Origin: Thermoplasmata archaeon
GTDB taxonomy: Archaea; Thermoplasmatota; Thermoplasmata; Lutacidiplasmatales; UBA184
Length of the DNA: 40,996 nucleotides
Assembly (NCBI GenBank): GCA_030040625.1
Contig: JASHTI010000159.1
Span: 1 to 40,996 of the forward strand
Direction of reading: 5' to 3'
Shown here: positions 1 through 40,996 of the stretch, in pieces
Numbering within the stretch: position 1 is the first letter of the stretch
Layout of the letters: every line of letters starts with the position of its first letter
Translations under genes and position numbers: made by a program
Notes under the pieces: generated by a model
The model's input: only the letters and a program-made list of their open reading frames with translations
Told to the model about the DNA's origin: nothing
Databases searched by the model: none

Positions 1-77
1 GCGGGTGAACGCCCGGCTCGCCCACCGGCCGGAGTTGCGCTACCCGCTGATGTGGGTCGAGGCCGCCGGCCGCGACG

Positions 78-1208
78 CTACTTCCGGTCCCCGATCGGGG
101 TCCAGGAGAGGTCGGTCGGCCCGACGTACTGCGAGCGGGGCCGGATCAGGCGGAGGTCGTCGTACTCCTCGAGCACGTGGGCCGTCCAGCCGACGACCCG
201 GCTCGCGGCGAAGACCGGGGTGAACAGGTCCCGCGGGATGCCGATCAGCGCGTAGACCGAGCCCGAGTACAGATCGATGTTCGGATAGAGCCCCTTCTCG
301 CGGTGCACCACCTCGACGACCCGCTGAAGGAGCCGGTAGTAGCGCAGGTCCCCTTTCGACTCGCCGATCTTCCGGGACCACTCGCGCAGGATCGTCGCCC
401 GCGGGTCCTCGACCTTGTAGACGCGGTGCCCGAACCCCATGATCCGCTCGTGGCGCGCCAGCTTGCCGCGGACGACCTCGTCGGCCCGCTCCAGCTCGCC
501 GATCTCGTCCAGGAGATCGAGGACGCGCTCGTTCGCCCCGCCGTGCAGCGGCCCCTTGAGAGCGCCGACGGCGCTCGTCACGGCGCTGTAGAGGTCGCTG
601 AGCGTCGAGGCCGTGACGCGCGCGGCGAAGGTCGAGGCGTTGAGGTCGTGGTCGGCGTGCAGGATGAGGGCGACATCGATCGCGCGCGCCTCCAGCTCGC
701 TCGGCGCCCGGTCGAGGAGGGCGTAGGCAAGGTAGGCGGCGTGCGAAAGCTCCGGGCGCGCTTCCAGCGGCGGCAGATGCGCCCGTCGTCGGTGGTAGGT
801 CCCCAGGATCGTGGGGAGCGCCGCGGTCAACCGCTGGGCGCCGCCGATCGAGCTCGGCCCGGGGCTCGTCTCCCCCGGCTCGAAGACGGCGAGCGCGCTC
901 ACCGCGGTCCGGAGGACGTCCATCGGGGGTGCGTCGGCCGGTAGCGCGTCGAGCTGGCGGGCCAGCTCCGGAGGGATCGTGCGCAGCGACGCGAGCCGCC
1001 CCCGCAGCTCAGCGAGCTGCGAAGCGGTCGGCAGGCGCCCGTACCACAGCAGGTAGGCGACCTCCTCGAACGTCGCGTGGGCCGCGAGCTCGCGGATGTC
1101 GTAGCCCCGGTAGATCAGCCGGCCCTCTTTTCCGTCGATGAAGCAGATCCGCGACTCCAGCGCGACGACGTCCTCCAGGCCCCGCTGGACCTCGCTCCCC
1201 TGCGCCAT
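78..1208 (-). CDS. gltA: citrate synthase (376 aa)
   Basis: Full-length ORF. The translation carries citrate synthase hallmarks (RGYDIRELA, ILHADHDLNASTFAARV, MGFGHRVYKVEDPRA) over its whole length. Confidence 0.95.
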   Translation of the reverse strand: MAQGSEVQRGLEDVVALESRICFIDGKEGRLIYRGYDIRELAAHATFEEVAYLLWYGRLPTASQLAELRGRLASLRTIPPELARQLDALPADAPPMDVLRTAVSALAVFEPGETSPGPSSIGGAQRLTAALPTILGTYHRRRAHLPPLEARPELSHAAYLAYALLDRAPSELEARAIDVALILHADHDLNASTFAARVTASTLSDLYSAVTSAVGALKGPLHGGANERVLDLLDEIGELERADEVVRGKLARHERIMGFGHRVYKVEDPRATILREWSRKIGESKGDLRYYRLLQRVVEVVHREKGLYPNIDLYSGSVYALIGIPRDLFTPVFAASRVVGWTAHVLEEYDDLRLIRPRSQYVGPTDLSWTPIGDRK

Positions 1209-1234
1209 CGACCCGTCCGTGCGGGGCGGGGAGC

Positions 1235-2620
1235 CTACGTCGCCCTAATGGGGTTTGCCGGGCCGTCGGGCCTCGGGGGCGCCTCGAGCCGCTCGGAGGC
1301 CCGGCGTCGGCCGTAGGCGACGCTCGCCGCCGTCCACAACGGCACCGAAGCGAGGAGGATGCCGGCCGCCACCAGGAAGACGAGTCGGAACGAGCCGAAG
1401 AGGGCGAGCACGCCCGAGAGGCCGGCCCCGAGCACGGCGGCGGCCCCGCCGAGCGCGCTGTTCACACCGAGCAGACGGCCCGGGTCCCGGCGCTCGATCC
1501 CGCGGAACAGCATCAGACTGCTCGCGGTCGTGTAGACGGCGATGGCGCCCCCGAGGAGCGCGTAGACGAGGACGTTCGCCGCGAGCAGCCCGCGGTCGGT
1601 GATCGCGACGAACGTGAAGCCCGCGGTGGCGAGGTAGCCGAGGCAGCGGACGTACGTCGCCCGCCCGACGAGGCGGTCGGCGCCGAGCCGATTCGCGAGA
1701 CCGCCGGTCGTCGGGAAGACGAGCGTCTGGACGAAGTTGTTCGCGAGGTTGACGAGGAAGATCGCGGAGGTCGCGAGGCCGGCCGCGTACAGGTAGGGGA
1801 TGTAGGAGATGTTGAACAGGTTCGAGGAGAGGTTGAAGAGGAACGTCGCGACGAGCACGAGCGGCAGCTCGTGGTGCAGCTCCTCGGCGGCCCAGGCCCG
1901 CAGGCGGGCCAGCGGGTGCGGCCGCCAGGCGGGGCGGAGCGGGAAGAAGGGGATCGGGTTCCGCAGACCGATGTGCGGACGCAGTCGGGAGAAGCGCCCG
2001 GCCGGATGCTGGGCGACGTTCGCGGTCGTGAGGCGTTGCGCCGCCTCGGAGATGCCGAACCAGAGCGCGACGGCGCTGATCGCCGCCAGCACCGCGAGCA
2101 CGAGGAGCAGCGAGCGGAGCGCGTCGTTCGACGCGGTCCAGAAGAAGCCCAGCACCAGGCCGAGCAGCGAGCCGAGCATCGCCATCTCCTGGAACGAGGC
2201 GTAGGCCGTCGCCCGTTCCGCCTCCCCGAACTTCTCGAGGATCAGCAGGTTCGACGCGCTCACCCCGGCCGGGGAGACCGCGCCGAGGATCGCATACAGC
2301 CCGTAGAGGGTGGCGACCGAGCGGACGTCCGCCAGCACGGCGTAGAGGACGGCGTAGCCCGCGTAGCTGATCGCCAGGAACAACCGGCGGTGGGGAAAGC
2401 GGTCCGAGAGGTGGCCCCAGAGGACCGACGAGAGGATCACGGCGGTGTTGAACAGCGTCGCTGCAACGGCGACCTGGGCCCAGCTGCCGTGCAGCGGGAT
2501 CAGGATCAGCAGCGGGAGCACCACGCCGAAACCGGCGGTCGCCGCGTTGATCGGCGCGAAGGCGAGCAGCCACGGGCGGGCGACGAGCCGGCCCGACCAG
2601 GTGCGCAGCGCCTCGGCCAT
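1235..2620 (-). CDS. MFS-type transporter (461 aa)
   Basis: About 12 hydrophobic helices in two 6-TM halves, with an MFS-like loop motif (GHLSDRFPHRR). An AT-rich TATA-like element lies 28 nt upstream of the ATG. Confidence 0.8.
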   Translation of the reverse strand: MAEALRTWSGRLVARPWLLAFAPINAATAGFGVVLPLLILIPLHGSWAQVAVAATLFNTAVILSSVLWGHLSDRFPHRRLFLAISYAGYAVLYAVLADVRSVATLYGLYAILGAVSPAGVSASNLLILEKFGEAERATAYASFQEMAMLGSLLGLVLGFFWTASNDALRSLLLVLAVLAAISAVALWFGISEAAQRLTTANVAQHPAGRFSRLRPHIGLRNPIPFFPLRPAWRPHPLARLRAWAAEELHHELPLVLVATFLFNLSSNLFNISYIPYLYAAGLATSAIFLVNLANNFVQTLVFPTTGGLANRLGADRLVGRATYVRCLGYLATAGFTFVAITDRGLLAANVLVYALLGGAIAVYTTASSLMLFRGIERRDPGRLLGVNSALGGAAAVLGAGLSGVLALFGSFRLVFLVAAGILLASVPLWTAASVAYGRRRASERLEAPPRPDGPANPIRAT

Positions 2621-2771
2621 CGCGGGGCCGCATCGTGCGGACCCCGTCTTAATTCCAAGCGCGGAGGCGCGGGCCGGGAACGGGCCGCTTTTCTCTCGGC
2701 GGAGACCGCCTTCTCGACACGCTTATTAGGCGACCGACTTCTCGCGCCCTCGGCTTAGGGGTGCGTCGCGC

Positions 2772-3005
2772 TTGGCGATCGGCTTCGTCCTGATCAGTAC
2801 GGCGCCGGCCAAAGAGCACGAGGTCTACACCGAGCTGCTCCGGGTCAAGGGGATCGTGGAGCTGCACCCGCTCTTCGGCGAGTACGACCTCATCGCGAAG
2901 GTGGAGGCGGAGGACTTCAACGCCCTCGGCCAGCTGGTCGTCGACAAGATCCGCTCCGTCGCGGGCGTGATTGACACGAAGACACTCACGGGCATCAAGT
3001 TCTGA
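2772..3005 (+). CDS. stand-alone Lrp/AsnC ligand-binding (RAM) domain protein (77 aa, TTG start)
   Basis: The translation (VLISTAP..EHEVYTELLRVKGIVELHPLFGEYDLIAKVEAEDFNALGQLVVDKIRSVAGVIDTKTL) matches the AsnC-type RAM fold pattern without an HTH domain. Confidence 0.75.
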   Translation: MAIGFVLISTAPAKEHEVYTELLRVKGIVELHPLFGEYDLIAKVEAEDFNALGQLVVDKIRSVAGVIDTKTLTGIKF

Positions 3006-3026
3006 GGGATCTGAGGAACCAACGGT

Positions 3027-3362
3027 ATGATGGATGTGGCGATGTGGGGCACCGCGGTGAGCATCGGCGGCTGGCAGTTCCTGGAGATCTTCCTCCTGGT
3101 CTTTGCGCTGTTCTTGATCCTCGCGGGGATCTTCACGGCGTACTTCGGGAGCGGCAAGAGCCGGACCGTCGGCGTCGGCCTCCTCGCCGCCGGGGTCGTG
3201 ATCGGCCTGCTGGCCGGATTCGCCTACCACGACGGCTGGTTCGGGGGCCACAAGGGGTTCCTGGGCGCGCTGATCTGGGAAGCGTTCCTCATCATCGTCG
3301 CCGCCGTCATCGGCGCTCTGGTCGCGGTCGGGATCTTCCTCGTCGCGATCATGAAGTCGTAG
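3027..3362 (+). CDS. small integral membrane protein (111 aa, 3-4 TM)
   Basis: A strongly hydrophobic ORF with good coding character. No recognisable family. Confidence 0.6.
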   Translation: MMDVAMWGTAVSIGGWQFLEIFLLVFALFLILAGIFTAYFGSGKSRTVGVGLLAAGVVIGLLAGFAYHDGWFGGHKGFLGALIWEAFLIIVAAVIGALVAVGIFLVAIMKS

Positions 3363-3378
3363 GCCCGACGGGCGCAAC

Positions 3379-4221
3379 GTGACGGCCGCCGGCCGTCGTC
3401 CTCGGAGGCCCCGGCTGGTCACCCTCGCGACCGACCTCGGGACGGCGTACGCCGCCCAGATGAAGGCCGTCCTGCTCGCGGCCCTGCCTCCGGATCGGAT
3501 CGTCGACCTGACCCACGAGCTCCGGCCCCACGACATCGCCGAAGCGGCGTTCGTCCTCCGTGAGATCCACACCCGGCTGCCGCCGGGCGCGGTCCACGTC
3601 GTGGTCGTCGACCCCGGGGTCGGCGGCCGGCGCCGGCCGATCGCCATCGCCTGCGGCGACGGCTCGGCGCTCGTGGGACCGGACAACGGCGTCCTCGCGC
3701 CGCTGGCGACCCTCCACGGCGGCGGGCGCGCCTACACGATCACGAACGTCCGGCCGGGCGCCGAGCGGGTCGGCACGACGTTCGACGGGCGCGACGTCTT
3801 CGCGCCCGCCGCGGCGCAGCTCGCCCTCGGTCGGCCCGCCCGGGAGCTCGGACCGCGCCAGGAGCCGGCTCCCCTGCCGGTCCCGGGGCCGCACCGGGAG
3901 GCCGATGGGGCCCGCGGGGCGGTGGCGCACGTCGACCGATTCGGCAACCTCGTGACGAACGTGCCGACGGCGTGGCTCCCGACCGGCCGCTCGACGGTCA
4001 AGGTCGGCCTCGGGGGGCGGACGCAGCGCCTTCCGGTGCACCGCAGCTACGAGGCGGCCGGCGGCGGGACGCGTTTCGTCCTCGGCTCGAGTTTCGGCAC
4101 GCTCGAGGTGGCGGTCGCCGAGGGGCGGGCGAGCGACCGCGGGGCGGTCCGGGCCGGTACGCCGGTCCGGTTCGGCTGGGAAGCCCGTCGGTCCGGGCCG
4201 CCGCGCCGAAAGCGTAAGTAG
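3379..4221 (+). CDS. SAM hydrolase / SAM hydroxide adenosyltransferase family protein (DUF62, fluorinase-chlorinase fold; 280 aa, GTG start)
   Basis: Motifs LVTLATDLGT.YAAQMKAVLL, VHVVVVDPGVGG.RRPIAI, GPDNGVL, FDGRDVFAPAAA and HVDRFGNLVTNV are typical of DUF62 proteins. Confidence 0.8.
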   Translation: MTAAGRRPRRPRLVTLATDLGTAYAAQMKAVLLAALPPDRIVDLTHELRPHDIAEAAFVLREIHTRLPPGAVHVVVVDPGVGGRRRPIAIACGDGSALVGPDNGVLAPLATLHGGGRAYTITNVRPGAERVGTTFDGRDVFAPAAAQLALGRPARELGPRQEPAPLPVPGPHREADGARGAVAHVDRFGNLVTNVPTAWLPTGRSTVKVGLGGRTQRLPVHRSYEAAGGGTRFVLGSSFGTLEVAVAEGRASDRGAVRAGTPVRFGWEARRSGPPRRKRK

Positions 4222-4266
4222 CGAACGTCCTAGGAGTGGACGGGAACTCGCACGCTCGGACGCTCG

Positions 4267-5418
4267 ATGCCGACGAAGCGCGACTACTACGAGGTGCTGG
4301 GCGTCGCGAAGGGCGCCTCGCCGGACGAGATCAAGTCGGCGTACCGCAAGCTCGCCCGTCAGTACCACCCGGACGTCTCGAAGGAGAACCCGAAGGTCGC
4401 CGAGGAGAAGTTCAAGGAGCTCTCCGAGGCCTACGAGGTCCTGGTCGACCCGGCCAAGCGCAGCCGCTACGACCAGCTCGGCTTCTCGGGCGTCGAGTCG
4501 GAGTTCGGCCCCGGCGGGTTCACCTGGCAGAACTTCACGCACGTCGGCGACCTCGAGGACCTCTTCGGCGCCTCGCCGCTCTTCCAGCAGTTGTTCACCG
4601 GTTTCGGCCTGCCGTTCGGCGGGGTCGCCAGCCGCGAGCGCGGCCGCGGGGCGGACGTCGAGATGACGCTGCGCCTGTCCGTGGCGGCGGCGATCCACGG
4701 CGCCCACCCGACGCTCGAGGTCCCCCGGGCGCGGCCGTGCCCGGACTGCCGGGGGACCGGCGCCAAGGGCGGCACCGCCCTCGAGGTCTGCCCGGAGTGC
4801 GGCGGCCAGGGCCAGGTCCGCCGCGTGCAGAACCGCGGCTACACGCAGCTGATCACGATCGGGGAGTGCCCGCGCTGCCACGGGAGCGGCCGTCGCATCC
4901 TGGAGCGATGCCCGAACTGCCGGGGCAGCGGCACGATCACCAACGTCGAGAAGATCGAGCTCGACGTGCCGGCGGGCATCGAGGACGGCGCCGTGCTCCG
5001 GGTCCCCGGGCACGGGAAGGCCGGCCGCCCGGGCGGGCGCGCCGGAGACCTCTACGTCCAGGTCCTGCTCGAGTCGTCGACGCCGTTCCGGCGCGTCGGC
5101 CAGGACGCCTTCGCCGAGACGACGGTCCCGCTGGCGACGGCCCTTCTCGGTGGCTCCGTCACCGTGCCGACGCTCGACGGCAAGGCGGACCTTCAGATCC
5201 CCGCCGGGACCCAGCCCGAGACGCAGTTCCGTCTGCGGGGCCACGGCTTCCCGCGGCTGCGGGGCAGCAGCCGCGGGGACCTCATCGTCACGGCGCACGT
5301 CGAGATCCCTCGCGCGCTCTCCGGCAAGGACCGGGAACGGCTGCGGGAGGCGCTCGGCGCGGGCGCGGGGCCGGCCGAGGGCCGTCGTGATTCGTTCTTC
5401 CGACGGCGAGCGTCGTGA
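4267..5418 (+). CDS. dnaJ: molecular chaperone DnaJ (383 aa)
   Basis: J domain with HPD (RDYYEVLGV...YHPDV), a G/F-rich region and four CxxCxGxG zinc-finger repeats. No dnaK or grpE lies next to it in this window. Confidence 0.95.
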
Positions 5419-6104
5419 CGCCGGCCCGCGCGTCGGGCGAGCAGTACTTCGCCGCCCGGCCGCACGCCCGACCCCGGCGTCGTGAGCTGCGCTTCCTCTA
5501 CCGCGGGGAGCTCCTCTCGTTCGTCGTCGATACCGGCGTCTTCGCCTCGCACGGGCTCGACCCCGGGACGGCCTTGCTCATCGAGAACCTCGCGCCCGCC
5601 CGGGACGCTCGGGTCCTCGACCTCGGCTGCGGCTGGGGGGCCGTCGGGGTCGCCGCGGCGCGCAGCGCGCCGGACGGCCAGGTGCTGCTCACCGACGTCA
5701 ACCACCGCGCGGCCCGGCTCGCCGGGGAGAACCTCGCCCGGAACCGAGCGGCGAACGGAACGGTCCGGATCGGCCCGCTCTTCGAGCCGGTCGGCGACGA
5801 GCGGTTCGATCTGATCGCGAGCAACCCGCCCTACCACGCCGGCCGTCCGTTCATCCTTCGGCTCCTCGCCGAGGCCCCGGCGCACCTTCGGCCGGGCGGC
5901 CGACTCCTTCTCGTCGGCAAGGGCAGCCAGGGGATCCGGTTCTACCAGGAGTGGCTCGCCGCGCACTGGGCGCCCGAAGTGCGGGTCCTGGCCCGGGCGT
6001 CGGGGTACCGGGTCCTCGAGGCGGCGCTCGCCGCCGAAGGGGTTAAGAACCGAAGGTCGCTCGGCCGCCGCCCCCGAAGCCGTGCGGGGACGCCCGGGGC
6101 GTAG
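5415..6104 (+). CDS. class I SAM-dependent methyltransferase, MTS/RsmC-like small domain family (229 aa, GTG start overlapping the dnaJ stop by 4 nt)
   Basis: SAM-binding motif [12 protein letters not shown] and catalytic SNPPYH motif. The architecture resembles archaeal MJ0882-type methyltransferases. Confidence 0.8.
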
Positions 6105-6148
6105 GCCTCCGGCGCTCCCGGCGACGTCGGAGCATCACGCGCACCGAG

Positions 6149-6910
6149 GTGAGTCGAACGCCGAAGGAAGCCAAGGAGCCGGCGAAGGAGGAACCCGCCG
6201 CGAGCGGGCCCGCCGCCGGTACCGAGGCCGCGACGGAGAAGGGAGGGCGTCGCGAGCGCGGAGCGAAGGGCAAGGAGGCCAAGGACGGGAAGGACTCCAA
6301 GGAGACGAAGGAAGGGAAGGGGAAGTCCAAGGGACCCCCGACCGGCAAGGCCCCCAAGTTCGTCCCCACCAACCCGAACTTCCGCTACATCGTCCGTGTC
6401 GCCGACACCGACCTGGACGGCACGCGATCGACGGCGCTCGCGCTGACGCGGGTGCGCGGGGTCGGGCTCCGCCTCGCCGAGGCGACCTGCCGTCTGGCGC
6501 AGGTCGACCCGCACGCGATGATCGGCGACCTCGCCGAACCGGTCGTGGAGGGGCTCGAGACGGCCCTGCAGAGCCTCCCGAAGCAGCTCCCGCCGTGGAT
6601 GATCAACCATCCGACCGAGCCGATCCTGGGCGAGTCGCCCCACCTTCTCGGCGCCGAGCTGGAGACGCGCCGGCGCGACGACGTGAACGTGATGAAGATG
6701 ATCCGGAGCTACCGGGGCGTCCGCCACGAGCGGGGCCAGAAGGTCCGTGGGCAGCGGACCCGCTCGAACGGCCGGACCGGCATGGCGGCCGGGGTGCTGA
6801 AGAAGGCCGCGAAGGAAGCGGCGGCGGCCGCCGGCAAGGAGTCGGCGCCGGCCGCCGCGGCCACGCCCGCTCCGGCGGCGGCCGCGCCGGCGGCGGAGAA
6901 GAAGGCGTAG
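6149..6910 (+). CDS. rps13: 30S ribosomal protein uS13 with long N- and C-terminal low-complexity extensions (253 aa, GTG start)
   Basis: The core (FRYIVRVADTDLDG...VRGVG...IRSYRGVRHERGQKVRGQRTRSNGRTG) is canonical archaeal S13. It is flanked by a K/E/G-rich head and an Ala-rich tail. Confidence 0.9.
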   Translation: MSRTPKEAKEPAKEEPAASGPAAGTEAATEKGGRRERGAKGKEAKDGKDSKETKEGKGKSKGPPTGKAPKFVPTNPNFRYIVRVADTDLDGTRSTALALTRVRGVGLRLAEATCRLAQVDPHAMIGDLAEPVVEGLETALQSLPKQLPPWMINHPTEPILGESPHLLGAELETRRRDDVNVMKMIRSYRGVRHERGQKVRGQRTRSNGRTGMAAGVLKKAAKEAAAAAGKESAPAAAATPAPAAAAPAAEKKA

Positions 6911-6920
6911 GCGGGCGACG

Positions 6921-7514
6921 ATGGGCGATCCGAAGTTCCTGCGCCGTCGCTACGACACGCCGAAGCATCCGTGGGAGGGCCCCCGGATGGAGGAGGAGCG
7001 CAAGCTCCTCGAGCGCTACGGCCTGAAGAACAAGCGCGAGCTCTGGAAGGCCCAGTCGGTCCTCCGGGGGTTCCGTCGCCAGGCCCGCGAGCTGCAGGCT
7101 CGCCTCCGGGCCGGGGTGCCGCAGGCCAAGCGCGAGACGAACCAGTTGCTGGGCCGCCTGTCCCGCCTCGGGATCCTGAGCGCCGGCACGCCGACGCTCG
7201 ACGACGTGCTCGCCCTTTCCACGGAGGATATCCTGCGCCGGCGCCTGGAGTGGATCGTCTTCTCCAAGGGCCTCGCCCCCACCCCGTGGAGCGCCCGCCA
7301 GTGGATCGTGCACGGCCACCTTTCGGTCGGCGAGCACCGCGTCCGCCGGCCGGGGACCCTGCTCCCGTCGGCCGAGGAGGCGCGGCTCGGCTACACCGTC
7401 TCGAGCCCGCTCGCGGACGAGGGGCACGCGGTGCGCACGGCGCTCCGTGAGCGCCTGGAACGCCGCGGTGGCGCGCCTCCGCCGCCCCCGCCGGCGGAGG
7501 GGGTGCCGTCGTGA
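6921..7514 (+). CDS. rps4: 30S ribosomal protein uS4 (197 aa)
   Basis: MGDPKF.RR.YDTP.HPW...[14 protein letters not shown] and an S4 RNA-binding domain. It sits in the conserved S13-S4-S11 order. Confidence 0.95.
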
Positions 7515-7894
7515 CGAAGGTCGGGATCGCGCACATCTTCGCGAGCTACAACAACATTCACATCACCGTCACCGACATCACCGGCGCGGAGACGCTCGCC
7601 AAGGCGACCGGCGGGATGGTCGTCAAGGCGGCCCGGGACGAGTCGAGCCCGTACGCCGCGATGAAGGCGGCGGACCAGATCGCCGCGGTCCTGAAGGAGA
7701 AGGGCTACGAGACGCTCCACGTGCGGGTCCGCGCGCCCGGCGGCAACCGCTCGCGCTCTCCCGGTCCCGGCGCCCAGGCGGCGATCCGGGCGCTGGCGCG
7801 CGCCGGCGTCAAGATCCAGCGCATCGAGGACGTCACCCCGGTGCCGCACGACGGAACGAAGCCCAAGGGCGGCCGCCGCGGCCGCCGGATGTAG
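7511..7894 (+). CDS. rps11: 30S ribosomal protein uS11 (127 aa, GTGA overlap with rps4)
   Basis: [21 protein letters not shown]...[27 protein letters not shown] is canonical S11. Confidence 0.95.
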
Positions 7895-7900
7895 GGAGCG

Positions 7901-8746
7901 ATGCCGGTCACCGTCGAGCAGCTGACGCCCCGGTCGACGACCCTCGAGCTCGAGGGGGTCACGGCCGCCCAGGCGAACGCGATCCGCCGGACGCTGGTCG
8001 CGGACGTCCCCAAGCTGGCGATCGAGGACGTGGAGTTCCACCTGGGGCCGATCCGCGACGAGACGAGCGGCAAGGACTACGACTCGTCGACGAGCATGTT
8101 CGACGAGGGCGTGGCGCTCCGGCTCGGTCTCCTCCCGATCCCGACCGATCTCTCGCAGTTTCGCCGGAAGTCCGAGTGCACCTGCAACGGCGCCGGCTGC
8201 GCGAACTGCCAGGTGATGTACTCGATCGACCGCAAGGGCCCCTGCACGGTCTACGCGAAGGACGTCGTCCCGCTCGGCGACGCGTCGCTCGCGATCCTCG
8301 AGCCGGAGGTCCCGATCGTCCGGCTCGGCGCCCGCCAGGCGCTGCTCGCCTACGCGACGGCCGTGATCGGGACCGGTCGCGAGCACGCCAAGTGGCAGGT
8401 CGCCCACGCCGTCGGCATCTACCCCCGACCGCACGTGAAGATCGCGCGGAAGGAGGGGTGCACGGACGCCTGCCTGAAGCGGACCGCCGCCTCCTGCCCG
8501 GTCGACATCCTCCGCTTCGGGGACGGCAAGCTCACCGTCACGGACGAGGTCAAGTGCATCGATTGCCACGCCTGCGAGAAGAGCTGCGAGCACGGCTCGA
8601 TCCACATCGAGCCGGACGAGGAGCGATTCTTCCTGCGCTTCGACACGGACGGCTCGCTGAGCGCCCGGGAGGCGCTGCGGTTCGCGCTCAAGGACCTGCG
8701 CCGCCGCCTCGAGGAGCTCCGCGAGGCGGTGCAGGCGATCCCGTAG
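7901..8746 (+). CDS. rpoD: DNA-directed RNA polymerase subunit D / Rpo3 with ferredoxin-like Cys-rich insertion (281 aa)
   Basis: Position after S11, an RpoD dimerisation-domain pattern, and an internal CxxxC...CP plus CIDCHACEKSC Fe-S-type motif as seen in some archaeal Rpo3 proteins. Confidence 0.9.
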   Translation: MPVTVEQLTPRSTTLELEGVTAAQANAIRRTLVADVPKLAIEDVEFHLGPIRDETSGKDYDSSTSMFDEGVALRLGLLPIPTDLSQFRRKSECTCNGAGCANCQVMYSIDRKGPCTVYAKDVVPLGDASLAILEPEVPIVRLGARQALLAYATAVIGTGREHAKWQVAHAVGIYPRPHVKIARKEGCTDACLKRTAASCPVDILRFGDGKLTVTDEVKCIDCHACEKSCEHGSIHIEPDEERFFLRFDTDGSLSAREALRFALKDLRRRLEELREAVQAIP

Positions 8747-9806
8747 CGGGGCCCTCGCTGCTCCAGTCGTAGCGCAGGATCGCCGCGATATCCCCGAGGC
8801 CGGCGAGGCGCCGTCCCGGCGGGTCGTCGGCCCGCACCACGAAGACCCGCGCGCGCGAGCCCCGCGACCGATCGAGGATCGCGAGGACGGCCGGCGCGGT
8901 GAGGAGCCGTTCGCCGACCAGCAGCGTCTCGACCGCGCCCGCCTCGCTCGCCTCGGCGACCTCGCGGAGCCCGACCGCGGCGCGCCGCCCACCGGCGACG
9001 GCCTGCACCAGCCGCTCGACGACCTCCGCCTCCTCGGCGGCCACGCTCGCGCGCAGGACCTCGCTCGCCCGTCCCGACCTTAGGAGCTCGTCGACGCCGA
9101 CCCGGCCTCCCTCGGCCGCCGGGTAGACCTTCAGGCGGCGGGCGAGCTCCGGCTCGGTCTCGCCGATGCGGCGGGCCAGCGCCTCCTTGAGGAAGCCGGG
9201 GCCCGCGACGACCACGGCCGTCGCCGACGTCCCCTCGCGGACGAGCAGGCCCCGGAGCTCCTCGAGGTACGCGGAGCGGTCCTTCTCGCCCTGCCCGCCC
9301 TCGTACTGCTTGCCGGCGAGCGTACGCCGCACGTCCGCGATCGGCTCGATCGCGCGTCCGCGGATCCGCACGATCGACGAGTCGCCCCAGTCGACGGCGG
9401 CGAGGAGGATCGCCGGGTCGCCGCGGCGGTCGAGCCCCTCGTCGAGCAGGGCCTGGTCCGCGGGCGTGAGCCCGGGTTTCGTGACGGTGACGTCGCTCCC
9501 CTCCTCCAGGTCCAGCGTGTGGTGCCGGCCGATGTCGAACGGTCCCTCCACGATCGGTCCGGTGATGCGCACGTGCTGGGAGAAGCCGTGGAACTCGACC
9601 TGCTCGGCCCGCACCGCCAGGTAGACGCGGCGACGGCTGCGCTCGGCGCCGGGGACATCGAGGGGCGCCTCCGGGTCCCGGCGGGTGGTCGAGGCGCCGA
9701 CCATCTCCCCGGGCCGGACGAGCCGGGCGATCCGCCAGAGGTCGCTCGGGGTCTCGAGCCGGAGCTTCAGCGTCCCGGTCGTCGGATCACGGTGGAGGAG
9801 GCGCAC
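8688..9806 (-). CDS. pelA: Pelota (aRF1-related mRNA surveillance factor; about 372 aa)
   Basis: Pelota-like N terminus (VRLLHRD..TG.LKL..E..DDLW...RLV.PGD) and eRF1-like middle and C domains ending in GDIAAILRY. I trimmed the track ORF (to 10016) to an in-frame GTG at 9806. The 3' tail overlaps rpoD by 59 nt. Confidence 0.8.
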   Translation of the reverse strand: MRLLHRDPTTGTLKLRLETPSDLWRIARLVRPGEMVGASTTRRDPEAPLDVPGAERSRRRVYLAVRAEQVEFHGFSQHVRITGPIVEGPFDIGRHHTLDLEEGSDVTVTKPGLTPADQALLDEGLDRRGDPAILLAAVDWGDSSIVRIRGRAIEPIADVRRTLAGKQYEGGQGEKDRSAYLEELRGLLVREGTSATAVVVAGPGFLKEALARRIGETEPELARRLKVYPAAEGGRVGVDELLRSGRASEVLRASVAAEEAEVVERLVQAVAGGRRAAVGLREVAEASEAGAVETLLVGERLLTAPAVLAILDRSRGSRARVFVVRADDPPGRRLAGLGDIAAILRYDWSSEGPATGSPAPPRGAPRGGGAGP

Positions 9807-9915
9807 GACCGGACCCGCCGGGCACGACGAGCGCAAGCTACAAGCGACTTTCGCCCGCCGAGGCCGTACGCCGCGCGATAGGCTTATCGAGGATTCCATC
9901 GGTCGGCGACACGCC

Positions 9916-11286
9916 GTGGCCGCGGAGGGAACGCCGAGGTACCGTGCCGTACTTGGCCACGAGTCGGTCCCCGCCTTCGTCCTCGCCGGCGCGCTCCAGT
10001 TCGCGGCGCCCGCCACGGCCCTCGTGATCCTTCTCTTCGCCGTCCCGGGAGCCTACGCGGGGACCGCCCACGCGCGGGACGGGGCGATCGCCCTTGCGCT
10101 GCTCGGCCTCGCCTCCGCCTTGCCGACGCTGGCGAGCGCGTTCTTCTCCGGCCCGCTCGCCGACCGCCACGACCGCCACCTCCTGCTCCGGATCGCCAAT
10201 CTCGTCTCGATCCTCGCGACGGCGGGGCTCGCGCTGGACCTCTACGCCCGCCCGTCCGGCGACCTCCGGCTCCCGCTCGCGCCCTCGTTCTACCTGCCGG
10301 TCTGGCTGGTGCTCGCCTACCCGGCGTGGGCCCTGCTGATCTCCTCGGCCACGATCTTCCGCCCGGCGTACAACGCGTCGATCCCGCGCCTCGTGCCGAC
10401 CGCGGAGCTCGGGGTCGCCAACGGGCTCGTCTACGCGATCGCCGCGGGCACCAGCGCGGCGGCCTCCCTCCTGGTCGGGGTCGTGCTCGACGTCGGGCCC
10501 ACCGTCTACGCCCTCGCGGTCCCGTTCCTCCTCTTCCTCGGGACGCAGGTCGCGCTCGCCGGGGTCCGCGCCGATCTGAGCGCCCCGCGGCCCCGGCCGG
10601 CGCGCCGGATACTTCCGGCCGTCCGGGAGGGGTTCGCCTACCTCTACCGCCGGCGCGACCTGTTCGAGCTGACGATCTGCGCCCTGGTGGTGAACCTCCT
10701 CACGGCGCTGGCGTTCGTCGAGCTCGGCTTCTACGTCCGCTTCTGGCTGGATCTTTCGAACGGGTTCTGGTACGGCGCGATGATCGCCACCTCCACCGCC
10801 GGCGCGGGCGTCGGGATGCTCGCCATCGCCCATGCCCGCTTCGAGCCGCGGGCCGGCCGTGTCGTGATCGCGCTCGTCCTGCTCATGGGCACGACGGTCG
10901 TCGGGCTCGGCTTCGTCCGCACGATCTGGCTCGCGCTGCCGATCGTCTTCGCCTACGGCCTTCTCCCGGGGATGGTCCAGACGGTCTTCCTCTCCAGTGC
11001 GCAGGCCACGGTTCCGAACGAGATCCTCGGGCGCGTCTTCTCCGCCGACGAGGTCGGCAGCTACGCGCTCGTGCCCGTCGGCCAGGCGACCGGCGGGGCG
11101 CTCACCTACGCGATCGGCGTCCAGGGGACGTACCTGACCGCCGGTTTCTCGATCGTCGGCCTCGGGCTCGTGATGGCGACGGGGTTCGGTGCCCTCAAGG
11201 AGCTGGGCTTCGAGCCGGAGGCGCCCCCGGCGCCGGCGGCCGCCGCGCCGACCCCGCCCCCGGTGCCGCGTCGGCCGTCGGACTGA
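9916..11286 (+). CDS. MFS-type transporter (about 456 aa)
   Basis: 12-TM pattern. The track ORF starts at 9685 inside pelota, so I trimmed it to an in-frame GTG at 9916. The exact start is uncertain. Confidence 0.7.
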   Translation: MAAEGTPRYRAVLGHESVPAFVLAGALQFAAPATALVILLFAVPGAYAGTAHARDGAIALALLGLASALPTLASAFFSGPLADRHDRHLLLRIANLVSILATAGLALDLYARPSGDLRLPLAPSFYLPVWLVLAYPAWALLISSATIFRPAYNASIPRLVPTAELGVANGLVYAIAAGTSAAASLLVGVVLDVGPTVYALAVPFLLFLGTQVALAGVRADLSAPRPRPARRILPAVREGFAYLYRRRDLFELTICALVVNLLTALAFVELGFYVRFWLDLSNGFWYGAMIATSTAGAGVGMLAIAHARFEPRAGRVVIALVLLMGTTVVGLGFVRTIWLALPIVFAYGLLPGMVQTVFLSSAQATVPNEILGRVFSADEVGSYALVPVGQATGGALTYAIGVQGTYLTAGFSIVGLGLVMATGFGALKELGFEPEAPPAPAAAAPTPPPVPRRPSD

Positions 11287-12217
11287 CCGGGATGCGCTCG
11301 GCCCGGTACCAGTCCTGGCTCGGGCCGAGCGTGCGGACGAACCCGAGCCGCTCGTAGAGGCGGACCGCCCGTCGGTTCCCTTCCGTCACGTTCAGGTAGA
11401 TCGGCCCGTCGCCGTGCGCGCGCAGCCCCTCGATCGACTCGGTGAGGAGGCGGGCGCCGATCCCGCGTCCCTGCGCCTCGGGGTCGACCATCACCTGGGC
11501 GATCAGGACCCCCTCGGCGCCGCGCACCGTGAGGACGGCGCCGCCCAGTCGGCCGTCCGGGAGCGCGACCCGCGAGCCGTCCGCGACGAACGCCCCCCAG
11601 CGACCCTCGAGGATCTGTCGGACCTCCCGGCGGGAATCCTCGACGCGGTCCTCCTGCTCGAGGAAGAGGTAACCGTCGAAGTGGTCCCGGTAGGTCCGGT
11701 GGTGCAGCGCGCCCAGCTCGGCGCGGTCCTCCGGGCGGACCGGCCGCGTCTCCACGCCGGGCGGCGCCGGACGCCGGCCGAGCTTGGCCGACGGGTCGAG
11801 CGTCATCTCGCTACGCGCGAACGGTCGGAAGCCGCGGGCTTCGAGGAGCTGGCGCTCCTCGCCGAGGGAGAGGCCCGGAACCGGGCCGTAGAGGAACAGC
11901 GCCGGCCCGATCTCCCGCTCGGCGCGGTCCAGTAGCTCCCCGTACCCCGCGACCGAGGCGTGCGGAGGCTCCAGCACCAGGAGGTCGACGGTCGGCCCGA
12001 GCGGGTTGCCGGAGCTCCAGCCGACCAGTCCGACCGGACGCCCTTCGGCGAAGTAGAGTCGCATCGGACGGTTGGTCGATCCGAGCTGCTCCTGCAGGAG
12101 CGCACGGCGCGACTCCGGCACCCCGTAGTTCGCCAGCCGGTTCGTGACGACCCTCTGCAGGAGCCGGCGGCACGCCTCCGGGTCCCGGTCCACGGGCTGG
12201 AGCTGGGGGTACGCCAC
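11195..12217 (-). CDS. tandem-GNAT N-acetyltransferase (340 aa)
   Basis: The C-terminal half carries the acetyl-CoA motif (VDPEAQGRGIGARLL ... RAVRLYERLGF). The N-terminal half is a second, degenerate GNAT fold. The Pro/Ala-rich tail overlaps the MFS gene by 92 nt. Confidence 0.8.
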   Translation of the reverse strand: MAYPQLQPVDRDPEACRRLLQRVVTNRLANYGVPESRRALLQEQLGSTNRPMRLYFAEGRPVGLVGWSSGNPLGPTVDLLVLEPPHASVAGYGELLDRAEREIGPALFLYGPVPGLSLGEERQLLEARGFRPFARSEMTLDPSAKLGRRPAPPGVETRPVRPEDRAELGALHHRTYRDHFDGYLFLEQEDRVEDSRREVRQILEGRWGAFVADGSRVALPDGRLGGAVLTVRGAEGVLIAQVMVDPEAQGRGIGARLLTESIEGLRAHGDGPIYLNVTEGNRRAVRLYERLGFVRTLGPSQDWYRAERIPVSPTADAAPGAGSARRPPAPGAPPARSPAP

Positions 12218-12320
12218 GGACGGTCACCGCGGGGCCTCAGATAACGACCCAGCGTGTCGCGGCCGACCCCGCAGCGCTTGATAGGACGCGTGACGTCGAC
12301 CGGTGCGGAGGTACGGTTCG

Positions 12321-13952
12321 ATGGCATCGTTGGCGGAGCTGGCAGGTCGGCTGGGCCTCGGCCCGGAGGAGTACGCCGCAGCGGGAGCGGGGGCGGCGAA
12401 GGTCGCGGTCCGATCGGTTCGTGAGCGCGCGGCCTCCGGCCGGCGCGGCAAACTGGTCCTGGTGACCGCGATGACCCCGACGCGCCACGGCGAGGGGAAG
12501 ACCGTGACCACGATCGGGCTGGCCGATGGCCTCAGCCGGTGCGGGGTCCGCTCGACCGCCTGCCTGCGACAACCGTCCCTCGGTCCGGTCTTCGGGATCA
12601 AGGGCGGCGCGACCGGTGGAGGGCGGGCGACGGTCGAGCCCGCGACCGAGATCAACCTAGGGTTCACCGGCGACATCTACGCCGTGGGGGCCGCCCACAA
12701 TCTCCTGGCGGCGCTCGCCGACAACCACCTCTTCCACGGCAACCCGCTCGGGCTGGATCCGAGCCGCTACCTCTGGAACCGCACGCTGGATGCCGAGGAC
12801 CGGGCGCTGCGGCACCTCCTGATCGGCGACGGCGTGCCGAAGCAGGTCCCCTACCGGAGCTCCTTCCTGATCACCGCCGCCTCCGAGGTGATGGCGATCC
12901 TGGCCCTGGCGCGCGACTACGACGATCTCCGGACCCGCCTCGGGCGGATCCTGGTCGGCTACGGTCGGGAGGACCGACCGATCCGGGCGAAGGAGCTCGG
13001 CGCGTCCGGGGCGATGGCGGCGCTCCTGCGACACGCGCTCGAGCCGAACCTCGTCCAGACCGCGGGGGGAACGCCCGCTCTCGTCCACGCCGGTCCGTTC
13101 GGGAACCTCGCGCACGGCACCTGCAGTCGCTTGGCGATCGAGCTCGGGCTCGCGACCAGCGACTACGCGGTCGTCGAGGCGGGGTTCGCCACGGAGCTCG
13201 GCGCCGAGAAGTTCGTGGACATCGTCACGCCGGCGATCGGCGTCGATGTCGACGCGGCCGTGCTCGTCGTCACCCAGCGGGGGCTGCGCGTCCAGGGCGG
13301 CGCTTCCGACGTCGAGTCGGCCCATCCGGCCCCCGAGGCGCTGCGCCGGGGGCTCGAGAACCTGGAGAAGCACCTGGAGAACCTGGAGGCCCTCGGGGCG
13401 GCGACGACCGTCGCCTTGAACCGGTTCCCGGGCGACTCGACCGAGGAGTCCGAGGCCGTCCGTGGGCTGTGCTCCCGCCGGGGCGTCGTCGCCGTGGATG
13501 CCCGGGGCTTTGGCGAGGGAGGCGCCGGCATGGAGGAGCTCGCCCGGGCGGTGATGCGGTCCGCGGCGGAGGGCCGGCGCACCCGGCCGCTGTATCCGCC
13601 CGGCACCCCGCTGGTGCGGCAGGTCGAGATCGTCGCCACGCGCCTCTACGGGGCGGACGGCGCCGATGAGCGGCCCGAGGCGGTCGAGGGTCGGACTCAC
13701 CTCGAGTCGATCGGGGAGGCCGAGGGGCCGGTCTGCCTCGCCAAGACGCCCCTCTCGCTCTCCGACGACCCCAAGCGGCTCAATCGCCCCCGAGATTTCC
13801 GCGTCGCCGTGCACCGGTACTCGCGTTCGGCCGGCGCCGGGTTCACCGTCGCCTACCTCGGCGACATCGAGACGATGCCGGGCCTCCCGACGCGGCCCGC
13901 CGCTGAGGCGATCGACCTGACGGCCGAGGGAGCGGTCACCGGCGCGTACTAG
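12321..13952 (+). CDS. fhs: formate--tetrahydrofolate ligase (about 543 aa)
   Basis: TPTRHGEGKTVTTIGL, LRQPSLGPVFGIKGGATGGG and a conserved C-terminal FTHFS pattern. I prefer the ATG at 12321 because GGAGG lies 8 nt upstream; the track starts at GTG 12303. Confidence 0.92.
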   Translation: MASLAELAGRLGLGPEEYAAAGAGAAKVAVRSVRERAASGRRGKLVLVTAMTPTRHGEGKTVTTIGLADGLSRCGVRSTACLRQPSLGPVFGIKGGATGGGRATVEPATEINLGFTGDIYAVGAAHNLLAALADNHLFHGNPLGLDPSRYLWNRTLDAEDRALRHLLIGDGVPKQVPYRSSFLITAASEVMAILALARDYDDLRTRLGRILVGYGREDRPIRAKELGASGAMAALLRHALEPNLVQTAGGTPALVHAGPFGNLAHGTCSRLAIELGLATSDYAVVEAGFATELGAEKFVDIVTPAIGVDVDAAVLVVTQRGLRVQGGASDVESAHPAPEALRRGLENLEKHLENLEALGAATTVALNRFPGDSTEESEAVRGLCSRRGVVAVDARGFGEGGAGMEELARAVMRSAAEGRRTRPLYPPGTPLVRQVEIVATRLYGADGADERPEAVEGRTHLESIGEAEGPVCLAKTPLSLSDDPKRLNRPRDFRVAVHRYSRSAGAGFTVAYLGDIETMPGLPTRPAAEAIDLTAEGAVTGAY

Positions 13953-14095
13953 GGCGGTCGCCGCCGCGACCCGGACCGGACGCCCCCCCCGGCGGACGCT
14001 CGGGGGACCGCCGCCGGCGGGGAATGCTAAAGGGCCGAGCTTGGCTACGCACCGGCCGGCGTTTCGAGGGGCGCGTGAGCCAGCCGCGGGCGTTC

Positions 14096-15076
14096 ATGGA
14101 TGGTCCCGACAACGACCGCGTCGAGGGCTCTCCTCGACCTCGGCGGCACCGTTTCGCGCGCGGGAAGGCACCGAACCCCCTGCTCCCGGTACTGGTCGGT
14201 GCGGCGGTCGCGGGGCTGGTGGTGTTCGGGGCCGGTCCGGGCGGCTTCCTGCTGCCCCGGGCGACGAGCTGCACCCTCGGGGTCCTCGTCGGGACCTACG
14301 AGATCTACACCGTCCTGACCCCGATGAACAAGCCCACGGGCGTCGACGTCGGCACCGTAGCCGCGACCGGCGGACTCAACTTCACGTTCACCTCGGGGTC
14401 GCTGACCGTCGGCGGTCTGAGAATCGGACCCGGCACGGCCGGGTGGGGGGATTATAGCCCCCATGGCGGCATCTCGGCGATGGGCGCCGAGGAGAACTGG
14501 TCCGTCTACGCGGTCCGGAACACCACTCGGCTCGGCGGGATCGCCGCGCCCTGCACGCAGGCGTACGTCGCCGAGATCACGCCCGGTTCCATTCCCACAT
14601 GCTCGGGGTTTCTGACCCTCCCGCTGGCGGACAACGACTCCGATACGATGGAACCGCACGTCTGGGATGGGACCGGGAACGACACAGGAGCCGGCAATGG
14701 AACCTACTGGTGGGGCTACGGATGCTCCGCGGCCACTCCCGGCGCCCGCTACTGGTTCGACACTTCGTTCCACACCGGTTCGGCCGCTTCGGCGCCCGCC
14801 GTGACCTGGAACCTCTGCGGGCATCCGGGTCGCTATCCGCTCGTCGTCTCGGGCCCGGTCCGCGTCCCGATCGTGGTCACGGTTCCCTCTTCGGGAGGTC
14901 CCCTCTCCGCTCACGGCTTCATGAGCTGGGATGCGGGCCCGGGATCGTCGACGGCGAACTACTCGTTGCCCGGGGGGTGGATCTGGCAGTTGGCGCCGGT
15001 CGGGCCGGTGTCGACCCCCTGGAACCTGCCGGGTCCGCTATCCGCTACGGTGGCGTTCGAAAGGGCGAGCTGCTAG
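14096..15076 (+). CDS. hypothetical membrane-anchored / secreted Cys- and Gly-rich protein (about 326 aa)
   Basis: An N-terminal basic stretch plus one TM helix (LLPVLVGAAVAGLVVFGAG) is followed by a Thr/Gly/Trp-rich ectodomain with several N-x-S/T sequons and paired cysteines. No family recognised. The start could be either 14024 or 14096. Confidence 0.55.
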   Translation: MDGPDNDRVEGSPRPRRHRFARGKAPNPLLPVLVGAAVAGLVVFGAGPGGFLLPRATSCTLGVLVGTYEIYTVLTPMNKPTGVDVGTVAATGGLNFTFTSGSLTVGGLRIGPGTAGWGDYSPHGGISAMGAEENWSVYAVRNTTRLGGIAAPCTQAYVAEITPGSIPTCSGFLTLPLADNDSDTMEPHVWDGTGNDTGAGNGTYWWGYGCSAATPGARYWFDTSFHTGSAASAPAVTWNLCGHPGRYPLVVSGPVRVPIVVTVPSSGGPLSAHGFMSWDAGPGSSTANYSLPGGWIWQLAPVGPVSTPWNLPGPLSATVAFERASC

Positions 15077-15448
15077 CCCCTGGCGCACGCCGCAGGAGCG
15101 GGTCCGGCGGACCCCGCTCGTCCGACGCTCGGGTCCCGGGTCCGGCGGGGGACCAGCGCCTCGGGTCCCGTACTAGTCCGGGCCATGCGGGCCCGGGCTC
15201 GACCCGGATGCCCCTCATGTACCGGCTCGACTTCGCTGTTCCGGTCCGCAAGGATCGCCGGGCAGGACCCGGAACGGAGTAGCCCCTGTCCGGCGCACAC
15301 CACATCCAGCGGTGCGCGCGGCGCTCCGTCTCCCCCTGCCCGCGCTAGGCGCGTCCAAGAACGAGTCCTTCACGTCCCGACTTTGGACGGCCACGACGGT
15401 CGGACGCCGAGGTCCCGAATCCTGAACAGAACCAGCGCCTCGCCGGGT

Positions 15449-15456
15449 CTATATAC
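15449..15456 (+). promoter_or_regulatory. TATA-box-like element upstream of the RHH-ftsZ-like operon
   Basis: CTATATAC sits in the only AT-rich island of a 430-nt intergenic region, about 55 nt upstream of the ATG at 15511. Confidence 0.5.
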
Positions 15457-15476
15457 CGGAGAAGCGATATGTCATC

Positions 15477-15506
15477 TGTCAGACAAAACTGACCATATTG
15501 TCTGAC
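15477..15506. promoter_or_regulatory. putative operator: two TGTCnGAC palindromes 22 bp apart, also readable as a perfect 9-bp inverted repeat GTCAGACAA/TTGTCTGAC
   Basis: Read directly: TGTCAGACA at 15477-15485 and TGTCTGAC at 15499-15506. They lie between the TATA-like box and the start codon of an RHH DNA-binding protein. Confidence 0.5.
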
Positions 15507-15510
15507 GGCC

Positions 15511-15876
15511 ATGGTCGATACCTCCGAGCGCGTGACCGTCCGCATCCCCGAGGAGCTCCTGGAGAAGCTCAAGCGGATCCAGGGCGAGCGCAGCACGGGC
15601 ACGATCTCGGACACGATCCGCGAGGGGCTCGAGCAGTACGTCGAGCTCCACCTGCCGCCGCACCACATCCGCAAGGTCGTCGTCGAGCTCTCGCGGCGGG
15701 ACAACAGCCGACTCGAGGAGTTCGTGCGCGAGGGCAACTCGGTGAGCGTGGACGACGCGGTCCGCTCGGCGGTCCGCGAGTACATCCGGAGTCGAATCGA
15801 TCAGCTCGGTCCCTCCTCCCGCCTGCACCGGCGCGAAGCGGACCCGGTCGCGGCGGAGGGCACCCCCCCGCCGTAG
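15511..15876 (+). CDS. tandem ribbon-helix-helix (CopG/Arc/MetJ-type) DNA-binding protein (121 aa), CdrS/CdrL-like by context
   Basis: Two consecutive beta-strand/helix/G-x-S-T turn/helix units: RVTVRIPEELLEKLKRIQGERSTGTISDTIREGLEQYV and KVVVELSRRDNSRLEEFVREGNSVSVDDAVRSAVREYI. The stop lies 13 nt upstream of an FtsZ-family gene. Confidence 0.7.
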   Translation: MVDTSERVTVRIPEELLEKLKRIQGERSTGTISDTIREGLEQYVELHLPPHHIRKVVVELSRRDNSRLEEFVREGNSVSVDDAVRSAVREYIRSRIDQLGPSSRLHRREADPVAAEGTPPP

Positions 15877-15889
15877 GGTCGCCACAACG

Positions 15890-16918
15890 ATGGACGACGA
15901 CGGCGGGTCGGCGGAGACGCTCAACGCCTTCGCCCTGTCGCCGTCGATCGCCGTCGTCGGGCTCGGCGGCGCCGGCAGCGAGGCGGTCCAGGACCTGGTC
16001 ACGCTCGGCCTTCCCGGAGCGCGCGCGATCGCGGTGAACACCGACGCGATGCACCTGCAACGGGTCGGGGTCGAGGAGCGGATCCTGCTCGGGCGGCGCG
16101 AGCTGCGAGGCCGAGGCAGCGGCGGCGACCGCGAGGCCGTTCTGCGGGCCGCGGAGGAGAGCCGCGAGGAGATCCTCCGCCGACTGGCCCGGTTCGAGCT
16201 CGTCTTCCTGCTCGCCGGTCTCGGAGGCGGGACCGGCAGCGCGCTCCTGCCGTTCCTCTCGCGAGAACTACGGAGCACCGCCACGCTCCCGGTGCCGGTC
16301 GTCTTCCTGCCGTTCCACCTCGAGCTCGAGGCGAACCCGACTCGGACGGAGAACGTGGAGCGGACGATCGGCGAGCTCGAGGAGCTCGGCGGCCTGCTCC
16401 TGGCGCTCGCCAACGAGAAGCTCCGGCGGTTCGACTCGCTCTCGATCCACCGGGCCTTCGGGGTCCGGAACGCCTACCTCCACGGGCTGGTCGCGAGCCT
16501 CGTCGACATGGTCGACCACCCCTCGCAGCTGAACGTCGATCTCGCCAGCCTGAAGAACCACCTGCGGCAGTCCGGCCTCTCGACGCTCGTCATCGGTGAG
16601 GAACACATCAGCGAGCCCGGGCGCCTGGTCCACCAGGCGCTCGCCGACTCTCTGCTCGACTTCCGCCTGCCGGAGCACCCCTCGGCCCTCGTCCACCTGG
16701 AGGGCGGGACGAACCTCACGCTGCAGACGCTTGACGCCGTCTGGCGCGAGGTTCGGGAGCGGTTCCGCGAGCCCGGTCGCCTCGTCTTCGGCACCCGGAT
16801 CCGACCCGAGCCGCGCGAGGTGATCCGTCTCACCGCGGTGCTCGGCGGCCTCCGACCCCGGACCGTCCGGGAGGCGCTGCGACCGTCGTCGGATCGGCAG
16901 CCTCTGGCCGCGACCTAG
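15890..16918 (+). CDS. divergent FtsZ/tubulin-family GTPase paralog (342 aa)
   Basis: Alignable by eye with FtsZ: IAVVGLGGAGSEAV (G1), AVNTDAMHL, GRGSGGD..AVLRAAEESREEI (T3), LLAGLGGGTGSA (tubulin signature), NVDLASLKNHL (T7). The C-terminal tail is short. Confidence 0.8.
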   Translation: MDDDGGSAETLNAFALSPSIAVVGLGGAGSEAVQDLVTLGLPGARAIAVNTDAMHLQRVGVEERILLGRRELRGRGSGGDREAVLRAAEESREEILRRLARFELVFLLAGLGGGTGSALLPFLSRELRSTATLPVPVVFLPFHLELEANPTRTENVERTIGELEELGGLLLALANEKLRRFDSLSIHRAFGVRNAYLHGLVASLVDMVDHPSQLNVDLASLKNHLRQSGLSTLVIGEEHISEPGRLVHQALADSLLDFRLPEHPSALVHLEGGTNLTLQTLDAVWREVRERFREPGRLVFGTRIRPEPREVIRLTAVLGGLRPRTVREALRPSSDRQPLAAT

Positions 16919-17541
16919 CGCCCGCCGCGGCCGTCCTTCTCGCCGGCCTCCCGAAGGTCGAGCTCGCGCTGCACCGCATCGATCACCTGACTGGTCCGCA
17001 GGGAGCGGGGGCCCACCGAGAGCCGGGGGACCCCGCTTTCCCCGAGCAGGCGGGCCTCCTCCCCTTCCGGCTCGAACGGGTCGGAGAGGAACCCGCGGAA
17101 CTCCGAGGGGGAGATCGGGTGCCCTCCGATCGGGGAGCCCACCTCGGTCAGCCAGACGGCTCCCGGTTCGCGGAGGAATCCGGCGACGATCGCGAGAGGG
17201 TCGGCCGGGCCGACCTTGAGCCCCGGGGACGCCTCGAAGTCCGAGGGGTAGCGCGCCGCCCCGACCAGCGCGTTCTTCAGCAGGGCCGCCGTCGAACGCT
17301 CGTCCGGATACAGGTGGCGCAGACGGGCCCCGCTGAGCTCGATCCGACGCGCGTTCGGAGGCGGCTCGGCCGCGAAGACGACCGTCATCTCGGTGTCGCG
17401 GCGGAGGTCGTTCGACAGGGTGAAGGCCGTCGAGACGCTCCGGGCGATCTCGTCCATCCGGCCCGCCCCGCCGGCGAGGTCGTTGAGGGTGAACGCCCCG
17501 CTGGGGGGGACCCGGTGGGCGACCAGCAGGAACCGGCGCAC
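16915..17541 (-). CDS. trmY: tRNA (pseudouridine54-N1)-methyltransferase TrmY (SPOUT, DUF358; 208 aa, GTG start)
   Basis: MRRFLLVAH......F.LNDLAG.AGRMDEIARSV..AF..S...RRD....VVF...PP matches the TrmY family pattern. Its stop codon shares the CTAG tetranucleotide with the ftsZ-like stop. Confidence 0.75.
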   Translation of the reverse strand: MRRFLLVAHRVPPSGAFTLNDLAGGAGRMDEIARSVSTAFTLSNDLRRDTEMTVVFAAEPPPNARRIELSGARLRHLYPDERSTAALLKNALVGAARYPSDFEASPGLKVGPADPLAIVAGFLREPGAVWLTEVGSPIGGHPISPSEFRGFLSDPFEPEGEEARLLGESGVPRLSVGPRSLRTSQVIDAVQRELDLREAGEKDGRGGR

Positions 17542-17584
17542 GGCCGGCCGAGCCGGGCGGGGGGTTAACCCCGCCGGGGGGCGC

Positions 17585-18244
17585 CTACGCCCCGGTCGGG
17601 CCCCGGCGCGGCCTCGAACCGGCCGCCGGCGTAATCGTGGGCCCCTGGCGCCGCTCCAGCCAGATCTCGTCCGCGAGCTCGTGGTAGACGGCGTGGGCGG
17701 CGAGACCCGTGCCGTGCTCGCCGTGCGGGAGGCGGAACGCTCCGGACCGCTGCGCGTTGGGCGAGAAGATGACCTCCTGCTCGCCGGCGGCGGCCATCGC
17801 GTCGGACTCCTGCCGGGCCAGCTCGAAGATGCGGTCCTTGCGGAACATCCAGTAGTGGATCCGCCACTCGCGACCGTCGTAGAGGGTCGTCTCGTCCCGC
17901 TCGGTCTCGAGGATGCCCGTGTCCTCGAGCATGTAGAACGTGTCGCGGTCGTCCGGCTCCAGGACGTTGTCGATGATCCGCTCGTTGAAGCCGAAGAAGT
18001 TCAGCACGTGGGCGGCGATCGACCGGGCGTCCTCCGGACGCATCCCGTCATGGCCGACCGACCGACGGATCGCCTTCGCGAGCGAATCGAAGTCGACCGG
18101 ACCGCTCGGCAGCGCGAGCGCCTCGTCCTCCGGGATGCCCGCGCGGGTCGTTCGAATGTCGGCCTCCGATCGCAGCGGAAGCGGATTCCTCAGCTTGTAA
18201 CCCGGGCCTTCCGGCCGGGTCGGGCGCCCCCCCGTGCCCACCAT
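17585..18244 (-). CDS. conserved-looking hypothetical protein (about 219 aa)
   Basis: Globular core (VLNFFGFNERIIDNVLEPDDRDTFYMLEDTGILE...LYDGREWRIHYW) with good coding character. I prefer the ATG at 18244 because TATATATA lies 25-33 nt upstream; the track starts at GTG 18268, inside that TATA region. Confidence 0.6.
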   Translation of the reverse strand: MVGTGGRPTRPEGPGYKLRNPLPLRSEADIRTTRAGIPEDEALALPSGPVDFDSLAKAIRRSVGHDGMRPEDARSIAAHVLNFFGFNERIIDNVLEPDDRDTFYMLEDTGILETERDETTLYDGREWRIHYWMFRKDRIFELARQESDAMAAAGEQEVIFSPNAQRSGAFRLPHGEHGTGLAAHAVYHELADEIWLERRQGPTITPAAGSRPRRGPTGA

Positions 18245-18268
18245 GCGGCCAAGTATCTCGATGGTCAC

Positions 18269-18277
18269 TATATATAC
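18269..18277 (-). promoter_or_regulatory. TATA box (TATATATAG on + strand) for a leaderless transcript of the 17585-18244 gene
   Basis: The strongest AT run in the window, spaced 25-33 nt from the ATG at 18244. Confidence 0.55.
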
Positions 18278-18460
18278 ATTCGGCGACGGCCTGGATTCTG
18301 GAGCCCCTCCGGTCCCCCGGAACCCCCGTTTCTCTGACGGAGAACCACGGTCCTCGGACCCCCTCCTCCGCGGCGGGCCCGGCGGCGGTGTCGCCGGCGC
18401 CCGCCAGAACGGGGTTCAAATACCACTGAGCCTGTTCGGACGTTCCCCGAGGGACCCCGG

Positions 18461-19039
18461 ATGACCGAGAAGAAGCGGCTTCCCCGACTGTTTTACGTCT
18501 TCCTCGGGATCGCGACGCTCACCCTCCTCACCGGGTTCACGATCGGGGCGCTGACGCTCGGCGGGTTCGGCTCCAGCCCCCGGCAGGCGAGCGCGCAGGT
18601 CGTCATCCCCGGCCCACCCGCCGGCCTTACCTTCCCGCTGGCCGAAGCGGTCTTCGTCACCGCCTCCAGCAGCCCCGCCGTCGGCGCCTGCGCGGCGTCG
18701 AACTTGGGGACCCAGCTCGCGCCGACGCCGCTCGTGAACGGCAAGAACACGACGATCTGCCTGGCGACGGTCACCGATGGCTTCGCCCTCGGCGACACCG
18801 CCTACATCCTGGACCTGGAGTGGAACAAGACCGCGGCGATCTCCACGACCTTCGAGGTCCAGGTGTTCATCTCCGCGAGCCCGTCGAGCAACGATGTCCT
18901 GGTGACGTCGTTCGTCAACACGACCGCGACGATCACGACCGAGGAGATCGCTACCTTCGCGATCGACCTGACCGCCGCCGACGACAGCGGGGTCACCGGT
19001 TTCAACGTCCTGGTCACTCAGCTCGCCACGCCGCCGTAG
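18461..19039 (+). CDS. hypothetical membrane-anchored surface protein (192 aa)
   Basis: N-terminal signal-anchor (LFYVFLGIATLTLLTGFTIGALTLGG) followed by a Thr/Ala/Val-rich beta-type domain with N-x-T sequons (NTT, NKT, NTT). No family recognised. Confidence 0.6.
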   Translation: MTEKKRLPRLFYVFLGIATLTLLTGFTIGALTLGGFGSSPRQASAQVVIPGPPAGLTFPLAEAVFVTASSSPAVGACAASNLGTQLAPTPLVNGKNTTICLATVTDGFALGDTAYILDLEWNKTAAISTTFEVQVFISASPSSNDVLVTSFVNTTATITTEEIATFAIDLTAADDSGVTGFNVLVTQLATPP

Positions 19040-19051
19040 GGCGGCCCCGAA

Positions 19052-19630
19052 CTAGGCGGCGGCCCGCCGCGGGCGCGCGACCTTCTGGAGCGCGGCGACC
19101 GCCGGCCGCCACTCCTCGTCCTCGATATGGAACTCGAGGTCGGCGAGCCCCTCGAGCCCCCGGGGGAACGGCACCAGCGAACGGGTCAGGTAGACGTGCG
19201 CGAACGGCCCGCCGGTCGGGCCGCCCCAGCTCCGGCCCTGGTCGACGACCCCCCGGAACTCGTAGTACTCCGGAGCCGGGACCAGCCAGGCGACGGAGTC
19301 GTCCGTTCCCTTCACGCGACCCCCCCGTGAGTAGACCTGCAATCCGAGGTGCTGGGCGACGGTGCTGGGAAGCGTGAACAGCAGCCGATCCCCGGGCCGC
19401 GCCGTGGCGAGCAGCCGCTCCCGGACCGTCTCGACCGCGAGCGCCTCGCGCGCCGGGTACGTCGCGACGACCCGGGCGATCCCGGAGCCGCGCGCGAGGA
19501 AGGAGATCGAGCGGGCCGCGGTCGCCCCCTTCTCGGCCCGGGGCTCGTAGCAGATCAGCTGGCCGACCTCGGTCGGCAGCTGCATGGTGAGCCAGGTCGG
19601 GTGGCTCGCCCGGACGACGACGTACTCCAT
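19052..19630 (-). CDS. hypothetical protein (192 aa)
   Basis: ORF with good coding character. A TATA-like GTATAAGA (+ strand 19653-19660) lies 23-30 nt upstream of the ATG. No confident family; the segment LLFTLPSTVAQHLGL weakly resembles an AbrB/SpoVT-like strand-turn. Confidence 0.5.
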   Translation of the reverse strand: MEYVVVRASHPTWLTMQLPTEVGQLICYEPRAEKGATAARSISFLARGSGIARVVATYPAREALAVETVRERLLATARPGDRLLFTLPSTVAQHLGLQVYSRGGRVKGTDDSVAWLVPAPEYYEFRGVVDQGRSWGGPTGGPFAHVYLTRSLVPFPRGLEGLADLEFHIEDEEWRPAVAALQKVARPRRAAA

Positions 19631-19734
19631 CCGACCGCCGAGCCCGGGAGCCGTATAAGAAAGCTAACGAACGCTCGGCCCCGGGTGGGAGGTGTCGCCC
19701 GGCCGCGCACGGAACCGATCGCGGACGGGATCGG

Positions 19735-19965
19735 CTAGCGCCGGCCGCCGGATCCGAGGAGCAGCCCCCCGACCCACAGGCTGACGATGCCGATCGCCGC
19801 GACCCCGAGCGCCCGCTCCAGCGTCCCGGAGGCCGACGGGATCGTCCCGCCGATCACGAACAGACCGACGAGCGTGAGGAGTACGCCGAGCGCAATCTTC
19901 GCGCCCCGCGAGAGGCGCGGCGGCCGTCGTGGCGGCGCGCTCGCCGGCGGGGACCCCTCCGTCAC
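19735..19965 (-). CDS. small 2-TM membrane protein (76 aa)
   Basis: A Pro/Arg-rich N terminus followed by two hydrophobic helices. It lies directly downstream of the antiporter gene on the same strand. Confidence 0.45.
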   Translation of the reverse strand: MTEGSPPASAPPRRPPRLSRGAKIALGVLLTLVGLFVIGGTIPSASGTLERALGVAAIGIVSLWVGGLLLGSGGRR

Positions 19966-20016
19966 CGCATCCCCCCGGGACCGGGGGCAGATAGGCGCTG
20001 CGTGCGCCCCGGTTCG

Positions 20017-21333
20017 CTAGGGCTCCGCCGGGAGCGGGGGGACCTCGGGGGGCATCGAGGAGCCCAGCCACGGCCGCAGGCGCTCGTCGCTCGGCGAGCG
20101 ACCTCGCTCGCCGACCCCGCGGAGGAACGGTTTGGCCCCGATCGGGGCGAGGAGCGTCGTCACGAGACCGACCCCGGCGACGATCGTGAAGAGCGTTGCG
20201 TTGAAGATCCCGTCCGAGAGGAGCAGGACGGCCATCGCCAGCTCGACCGCGCCGCGGCTCGCTACGAGGAACCCCGCGCCCGCGGCGTCGCCCGCGGGCC
20301 AGCCGAGGGAGCGGGAGACGGCGCCCCCGATGAGGACCTTCGAGCCGAAGGCGAAAACGCAGAGACCGACGAACGCCGCGAACGCGGGGGCGCTCAGCAC
20401 GAGCAGCCGCAGGTCCATGCCGAGGCCGACCAGGGCGAAGAAGAGCGGGATGAAGAACCCCCAGGTGACGGTGTCGAAGACCCGCGAGATCTGGCGGTGC
20501 TCGCGGGCGCCGACGCTCTCGGGAGTGACGAGCAGGCCGGCGTAGAAGGCACCGACCAGGAACGTGAGGCCGATCGCCTGGGAGTAGAGCGCCGCGGCGA
20601 GCCCCGCGATCATGAGGAGGGCGAAGCCGGCCTCCCGGGAGTGCCACCCCTCCCGGACCCGGCGGACCCATCGGTCCCAGATGCGGAGCTGGCGGAGCGC
20701 ACGGAGCGCCTGGTGGACGGCGAGGATCGATGAGAGGAACACCGCGACGGTCACGGCGCCGATCGCCGCATCGGCCCCGGGGGCCGTTCCGCCACCGGCG
20801 ACGACCCGGAGCAGGACCGAGAACGTCGTCACGGCCGCGAGTTCGTTGATGAGCGCCCCGTTGAGCAGGTAGGTGCCGAACCGGCTCTGCAGGAGGCCGA
20901 GCTCCCGCAGCATCACCCCGAGGACGGGCAACGCCGTGATCGAGATCGTCAGCGCGACGAACAGCGTCGTCGACCAGGCCAGGGCCGGGTAGAGCAGGCG
21001 CACGACGGCCGCCCCGCTCAGGAACGGCACGACGAAGATCGCCACCCCCAGGAGGCCCGCCGAGAGCCCCGTCGCGCCGATCTGCTCCGGGGTCACCGCG
21101 AGACCGGCGGTCATCAGCACGAAGAAGGTCGCGAGGATCTCGAGGCCGTTCAGCTCGGAGGAGATGCTCCCGAGACCGAGGATCGGCCCCAGGAACGTCG
21201 GGCCGAGGATCACCCCGACCGCGAGCTGCCCCACGAGGGCGGCCTGCCCGAGCCGGCTCACCAGCTCCCCGGCGACGACCGCGCAGGCGACCAGGAGGAA
21301 CAGTCCGACGATGAACAGCGTGGTCGGATCCAC
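20017..21333 (-). CDS. cation:proton antiporter (CPA2 / Kef-NapA type; about 438 aa)
   Basis: A multi-TM protein with the typical N terminus (LFIVGLFLLVACAVVAGELVSRLGQAALVGQLAVGVILGP). I trimmed the track start (21441) to the GTG at 21333, which is preceded by GGAGAGGGG. Confidence 0.8.
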   Translation of the reverse strand: MDPTTLFIVGLFLLVACAVVAGELVSRLGQAALVGQLAVGVILGPTFLGPILGLGSISSELNGLEILATFFVLMTAGLAVTPEQIGATGLSAGLLGVAIFVVPFLSGAAVVRLLYPALAWSTTLFVALTISITALPVLGVMLRELGLLQSRFGTYLLNGALINELAAVTTFSVLLRVVAGGGTAPGADAAIGAVTVAVFLSSILAVHQALRALRQLRIWDRWVRRVREGWHSREAGFALLMIAGLAAALYSQAIGLTFLVGAFYAGLLVTPESVGAREHRQISRVFDTVTWGFFIPLFFALVGLGMDLRLLVLSAPAFAAFVGLCVFAFGSKVLIGGAVSRSLGWPAGDAAGAGFLVASRGAVELAMAVLLLSDGIFNATLFTIVAGVGLVTTLLAPIGAKPFLRGVGERGRSPSDERLRPWLGSSMPPEVPPLPAEP

Positions 21334-21506
21334 CGGTTCCCCTCTCCGCGCGGGTCCCCGGCCCCGGCGACCCGCGGACCGACCGGTCCGCGGTCGGCCG
21401 GGGCCCAGGCCGGCCGGCGTCGCCGGCTCCTCCCGGCCCACCCCTAACTAACTTTGTCCCGCACGGGCGGGGCGGGGGTGATTAGGCGGCCGGGATTCGG
21501 TCCGCG

Positions 21507-22049
21507 GTGCCCGTCCCCCGTCGTCGCGGAAGCTCTTCGCCGACCGTCGACGAGGAGGAGGCGCTCCGGTCCCGTCGCCGTCGGGCCACCGAGGAGGCGC
21601 TCGAGGTCCGACTCCGATCCGAGCGCCCGGTCGTGGAGCTCGAGGTCCGCAACCCCGCCCACGGAACGAGCTACCGGGTCTTCCTGCCGGAGTACCCGGA
21701 GCGGGCCTCGGCGCTCTGCACGTGCACGGATTTCGCCCGACGCGGGCTCGGTACCTGCAAGCACCTGGAGGCGGCCGTGGCCGCGTCCTCCGACCTCGCG
21801 GCCCTCCCCCGCGCTGCCGGCGGGGAACCGCCCGCGGTCCCGGTCGGGGAGCTCTGGGCCGAGCTCGAGCGGCTCCGCGCGGGACTCCTGCGGCACCCGC
21901 CCCGGGAGATCCGCGAGCTCGAGGCGGCCGGTCGGCCGATGTGGAGCCGCCCGAGCGGGGAGTTGAAGAAGGAAGGGGTCGAAGAAGGGGTTGGCCGCGG
22001 CCGGAGGGGCCCCGACCGCGCTACGTCGACATCCCCGGCGCGCCCTTGA
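21507..22049 (+). CDS. SWIM zinc-finger domain protein (180 aa, GTG start)
   Basis: CxCx(n)CxH signature read directly: ALCTCTDFARRGLGTCKHLEAAV. The remainder is Arg/Glu-rich and helical. The 3' end overlaps the convergent radical SAM gene by 29 nt. Confidence 0.6.
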   Translation: MPVPRRRGSSSPTVDEEEALRSRRRRATEEALEVRLRSERPVVELEVRNPAHGTSYRVFLPEYPERASALCTCTDFARRGLGTCKHLEAAVAASSDLAALPRAAGGEPPAVPVGELWAELERLRAGLLRHPPREIRELEAAGRPMWSRPSGELKKEGVEEGVGRGRRGPDRATSTSPARP

Positions 22050-23730
22050 GCGCCCGGATCTTGTAGTACTCAGGGTCGACGATGACCTCGCCGTTGACGC
22101 CCATCGTCTCGATCGTCTTCAGCTGCACGCCGCTCTGGGACTTGGCGCGCTGCCAGTCCGGGATCGGGATCGAGAACTTCTTCTCGACCTCCGTCCGGTA
22201 GATCGGGCCCGAGTTGTAGCTGCAGAACGGGATGACGCGCCCGTCCGGGACGGCGTAGTGGATGTCGCAGCGCATCAGGCGCTGGATATCGTAGTCGTAG
22301 GCGTCCTGGAAGTGCATGTTGCCGATGTAGAGCGTCCGCCAGGTGAACTTCGCGACGGCCTCCTTGTTCCCCTCGGTGAAGATCGAGGCGATCACGCGGA
22401 CGCAGTTCTTCTCGTTCAGCCCCTCCGGCGCCCGCGAGAAGTCGAAGTACTTCGCGACGTCGTGCAGGAGCTTCGCCCCGGCGACCGCCGTCCGGACCCG
22501 CGCGAAGCGCGCGTCCCGGTACTTCTCGATCATCGACTCGACGTTCTCGAAGAAGCCGTCGACGTCCATGAACCGCGGCAGCGGGGTGATCTTCTGGCCG
22601 TCCTGGCTGATGAAGGCGAACGTCGCGCAGCCGCAGCCGGGGTGCGTCGTGAGCGTCATCTTCTCCTCCCCGTGGATGATCGACGTCAGCTCGGAGATCG
22701 GCGCCACCGACGGGACCGGGAAGAAGTCCGACCGCTCGAACGGTCCGTCCGTGCAGAGGATGCGGACGAGGTCCGACTGGGTGAACCGCATCTGGAAGCG
22801 GTCCTTGTCGGGGATCCGCGCGGTCAGGGCGACCGGCTGGAAGTTGACCCCGCGGACGACGTCGATGTTGTCGATCGCGAAGCGGACCGTCGGCCAGATC
22901 TCCTTCTCGTTGAACCCGCCGACCAGCGTCGGGACGAGGACGACCGACAGCGGCTTGTCCGGCTTGCCCGCCGCGAGCTCGCTCGCCGGCGCGTGGGTCT
23001 CCCGGGCCGCCTGGATCGCCTTCTGCTTGACCTTCAGCAGGGGGACGCCGCGGACCTTGCGGTAGATCTCGTCGTCCAGCCCATCGAACTGCAGGTAGAG
23101 GGTGTGCAGCCCCGCGTCCCGGCACGCCTGGGCGAAGCCGGGCTCGTTGGCGACGCGGATGCCGTTCGTCGCGACCTGGATCTGCTTGAACCCGAGGTCC
23201 CGGGACATGCTGACCGCGTCCAGGAACAGCGGCGAGAGCGTCGGCTCCCCGCCCGAGAACTGGACGGCGACCGTGCCGACCGGCTTCTGCTCGCGGAGCG
23301 TCTTCAGCATGAAGTGGATCTGCTCGCGCGTCGGCTCGAAGACGTAGCCGGCCGCGTTCGCGTTCGCGAAGCAGACCGGGCACTTCAGGTTGCAGCGGTT
23401 GGTCAGATCGACCAGCGCCAGCCCCGTGTGGGACTTGTGGTGGCTGCACATCCCGCAGGTCGTCGGGCAGCCGCGGAACTTGTCGTAGTACGGGTTCTCG
23501 TAGCCGACCCCGTCGTGCGCGTAGACCTCCATCCGGAGGTAGAAGTCGACGTCGTTGGAGATGATGTCCCAGAAGTAGCCGTGGGCACGGCACGTCTTCT
23601 CCATGATGACGCGGCCCTCCTTCTCTCGAACGATCGCCGGGATGACCTTGATGCACTCCGGGCAGACGGAGGCGGTCTTGCGGGGCAGTCCCCGCGGGGC
23701 CTGGAACTCCTTCATCACACGCGCCGGCAT
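22021..23730 (-). CDS. tes: radical SAM protein, tetraether lipid synthase (Tes / GDGT-MAS, MJ0619-like) candidate (about 569 aa)
   Basis: N-terminal CPEC...C..H knuckle, auxiliary CPTTCGMCSHH, radical SAM LTNRCNLKCPVCFANA plus VQFSGGEPTL, and a large C-terminal domain with further Cys (HPGCGCATF, FCSYN). I prefer the ATG at 23730 because GGAG lies about 10 nt upstream. Confidence 0.65.
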   Translation of the reverse strand: MPARVMKEFQAPRGLPRKTASVCPECIKVIPAIVREKEGRVIMEKTCRAHGYFWDIISNDVDFYLRMEVYAHDGVGYENPYYDKFRGCPTTCGMCSHHKSHTGLALVDLTNRCNLKCPVCFANANAAGYVFEPTREQIHFMLKTLREQKPVGTVAVQFSGGEPTLSPLFLDAVSMSRDLGFKQIQVATNGIRVANEPGFAQACRDAGLHTLYLQFDGLDDEIYRKVRGVPLLKVKQKAIQAARETHAPASELAAGKPDKPLSVVLVPTLVGGFNEKEIWPTVRFAIDNIDVVRGVNFQPVALTARIPDKDRFQMRFTQSDLVRILCTDGPFERSDFFPVPSVAPISELTSIIHGEEKMTLTTHPGCGCATFAFISQDGQKITPLPRFMDVDGFFENVESMIEKYRDARFARVRTAVAGAKLLHDVAKYFDFSRAPEGLNEKNCVRVIASIFTEGNKEAVAKFTWRTLYIGNMHFQDAYDYDIQRLMRCDIHYAVPDGRVIPFCSYNSGPIYRTEVEKKFSIPIPDWQRAKSQSGVQLKTIETMGVNGEVIVDPEYYKIRALKGAPGMST

Positions 23731-23955
23731 TGCTGGTTCTCCGTTGCTCCCCGCCCCCCGAGGGGGCCGTGGGGTTAGGTGGCCCACCTACCCCGACCTA
23801 CATAACCCATCTGTCGTTCAGACAGCGACAGAACCCCCCTCCCCGTGACGAGCAATCGCACGGTTCGCCGAGCGACAACCGCCCCCGGGACGAGGCCGCG
23901 GGGGGGGACGGAGCCGCCTAGGTTATCGGCCCGTACGGCTCGGGAACGATCGTTC

Positions 23956-24516
23956 ATGGCCCCGCCGGCACGACGCAGAGCGCGCCCGCCCAAGGCAGCG
24001 TCCCGACGCGGTCGGCCCCGGCCGAAGCCAAGAGCCCGCCGGAAGGGGGGATTCGTCGGTCGGGACCCCTCACCTGTACTAGACAAGTACCCGCCCCGGC
24101 CCGGCGCGGCCGCTCGGCTCACCATCCCGACCGCGCCCCGGCCGGCCGCGGTCGCGGCCCTCCCGCCCCCCAGTGCACCGACCCCGCCGACGGCGGGTGC
24201 GTCCGGCGAGCCACCGGCCGGCCTGATCCGACTGGAGACCCCGTTCGACGTCGACGAGTTCTCGCGGATGCTCGGCGAGACCTCCCTGCGGATGACGGTC
24301 CCCCGGGACGCCCTGCCGGAGGTGCTGCGACGGGTGACCGAGTTCATGGGTTTCGGCATCTACGTCTATGCGGTCACGGTCCGACCCGCCCCCACGGAGC
24401 TCCTGAAGGGGTTCGTCGTCGATCTGCAGAGGGTAGAGTTCGACGCCGACTCCAACACCTGGAAGCCGTTCGTCGAGCGGGGCGCGCTTCCCGGGCCCGC
24501 GTCGCACGGGCCCTGA
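23956..24516 (+). CDS. hypothetical protein: Arg/Pro-rich disordered N-terminal half plus an ~90-aa globular C-terminal domain
   Basis: The C-terminal part (LIRLETPFDVDEFSRMLGETSLRMTVPRDALPEVLRRVTEFMGFGIYVYAVTVRPAP...) looks like a real fold, while the overlapping reverse-frame ORFs are R/G junk. The start codon is uncertain. Confidence 0.45.
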   Translation: MAPPARRRARPPKAASRRGRPRPKPRARRKGGFVGRDPSPVLDKYPPRPGAAARLTIPTAPRPAAVAALPPPSAPTPPTAGASGEPPAGLIRLETPFDVDEFSRMLGETSLRMTVPRDALPEVLRRVTEFMGFGIYVYAVTVRPAPTELLKGFVVDLQRVEFDADSNTWKPFVERGALPGPASHGP

Positions 24517-24598
24517 CCGCCGAGCCTCCGGGTCCAACACGCCGTGTCAGCGACACCAACCGCCCCCGACGGGCGGGTCCGCGAGCCGCCCGAGACTC

Positions 24599-26611
24599 CT
24601 AGCGCAGACGCGTGCCGCAGGCCGTGCAGAACGCCACCCGTTCGACTCGGTTGACCTGCCCACACCGCGGGCAGGCGATCGCTCCGGGGGGAAGGCGCGG
24701 GGGCCCCCGGGGGGTCGAAACCGCGGCGAGGGGGGGCTCTCCGCGCGGGCCCGCCGCGGCCGGTGGGTCCCCTCCGGCGCGCGCGGTGGCGGGGGTGGGC
24801 GGTACCCCCGGGACGGGTGGGGTCGCGGCGCTCCACAGGCCCGGCAGCGCCGCTCCGGAGGGGGCCCCGGCGCCCGGCGTCCCTCCGGCGCGAGGAGGCA
24901 TGCCCAGCCCCGCCGCGACGGCGGGCGGGATGACCCAGGCGGGCGCGTAGGGGCTGGCGAGGATCCCGCGGACCTGCGGAATGGTCGCGCTGAATCCGCG
25001 CATGATCGCCTCGCTGCCGGGCAGCACGTAGTGGAAGTTGAACCAGCCTCGTCGGGGAGGGACGACGCCGGGTTGGAGCTGCGACCAGGGGACCCGGAGC
25101 TCCCCCACGCGTCGATCGAGGATCACGCCGGCGGGAACGACGCCGATTGAACGCGGGAGCTGACCGAGCGACGTCCAGGCGACGACCGCGATGAACACGC
25201 CAAAGACGAGGGCGAGCACGATCGCGCTGGCGACGGCGGCCTGGGGGCTGCCGTCGGCGAACGAGAGGGCCAGGACCGGAACGAACACGACAAAGACCAC
25301 CACGAGGATCCCGAGCTGCTGGATGACCCGGGACCGTAATGCGGGCCCGCTCGGGAACCAGCCCGGGATCTCTCCCGGCCGGAGCTGAAACCCTTCGCCG
25401 AGCCGACGCTCCTGGTTGCGGCGGTGGCGGTTCCCGACCAGACCGGCGACCAGGGTGGGGACGAGAATGATCGTTCCGAGGATCAGCAGCAGCCCGAACC
25501 CGGTCAGGTGCGAGTACGTCGGGTTGATCAGGAGCGTCCAGGTCCCGTCCGCGTAGACCAGCGTCGACGTGAGGACCCCGGCGCTGACCGCGCCAGAGAA
25601 GTAGACGACGTAGTGGTCGACCGGATCGTCGACCAGGACAGCCCCGAACGACGCCTCGGGGCCACCCGGGGCGTTCAGCTGGGTCCAGCCGGTGGGCCCG
25701 AACGTCCACTCGCTGCGGAGGTAGCTGGCGTTGTAGCCATTGACCAGCAGTAGGTAGCCATCGCCGCTGTCGTAGGTCATCGGGGCCAGACGCCGCGGAC
25801 TCGGGGCCGGCCGGTCGGTCGCCGTCAGGTTCGTCCAGTTCCCGGCGTGGTAGGACCAGGTGTCCCCCATGGACGCGGCCGAACTCCCGCCGCCGCCGAA
25901 GAGGACCACCGAGGTCGTCGCCGGGTCGTAGGCCATCGAGGCCCCGAAGCGAGGGCTCGGCGTCGGGGAGCTCACGTTGCCGACCTTCGACCAACGCCCG
26001 GAGGCGAACCCCCACTCGTCGTTCAGGAGAGTGCTGCCGGTCCCCGTCCCACCGAACAGGAAGACGTAGCCGTCGGTCGGATCGTACGTCATCATGGTAC
26101 GACCGCGGCCGGGCGGCGGGGTCGGCTGATTGCCGGTCAGGTTCGTCCAGCTGTCATGCGCGTAGCCCCAGGTCTGGTTGGAGACGAGCGTGCACGCGAG
26201 GTTCAGGCACCCTCCGAAGAGCAGGACGTAGCCGGCGACCGGGTCGTAGGCCAGGCCCTCCCCCCAGCGCGCGGAGGGGGCGGGCCCGACCGCCGACGTG
26301 AGATTCGTCCAGTTGCTGTGGACGAACGACCAGGTCCACGGCACGACCTTCCCGGCCGGGTCGAGGCCCCCGAACATGAGCGCGTAGCCGTCCGCGGTGT
26401 CGAAGGCGGCGGCCGCGCCCACCGTCGGGGGAGGAGAGACTCCGTTGGAGTGCCGGACGACGGACGTCGCCTCCGCCCGGCCGATCGCCCCATGGATTGG
26501 GAGGGGACTGATCAGGAGCGCCGCGATCCCGAGGGCGGCGAGGGCCGCCGTGGCCGCCTTGCGCGCGCGGCTCCGGCCTCGAGCCGCGGCGTCCGCCGGA
26601 GGCCGGTTCAT
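24599..26611 (-). CDS. multidomain membrane protein: signal peptide, six-bladed Kelch beta-propeller, TM, TM-hairpin plus PH-like domain, Pro-rich linker, C-terminal zinc ribbon (about 670 aa)
   Basis: I trimmed the 853-aa track ORF to the ATG at 26611 (MNRPPADAA...ALAALGIAALLISP signal). That ATG overlaps the upstream gene's stop as ATGA. There are six repeats of the (Y.LLFGG ... W..LT) type, and the protein ends in CPRCG-x12-CTACG. Confidence 0.75.
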   Translation of the reverse strand: MNRPPADAAARGRSRARKAATAALAALGIAALLISPLPIHGAIGRAEATSVVRHSNGVSPPPTVGAAAAFDTADGYALMFGGLDPAGKVVPWTWSFVHSNWTNLTSAVGPAPSARWGEGLAYDPVAGYVLLFGGCLNLACTLVSNQTWGYAHDSWTNLTGNQPTPPPGRGRTMMTYDPTDGYVFLFGGTGTGSTLLNDEWGFASGRWSKVGNVSSPTPSPRFGASMAYDPATTSVVLFGGGGSSAASMGDTWSYHAGNWTNLTATDRPAPSPRRLAPMTYDSGDGYLLLVNGYNASYLRSEWTFGPTGWTQLNAPGGPEASFGAVLVDDPVDHYVVYFSGAVSAGVLTSTLVYADGTWTLLINPTYSHLTGFGLLLILGTIILVPTLVAGLVGNRHRRNQERRLGEGFQLRPGEIPGWFPSGPALRSRVIQQLGILVVVFVVFVPVLALSFADGSPQAAVASAIVLALVFGVFIAVVAWTSLGQLPRSIGVVPAGVILDRRVGELRVPWSQLQPGVVPPRRGWFNFHYVLPGSEAIMRGFSATIPQVRGILASPYAPAWVIPPAVAAGLGMPPRAGGTPGAGAPSGAALPGLWSAATPPVPGVPPTPATARAGGDPPAAAGPRGEPPLAAVSTPRGPPRLPPGAIACPRCGQVNRVERVAFCTACGTRLR

Positions 26612-27441
26612 CGCCCGGTGATGCCGCGTTCGCCCAGCGATCCGTGGGGGACGCCGGGGCCGGAAGAGGAGGGTGCGGAGGGGGCACCGGGAACGGACGA
26701 CCCGGCCGGCCGGTCGGGGGCGAGCCCCTCCCCGACCAGGATCGGAGCGCCACAGCTCGGGCATCGGGGGTGCCTCCGGTCGAGCGAGGTCGGGTCGACC
26801 AGGGTCCCGCAGTACGCGCATGGGATCCGGTCCCCCAGCGTGCGGGCCACCAGCTCCTCCCGGCTCGCCTCGATCGTCGCCAGCGCGGACTCGACCGCGA
26901 ACGCCTGCTGGACGAAGGCGTAGACCTGGGCGGACTCCGGGAGCGCGTTCCAGTAGATCGTCTTCGCGTACTTGCGGCCCCCCAGCACGCCGGTCGGCGA
27001 GTCCAGCGGGGTCGCATCGAACTTGATCCCTCCCGAAACGCCCGGCTCGTTGCGCAGGTTCTGGATCTGCCCGAAGAGCGCGTCCAGCAGTTCGGGCTGT
27101 CGGACCCCGCTCACCCGGAGGACCCGCCGGTGCGTCAGCGCGTAGGCGGTCGACCTCCACTTCAGTACGTAGTAGATCATCAGGATCAGGAACAGGCCCA
27201 GGCAGAACCAGCCGAACGGATTCGCGGGGAGACCGGCCGAAACGTACGCGAACAGCAGGACGAGCAGGGCCAGGACAATGAGGCGTCCCCAGTACAGGCC
27301 GAAGAGGCTCGGTCGGGTCTCGAAAAGGACCCGCTCGCCCGGGCCGAGCAGGTCGCGCGGAAACGCCCCCGGCTGGTTCGTGCGCGGGACGACCGTGAGG
27401 AGGTCCGCCTCCGTTCGAGGTCCCGACCAGGTCTCCTGCAT
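26608..27441 (-). CDS. bacterial-type PH domain (bPH_2 / YdbS-YdbT-like) membrane protein with C-terminal zinc ribbon (277 aa)
   Basis: GERVLFETRPSL plus two TM helices and AYALTHRRVLRVSG...IQNL is the classic bPH layout. The C terminus carries CAYCG-x16-CPSCG and a Pro/Ser-rich tail. Confidence 0.7.
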   Translation of the reverse strand: MQETWSGPRTEADLLTVVPRTNQPGAFPRDLLGPGERVLFETRPSLFGLYWGRLIVLALLVLLFAYVSAGLPANPFGWFCLGLFLILMIYYVLKWRSTAYALTHRRVLRVSGVRQPELLDALFGQIQNLRNEPGVSGGIKFDATPLDSPTGVLGGRKYAKTIYWNALPESAQVYAFVQQAFAVESALATIEASREELVARTLGDRIPCAYCGTLVDPTSLDRRHPRCPSCGAPILVGEGLAPDRPAGSSVPGAPSAPSSSGPGVPHGSLGERGITGR

Positions 27442-27466
27442 CGCCGGCGCCCGCAGGTCGCCGCCG

Positions 27467-27474
27467 AATATAAT
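27467..27474 (-). promoter_or_regulatory. TATA box (ATTATATT on - strand) for a leaderless transcript of the bPH/Kelch gene pair
   Basis: An AT island 26-33 nt upstream of the ATG at 27441, within the 88-nt gap after the ABC permease gene. Confidence 0.5.
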
Positions 27475-27488
27475 CCCGGTAAACCGGG
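27475..27488 (-). terminator. short GC hairpin (CCCGG-TTTA-CCGGG on - strand) followed by a U-rich run; possible terminator of the PadR-ABC operon
   Basis: A perfect 5-bp stem with a 4-nt loop, read directly. It lies 42 nt downstream of the permease stop and is immediately followed by AUUAUAUU. Confidence 0.3.
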
Positions 27489-27529
27489 GGCGTCCGCCGC
27501 CGCCGGCGAGGGCCGGAGGAGCGGCGGAC

Positions 27530-28357
27530 CTAGCGCTTCGGCGCGAGCGCCCTTCCCGCGAGGACCGTCGCGAGCAGGATCATCGCCGCGGCCCACGCAA
27601 GCAGGCCGAGCAGGTAGTACCAGGCGGCGTACGGGTAGAACGGGCCGGCGCCGGCGAACAGATTGAGCCGGATCACCTCGACCGCGAGCGTCACGGGGTT
27701 GTACGCGGCGATCGTCTGGAGCCAGTGCGGCATGCCGCCCCACGGGTAGAGCGCCGCGGAGGTCAGCAGCACCGGCAGGTTGATCGCGTTGACGACCGCG
27801 AAGTAGGACTGCGGCTGCTCGATCGAGAAGCCGATCGCGAGGAACAGGCTGGCGAACATCACCGACAGGATCACGATCGCCAGCACGATCTCCCCGGCCC
27901 CCACGACGCCGACCGCCGCGGTGACCGTGAGCCCGCTCAGGCCCAGGTGGCCGATGCCGATCGCGAGCCCGAGGACGAAGAAGGCGAGCCCGATCGGCTG
28001 GATCACGCCGGCGAGCAGGCGGGAGCCGAAGATCGTGAACGAGGTCGCCGGTGTCGAGGAGACCCGCTTCAGGATCCCGAAGAGCTTGTCGAAGATGACG
28101 TTCGCCCCGATGAACAGCGTCGCGGTGACGGCGACGAAGCCGACCATGCCGGCGGCGAAGTAGGAGAAGTACGTCGGCGAGCCGTTCACCAGGAGGGCGA
28201 GCTCGTTCGGCGGGACCCCCTTCGTGAACCCGTTGAACCCCTGGCCGAACAGCAGGACGTAGAGCAGGGGCAGCAGCAGCGAGGTGATGATCGCCTGCGG
28301 GTTGCGCCCGAGGCGAAGCAGCTCGCGCCGCGTTAGCGCGCCGAGCTCCCGGATCAT
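27530..28357 (-). CDS. ABC-2 type transporter permease (275 aa)
   Basis: 6-TM ABC-2 pattern with an N-terminal RRELLRLGRNPQAI motif. It has an ATGA overlap with the upstream ATPase gene. Confidence 0.85.
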   Translation of the reverse strand: MIRELGALTRRELLRLGRNPQAIITSLLLPLLYVLLFGQGFNGFTKGVPPNELALLVNGSPTYFSYFAAGMVGFVAVTATLFIGANVIFDKLFGILKRVSSTPATSFTIFGSRLLAGVIQPIGLAFFVLGLAIGIGHLGLSGLTVTAAVGVVGAGEIVLAIVILSVMFASLFLAIGFSIEQPQSYFAVVNAINLPVLLTSAALYPWGGMPHWLQTIAAYNPVTLAVEVIRLNLFAGAGPFYPYAAWYYLLGLLAWAAAMILLATVLAGRALAPKR

Positions 28358-29379
28358 CGCCGGCCTCCCATCTGGTTGCGGACGCGACCCAGGAGCACGG
28401 CCCGGTCGGTCGCGCTCATCCCCTCGTCCTCGCGGAACTCGCGTCCGGTGAACTCGAGGAAAACCTCGTCCAGGCTGGGTCGCTTGACCGAGACGGCCTG
28501 AAGGCCGATGCCGGCCCGGACGCAGGCGGCGACGACCTCTGGTACGAGGGTCTCACCGTTCGCGCACTTCAGCCGGTAGGCGCCGTCCTGCTCGGTGACC
28601 GCCGAGACCCCGGCGATGTGGGTCAGCATCTCCTGCGCCGGGGCAGCCCCCGCCACCGGCCGGACCGTCACGATGTCTCCGCCGAGGCGGTCCTTGAGCT
28701 CGCTCGGCGTGCCGCTCGCCGCGATGGTGCCGTGGTCGATGATCGCGATCCGCTCGCACATCCCGTCGGCCTCTTCGAGGTAGTGGGTCGTGACGAAGAT
28801 CGTCATCCCGTGCTCCTTGCGCAGCTGGAGAACGTAGCGCCAGAATCCGGCGCGGCCCTGCGGATCGAGGCCGAGCGTCGGCTCGTCCAGGAAGAGGATC
28901 CGCGGGGAGTGGACGATGCCGAAGGCGAGCTCCAGCCGGCGCCGCATCCCGCCGGAGTACGTCTTCGCGAGACGGTCGGCGGCGTCGCCGATCTGCATCT
29001 GCTCGAGCAGGAACTCCACGCGCCGCCGCACCTCCGCCCGCGGGACGGAATAGAGCGCCGCGGCCAGCTCGAGGGTCTCGCGACCGGTCAGGTCGTTGTC
29101 GGCGGTCGACTCCTGGAAGACCACGCCGATCCGGCGCTTCACCGACTCCGGCTCGCGCGCGACGTTCAGCCCGTCGACGAACGCGGAGCCGGAGGTCGCC
29201 TGCAGGCCGGCCGTCAGCATCCCGACGGTCGTCGTCTTGCCGGCGCCGTTCGGGCCAAGGAAGCCGTAGACCTCGCCCGGCCGTACCTCGAAGTCGACCG
29301 ACTTGACGGCGTGGACGCTCCCGTTGTAGGTCTTGGAGAGATGCTCGGCCCGGATCGATCCGCGGTCCCCGTCCTGCAT
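28354..29379 (-). CDS. ABC transporter ATP-binding protein (DrrA/ABC-2 exporter type; 341 aa)
   Basis: Walker A GPNGAGKTT, signature YSGGMRRRL, Walker B ILFLDEPTLGLD, H-loop TTHYLEEA, and a C-terminal DrrA-like domain. Confidence 0.92.
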   Translation of the reverse strand: MQDGDRGSIRAEHLSKTYNGSVHAVKSVDFEVRPGEVYGFLGPNGAGKTTTVGMLTAGLQATSGSAFVDGLNVAREPESVKRRIGVVFQESTADNDLTGRETLELAAALYSVPRAEVRRRVEFLLEQMQIGDAADRLAKTYSGGMRRRLELAFGIVHSPRILFLDEPTLGLDPQGRAGFWRYVLQLRKEHGMTIFVTTHYLEEADGMCERIAIIDHGTIAASGTPSELKDRLGGDIVTVRPVAGAAPAQEMLTHIAGVSAVTEQDGAYRLKCANGETLVPEVVAACVRAGIGLQAVSVKRPSLDEVFLEFTGREFREDEGMSATDRAVLLGRVRNQMGGRR

Positions 29380-29383
29380 GTTC

Positions 29384-29815
29384 TTAGCTCCCCTCGCTGG
29401 CGATACGGCCGAGGCGATCGGCGACCTCTTTCATGGCCGGGATCGCCTTGGCGAACTCCTCCGCGCGGGAGCCCTTCAGATCCTCGAGGAAGGCGACCAG
29501 CCCCCGCAGCTCCGTGACGGCCTCGTCGACGTTCCTCGGACCGAACCGCCCGAGGCTCTGGGGGGAGTGGGCCGAGGCGCCGGCCGCCAGCGTGTAGCGA
29601 CCGTCCGAGCCCCGCTTGATGACCCCTTCCTGGGCCATCTCGTCGAGCAACGGATACACGGAGCCCGGAGAAGGCCTCCAGAAGCCGCGGCTGAACCGCT
29701 CGATGTCGTCCATCAGCTCGGCACCGCTCTTGGGCCCCTGGCTCAAGAGGTGATAAACCAGCGGGCGCAGGCCGCGGCGGTGACGAGAGAGCCAAGGAGC
29801 ACCGAATGATGACAT
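29384..29815 (-). CDS. PadR family transcriptional regulator (143 aa)
   Basis: Winged HTH pattern (LVYHLLSQGPKSGAELMDDIE......WRPSPGSVYPLLDEMAQEGVIKR...DGRYTL). The stop lies 4 nt before the ABC ATPase gene. Confidence 0.85.
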   Translation of the reverse strand: MSSFGAPWLSRHRRGLRPLVYHLLSQGPKSGAELMDDIERFSRGFWRPSPGSVYPLLDEMAQEGVIKRGSDGRYTLAAGASAHSPQSLGRFGPRNVDEAVTELRGLVAFLEDLKGSRAEEFAKAIPAMKEVADRLGRIASEGS

Positions 29816-29819
29816 CGTC

Positions 29820-29835
29820 TTTCCGATATCGGAAA
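29820..29835. promoter_or_regulatory. perfect 16-bp palindrome TTTCCGATATCGGAAA; putative PadR operator
   Basis: Read directly. It starts 5 nt upstream of the padR ATG and lies between that ATG and an AT-rich TATA-like stretch (29836-29848). Confidence 0.6.
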
Positions 29836-29965
29836 TACGATAGACGTAGATGAAGATTGCTCACGACCGGTGAGCCGGGGAGGGGTTCTCGGCCGCGCAC
29901 GGATGAAGCCGCCTCCCGGAGCGGAGGGAGGTAATCTAGTCGGCGGTGTTTCTCCGTGCGAGAGA

Positions 29966-30175
29966 ATGCCGGCGGTCGAGCGATGGGAGGCGGAGCTTCG
30001 GGCCCTGCGCGACGAACTGGAGCGCCTGCGCGCCGAGCAGCGCGAGATGGCGACGGCGATCCAGGAGCTCGTTACCACGTTCCGAACCCTGGCGACGCAC
30101 CTCGGGATCGCCAGCGAGCCGTACGCCCGCAAGGGTGACACCTCACGCGACCGCGATCTGCCCGGCTTCGCGTGA
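29966..30175 (+). CDS. small coiled-coil protein (69 aa), hypothetical
   Basis: MPAVERWEAELRALRDELERLRAEQREMATAIQELVTTF is heptad-like. It is divergent from padR. I trimmed the track ORF (29870) to the ATG at 29966. Coding status is not certain. Confidence 0.4.
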   Translation: MPAVERWEAELRALRDELERLRAEQREMATAIQELVTTFRTLATHLGIASEPYARKGDTSRDRDLPGFA

Positions 30176-30203
30176 GCCGCGGCGCGCGTCTCGCCCGTCG
30201 CCG

Positions 30204-31226
30204 CTAGGGCCGGCTCGGGATCGCCTTCCGCCCGTATCGCCAGCCGTCGTCGATCTCGTACAGTCGCCGCAATCGGCTGTCCACGCGGGTCCCGATCGCC
30301 ACCTCGGAGGGATCGGCGTCGGCGACGCTGAGCGTGACGGTGACGTCCGGCGCGAGCTCGGCGAGCACGACCCCATACGCGCCCGAGACGGCGACCTGGG
30401 CGTCGAACTCGGTCGGCTGGCCCCCCGGGCCGATCCAGGTCGCTGCGACGACCTTCGCGCCGTCGAGCGGGAGCGGTTCGGGCTCCAGAGGGCCGCCCTG
30501 ACGGCAGTGGCGGCAGCGGCCCCGAGGAGGGAACGTCAGTCGTCCGCACGCGCGGCAACGGTCCGCGATGAAACGCCAGCGGGCGGGCCTCGCCTCCTCG
30601 TCCCGGGGGATCGGGACGAACGCTCCCTGCGACACCGTCGGGCCGCCGCGCGGCGTGGGCCCGGGCTTCGCCCTTGCCCGGCCGGTGCCCGGCGATCGGC
30701 GCCAGTCGCCCGGCCAGCCGGCGGCCGCGCCGGCCTCGTGGAGGGCGGTCCATGCCTGCGCGAACTCGGCGCCGGCCTCGACGGTGCCGGTCGCGCCTCC
30801 GCGCAATCGCTCGAGCGGGAGGGCGTCCGTGGAGTCGTCCACCCGCAGGGCGATCGCACCCTCGCCCGGTGCGCTCAGGCTCGTCGGTCCCCCTGCCCCC
30901 TCGTGTCTCACGACGACGAGCCAGTCCGGCTCGCGGGATCGCTCGATCTCGGCGAGCCACCCGCTCCAGGAGGCCTCCGCCCGGGGAAGGATCGTGATCG
31001 GTCGGCCCACGACGTCCCGGAGCCGGGCGGCCGAGTCAGGGTCGAGCCCACCGCCGAGGTGCAGACGGAGGGGAGGGTCGCCGGTGACTTCCCGGGGGAC
31101 GAGCCGCTCCAGCGCGGTCGCTGCCATGGTGAACGGGTCCTCGTCCCACCCGGACCTTCGGCGGGATGCGTCGGCGTACGCCGGCAGATAGAGCGCCCCT
31201 CGTGTGATCCCGCGCACGTCGCTCAC
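30204..31226 (-). CDS. DUF35 (zinc-ribbon + OB-fold, thiolase/HMG-CoA-synthase-associated) protein with an ~190-aa N-terminal extension (about 340 aa)
   Basis: The C-terminal part is a DUF35 rubredoxin-like knuckle plus OB fold (RCRACGRLTFPPRGRCRHC ... GVVLAEL ... VDSRLRRLY). The GTG start at 31226 overlaps the thiolase stop as GTGA. The track ORF extended to 31424. Confidence 0.7.
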   Translation of the reverse strand: MSDVRGITRGALYLPAYADASRRRSGWDEDPFTMAATALERLVPREVTGDPPLRLHLGGGLDPDSAARLRDVVGRPITILPRAEASWSGWLAEIERSREPDWLVVVRHEGAGGPTSLSAPGEGAIALRVDDSTDALPLERLRGGATGTVEAGAEFAQAWTALHEAGAAAGWPGDWRRSPGTGRARAKPGPTPRGGPTVSQGAFVPIPRDEEARPARWRFIADRCRACGRLTFPPRGRCRHCRQGGPLEPEPLPLDGAKVVAATWIGPGGQPTEFDAQVAVSGAYGVVLAELAPDVTVTLSVADADPSEVAIGTRVDSRLRRLYEIDDGWRYGRKAIPSRP

Positions 31227-32410
31227 CCGGCGGTGTACACCGCGACGGCGGCCGTCGCCCCGGCCCCGCCCACGTTGTGCGTGACGGCGGATCGGGCGGA
31301 GCGCACTTGCCGGGGCCCGGCGGCGCCACGCAGCTGCAGGAAGACCTCGTAGGCCTGGGAGACCCCGCTGGCGCCGATCGGGTGGCCCTTGGACTTCAGT
31401 CCGCCGTCCGGGTTCACCGGGCACGCCCCGGATCGCTCGGTCGCCCCGGAGAGCGTCAGCTTCGCGGCCTCGCCGCGGCCGCAGAGCCCGAGGTCCTCGA
31501 GGGCGAGCAGCTCGGCGATCGTGAAGCAGTCATGGACCTCCGCCAGCCCGACCTCGGTCGGCGCGACCCCGGCCTCCTGGAAGGCGACGGCCGCCGCCCG
31601 GCGGCTCGCCGCGAAGCCCCGGCGATCGGGCCGCTCCTGAAGCGCCAGGTAATCGCTCGCCGCGCCGACGCCGTCGATGTAGACGGGCGTGTCGGTGAAG
31701 CTCCGCGCATGCTCCGGCGAGGCGATCAGGAGGGCGGCGGCGCCGTCGCTCACCGGGCAGCAGTCGTAGAGGCCGAGCGGGTCGGCGACGCGGGGGCTCG
31801 CGCGCGCCTGCTCGCGCGTGATCGGCTTGCGGAAGTGCGCGTTCGGGTTGAGGGCGCCGTTCGCGTGGTTCTTGACCGCGACCGCGGCGAGCGCCTCGGC
31901 GGCCTCGGGGTGGGCCGCGAGGTACTCGGACGCGATCAGCCCGTAGACCCCCGCGAAGGTGAGGCCCGCCTGACGCTCCCATTCGGTGTCGCCCGACACC
32001 CCGAGCCAGTAGCGGCGCCGGGCCGCGGAGACATCGGTCATCTTCTCCAGCCCGGCGACCGCGACCAGGTCGACGGCGCCGGAAGCGACGGCGCGGACCG
32101 CCTCCTGCAAGGCGAAGCCGCCGGAAGCGCAGGCGTTCTCCACTCGGAGCGTCGCGAGGCCGGGGACCCCGAGCTCCTCGGCGAGCAGGGCGGAGGAGTT
32201 GCCGAGCTGCCAGCCCCCGAAGCCGAGGGTCGCCAGGTATCCGCGGCCGATGCGGGCCCGGTCGAGCCCGTGGTCGACGCTCGCGGCCGCGCCGTCCAGC
32301 GCGGTCCGCAGAAGGGCCCGGGGTCCCTCCGGCAGGACGCCGAAGCGACTGTGACCCGCCCCTACGATCGCCGCGCGATGCCCCACGACCTCTGCCCCAC
32401 GAACCGTCAT
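31223..32410 (-). CDS. thiolase (archaeal acetyl-CoA acetyltransferase type; 395 aa)
   Basis: AIVGAGHSRFG, active-site VENACASGGFAL, and C-terminal THNVGG plus GHPIGASG motifs. Confidence 0.9.
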   Translation of the reverse strand: MTVRGAEVVGHRAAIVGAGHSRFGVLPEGPRALLRTALDGAAASVDHGLDRARIGRGYLATLGFGGWQLGNSSALLAEELGVPGLATLRVENACASGGFALQEAVRAVASGAVDLVAVAGLEKMTDVSAARRRYWLGVSGDTEWERQAGLTFAGVYGLIASEYLAAHPEAAEALAAVAVKNHANGALNPNAHFRKPITREQARASPRVADPLGLYDCCPVSDGAAALLIASPEHARSFTDTPVYIDGVGAASDYLALQERPDRRGFAASRRAAAVAFQEAGVAPTEVGLAEVHDCFTIAELLALEDLGLCGRGEAAKLTLSGATERSGACPVNPDGGLKSKGHPIGASGVSQAYEVFLQLRGAAGPRQVRSARSAVTHNVGGAGATAAVAVYTAG

Positions 32411-32452
32411 ATCGGTCGAGACGCCTCCCCGATTTAACCCCCGGGAGCCGAG

Positions 32453-33028
32453 GTGCGCGAGGACGGACCGGTCGTCGTGGGCGTCTCCGGCGCCAGCGGC
32501 GCGCCGATCGCGCTGAAGGTCCTCGAGGCGCTCCGAGCCGCCTCCTGGCCCGTCGCCCTCGTCGCTTCAGCGGCCGGGCTGCAGGTGCTGCGGGAAGAGA
32601 CCGGGCTCGCTCCCGAGGCGCTCGGGCGGCTCGCGGACCACGTCTACGCCGACCACGATCTGGCGGCCCCGATCGCGAGCGGCTCGCGGCCGACGCGTGG
32701 CATGGTCGTCGTGCCGTGCTCCTCGAACACGGCGGCCCGCATCGCCCTCGGGCTCGGCGACGGCCTGCTCGTGCGCGCGGCGCACGTCCAACTGAAGGAG
32801 CGGCGCCAGCTCGTGCTGGTGCCGCGGGAGACGCCGCTGCCGACGATCCTCCTCCGTCACCTCACCGCGCTGAGCGAGCTCGGGGCGGTCATCCTCATCG
32901 CCTCGCCGGCCTACTACCTCCGTCCGAGGTCGATCGACGACGTGACGAACTATCTCGCCGGGAAGGTCCTGGACCATCTCGGCGCCCCGCACCAGCTGTA
33001 CCGCGGCTGGGGGGAGCCGCCGGCATGA
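32453..33028 (+). CDS. ubiX: flavin prenyltransferase UbiX (191 aa, GTG start)
   Basis: VVVGVSGASGAPIALKVLEAL, VVPCSSNTAARIALG and LVLVPRETPL are UbiX/Pad1 hallmarks. Confidence 0.88.
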   Translation: MREDGPVVVGVSGASGAPIALKVLEALRAASWPVALVASAAGLQVLREETGLAPEALGRLADHVYADHDLAAPIASGSRPTRGMVVVPCSSNTAARIALGLGDGLLVRAAHVQLKERRQLVLVPRETPLPTILLRHLTALSELGAVILIASPAYYLRPRSIDDVTNYLAGKVLDHLGAPHQLYRGWGEPPA

Positions 33029-33621
33029 GCTTCCCGGGCGGGCGACCCCGCGCGATCGGTCGGCTCGGCGCCTACGCCCCCGTGCCGTTCGTCGGCGCCG
33101 CGGCGATCCTCGTCGCGCTGATCATCTTCACCCCCGTCCTGCTCGCGAGCGGACCCTCCCCGCTCGCCGTGCGGCCGGAGCTGGTCATCTACCGTGTCAC
33201 GGGCGCCCCCACGGTCCTCTACTACCTCCACGGCGTGGACCCGACGGTGCCGTACGGTCGCCTGCTGCTGGGGGTCGCGAGCTTCGGAAGCTGGACCGGC
33301 GCCTGCCCGACGACCGGCCTGAGCTGGTCGAACGAGTCGGCCGACAACGTCCTGGAGCTCGGGGCGGAGGGCTCGACCGGCCCCACGCTGATCTACGCCT
33401 ACGCGGTCTACAACACCACGGCCGGCTCGACGATCTACGCCGGCGCCTTCGCGCTGGTCGTCGACCATCTCGGCCAGTCCGACGAGGGGCTCTCGCTCGT
33501 CCCCTGCGCGGCCGCGACCCCGGGGGTCACCGTACCGAGCTCCTGGTCGACCGCGAACCTGCCGCTCCCGCTGCTTCTCGTGGACTACGGGACGGCCGGC
33601 CCGCCGGGAGGCACCCCGTGA
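33025..33621 (+). CDS. hypothetical membrane-anchored protein (198 aa)
   Basis: The ATG overlaps the ubiX stop as ATGA. One N-terminal TM helix (FVGAAAILVALIIFTPVLLA) is followed by a beta-rich ectodomain with N-x-S/T sequons. No family recognised. Confidence 0.55.
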   Translation: MSFPGGRPRAIGRLGAYAPVPFVGAAAILVALIIFTPVLLASGPSPLAVRPELVIYRVTGAPTVLYYLHGVDPTVPYGRLLLGVASFGSWTGACPTTGLSWSNESADNVLELGAEGSTGPTLIYAYAVYNTTAGSTIYAGAFALVVDHLGQSDEGLSLVPCAAATPGVTVPSSWSTANLPLPLLLVDYGTAGPPGGTP

Positions 33622-33977
33622 AGCCGTCGCGCGCGGTACTGATACTCTGGAGCTGCGTCCTGATCGCGCTGGTCGTGCTCGAGCTCGCGGAGGTGACGCA
33701 CCTGTTCACCTTCCCGATCTCGGAGGTGGTCGCCGATCCGTTCTCCCTCCTCATCTCGCTCATCTTCACGACGATCGTCGCGTTCATCGGGGCGATCTTC
33801 GTCGGGATCTTCATCACCGCCCGCATCCTCCAGCCGCGCGGCTTCACCCCGTTCGAGGAGGAGATGCTCCAGATGCGGGCCGAGGTGCGCGAGGTCCGCC
33901 GGGCCGTCGAGGACCTGCGCGGGGCTCCGCCCGCCGCCCCTCCCGAGCCACGGCCCCGAGGTCCGCCGGGCCGATGA
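33618..33977 (+). CDS. hypothetical 2-TM membrane protein with a C-terminal amphipathic helix (119 aa, GTGA overlap)
   Basis: Two clear TM helices followed by EEEMLQMRAEVREVRRAVEDLRG. It is chained by 4-nt overlaps to both neighbouring genes. Confidence 0.55.
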   Translation: MKPSRAVLILWSCVLIALVVLELAEVTHLFTFPISEVVADPFSLLISLIFTTIVAFIGAIFVGIFITARILQPRGFTPFEEEMLQMRAEVREVRRAVEDLRGAPPAAPPEPRPRGPPGR

Positions 33978-34534
33978 ACGTCCCGGTGATCGACAACGGC
34001 GGGCAGTGGACCCACCGGGAGTGGCGGGTCCTGCGCGACCTCGGCGCCGAGAGCCGGATCGTGCCGAACACCACGCCGCTGGAGGAGCTCAACGCCGATG
34101 GGATCGTCCTCTCCGGGGGCGCGCTCAGCCTGGAGGGCTCGACGGCTCCGCTGGGCCGCGTGGACGAGTGGATCGATCGGGTCGGGGTGCCGGTCCTCGC
34201 GATCTGCGTCGGGCACCAGTTCCTCGGGCGCCACTTCGGCGGCCGGCTCGCCCACGGGGCCCCGGAGTTCGGCTCGGTCGAGCTGACGGTCGACCAGCCC
34301 GACGGGCTGTTCGAGGGACTGCCGTCCCGGCTGAACGTCTGGGCGAGCCACAACGACCACGTCGTGCAGGCACCTCCCGGCTGGACGGTGCTCGCGCACT
34401 CGGCGGCGTGCCCGGTCGAGGCGATGCGAAGCCCGGACCGCCCGCTCTGGGGGGTCCAGTTCCACCCTGAGGTCGCGCACACCGAAGGGGGCCGGGAGAT
34501 CTTCCGCCGATTCCTGGACACCTGCCGTCGCTGA
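33974..34534 (+). CDS. guaAA: GMP synthase (glutamine-hydrolysing) subunit A, class I glutamine amidotransferase (186 aa)
   Basis: VIDNGGQWTHREWRVLRDLG, LSGG, the catalytic ICVGHQ, and GVQFHPEVAHTEGG. This is the archaeal split-GuaA architecture. Confidence 0.9.
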   Translation: MNVPVIDNGGQWTHREWRVLRDLGAESRIVPNTTPLEELNADGIVLSGGALSLEGSTAPLGRVDEWIDRVGVPVLAICVGHQFLGRHFGGRLAHGAPEFGSVELTVDQPDGLFEGLPSRLNVWASHNDHVVQAPPGWTVLAHSAACPVEAMRSPDRPLWGVQFHPEVAHTEGGREIFRRFLDTCRR

Positions 34535-34582
34535 CGAACGACCCCCGGGAATATGTACGGCGGGTAGCTCGACGCGGCGTCG

Positions 34583-36145
34583 ATGCCGCGGATCCGCCGG
34601 GGCTCCGGCCTTCGGGAAGCCGACCTGATCGCCCGGGCGAAGGCGCTGAAGGGGAGCGTCGACCCGCTGCTGCCGAAGCTCACTCCGGACTGCGCGCGCG
34701 AGCGGTTCGACCGGCTGCGCGCCGAGCTGGAGGAGGTCCGCGAGGTCGCGGAGGACGAGAGGCGCCTCGCCCGGCTCGCGCGATGGGGGGATCCGTTCGC
34801 CCGAGCGTACGCCGGGCTCCTCCGCTTCGCCCTCGAGCCGACCGCGCCGGCGGTCGTCTCGTTCCCGACGGCCGGCGGCGACGTCTCCTACGCCCCGCTC
34901 GCGTCGACCGGGCCGGAGGTCCAGGTCGCCGTCCAGCACTCGGACGAGCCGGATCGCCTGCTCCTCGGCTACCTCGACTGGGCCCGCAAGGGGTTCCACT
35001 TCTTCGCGACGCACCGCGCCCTCTGGTGCACCGGCCGCTCGGCGAGCCCGCCGGCGGAGTTCGTGGCCGAGCGCCTCGCCGACCTGCCGTACCGGATGGT
35101 GGAGGAGCCCGGGACGCACCGGTACCGGTGCCCGCACCTGGCCAGCGGGGACCCCCTGCCGTACCTCGAGGTCGGCTGGCCCGGAGCGGGCCTCTCCTTC
35201 CGCCTCTGCCGGCGCTGCGCCAAGGACGACCGCCACCTGCTCGGCTCGCTCTCGGACGGGGCCGCCTCCCCGGCCCCGGAGGAGGAGTTCCCGGTCTCCG
35301 TCGAGCTGAACGTCGACTGCCGCGGGGGCGACGACTGCGTCCACCACGCGCTGCCCGAGGCCCCCCGTCCTCTGATCAAGCGCTACGCGCTCGGCCGCCT
35401 CTCCGACGGCCAGATGCTCTCCGGCTACCTGGACGAGCTCCGCCCGCGGCTCGAGCGGACGCGACGCCGCACGCTCGTCGCCGGCGGCACCTGCTACGGG
35501 GCGGACCTGGACGCCTACCTCGAGGCGCTGCATCCCTCGCCGGTGGAGCGGCGCGCGCTCGCGCTCGTCCTCGAGGGGCTCGAGGGGACGTTCGAGATCG
35601 ACGAGCCGAGCGCCAGCCGGGCGCTGGAACGGCTGTGGGGGACCCACGCCGAGGAGATCGTCGGCGCGATCGTCCCGGACCCGAAGGAGGCCCGGCGCCT
35701 CGTCGAGGAGGCCCGCGGGGCTCCCGGCCGGATCGCGGAGATCCTCAAGCGGTTGCAGCGCCGGGCCGAGCAGCAGGAGCTGCTCGGGACGCTGCCGCGC
35801 TACGAGCGGCTCGCCCGCGAGGCCGCCTGGGCGGACCAGATCGCGCGGGCCTACCGGCTGCAGGGCGAGAGCGGGGCGGAGCGGACCGTCGTCCAGGCGT
35901 TGCCCCGCGAGGGGAAGGAGCGCGGGCTCGCCTTCGGGTTCCTGCTCGCGCTCAACCGCGCTTCGGCGCACGCCTGGCAGTTCACGCCGACCGAGAAGGA
36001 GTTCGGCCAGGCGCTCCAGGAGCGGATCGCCGCCCTCCTCCGGGCCCCCGCCGAGGGCTACCACGACGCGCTGGACGCGCTGCTCCGGGCGGCCGGCGTC
36101 GTCGACTGGGGGCACCGGTCACCGACCAACGACCTTTCGGGATAA
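34583..36145 (+). CDS. large hypothetical protein with Cys/His motifs (520 aa)
   Basis: A clean ORF with good coding character. A TATA-like GAATATGTAC ends 25 nt upstream of the ATG. It contains CPH-x27-CRRC and CRGGDDCVHH, and the C-terminal half is helical. No family recognised. Confidence 0.6.
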   Translation: MPRIRRGSGLREADLIARAKALKGSVDPLLPKLTPDCARERFDRLRAELEEVREVAEDERRLARLARWGDPFARAYAGLLRFALEPTAPAVVSFPTAGGDVSYAPLASTGPEVQVAVQHSDEPDRLLLGYLDWARKGFHFFATHRALWCTGRSASPPAEFVAERLADLPYRMVEEPGTHRYRCPHLASGDPLPYLEVGWPGAGLSFRLCRRCAKDDRHLLGSLSDGAASPAPEEEFPVSVELNVDCRGGDDCVHHALPEAPRPLIKRYALGRLSDGQMLSGYLDELRPRLERTRRRTLVAGGTCYGADLDAYLEALHPSPVERRALALVLEGLEGTFEIDEPSASRALERLWGTHAEEIVGAIVPDPKEARRLVEEARGAPGRIAEILKRLQRRAEQQELLGTLPRYERLAREAAWADQIARAYRLQGESGAERTVVQALPREGKERGLAFGFLLALNRASAHAWQFTPTEKEFGQALQERIAALLRAPAEGYHDALDALLRAAGVVDWGHRSPTNDLSG

Positions 36146-36217
36146 CAATCATATTAGTGATGGGACGATTGCTCCCACGGTGATGTCGGGGCCGGGCCCG
36201 ACCGCCGGGCGCGCCGG

Positions 36218-36610
36218 GTGAACGCAAGCGATGGGTCGCCACCGGCCGCCCTGGTTGTGGCGGCGGACGAGCAGATGCGGATCCTCCTCCGGGGCCTCCT
36301 GCAACTGCACCGCATCCGCGTCGAGGCGGAAGCGGAGGGCCTGACGGAGGCCGTACGACTCCTCCGGGAGCATCGTCCGACGATCATCGTCGCCGACGCC
36401 CACCTCAGCGACGGTTCGGCGACGGAGCTCGTCCGGCTCGCGCGCAGTGCCGTGCCCGGGCTGCGGGTCGTCCTGGTGGCGCCGTCCTCGCGGCCCCCGC
36501 CGGCGGGCCCTCCGGACGGCGCCCCGGACGTCGTGCTCCTCCGCCCGTTCCGGATCCAGCAGTTCGCCGAGGCGGTGCTACCGCGCGGGCCTAGTCCGCC
36601 GCCGAGCTAG
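36218..36610 (+). CDS. stand-alone response-regulator receiver (REC) domain protein, atypical (130 aa, GTG start)
   Basis: LVVAADEQMRILLRGLL ... TIIVADAHLSDGSATELV ... RVVLVAPS ... VVLLRPF follows the CheY-like beta/alpha pattern. Confidence 0.7.
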   Translation: MNASDGSPPAALVVAADEQMRILLRGLLQLHRIRVEAEAEGLTEAVRLLREHRPTIIVADAHLSDGSATELVRLARSAVPGLRVVLVAPSSRPPPAGPPDGAPDVVLLRPFRIQQFAEAVLPRGPSPPPS

Positions 36611-37394
36611 GCCGGTCGGCGGACGGGCGGTCGAGCCGGTACCGCTCGAGCGCGGCCGCCTCCTCGAAGTGGAGCTCCCGCGCCGGGACCACCAGGCAGT
36701 GGAGCGGCGCCCCGAAATCCGTCGCGACCAGCTGCTCGACCGTGCCGTAGAACCCGGCCGCGTCGTCCCGGCCGACGCGGGCCGCGACGGCGAGCCGATC
36801 CCCCGGGGCCACGACCGAGCCGGTCGGGTCCCGCTCCCGCAGCAATCGGATCGCCTCGCCGGCGCCCAGGAACCGCCCGGCGGCCGGTTCGAGGTCGAGC
36901 AGCACGAGCGTATGCAGCCCGCGCTCCCGGTTCGAGCCGATCTGCTCGAGCGGGGAGGTCGGCGCGAATCCCGGGCGCGGGAGCGGCAGCGAGACGGTCC
37001 GCCCGAACCGATAGTGCATCAGCCCGAGGAAGCCGGCGGCCGCGACCAGGATGCTCGCGTTCGGCAGGTACCTCCAGTCGTGGCCGGCGCGCTCGGCGGC
37101 GAGCCGGAGCGCGACGTGGGTCGTCGCGGCGAACGGGTCCCCGACGACCAGCAACGCGACCTGCGGGGCGCCCCGCAACGCCGCGAGGATCGTCGCCTCC
37201 CCCTCGACCTCCGACCGCCCGAGCCGACGGATCGGTCGCCGGAGATCGGCGGCGAGGCGTTCGATCGTCCCGGGGGCGGCGACCGCCGTGTACTCCTCGG
37301 CGAACAGCTCGGCGGAGCGGAGGACCTCGACCGCCCGCCGCGACAGCCCTCGCTCGTCGTCCAGGCCGAGGCCGACGAACCAGAGGACCGCCAT
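36591..37394 (-). CDS. dph5: diphthine synthase (267 aa)
   Basis: LWFVGLGLDDERGLS.RA.E.L..A....AEEYT, LLVVGDPFAATTH and PNASI...AGFLGL..Y.FG are diphthine synthase (tetrapyrrole-methylase fold) hallmarks. Confidence 0.88.
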   Translation of the reverse strand: MAVLWFVGLGLDDERGLSRRAVEVLRSAELFAEEYTAVAAPGTIERLAADLRRPIRRLGRSEVEGEATILAALRGAPQVALLVVGDPFAATTHVALRLAAERAGHDWRYLPNASILVAAAGFLGLMHYRFGRTVSLPLPRPGFAPTSPLEQIGSNRERGLHTLVLLDLEPAAGRFLGAGEAIRLLRERDPTGSVVAPGDRLAVAARVGRDDAAGFYGTVEQLVATDFGAPLHCLVVPARELHFEEAAALERYRLDRPSADRPSSAAD

Positions 37395-37409
37395 CGTCGG
37401 CGCCGCGGG

Positions 37410-38207
37410 CTAGCTCCGGATCGCGAGGACCGGGCACGGTGCGCTCCGGAAGAGCGCCTCGAGGAAGCGGCGGGTGAGCAGCGCCCCTCCGGCGACCGGC
37501 TCCTCGCCGATGAGCAGCAGCCCGTAGCGCTCGCGCGCGGCGGCCTGGAGGATCACATCAGGCAGCCGCCGGCGACGGCCGAGCAGCGAGCCGGTGAGCG
37601 GGGACGGGCGGACCTCCAGCGGCACTCCGCGGCTCGAGCGGCCGCCGCCCGCGCCGTCGGCGCTCCCCTCGGGACCGAGCGCGAGCGTCACGATCGGCAC
37701 CCCCCCGGCCTTCACGGAGAGCTGTTCGGCGAGCGCGAGGGCGCGGGGCGACGGGCGGGCCCCGAAGGTCGGGACCAGGACCCGGGGGACCGCGCCCGTG
37801 GCGAGCGCGAGGCGGTTGACGACCAGGACGTCCGAGCGCGCGTGCTGCAGCAGCGCGGTCGCGGTGTGCCCGACGAACGGGTTGCGGCTCCGCCGGTCGC
37901 CGCGGAGGCTGAAGATGATCGCGTCGACGTTGTGGTTCTCCGCGCTCTCCAGGATCTCACCGGCGACGTCGGTCGCGGCGCGCACCTCCGGGTCGACCCG
38001 GACGTCGAGCACCGCGCCGATCTCGTGGGCGGGCACGACCAGGTTCACCGACGAGCGCCACTCCCGGGTCACCTCGGGGAGCGTCGTCGTCGGGATCACG
38101 TGGAGGACCCGGATCTCGCCGTCCGGCTCCAGCAGCTGCGCCGCGAACCGGACGAGCGGCTCGACCTCGGCGGCGACCTGCACCGGTACGAGGATCTGGC
38201 GGTACAT
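37410..38207 (-). CDS. tandem universal stress protein (UspA) domain protein (265 aa); KdpQ-like by position
   Basis: Two Usp units (YRQILVPV...HVIP... and VLVPTFG...LLLIGE...). The ATG shares one nucleotide with the kdpC stop (TGATG). Confidence 0.75.
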   Translation of the reverse strand: MYRQILVPVQVAAEVEPLVRFAAQLLEPDGEIRVLHVIPTTTLPEVTREWRSSVNLVVPAHEIGAVLDVRVDPEVRAATDVAGEILESAENHNVDAIIFSLRGDRRSRNPFVGHTATALLQHARSDVLVVNRLALATGAVPRVLVPTFGARPSPRALALAEQLSVKAGGVPIVTLALGPEGSADGAGGGRSSRGVPLEVRPSPLTGSLLGRRRRLPDVILQAAARERYGLLLIGEEPVAGGALLTRRFLEALFRSAPCPVLAIRS

Positions 38208-38839
38208 CAGCAGAGGCCCTCCGACGCCAGGAGAGCGATGTCCAGCTCAAGAACGTTCACGAACGGGACCCCGAGGAACGGGAGGGGCGGCTCGGTGATG
38301 TGCGCGTTGACGAGGCTCGTCAGCGCGGCGACCGCGAGGCCGGTGGCGACGCTGATCCGCGGGATCTGGACGAGCGTCGCGGAGGGGGTCAGGTCGGGGT
38401 CGACGTCCGAGGCGCTCGGGGCGACCCACCAGAACGGCAGCGTCGCCGTCGGCGAGGTGTTGCCGGTCGCGTTCTCGGCGCGCATCCAGGCGAGGGTCTC
38501 GTTGAGGAGCGCCAGCAGCGCCGGGTCGGTCGGTCCGGGCGGCGTGTCCGCCCCGAGCGTCGTGTTGTAGTCCGTCAGCGAGGGCCGGGACCAGAAGAGG
38601 CCGGGGCCCAGCTTGCCCTGCGACATGTTCTGGGCGATGTCGGCGGAGCCGACGACGGTGCCGTTCGGGCAGCGGAGGAGCGAGCCGTTCGCCGCGGACG
38701 GGTCGATCGCCTGCGCCACCGCCGTGACGAACCAGGGGTAGGCGAGGCCGGTCACGAGGATGGCGAGCACGAGGAAGACGCCGGCGGCCCGGACGTGGGT
38801 CGTCCAGCGGTGCGCCGGTGGCTCCGCGTCCGCGCTCAT
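38207..38839 (-). CDS. kdpC: potassium-transporting ATPase subunit C (about 210 aa)
   Basis: An N-terminal TM helix, FWSRPS, DVDPDLTPSATLVQIPRIS and VPFVNVLELDIAL match KdpC. The ATG at 38839 overlaps the kdpB stop as ATGA. The 446-aa track ORF is an artefactual 5' extension. Confidence 0.85.
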   Translation of the reverse strand: MSADAEPPAHRWTTHVRAAGVFLVLAILVTGLAYPWFVTAVAQAIDPSAANGSLLRCPNGTVVGSADIAQNMSQGKLGPGLFWSRPSLTDYNTTLGADTPPGPTDPALLALLNETLAWMRAENATGNTSPTATLPFWWVAPSASDVDPDLTPSATLVQIPRISVATGLAVAALTSLVNAHITEPPLPFLGVPFVNVLELDIALLASEGLC

Positions 38840-40977
38840 CGGCCTCCCAGCGGGAGCCAGCGGGCGACGAGCGCCCCGATGCCGTGGACGAAGGCGAGCC
38901 CGTCCAGGTAGCCGAGGAGCAGGTAGCAGAGCCAGATCCCGACGAACGCGCTCACGAGTCCTCCGAGCCCGTAGGTGAGCATGTTCCTCCGCAGCAGGTC
39001 GATCGCGCTCCGCGGCCGGAACGGCACGCCGGCGAGCGCGAGGGGGATCAGGATCGGGATGATGAGCGCATTGAAGACGAGCGCGGCGAGGACGGCGCGG
39101 TACGGGTCGGCGAAGCCCAGCACGTTCAGGGCCGCGATCCCGGGGAGGGTCACCGCCCCGGCGGTCGCGAAGATCGCGGGAATGATCACGAAGTACTTCG
39201 CGACGTCGTTCGTGATCGAGAAGGTCGTCAGCGCCCCGCGCGTGATCAGCAGCTGCTTGCCGATGGAGACGACCTCGATCAGCTTGGTCGGGTCGTTGTC
39301 GAGGTCGACCATGTTGCCGGCCTCCTTGGCCGCGCTCGTCCCGCTGTTCATGGCGAGGCCGACGTCGGCCCGGGCGAGCGCCGGCGCGTCGTTCGTCCCG
39401 TCCCCGGTCATGGCGACCAGTCGGCCGGCGCTCTTCTCCCGCTGGATCAACTCGAGCTTCGTTTCGGGCCGGGCCTCCGCGACGAACTCGTCGACCCCGC
39501 TCTCCTGGGCGATCGCCGCCGCCGTCAGGCGGTTGTCGCCCGTGCACATGATCGTCCGGATCCCCATCGTCCGCAATTCCCGGATCCGGTCGCGGATCCC
39601 CGGCTTCACGACGTCCTTCAGGATGACGAGGCCGACCACGCGCTTGTTGACGGCGATGGCGAGCGGGGTCATCCCGCCCTTCGCGGCATTGTCGGCCGCG
39701 GTGCGGGTGACGTCGGCGAGGGGCGCGCCGAAGGCCTCCATCGCGCTGACGGCCCCCTTGTAGAACTCGGTGCCGTCGGCGAGGAGCAGGCCGCTCATCC
39801 GACGTTCGGTCGTGAACGGCATCACCTTGAACGTTCCGGGCTCGAGCCGGCGGGCCGTCCCGCTGCGCCGGGCCGCGAGCCGGACGATCGAGCGGCCCTC
39901 GGGGGTCTCGTCCAGCGTCGAGCTGAGCAGGGCCGCCTCCAGGAGCTCCGGCGGCTCGACACCCGGCGCCGCCACGAACTGGACGGCGAGGCGGCTGCCG
40001 ACGGTGATCGTCCCGGTCTTGTCGAGGATCAGGACGTCCAGGTCGCCGGAGGCCTCGACCGCCTTGCCCGACTTCGCGATGATGTTCGCCCGGGCGACCC
40101 GGTTGACCCCGGAGATCCCGATCGCCGGCAGCAGCGCGCCGATCGTCGTCGGCATCAGGCAGACGAACAGCGCGATGATCGTGGCGAGGTCGACGGTGAC
40201 GATGCCGGAGAAGTTCGCGAGGTAGACGAACGAGACGCAGACGATGAACAGCGTGATCGTGAACGCGGAGAGGAGCACGCTGAGGGCGATCTCGCTCGGC
40301 GTCGGCTCGCGCCCGAGCCCCTCCACGAGGCGGATCAGGCGGTCGAGGAACGACTCCCCGCGAGCCGCGCTGACCCGGATCCGGACCGTCCCCTGGAGGA
40401 CCTGCGTCCCGCCGAGGACGCTCGTCTTGTCGCCGCCGCTCTCGCGGACGACCGGCTCGCTCTCGCCGGTCATCATCGCCTCGTCGATCAGCGCGGCCCC
40501 GTGGACGACGTCCCCATCGAGCGGGACCGGCTCACCGGCCCGCACCTCGACATGATCGCCGACGTGCAGGACGTCCGACGGGACCCAGCGGACCTCGCCG
40601 TCCGGCAGGACCTGGCGGGCCCGGATGCCGCTCCGGATCGTCCGGAGGCTCTCGGCCTGGGCGCGGCCCTGGGCCTCGGCGATGGCGTCCGAGAGGTTCG
40701 CGAACCAGACCGTCAGGACGAGGATGACGGCGATGGCGAGGTAGTAGCCGGCGTGGTAGGTCCGGGCGATGTCCGGGAACGCCCGGGGGTAGACCGTGAC
40801 GACGGCGACGAAGAGGAAGAGGACGAACACGCAGAACATCAGCGGCCGCCGCAGCTGGTGGCGAAGGCCGAAGTAGCGGAACGAGTCGGCGAGGACGCGC
40901 CGGGCCGACGTGTGGGGCCGGCGCCGGACCGAGACCCGGGCGCCGGGCTCGATCGTGAACGGAGGCTCGGCGGACAC
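38836..40977 (-). CDS. kdpB: potassium-transporting P-type ATPase subunit B (713 aa, GTG start)
   Basis: P-type motifs TGES, LDKTGTIT, MCTGDN and MTGDGTNDAPALA, with overall KdpB topology. kdpA is presumably just beyond the window edge. Confidence 0.95.
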   Translation of the reverse strand: MSAEPPFTIEPGARVSVRRRPHTSARRVLADSFRYFGLRHQLRRPLMFCVFVLFLFVAVVTVYPRAFPDIARTYHAGYYLAIAVILVLTVWFANLSDAIAEAQGRAQAESLRTIRSGIRARQVLPDGEVRWVPSDVLHVGDHVEVRAGEPVPLDGDVVHGAALIDEAMMTGESEPVVRESGGDKTSVLGGTQVLQGTVRIRVSAARGESFLDRLIRLVEGLGREPTPSEIALSVLLSAFTITLFIVCVSFVYLANFSGIVTVDLATIIALFVCLMPTTIGALLPAIGISGVNRVARANIIAKSGKAVEASGDLDVLILDKTGTITVGSRLAVQFVAAPGVEPPELLEAALLSSTLDETPEGRSIVRLAARRSGTARRLEPGTFKVMPFTTERRMSGLLLADGTEFYKGAVSAMEAFGAPLADVTRTAADNAAKGGMTPLAIAVNKRVVGLVILKDVVKPGIRDRIRELRTMGIRTIMCTGDNRLTAAAIAQESGVDEFVAEARPETKLELIQREKSAGRLVAMTGDGTNDAPALARADVGLAMNSGTSAAKEAGNMVDLDNDPTKLIEVVSIGKQLLITRGALTTFSITNDVAKYFVIIPAIFATAGAVTLPGIAALNVLGFADPYRAVLAALVFNALIIPILIPLALAGVPFRPRSAIDLLRRNMLTYGLGGLVSAFVGIWLCYLLLGYLDGLAFVHGIGALVARWLPLGGR

Positions 40978-40996
40978 CGGGCGCTACCCTCCTCCG

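What the first reader, a model, noticed from the sequence alone, without database searches (positions are those of the whole stretch)
15448..16918. RHH regulator plus FtsZ paralog operon resembling the haloarchaeal cdrS-ftsZ2 cell-division unit, in a divergent form
A ribbon-helix-helix gene ends 13 nt before an FtsZ-family gene, behind the only AT-rich promoter island of a 430-nt gap. In haloarchaea a small RHH protein, CdrS, is co-transcribed with ftsZ2 and regulates division. A second RHH protein, CdrL, is encoded just upstream. Here the partner proteins are unusual, as described in the separate findings on the single-chain double RHH and the tail-less FtsZ with altered G-box residues. The unit could be a variant division or membrane-remodelling module rather than the canonical ftsZ2 locus.
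Basis: partly seen in the sequence, partly recalled or inferred. Interest (0 to 1): 0.62.

Follow-up and report, generated by a model that had tools for sequence, protein, structure and literature searches.

The report
Doubled CdrS regulator with divergent FtsZ2
A peat/soil Thermoplasmata archaeon carries its own version of the known archaeal cdrS-ftsZ2 cell-division gene pair. The regulator is a fused double copy, and the FtsZ lacks a residue needed to trigger GTP hydrolysis and the usual SepF-binding tail, yet both genes are kept under purifying selection.

Summary
A 121-aa RHH gene (15511-15876) ends 13 nt before a 342-aa FtsZ-family gene (15890-16918). Both lie behind the only AT-rich island (GC 0.40-0.45) of a 434-nt gap.

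The pair is conserved in hundreds of peat and soil Thermoplasmata contigs, while its outer neighbours vary.

The RHH protein is a tandem duplication. Each half aligns with haloarchaeal CdrS (E 1e-8 and 1e-7).

The promoter carries two GTCWGAC boxes fixed at -33 and -11 from the ATG in eight lineages.

The FtsZ has a complete, confident FtsZ fold but forms a tight clade on a very long branch. Fixed changes are T1 Asn->Glu, T4 GGGTGSA, helix-7 Asp->Asn and T7 NVDLA(S/T). The T7 position is that of H. volcanii FtsZ2 D231, where D231A is non-functional and dominant-negative. The archaeal GID motif is absent.

Profile scores and an ML tree favour the FtsZ2 side. An AU test rejects an FtsZ1/bacterial placement in one dataset (p 0.018) but not in another. 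Placement outside FtsZ2 is not rejected (p 0.17).

Rates within the clade resemble those of housekeeping genes.

Verdict: a new variant of a known kind.

The parts
15449..15456 (+). TATA-box-like element CTATATAC. The predicted transcription start lies about 25 nt downstream, near 15478.
   Evidence: It lies in the only AT-rich island of the gap. The ATA core is conserved in 8 lineages, while sequence further upstream cannot be aligned. The start site is inferred from usual archaeal promoter geometry and is not measured.
15466..15474 (+). Invariant block GATATGTCA, at -45 from the RHH ATG. It is either a promoter-proximal/initiator region or a third half-site.
   Evidence: It is identical and at the same distance in all 8 lineages, and occurs nowhere else in 140 kb.
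15478..15487 (+). Box 1, GTCAGACAAA (palindromic core GTC-A-GAC). This is the left arm of the inverted repeat and a putative operator half.
   Evidence: It is invariant at -33 in 8 lineages and is one of only two GTCWGAC in the window.
15498..15506 (+). Box 2, TTGTCTGAC (core GTC-T-GAC). This is the right arm. Its centre lies 22 bp from the centre of box 1.
   Evidence: It is invariant at -11 in 8 lineages. The 11-12 nt between the arms vary freely.
15511..15876 (+). Tandem-RHH regulator, a CdrS-like module duplicated in one chain (121 aa).
   Evidence: Pfam RHH_1. It is 72-93% identical in 120 or more metagenome proteins. dN/dS is 0.10-0.18.
15526..15651 (+). RHH repeat 1 (residues 6-47). Its strand RVTVRIP keeps the CdrS R-T-R face.
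   Evidence: hhalign against CdrS: probability 95.6%, E 1.1e-8. NCBIfam aCcr1_fam E 5e-5, below its cutoff. AF2 strand 7-11, helices 14-26 and 32-47.
15670..15804 (+). RHH repeat 2 (residues 54-98). Its strand KVVVELS is degenerate. Its helices, including AVRSAVREY, are CdrS-like.
   Evidence: hhalign against CdrS: probability 94.2%, E 1.2e-7. NCBIfam CdrS model E 5e-4, below its cutoff. AF2 strand 55-59, helices 62-73 and 80-98.
15805..15873 (+). Conserved, predicted disordered C-terminal tail of the regulator (..HRREGEPVAAEGSPPP).
   Evidence: R107, R108 and P120 are invariant in 36 sequences. pLDDT is below 50. Function unknown.
15877..15889 (+). 13-nt spacer between the two genes, implying one transcript.
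   Evidence: Read from the sequence. Spacers are 13-17 nt in relatives. No promoter-like or terminator-like site was found inside. No RNA data exist.
15890..16918 (+). Divergent FtsZ (most likely FtsZ2-derived), 342 aa.
   Evidence: Tubulin plus FtsZ_C. TIGR00065 scores 183 bits against a cutoff of 295. AF2 pLDDT 86.6, and all top PDB fold matches are FtsZ. The family collapses to one 50%-identity cluster, and the next relatives are 30-33% identical.
15959..15988 (+). T1 loop GLGGAGSEAV. The usual Asn is Glu.
   Evidence: Glu in 118 of 119 family members, Asp in one. All reference FtsZ1 and FtsZ2 have Asn.
16223..16243 (+). T4 signature GGGTGSA. The last Gly of GGGTG[ST]G is Ala.
   Evidence: The last Gly is Ala in all 119 family members; 118 read GGGTGSA and one GGGSGSA.
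16469..16471 (+). Helix-7 Asn194, where FtsZ1, FtsZ2 and bacterial FtsZ have Asp.
   Evidence: Asn in 119 of 119. The references read (A/M)D(E/Q).
16532..16549 (+). T7 loop NVDLAS. The second catalytic Asp is Ser.
   Evidence: Ser in 109 and Thr in 10 of 119, never Asp or Glu. The aligned Asp in Haloferax FtsZ2 is residue 231. D231A is non-functional and dominant-negative in H. volcanii (bioRxiv 10.1101/2020.06.04.133736).
16853..16915 (+). Short C-terminal tail (residues 322-342) without the archaeal GID motif.
   Evidence: The family ends in RTVR(D/E)AL, then 7-8 variable residues, then P-[LVI]-x-[AV]-[RH]. Haloferax FtsZ2 ends ..NNGLDVIR and Thermoplasmata FtsZ1 ends ..GGIDMVN. pLDDT is below 50 from residue 325.

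Best explanation
This is the lineage-specific descendant of the archaeal cdrS-ftsZ2 cell-division operon in a high-GC peat/soil Thermoplasmata clade.

Shown:
- A two-gene unit sits behind one promoter-like island.
- The regulator is a CdrS-like RHH module duplicated in tandem.
- Two invariant GTCWGAC boxes lie 22 bp apart between the TATA box and the start codon.
- The FtsZ has a complete fold with fixed changes around the nucleotide pocket and the T7 loop, and it has no GID tail.
- Both genes are under purifying selection.

Inferred:
- The tandem-RHH protein folds as a single-chain pseudo-dimer, as AvtR does.
- One molecule binds each box, in inverted orientation on the same face of the DNA.
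- Because the boxes cover the predicted transcription start and leader, binding most likely auto-represses or sets the level of the bicistronic transcript.
- The FtsZ still binds GTP and still offers its nucleotide face to a partner.
- Its own T7 loop (Ser/Thr for the second Asp) activates hydrolysis poorly in the subunit below it. It would therefore form long-lived interfaces, either in homopolymers or mixed with a canonical FtsZ1.
- Without a GID motif it probably does not use SepF as FtsZ2 of Haloferax and Odinarchaeota does.
- The divergence happened as an early burst at the base of the clade, followed by normal constraint. That pattern fits a changed but maintained function.
For: Conservation of the pair:
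- The RHH-FtsZ pair is kept while the upstream neighbour varies (FTHFS, acetyltransferase, PQQ protein, two-component genes). An insertion can separate the downstream TrmY gene.

CdrS relationship:
- Anchor loci from Haloferax sp. Q22 and two other Halobacteriales carry a 59-61-aa CdrS directly before FtsZ2.
- The Haloferax protein ends in the published H. volcanii FtsZ2 peptide SDGGRDEVEKNNGLDVIR.
- Both halves of the window's regulator align with CdrS over the whole RHH (E 1.1e-8 and 1.2e-7). That is better than with each other (3.8e-4) or with CdrL (8.7e-6 and 0.019).

Operator:
- The boxes lie at -33 and -11 in all 8 lineages. The spacer and the upstream DNA vary, and dS is 0.6-1.0.
- Only 2 other GTCWGAC occur in 140 kb.

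FtsZ identity:
- PDB FtsZ chains score 146-147 bits against 45 bits for CetZ.
- The fold search returns only FtsZ, with target-normalised TM up to 0.91.
- The family scores 245-260 bits against an FtsZ2-grade profile, against 207-227 for FtsZ1 and 198-216 for bacterial FtsZ.
- A careful ML tree puts the family with 14 FtsZ2-grade sequences (UFBoot 95, SH-aLRT 97).
- An AU test rejects family + FtsZ1 + bacteria at p 0.018.

Selection:
- dN is 0.07-0.14 for RHH and 0.10-0.23 for FtsZ.
- Controls on the same loci: FTHFS 0.17-0.30, TrmY 0.22-0.32, RpoD 0.09-0.15.

Literature:
- ftsZ2 is usually next to an RHH/'parD' gene (PMC7439475; PMC9871819; PMC8178401).
- AvtR is a natural tandem RHH that binds DNA as a monomer and represses its own gene (PMC5569661).
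Against: - Phylogeny is not decisive. The family sits on a branch of about 2.5-3.5 substitutions per site.
- In the 109-row quick analysis, a tree with family + FtsZ1 + bacteria held together scored 9.5 log-likelihood units better than the free search (p-AU 0.68).
- In the 56-row set, placing the family outside a monophyletic FtsZ2 is not rejected (p 0.167).
- I named the groups after seeing the trees.
- The FtsZ2-grade sequences other than the haloarchaeal ones are labelled FtsZ2 only by tree position and by GIP/GID-like tails. I could not inspect their loci.
- Whether the genome also holds FtsZ1, SepF or a canonical cdrS-ftsZ2 is unknown.
- The RHH model has low confidence (pLDDT 57).
- No DNA-binding, transcript or GTPase data exist.
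- Haloarchaeal CdrS binds upstream of promoters and activates (PMC8406309), so repression here is inferred from box position alone.
- The repeat could instead act as an RNA hairpin.
Confidence: 0.62

Rival explanations
1. The protein is a third, independent FtsZ paralogue rather than the lineage's FtsZ2. It coexists with canonical FtsZ1 and FtsZ2 and has been recruited, with a duplicated CdrS-type regulator, to another filament-based task such as cell shape or membrane remodelling.
For: - There is a very long stem branch and only one 50%-identity cluster.
- Placement outside FtsZ2 is not rejected (p 0.167).
- The GID motif is lost and the GTPase loops are altered.
- TIGR00065 scores below its cutoff.
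- Some Thermoplasmata do multiply FtsZ genes: tandem FtsZ1 pairs occur in L092-L094.
Against: - The CdrS-like gene immediately upstream is the hallmark context of ftsZ2.
- Profile scores and the ML tree lean towards FtsZ2.
- No canonical FtsZ2 from this clade surfaced in any search, though none of the searches was exhaustive.
Confidence: 0.17
2. The inverted repeat works mainly as an RNA hairpin at the 5' end of the mRNA, ending 4 nt before the start codon. It would control translation or stability and would not be a protein operator.
For: - The predicted stem has 11 pairs, at -14.1 kcal/mol, z -2.7 against shuffles.
- It lies within the likely leader.
- The loop varies while the arms are kept.
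Against: - There is not one compensatory change. Both arms are invariant base for base in 8 lineages whose synonymous sites are near saturation. Sequence-specific protein recognition predicts this; mere pairing does not.
- Each arm is itself a short palindrome (GTCWGAC), which a hairpin does not need.
- A DNA-binding protein is encoded directly downstream.
- Rfam gives no match.
- The two roles do not exclude each other.
Confidence: 0.12
3. The unit is a chromosomal DNA-segregation cassette with the TubZRC/ParMRC layout: a centromere-like site, a DNA-binding adaptor and a cytomotive filament.
For: - The gene order (site, RHH, tubulin-like gene) resembles tubC-tubR-tubZ.
- There is a weak NCBIfam ParR hit (E 0.016, far below its cutoff).
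- The regulator has a conserved tail that could contact a partner.
- The FtsZ lacks the SepF-type tail.
Against: - Only two boxes are present and there is no iteron array.
- The locus is single-copy, among housekeeping genes, and kept syntenic over a whole clade.
- The protein has an FtsZ_C domain and matches only FtsZ structures.
- The regulator resembles CdrS.
Confidence: 0.04
4. The FtsZ gene is decaying, a relic that has lost catalysis and its anchor and no longer has a function.
For: Loss of the T7 Asp and of the GID motif. H. volcanii FtsZ2 D231A is non-functional.
Against: - The frame is intact in more than 119 family members, with the odd residues themselves fixed.
- dN is no higher than in FTHFS or TrmY on the same loci, and dN/dS is 0.18-0.38.
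- The fold is confident and complete.
Confidence: 0.02

Closest known systems
cdrS-ftsZ2 operon of Halobacteria (Halobacterium salinarum VNG0194H-VNG0192G; Haloferax volcanii HVO_0582-HVO_0581), with related RHH-ftsZ2 pairs in other archaea
   Same: - A small RHH gene lies directly upstream of an FtsZ-family gene, co-oriented, with a spacer of a few nucleotides.
- Both RHH halves are similar to CdrS in sequence (ERVT[LV]RIP; A[IV]RSAVR[DE]).
- Inverted repeats with a related half-site lie in front of the RHH gene: GTCTTAC in Haloferacaceae and GTCTGAC here.
- The FtsZ leans to the FtsZ2 side.
   Different: - The regulator is a tandem duplication (121 aa against 59-61 aa), and its second strand is degenerate.
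- There is no cdrL.
- The boxes lie between the TATA box and the ATG.
- The FtsZ has Ser/Thr at the D231 position, Glu in T1, Ala in the G-box and Asn in helix 7.
- The C-terminal extension is about 20 residues (against 59-73 aligned residues in the haloarchaeal anchors) and has no GID motif.
- Identity to any other FtsZ is only about 28-33%.
AvtR of Acidianus filamentous virus 6 (PDB 4HV0) and TraY of F plasmids: natural single-chain tandem RHH proteins
   Same: Two RHH motifs lie in one chain of about 100-120 residues. AvtR binds DNA as a monomer and represses its own gene, which is the mode proposed here.
   Different: There is no detectable sequence relationship: a profile search of PDB gives nothing significant. 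The duplication here is an independent event within the CdrS lineage, in a cellular chromosome and tied to ftsZ.
FtsZ T7-loop mutants (E. coli D212 class; H. volcanii FtsZ1 D250A and FtsZ2 D231A)
   Same: The same position of the NxDxxD motif is changed.
   Different: Here the change is natural, fixed as Ser or Thr in a whole clade, and accompanied by other fixed changes around the nucleotide pocket. The laboratory mutants poison division.
Odinarchaeota FtsZ1/FtsZ2 pair (PDB 9V7V for FtsZ1)
   Same: Two archaeal FtsZ types with different tails and different membrane attachment. This is a precedent for division of labour between paralogues.
   Different: OdinFtsZ2 needs its C-terminal 47 residues to bind SepF. 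The protein here has no comparable tail. Both Odin proteins keep NxDxx[D/E].

Membership tests
FtsZ proper (tubulin/FtsZ superfamily) | Tubulin-type GTPase domain followed by an FtsZ_C domain, in a complete two-domain fold | tested here: met
   PF00091 E 2.2e-25 and PF12327 E 5.2e-11. AF2 pLDDT 86.6. The top 50 PDB fold matches are all FtsZ, with target-normalised TM up to 0.91.
FtsZ proper (tubulin/FtsZ superfamily) | G-box GGGTG[ST]G and T7 motif NxDxx[D/E] | tested here: not met
   The family has GGGTGSA and NVDLA[ST], fixed in 119 family members.
FtsZ proper (tubulin/FtsZ superfamily) | Score above the NCBIfam equivalog cutoff (TIGR00065, 295.2 bits) | tested here: not met
   183 bits.
Archaeal FtsZ2 | Falls in the FtsZ2 clade, apart from FtsZ1 and bacterial FtsZ | tested here: inconclusive
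   It is favoured by profile scores (+35-40 bits) and by the ML tree (95/97). FtsZ1/bacterial placement is rejected at p 0.018 in 56 rows but not in 109 rows. Placement outside FtsZ2 is not rejected (p 0.167).
Archaeal FtsZ2 | RHH (cdrS/'parD') gene immediately upstream on the same strand | tested here: met
   The gap is 13 nt here. The same holds in all relatives and in the haloarchaeal and Asgard anchors.
Archaeal FtsZ2 | C-terminal extension ending in the GID-type SepF-binding motif | tested here: not met
   The tail has about 20 residues and no GID. Haloferax FtsZ2 ends ..NNGLDVIR. The motif definition is from PMC8178401.
Archaeal FtsZ2 | Coexists with FtsZ1 and SepF in the genome | not testable with these tools
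Matching contig lengths between FtsZ1 hits and family contigs gave no link. The 41-kb window holds no other division gene.
CdrS | RHH fold with CdrS-like sequence | tested here: met
   hhalign of CdrS against repeat 1 gives E 1.1e-8, and against repeat 2 E 1.2e-7.
CdrS | Single RHH module of about 55-61 residues that dimerises; score above the NCBIfam NF058555 cutoff (100 bits) | tested here: not met
   The protein has 121 aa with two modules in one chain. NF058555 scores 20 bits.
CdrS | Binds promoters of division genes and controls division | not testable with these tools
   There are no RNA runs and no whole genome to scan for further boxes.
CdrL | N-terminal RHH, a middle region and a C-terminal double zinc ribbon | tested here: not met
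   The protein has no Cys-rich C-terminus. The CdrL_M hit is E 0.079. CdrL RHH against repeat 2 gives E 0.019. True CdrL was seen in L006-L008.
CetZ | Closer to CetZ than to FtsZ; no FtsZ_C domain | tested here: not met
   CetZ chains score 35-45 bits against 146-147 for FtsZ. An FtsZ_C domain is present.
TubZRC / ParMRC-type partition cassette | Array of centromere iterons, a TubZ- or ParM-type filament protein, and a plasmid or phage setting | tested here: not met
   Only two boxes are present. The fold is FtsZ. The chromosomal housekeeping context is conserved.
Single-chain tandem RHH architecture (AvtR / TraY type) | Two strand-helix-helix units in one polypeptide | tested here: met
   Internal repeat E 3.8e-4. 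DSSP pattern E-H-H-E-H-H. This shares the architecture only. No homology to AvtR was detected.

The most novel reading that the evidence does not exclude
In this soil and peat Thermoplasmata clade, FtsZ2 has become a subunit that cannot activate GTP hydrolysis and has no SepF-type tail. It would work only beside a canonical FtsZ1, in a division of labour like that of alpha- and beta-tubulin with one catalytic and one silent interface. Alternatively it would build long-lived filaments that do not treadmill. Its regulator has at the same time become a single-chain, asymmetric RHH that reads a two-box operator as two monomers. Division in these archaea would then run on an FtsZ ring whose constriction subunit carries the very change that poisons division in Haloferax.
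Probability: 0.3. Interest if true: 0.75.

Novelty: new variant of a known kind. Interest (0 to 1): 0.55.

Why it matters
FtsZ2 is thought to be the constriction subunit of the archaeal ring, and in Haloferax its GTPase is taken to be essential for that role. Here a whole abundant, uncultured soil and peat lineage keeps, under normal purifying selection, an FtsZ2-like protein with Ser/Thr at that catalytic position and without the SepF-binding motif.

This gives a natural experiment on three questions:
- what the T7 aspartate is for;
- whether FtsZ paralogues can divide catalytic and structural roles, as tubulins do;
- how FtsZ is tethered when the GID tail is missing.

The doubled CdrS with its invariant two-box site is a compact, testable case of an RHH dimer turned into a single chain. 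It may also give a handle on the CdrS regulon outside halophiles.

No paper found by my searches describes either feature.

Tried and rejected
The search for FtsZ1, FtsZ2, SepF and ESCRT-III in the window's own genome could therefore not be run.
- As a substitute I searched with a Thermoplasmatota FtsZ1 (P0262). I looked for hits on contigs of the same length as the family's long contigs (1,808,284; 616,756; 438,973 bp and others). None matched among the 120 listed of 7,994 hits, so the result is uninformative.
It gave good anchors but no clade-wide census.
- P0249 (43% identity) looked like an outgroup but falls inside the family on an aberrant long branch. I dropped it.
- Cluster look-ups gave almost no useful names.
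- No RNA run holds the locus, so co-transcription and the start site rest on geometry alone.
- The AF2 model of the regulator has low confidence (pLDDT 57). I used only its secondary structure and ran no fold search on it.
- A PDB profile search with the regulator gave nothing significant. Rfam gave nothing.
- I considered a CdrL-CdrS fusion as the origin of the tandem protein and judged it less likely. CdrS fits both halves better, and CdrL has a loop five residues shorter.
- I considered and rejected the CetZ, TubZRC-like partition and decaying-gene readings (see rivals).
- The order name Lutacidiplasmatales/UBA184 comes from earlier AI notes. The clade's GC content and habitat fit PMC9287336. 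I could not link any assembly accession to that paper.


Full report
**1. Observation**

The window has 72% GC throughout.
- ORF 15511-15876 (+) encodes 121 aa, and ORF 15890-16918 (+) encodes 342 aa. They are 13 nt apart.
- Both have the high third-position GC of real genes in this genome (0.94 and 0.92).
- Pfam gives RHH_1 for the first protein, and Tubulin plus FtsZ_C for the second.
- NCBIfam's FtsZ equivalog scores 183 bits, below its cutoff of 295.
- The upstream gap is 434 nt. Its GC is 0.60-0.85, except at 15450-15509, where it drops to 0.40-0.45.
- That island holds CTATATAC and a perfect 9-bp inverted repeat.
- The FtsZ stop overlaps the convergent TrmY gene (16915-17541, minus strand). 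The unit therefore has exactly two genes.

**2. Organism and spread**

- The closest proteins are named only 'Thermoplasmata archaeon'. They come from JGI, ENA, NCBI and Logan assemblies.
- Runs that hold the stretch are peat and soil metagenomes.
- The identical FtsZ occurs in GCA_030052625.1, GCA_030048645.1 and GCA_030048775.1.
- Earlier AI notes call the clade Lutacidiplasmatales/UBA184. GC content and habitat fit that order's description (PMC9287336), but I could not verify the assignment.
- In eight lineages (FtsZ identity to the window 70-84%, plus the window) the RHH-FtsZ pair is always present.
- The gene upstream differs between lineages: FTHFS, acetyltransferase, a PQQ protein, two-component genes or hypotheticals. 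In one lineage an insertion separates TrmY.
- The rest of the window is ordinary chromosomal housekeeping. It holds no SepF, FtsZ1 or ESCRT-III gene.

**3. The regulator**

- An alignment of 36 homologues is 86% identical on average, and the conservation extends into the C-terminal tail.
- The two halves align with each other in register over 42 columns (E 3.8e-4).
- AlphaFold gave a low-confidence model (pLDDT 57), but its secondary structure is strand-helix-helix twice.
It returned Haloferax sp. Q22, a Halobacteriales MAG and Haloferacaceae DSL9.
- In each of these a 59-61-aa RHH protein (MERVTLRIPKQQIEEVE...NRSEAIRSAVRDML) lies directly before an FtsZ.
- The Haloferax FtsZ ends in SDGGRDEVEKNNGLDVIR, the C-terminal peptide published for H. 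volcanii FtsZ2. These loci are therefore genuine cdrS-ftsZ2 loci, and cdrL lies upstream of them.
- A CdrS profile matches repeat 1 (probability 95.6%, E 1.1e-8) and repeat 2 (94.2%, E 1.2e-7).
- CdrL's RHH fits less well (8.7e-6 with a 5-residue gap, and 0.019).
- Repeat 1 keeps the CdrS strand (RVTVRIP against RVTLRIP). Repeat 2 keeps the CdrS helices (AVRSAVREY against AIRSAVRDM), but its strand reads KVVVELS.
- The simplest history is a tandem duplication of cdrS followed by asymmetric divergence.
- Natural single-chain tandem RHH proteins are known. AvtR binds DNA as a monomer and represses its own gene (PMC5569661). No sequence link to any solved RHH was found.

**4. The promoter**

- Across the eight lineages the DNA upstream of the TATA box cannot be aligned.
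- Three blocks are invariant in sequence and position:
  - GATATGTCA at -45;
  - GTCAGACAAA with its core at -33;
  - TGTCTGAC with its core at -11.
- The 11-12 nt between the arms vary.
- Synonymous divergence between these lineages is 0.6-1.0.
- GTCWGAC occurs only at these two places in the window, against 6.2 expected. It occurs only twice elsewhere in 140 kb of related loci.
- The box centres are 22 bp apart.
- With the TATA box at 15449-15456, usual archaeal spacing puts the start near 15478, on box 1. This is an inference.
- I read the boxes as the operator of the tandem-RHH protein, with one molecule per box in inverted orientation, giving autoregulation of the operon.
- The same bases can fold as an RNA hairpin (-14.1 kcal/mol, z -2.7). 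Both arms are invariant base for base and show no compensatory change, which fits protein recognition better than pairing. The two roles do not exclude each other.

**5. The FtsZ**

*How isolated the family is*
- A full scan of 1.84 billion cluster representatives found one full-length family representative (531 bits).
- After fragments and double-FtsZ fusions, it found nothing better than about 162 bits at 30-33% identity.
- Best solved relatives are OdinFtsZ1 (9V7V) and M. jannaschii FtsZ1 at 146-147 bits. CetZ reaches only 35-45 bits.

*Fold*
- AlphaFold with a mixed alignment gives pLDDT 86.6 and pTM 0.85. Both domains are complete, and residues 1-15 and 325-342 are disordered.
- Foldseek returns only FtsZ structures.

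*Fixed residues in 119 family members*
- T1 is GLGGAGSE: Glu in 118, Asp in 1, where all references have Asn.
- T3 is GRGSGGDR.
- T4 is GGGTGSA.
- There is a 3-4-residue insert after the T5 PFxxE.
- Helix 7 has Asn where the references have Asp.
- T7 is NVDLA(S/T): Ser in 109, Thr in 10.
- The aligned Asp in Haloferax FtsZ2 is residue 231.
- H. volcanii ftsZ2.D231A fails to complement and blocks division even in wild type (bioRxiv 10.1101/2020.06.04.133736).

*Tail*
- The tail is about 20 residues: RTVR(D/E)AL, a short variable stretch, then P-[LVI]-x-[AV]-[RH].
- It lacks the GID motif that binds SepF (PMC8178401; PMC12583498).

**6. Which FtsZ?**

- The anchors were cdrS-linked Haloferacaceae FtsZ2, an RHH-linked Asgard FtsZ, M. 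jannaschii and Odin FtsZ1, and a Thermoplasmata FtsZ1 (L023).
- The relative of L023, P0432, sits before NusG/Spt5-L11-L1-L10 (preceded by an unannotated 80-aa ORF, possibly secE), the classic ftsZ1 context.
- A quick 109-row tree put the family beside Thermoplasmatota FtsZ2-like proteins of Natronoplasma and Sysuiplasma.
- An AU test on that set then found a better tree with the family held with FtsZ1 + bacteria (p 0.68). That search was therefore unreliable.
- A careful 56-row tree without the aberrant P0249 groups the family with 14 FtsZ2-grade sequences (95/97) and apart from FtsZ1 + bacteria (100/100).
- On that set, holding the family with FtsZ1 + bacteria costs 17.9 log-likelihood units (p 0.018).
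- Holding it outside all FtsZ2 costs 10.2 units (p 0.167).
- Group profiles give 245-260 bits for FtsZ2-grade, 207-227 for FtsZ1 and 198-216 for bacteria.
- The groups were named after the trees were seen, and the stem branch is 2.5-3.5 substitutions per site.

My conclusion is that an FtsZ2 origin is favoured by sequence and strongly suggested by the CdrS-type neighbour, but it is not proven.

**7. Selection**

- Window against seven lineages: dN/dS is 0.10-0.18 for RHH and 0.18-0.38 for FtsZ.
- dS is probably underestimated at this codon bias.
- Absolute dN of the FtsZ (0.10-0.23) is below FTHFS (0.17-0.30) and TrmY (0.22-0.32), and a little above RpoD (0.09-0.15) on the same loci.
- The protein is therefore not decaying. 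The long stem reflects an old burst followed by ordinary constraint.

**8. Comparison with what is known**

- The literature already says that cdrS-ftsZ2 is conserved across archaea (PMC7439475) and that ftsZ2 contexts usually hold an RHH_1 or 'parD' gene (PMC9871819, PMC8178401). The pairing itself is known biology.
- I could not find the following in any paper:
  - the single-chain doubled CdrS;
  - the invariant two-box site;
  - an FtsZ2-type protein fixed with a non-acidic T7 residue and no GID tail.
- Earlier AI notes of this scan report the same family in other genomes and reach similar readings. I treated them as leads and re-derived each point here.

**9. Limits**

The key question of which other FtsZ, SepF or CdrS genes the organism has is therefore open.
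- No transcript, binding or enzymatic data exist.

**Verdict**

This is a real, conserved, lineage-specific variant of the cdrS-ftsZ2 division operon. I rate it of moderate-to-good interest.

Noticed in passing
L006 3650-3770, L007 698-812, L008 3608-3724 (upstream of haloarchaeal cdrS): All three haloarchaeal cdrL-cdrS-ftsZ2 loci carry two conserved inverted-repeat pairs GTAAGAC...GTCTTAC. They lie at about -121/-110 and -53/-22 from the cdrS ATG. The half-site GTCTTAC differs by one base from the Thermoplasmata box GTCTGAC, so the cdrS promoter may have an operator of shared ancestry.
   Followed up: partly
L092, L093, L094: 5001-7399: A 67%-GC Thermoplasmata lineage (GCA_041476325.1 and two others) has two tandem FtsZ1-type genes (387 and 368 aa) before an unannotated 80-aa ORF (possibly secE), NusG/Spt5, L11, L1, L10 and P1. 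FtsZ1 is thus duplicated in place.
   Followed up: no
window 15077-15447: The roughly 370 nt between the upstream hypothetical gene and the promoter island are GC-rich (up to 0.85) and full of short direct and inverted repeats such as CGGGTCCGGCGG x2 and CTCGGGTCCCG x2. This stretch is not conserved in other lineages, where the upstream gene differs.
   Followed up: partly
window 14024-15076 (+): This ORF has no Pfam match, and its third-position GC failed my gene filter. The corresponding gene is called as a 333-aa product in the same-species assemblies only. It looks like a variable, secreted-type hypothetical protein.
   Followed up: no
window 15805-15873 (RHH residues 99-121): The disordered C-terminal tail of the regulator is conserved (HRREGEPVAAEGSPPP; R107, R108 and P120 invariant). 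Haloarchaeal CdrS has a different conserved end (..WAKV). Either could be a partner-binding peptide.
   Followed up: no
window 15914-15943 (FtsZ residues 9-18): The FtsZ has a short conserved N-terminal motif, (E/D)-x-(W/L/F)-x-x-L-A-x-(T/S)-P, ahead of the first strand. OdinFtsZ1 uses an N-terminal amphipathic helix to bind membrane (PMC12583498), so this motif could be an alternative tether.
   Followed up: no
P0278/P0422 (Ca. Sysuiplasma superficiale) and P0532: Sysuiplasma has a 320-aa FtsZ2-like protein whose T7 reads NVSYGD, with the first Asp replaced and almost no tail. Its longest contig has the same length (45,968 bp) as that of an FtsZ1. Odd FtsZ2 forms therefore seem common in Thermoplasmatota.
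   Followed up: partly
window 22021-23787 (-): This is a radical-SAM protein with an HMPTM-type zinc ribbon (the tetraether-lipid-synthase type). Its position downstream of the locus is conserved in most relatives.
   Followed up: no

Follow-up and report, generated by a model that had tools for sequence, protein, structure and literature searches.

Two adjacent genes in a 40,996-nt stretch of DNA (the window; G+C content 72.4%) encode membrane proteins of a common plan, which we read, with moderate confidence, as partner subunits of a single integral-membrane complex specific to an uncultured group of Thermoplasmata, the subunits presumably forming a heteromer. In the predicted structures, both proteins run from a short strand through a TM hairpin to a PH-like domain of six strands and a helix, and both end-regions hold a C4 zinc ribbon. 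The succession of TM hairpin, PH-like domain and zinc ribbon had been proposed in a preliminary description of this DNA and was supported by AF2 models, Foldseek searches and profile matches. Gene 1 (26608-27441; all features reported here lie on the minus strand) encodes a bPH-type membrane protein of 277 aa with a C-terminal zinc ribbon, and gene 2 (24599-26611) encodes a protein of 670 aa with more than 30 full-length orthologues. Both genes are real and, as previously claimed, are joined by an ATGA stop/start overlap (26608-26611) that can be read directly in the sequence; an identical 4-nt overlap between the two genes was called in a homologous locus, L026.

The linkage of the two genes is obligate in the material examined. 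A gene 2-type partner adjoins the gene 1 homologue in about 20 of 20 distinct Thermoplasmata loci that carried enough sequence, and approximately 20 pairs of gene 1 and gene 2 homologues were located on a common contig. Both proteins have homologues at 30-75% identity; for gene 1 these form 25 to 47 clusters, all from Thermoplasmata MAGs. In two lineages the genes are fused into gene 1-linker-gene 2 proteins of about 1000 aa (P0029, P0031, P0032 and L035), the first of which was assembled on 15 contigs. The order of the fusions is topologically consistent, as the cytoplasmic C-terminus of gene 1 is followed by a TM1 running from inside to outside. The preliminary description had allowed that the pair might never co-occur outside this genome, or that gene 2 might be a fusion artefact or a pseudogene; none of the loci examined lacked the neighbouring partner, and dozens of genomes carry a full-length gene 2. 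Two further lineages (L010 and L041) carry a gene 2 lacking the Kelch region, and because such pairs occur, the bPH/zinc-ribbon heteropair can be regarded as the core and the Kelch propeller as an accessory ectodomain. A third-gene variant was also observed, encoding a polytopic domain that bears a small beta domain on the extracellular side; no third gene conserved across all loci was identified.

The gene 1 protein begins with a strongly conserved cytoplasmic motif at residues 8-45 (27307-27420; TEADLL..P.TN.PG.FPR.LL.PGERVLFETRP), in which E11, L14, P19, N22, R29, L32, E36 and E41-P44 are invariant columns and in which DSSP analysis of the AF2 model (pLDDT ~90) placed a short strand at residues 38-42, ahead of the TM hairpin. 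The hairpin itself occupies residues 51-96 (27154-27291) by hydropathy scan, with AF2 helices at 51-70 and 75-96, and is followed directly by the PH-like (bPH) domain at residues 97-203 (26833-27153), in which the model has six strands ahead of a long C-terminal helix. The top 50 Foldseek matches to this model (overall pLDDT 79) were PH, PTB, GRAM or GLUE domains and included the bacterial PH structures 3b77, 3hsa and 3dcx. A TM hairpin leading directly into a PH-fold domain of about 80-100 aa is the YdbS-type layout, and both AF2 and Foldseek bore out the earlier account of two TM helices followed by a PH-like domain in a protein of 277 aa.

The designation of gene 1 as a classic bPH protein held for this layout; the protein of the window itself had no Pfam bPH match at E<=1. 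Among its relatives, 17 of 26 matched the Pfam family bPH_2 (PF03703), all of them sub-threshold; the best reached 21.8 bits (E 2.2e-4) over profile positions 1-39 of 78, with the gathering score at 22 bits, and the matches at 21-21.8 bits fall directly after TM2. Two relatives carry the NCBI label "PH domain-containing protein". By these searches, gene 1 would stand at the margin of bPH_2, and gene 2 gives no sequence signal of belonging to it. Behind the PH-like domain, residues 206-235 (26737-26826; CAYC-x15-CPSC) form a putative C4 zinc ribbon, recognised by its conserved cysteines and by weak zinc-ribbon Pfam matches: C208, C211, C227 and C230 do not vary among 26 relatives, of which 18 matched Zn_ribbon_3 (PF13248; best 1.4e-4). 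The Pro/Ser-rich tail that ends the protein (residues 238-277; 26611-26730) is predicted to be disordered (pLDDT <50), is found only in the closest relatives (P0001-P0003) and matches in position the stretch that links the two halves of the fusions P0029, P0031 and P0032.

Residues 1-40 of gene 2 (26492-26611) hold an Arg-rich N-terminus and, after it, a hydrophobic signal-anchor, TM1, running from inside to outside, the hydropathy scan placing the hydrophobic segment at residues 19-37. This segment had been described as a signal peptide; its cleavage would be hypothetical, and its counterpart in the fused homologues is a TM helix within the chain. Residues 41-365 (25517-26491) form the six-bladed Kelch beta-propeller that the preliminary description had assigned as an ectodomain. 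The Kelch fold was confirmed by Pfam Kelch profiles scoring above gathering, namely PF24981 (1.2e-20, 74.4 bits, cut-off 50), PF24681 (1.9e-19, 70.3 bits, cut-off 50), PF13418 (41.4 bits, cut-off 21.6) and PF13415 (27.8 bits, cut-off 22), and six DGY..LFGG / W..L repeats can be read in the sequence; no PDB sequence relatives of the Kelch region were found. The propeller is very probably extracellular, and predicted to be N-glycosylated, because all eight N-X-S/T sequons of gene 2 are located inside the Kelch region and none elsewhere, a bias shared by 34 of 34 orthologues.

A second TM segment (residues 366-394; 25430-25516) returns from outside to inside and ends in an RRxxERR stop-transfer patch; hydropathy and AF2 support it, the scan placing the TM2 helix at 370-392. 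The cytoplasmic juxtamembrane segment that follows (residues 395-428; 25328-25429) carries the conserved motif LGEGF.L.PGE.V.W.P and includes a short strand (AF2 model residues 57-60); P412 (A2 position 52) is unchanged throughout the A2 alignment, and W418 (A2 position 58) almost so. The TM hairpin, residues 429-482 (25166-25327), was likewise delimited by hydropathy and AF2, with helices at approximately 430-451 and 459-480 in the scan, and leads into the PH-like domain at residues 483-572 (24896-25165), marked by GVIL.RR.GELRVPW.QLQP and, further on, Q.R.IL.SP.AP.W. In the AF2 prediction for this C-terminal module, one strand precedes the hairpin and six strands and a helix follow it, at pLDDT 88-98 (82 for the gene 2 model). 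The top Foldseek matches of the module were PH-like (FERM-F3, FACT and Rtt106) at weak significance (E>=0.13), and the model together with these statistics weakly suggests a PH-like fold, in which a C-terminal helix caps a sandwich of seven beta strands. A Pro/Ala/Gly-rich disordered linker (residues 573-642; 24686-24895; pLDDT ~46-57), whose length and sequence differ among orthologues, connects this domain to a terminal C4 zinc ribbon (residues 643-670; 24602-24685; CPRC-x11-CTAC), whose four cysteines are shared by 30 of 30 sequences.

Each of these 30 gene 2 C-modules matched Zn_ribbon_3 (PF13248; best 4e-7), the window's own two proteins scoring 12-21 bits, under the gathering score of 27. 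With two conserved CxxC knuckles 10-20 residues apart, the end-modules of both proteins can be taken as C4 zinc ribbons with predicted metal binding. Both ribbons were present as previously claimed, but with corrected spacings: CxxC-x15-CxxC rather than x16 in gene 1, and CPRCG-x10-CTACG rather than x12 in gene 2.

The two bPH units may be homologous. An hhalign comparison of gene 1 with gene 2 gave a probability of 80% over the pre-TM motif (the PGERVLFETRP region), the only stretch aligning there, and an in-register alignment gave P=0.003 over 126 columns. Within gene 2, the Kelch, PH and zinc-ribbon regions are about equally conserved, with a pairwise identity of ~0.5, which argues for a conserved ligand and not a fast-diversifying one; the zinc ribbon is the most conserved part, at 0.55. 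Positive-inside patches and the Kelch-confined sequons agree with the proposed membrane orientation. Domain profile searches found no enzymatic or DNA-binding domain in either protein, as had been stated before.

The pair appears to have its own promoter. A TATA-like box, ATTATATT (27467-27474), spans positions -33 to -26 relative to the start codon of gene 1 (ATG at 27441), from which 25 nt separate it, and is one of only two AT-only runs of 8 nt in the 41-kb window, which holds eight such runs of 6 nt or more. Gene 1 homologues at eight loci (L001, L002, L003, L005, L007, L011, L013 and L015) likewise have TTAT, TTAAAT or ATTATATT at about -30, and this recurrence lends support to the earlier proposal of a self-promoted pair. 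The box implies a putative separate promoter and a predicted leaderless transcript for the two genes. Directly upstream lie genes for PadR, a DrrA-like ABC ATPase and an ABC-2 permease, in agreement with the preliminary description. The functional link to this exporter that it had drawn was not sustained, as homologues of PadR and the ABC-2 permease were confined to contigs of this one species; in L029, a relative at 69% identity, HycI/HypA take the upstream place, and most other loci have unrelated neighbours. A role in conflict, also suggested earlier, fared no better: gene 1, gene 2, the third-gene variant and a standalone relative had no PADLOC-DB 2.0 match at E<=0.01, and no relatives were found in IMG/VR.

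The closest known system is the bacterial bPH pair YdbS/YdbT (DdE/DdF; COG3402/COG3428). YdbT consists of three TM-hairpin plus bPH_2 repeats, and YdbST genetics reportedly point to a role in antimicrobial tolerance. To our knowledge, membrane-anchored prokaryotic PH domains are widespread and their functional data are only genetic (YdbST and DdE/DdF). YdbS/YdbT of B. subtilis and DdE/DdF of E. faecalis are encoded by neighbouring, co-oriented genes; the small protein has a single TM hairpin and then one cytoplasmic bPH domain, the larger one is built of further TM-hairpin units with bPH domains, and DdE and DdF are both required for function (PMC8657885). The earlier statement that no characterised system has this paired architecture was therefore overstated, as adjacent bPH pairs are on record. 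The Thermoplasmata genes share with YdbS/YdbT the adjacent and co-oriented arrangement of a small bPH gene and a larger TM-hairpin/bPH partner, and, where fused, they encode a protein with 6 TM helices, as many as YdbT has. In contrast to YdbT, gene 2 has one PH-like unit and not three, and 0 of 30 C-modules matched PF03703 at E<=1. The Thermoplasmata pair also differs from YdbS/YdbT in holding a 325-aa Kelch propeller in one hairpin loop, in having a Pro-rich tether with a C4 zinc ribbon at the end of each unit and in being archaeal, restricted to Thermoplasmata; no link to a bacteriocin locus or a sigma-W-type regulon was found for it.

In the proposed two-subunit complex, each protein would contribute one bPH unit, in which a short cytoplasmic strand leads into a TM hairpin and then into a PH-like domain close to the membrane, with a C4 ribbon on a flexible tether and all soluble parts facing the cytoplasm, a placement also predicted for membrane-anchored bPH families (PMC2817789). 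Gene 2 would add a further TM pair whose extracellular loop is the six-bladed, probably N-glycosylated Kelch propeller, and the whole may be viewed as a YdbS/YdbT layout with one hairpin loop grown into an ectodomain and zinc ribbons added. The TATA box would drive a leaderless bicistronic mRNA, and the ATGA overlap would couple translation of the two genes and favour 1:1 production. The two bPH domains may associate at the inner membrane face, possibly in higher-order rings of the kind that soluble bacterial PH domains assemble via an open beta edge (PMC2817789), and would anchor and cluster the propeller. The latter could bind a conserved extracellular ligand, either a glycan or a protein, and the two tethered ribbons may serve as contact points for a cytoplasmic partner, any output passing through them.

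The neighbourhood of the pair raises the alternative that it assists the PadR-controlled ABC-2 exporter encoded upstream, acting like YdbS/YdbT or DdE/DdF in the export of, or tolerance to, small antimicrobial peptides or compounds. The pair lies 88 nt downstream of the PadR, DrrA-like ATPase and ABC-2 permease genes on the same strand, L032 encodes a strong ATPase homologue and two ABC-2 permeases convergent to the pair, and an ABC ATPase precedes the pair in L003 and L014; additionally, bPH pairs are needed for the export of a leaderless bacteriocin (PMC8657885). However, YdbS/YdbT-like couples are generally unlinked to ABC transporter genes (PMC8657885), and the species-restricted PadR/permease homologues, the HycI/HypA genes of L029, the unrelated surroundings of most loci and the conserved TATA-like box of the pair's own make this explanation quite improbable, the more so as the Kelch ectodomain and the zinc ribbons would be left unexplained. 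No small ORF resembling a bacteriocin was noticed in passing.

Another alternative is one-step transmembrane signalling, in which a Kelch ligand would alter the bPH heteropair and free or expose the ribbons to bind a component of transcription or translation, as in a membrane-tethered regulator. The order of parts is receptor-like (ectodomain, TM segments, cytoplasmic module, long flexible tether, C4 ribbon), the ribbon leads gene 2 in conservation, and weak ribbon similarities to the RpoP, TFIIB and L37e families were noted, but these are of a generic kind and score far under the threshold. The existence of Kelch-less pairs means that the core function cannot be sensing through Kelch, and with neither a DNA-binding or enzymatic output domain found nor a regulator gene conserved beside the pair, we consider signalling of this type rather unlikely. 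That the genes are mere neighbours, or annotation artefacts of GC-rich DNA with no functional coupling, is scarcely credible. Spurious long ORFs are common at 72% G+C and many overlapping ORFs span this region, yet sequence conservation and confident models for both proteins, their constant adjacency and their fusion in two lineages contradict this reading.

Returning to the membrane complex, the pair does not so far reveal a new mechanism, but it yields testable predictions on heteromerisation and topology, and the Thermoplasmata family amounts to a natural experiment in which an obligate pair with a zinc ribbon on each unit occurs split or fused and with or without an ectodomain. It also offers an entry point to the surface biology of uncultured Thermoplasmata from soil and peat, which encode many Kelch proteins. 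A more far-reaching and doubtful idea is that the bPH/zinc-ribbon heteropair is a new archaeal transmembrane adaptor, a membrane and cytoplasmic "socket" for swappable surface modules, in which PH domains assembled into rings, together with the tethered zinc ribbons, would couple those modules to an intracellular partner. The modules seen in the socket position are the Kelch propeller, the polytopic domain of the third-gene variant, or nothing in the Kelch-less pairs. If this were true, communication between envelope and cytoplasm would be a defined role for prokaryotic PH domains, which are otherwise enigmatic.

Individual parts of the pair have relatives elsewhere. Soluble bacterial PH proteins (PHb, PF08000; 3hsa, 3dcx and 3b77) have the PH fold recovered by Foldseek with gene 1 and provide a precedent for bPH-bPH assembly (PMC2817789), but are without a TM hairpin, zinc ribbon or ectodomain and share 8-17% identity with gene 1 in structural alignments. 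At least 1699 Kelch homologues of gene 2 were found, many of them from Thermoplasmata/Lutacidiplasmatales and often with PKD domains; the membrane-anchored ones, annotated in MAGs as "kelch repeat-containing protein", have the same propeller type, and most cover just the Kelch half of gene 2 (36-59% coverage). The C-module of gene 2, in turn, is homologous to standalone TM-hairpin plus PH-like proteins of 150-190 aa with the motif EQARAIL..P.CP.W (E 1e-16 to 1e-8 over ~140 positions; more than 100 clusters at 50% identity). These lack Kelch and zinc ribbon, have no gene 1 homologue adjacent in the two loci inspected and belong to no Pfam family, and they match bPH_6 (3.8e-4) and bPH_10 weakly.

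The two membrane proteins encoded on the minus strand of the window, a 40,996-bp contig, gene 1 (27441 to 26608, 277 aa) and gene 2 (26611 to 24599, 670 aa), form a pair that is real, conserved and uncharacterised. Homologous loci (L numbers) and proteins (P numbers) came from look-ups of the exact proteins, from GTDB genomes and from JGI metagenomes. Profiles of the gene 1 and gene 2 families were run over the loci, of which about 20 distinct ones had enough sequence to judge pairing. A gene 2-type partner adjoined the gene 1 homologue in every one of these loci, so that the objection foreseen in the preliminary description, a pair never co-occurring outside this genome, does not hold; the source label of every named homologue was Thermoplasmata archaeon. 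Separate genes with a Kelch-bearing gene 2 were found in 16 loci (order reversed in L031), a fusion into one protein of about 1000 aa in two lineages (P0029/P0031/P0032 and L035), and a Kelch-less gene 2 of about 270-300 aa, directly after the gene 1 homologue, in two loci (L010:1552-2436 and L041:2483-3379). P0029, one of the fused proteins, was recovered on 15 contigs, so it is no assembly artefact. As far as genomics can show, gene 1 and gene 2 are one system.

The variants also indicated which parts of the pair recur. The Kelch-less gene 2 keeps the short strand, TM hairpin, PH-like domain, linker and ribbon, and its position beside a gene 1 homologue shows that the minimal system consists of two small bPH/zinc-ribbon membrane proteins. 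In the fused proteins the order is topologically coherent, with the cytoplasmic gene 1 C-terminus preceding gene 2 TM1. Only the closest relatives of the window's gene 1 have its Pro/Ser tail, which corresponds to the fusion linker; what separates the window clade from the fused clade is therefore a recent fusion or fission event at precisely that junction. A sister clade (L002, L003/L014, L015 and L017) carries a third gene 4-5 nt after gene 2 (L003:12908-15091; L002:12915-15089), the start of which is also present in L016. Residues 1 to about 254 of its product are a complete gene 1-like bPH and zinc-ribbon unit (hhalign 3e-36), followed by a polytopic membrane region with several TM helices and, at the C-terminus, by a domain of about 120 aa that is rich in sequons and has no Pfam match. 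Taken together, the Kelch-bearing, fused, Kelch-less and third-gene forms identify the bPH/zinc-ribbon unit as the recurring element, to which ectodomains have been added variously. The window contains no paralogues.

Gene 1 and gene 2 are joined by an ATGA overlap at 26608-26611, and an independent gene call on an identical contig (L026) gave the identical 4-nt overlap and 670-aa product. The pair had been proposed to have its own promoter, and the sequence upstream of gene 1 upholds this as a prediction. At a window G+C of 72.4%, only eight AT-only runs of at least 6 nt occur and only two of 8 nt; one of the latter, the ATTATATT box (27467-27474, minus strand), lies at -33 to -26 relative to the gene 1 ATG. 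A TTAT, TTAAAT or ATTATATT element was present at about -30 of gene 1 homologues in eight other loci, including an octamer at -33 in L005 that is identical to that of the window. In leaderless archaeal transcripts, the TATA box is positioned about 25-30 nt ahead of the start codon. The leaderless-type spacing of the box and its recurrence in other loci therefore make the promoter reading well supported by sequence. The remaining AT-only runs of at least 6 nt are located at 2649-2654, 2723-2728, 14451-14456, 15450-15455, 18269-18276, 32432-32437 and 36151-36156, several of them preceding a candidate start codon by about 22-40 nt (e.g., 2620, 32410 and 36115, all minus strand), a placement suggestive of TATA boxes and mostly leaderless genes.

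The AF2 model of gene 1 (mean pLDDT 79) and hydropathy placed a conserved cytoplasmic segment with a short strand (38-42) at the N-terminus, followed by a TM hairpin (51-70 and 75-96). The model continues with six strands within 99-165, a long helix (170-203), a small ribbon and a disordered Pro/Ser tail. When this model was searched against the PDB with Foldseek, the top 50 matches were all PH-superfold domains, including the myotubularin GRAM-PH, GRK2 PH, TFIIH p62 PH, GLUE and PTB domains and the bacterial PH structures 3b77, 3hsa and 3dcx, with modest E values (6e-3 to 0.14) and probabilities mostly of 0.8-1.0. The window's own gene 1 protein had no Pfam bPH match at E<=1; bPH_2 was matched by 17 of 26 gene 1 family members, exactly after TM2, the best score being 21.8 bits against a cut-off of 22. 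The ribbon is C208xxC211-x15-C227xxC230, so that the CxxC pairs described previously stand, with all four Cys invariant, and the spacer is corrected from x16 to x15.

In gene 2, an Arg-rich N-terminus and a hydrophobic segment (19-37) precede an unambiguous Kelch region (PF24981, 1.2e-20; PF24681, 1.9e-19), in which six DGY..LFGG / W..L repeats can be read from the translated sequence, in agreement with the six blades originally described. The propeller is followed by TM2 (370-392), with an RRxxERR patch after it. For residues 361-670, AF2 was given an alignment of 30 orthologues; the resulting model (pLDDT 82) repeats the gene 1 plan with a short strand (417-420), a TM hairpin (424-452 and 456-483), six strands within 486-543, two helices (544-551 and 563-569), a Pro/Ala linker modelled as disordered and a terminal ribbon. 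Foldseek top matches were PH-like (FERM F3, FACT and Rtt106 PH domains) and not significant (E>=0.13), and none of 30 gene 2 C-terminal modules (C-modules) matched a bPH family; a PH-like fold is a probable rather than a proven assignment for gene 2. Zn_ribbon_3 was matched by all 30 C-modules (best 4e-7). In the ribbon reported as CPRCG-x12-CTACG, the spacer is x10 rather than x12.

A search of 1.84 billion representatives with the hairpin-plus-PH profile of gene 2 returned 336 relatives, more than 100 of which are standalone proteins of 150-190 aa having the hairpin and domain as in gene 2; a few of these match bPH_6 or bPH_10 weakly (best 3.8e-4). This standalone family (P0168-P0283) comprises more than 100 clusters, has no Pfam model, carries the motif EQARAIL..P.CP.W and is homologous to the gene 2 C-module. 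Two of its loci that were inspected (L022:1269-1844 and L024:6001-7062) are rich in small hypothetical genes and also contain SIR2-like, Fic and PycTM genes, and L022 seems to contain several paralogues.

The agreement between the two AF2 models upheld the earlier view that both proteins are built on one TM-hairpin / PH-like / zinc-ribbon plan, and in the predicted structures this common plan is real. At the sequence level, BLASTP between gene 1 and gene 2 aligned the CPxCG knuckle only, and hhalign aligned 27 columns at 80% probability, with the pre-hairpin motifs PGERVLFETRP and PGE.V.W.P. An enlarged gene 2-module alignment gave an in-register match of 126 columns over strand, hairpin and domain (P=0.003, only 10% probability). 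On these alignments, common descent of the two bPH units is plausible rather than proven.

Gene 2 has eight N-X-S/T sequons (N100, N103, N145, N157, N212, N258, N261 and N294), every one of them within Kelch, whereas the rest of the protein, which is just as long, has none. This bias is seen in 34 of 34 orthologues (3-9 in Kelch versus 0-2 elsewhere), and gene 1 has no sequons. Together with the positive patches, it puts the Kelch propeller on the outside of the cell and the bPH units and ribbons of both proteins on the inside, and we infer that the propeller is N-glycosylated. Identity among orthologues is about 0.5 in each of the Kelch, PH and ribbon regions and 0.2-0.3 in TM segments and linkers; a Kelch region as conserved as the PH and ribbon regions argues against an arms-race adhesin. 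Searches for a ligand clue found no PDB sequence relative of the Kelch region at E<=1e-3, and a literature search on Thermoplasmata and Kelch found nothing relevant.

The best reading of these observations is that the pair is a heteromeric complex for surface display or recognition, with a YdbS/YdbT-like bPH scaffold. We hold the existence of a gene 1/gene 2 complex with good confidence, and its specific role with low confidence. The two subunits would associate in a 1:1 ratio via the PH-like domains next to the membrane; in soluble bacterial PH domains an open beta edge mediates oligomerisation into rings, and for the membrane-anchored bPH families an intracellular location is predicted (PMC2817789). 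The propeller, displayed and glycosylated on the surface, would bind a conserved ligand, and the two ribbons, on long Pro-rich tethers, may contact a cytoplasmic partner. A less likely rival is a membrane-tethered zinc-ribbon signalling device, against which the Kelch-less pairs count. A further rival, that gene 1 and gene 2 are unrelated neighbours, is contradicted by their adjacency in every locus examined and by the fusions. What the sequence data establish is the architecture of the pair, its obligate linkage, fusions, Kelch-less variants, conserved promoter-like box and stop/start overlap.

The closest described system is YdbS/YdbT of Bacillus subtilis with its relatives DdE/DdF of Enterococcus faecalis, in which a 2-TM single-bPH protein is encoded beside a 6-TM triple-bPH protein; both DdE and DdF are required for leaderless bacteriocin export (PMC8657885). 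The likeness to the archaeal pair is one of layout, the fused archaeal form having six TM helices as in the 6-TM YdbT-type protein. Membership in that group is not secured: gene 1 is borderline for bPH_2 (relatives' best 21.8 bits, cut-off 22), and gene 2, having a single unit and giving no PF03703 signal, falls outside the YdbT definition. The Kelch insertion, zinc ribbons and archaeal host are without counterpart in that system as described in PMC8657885. An accessory role of the pair in ABC-2 or antimicrobial export is an unlikely rival reading. Of about 20 loci, 5 have ABC ATPase homologues in the vicinity of the pair; the one in L032 is strong (5e-54 to 5e-55) but convergent to the pair. 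Such proximity was judged indistinguishable from chance for so common a gene class. The PadR and ABC-2 permease genes upstream of the pair have homologues only in contigs of the same species, in L029, a 69%-identical relative, hydrogenase-maturation genes take their place, and other loci have unrelated neighbours; the linkage to the PadR-regulated exporter is not conserved.

The suggestion of a conflict-related module fared no better: a PADLOC search for defence systems gave no match and a scan of IMG/VR with both family profiles found no relatives. At L002:2859-7914, some kb upstream of the pair, there is a defence-island-like cluster (ThsB-type TIR, SLATT, GmrSD and D12 methyltransferase) that was not seen in the other loci, and a defence role is not supported. 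The exporter and conflict links are thus both unsupported, and the pair so far overturns no expectation; the series of split, fused and Kelch-less forms, together with the domain combination, makes it a good experimental entry into prokaryotic PH-domain function.

Other genes near the pair were also noted. A 223-aa ORF (23845-24516, plus strand) is convergent with gene 2 within the 0.8-kb gap before a radical SAM gene; Arg and Pro dominate the N-terminal half of its product, the last ~90 aa resemble an ordinary protein, no Pfam match was found, and the gene call is uncertain because of overlapping minus-strand ORFs. The radical SAM protein (22021-23787, minus strand, 588 aa) has an HMPTM-type N-terminal zinc ribbon (PF04055, 1.4e-18; PF23545, 5.6e-16), an architecture that makes it a candidate member of the archaeal GDGT (tetraether lipid) synthase family, whose earlier annotation was HMPT methyltransferase. 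A thiolase gene adjoining a zf-ChsH2 zinc-ribbon ORF (30204-32410, minus strand), as is usual for genes of the archaeal acetoacetyl-CoA thiolase/HMG-CoA synthase complex, also occurs at L005:17393-20115; in the window as in this fused-gene locus the distance to the pair is a few kb, which may be a remnant of local synteny.
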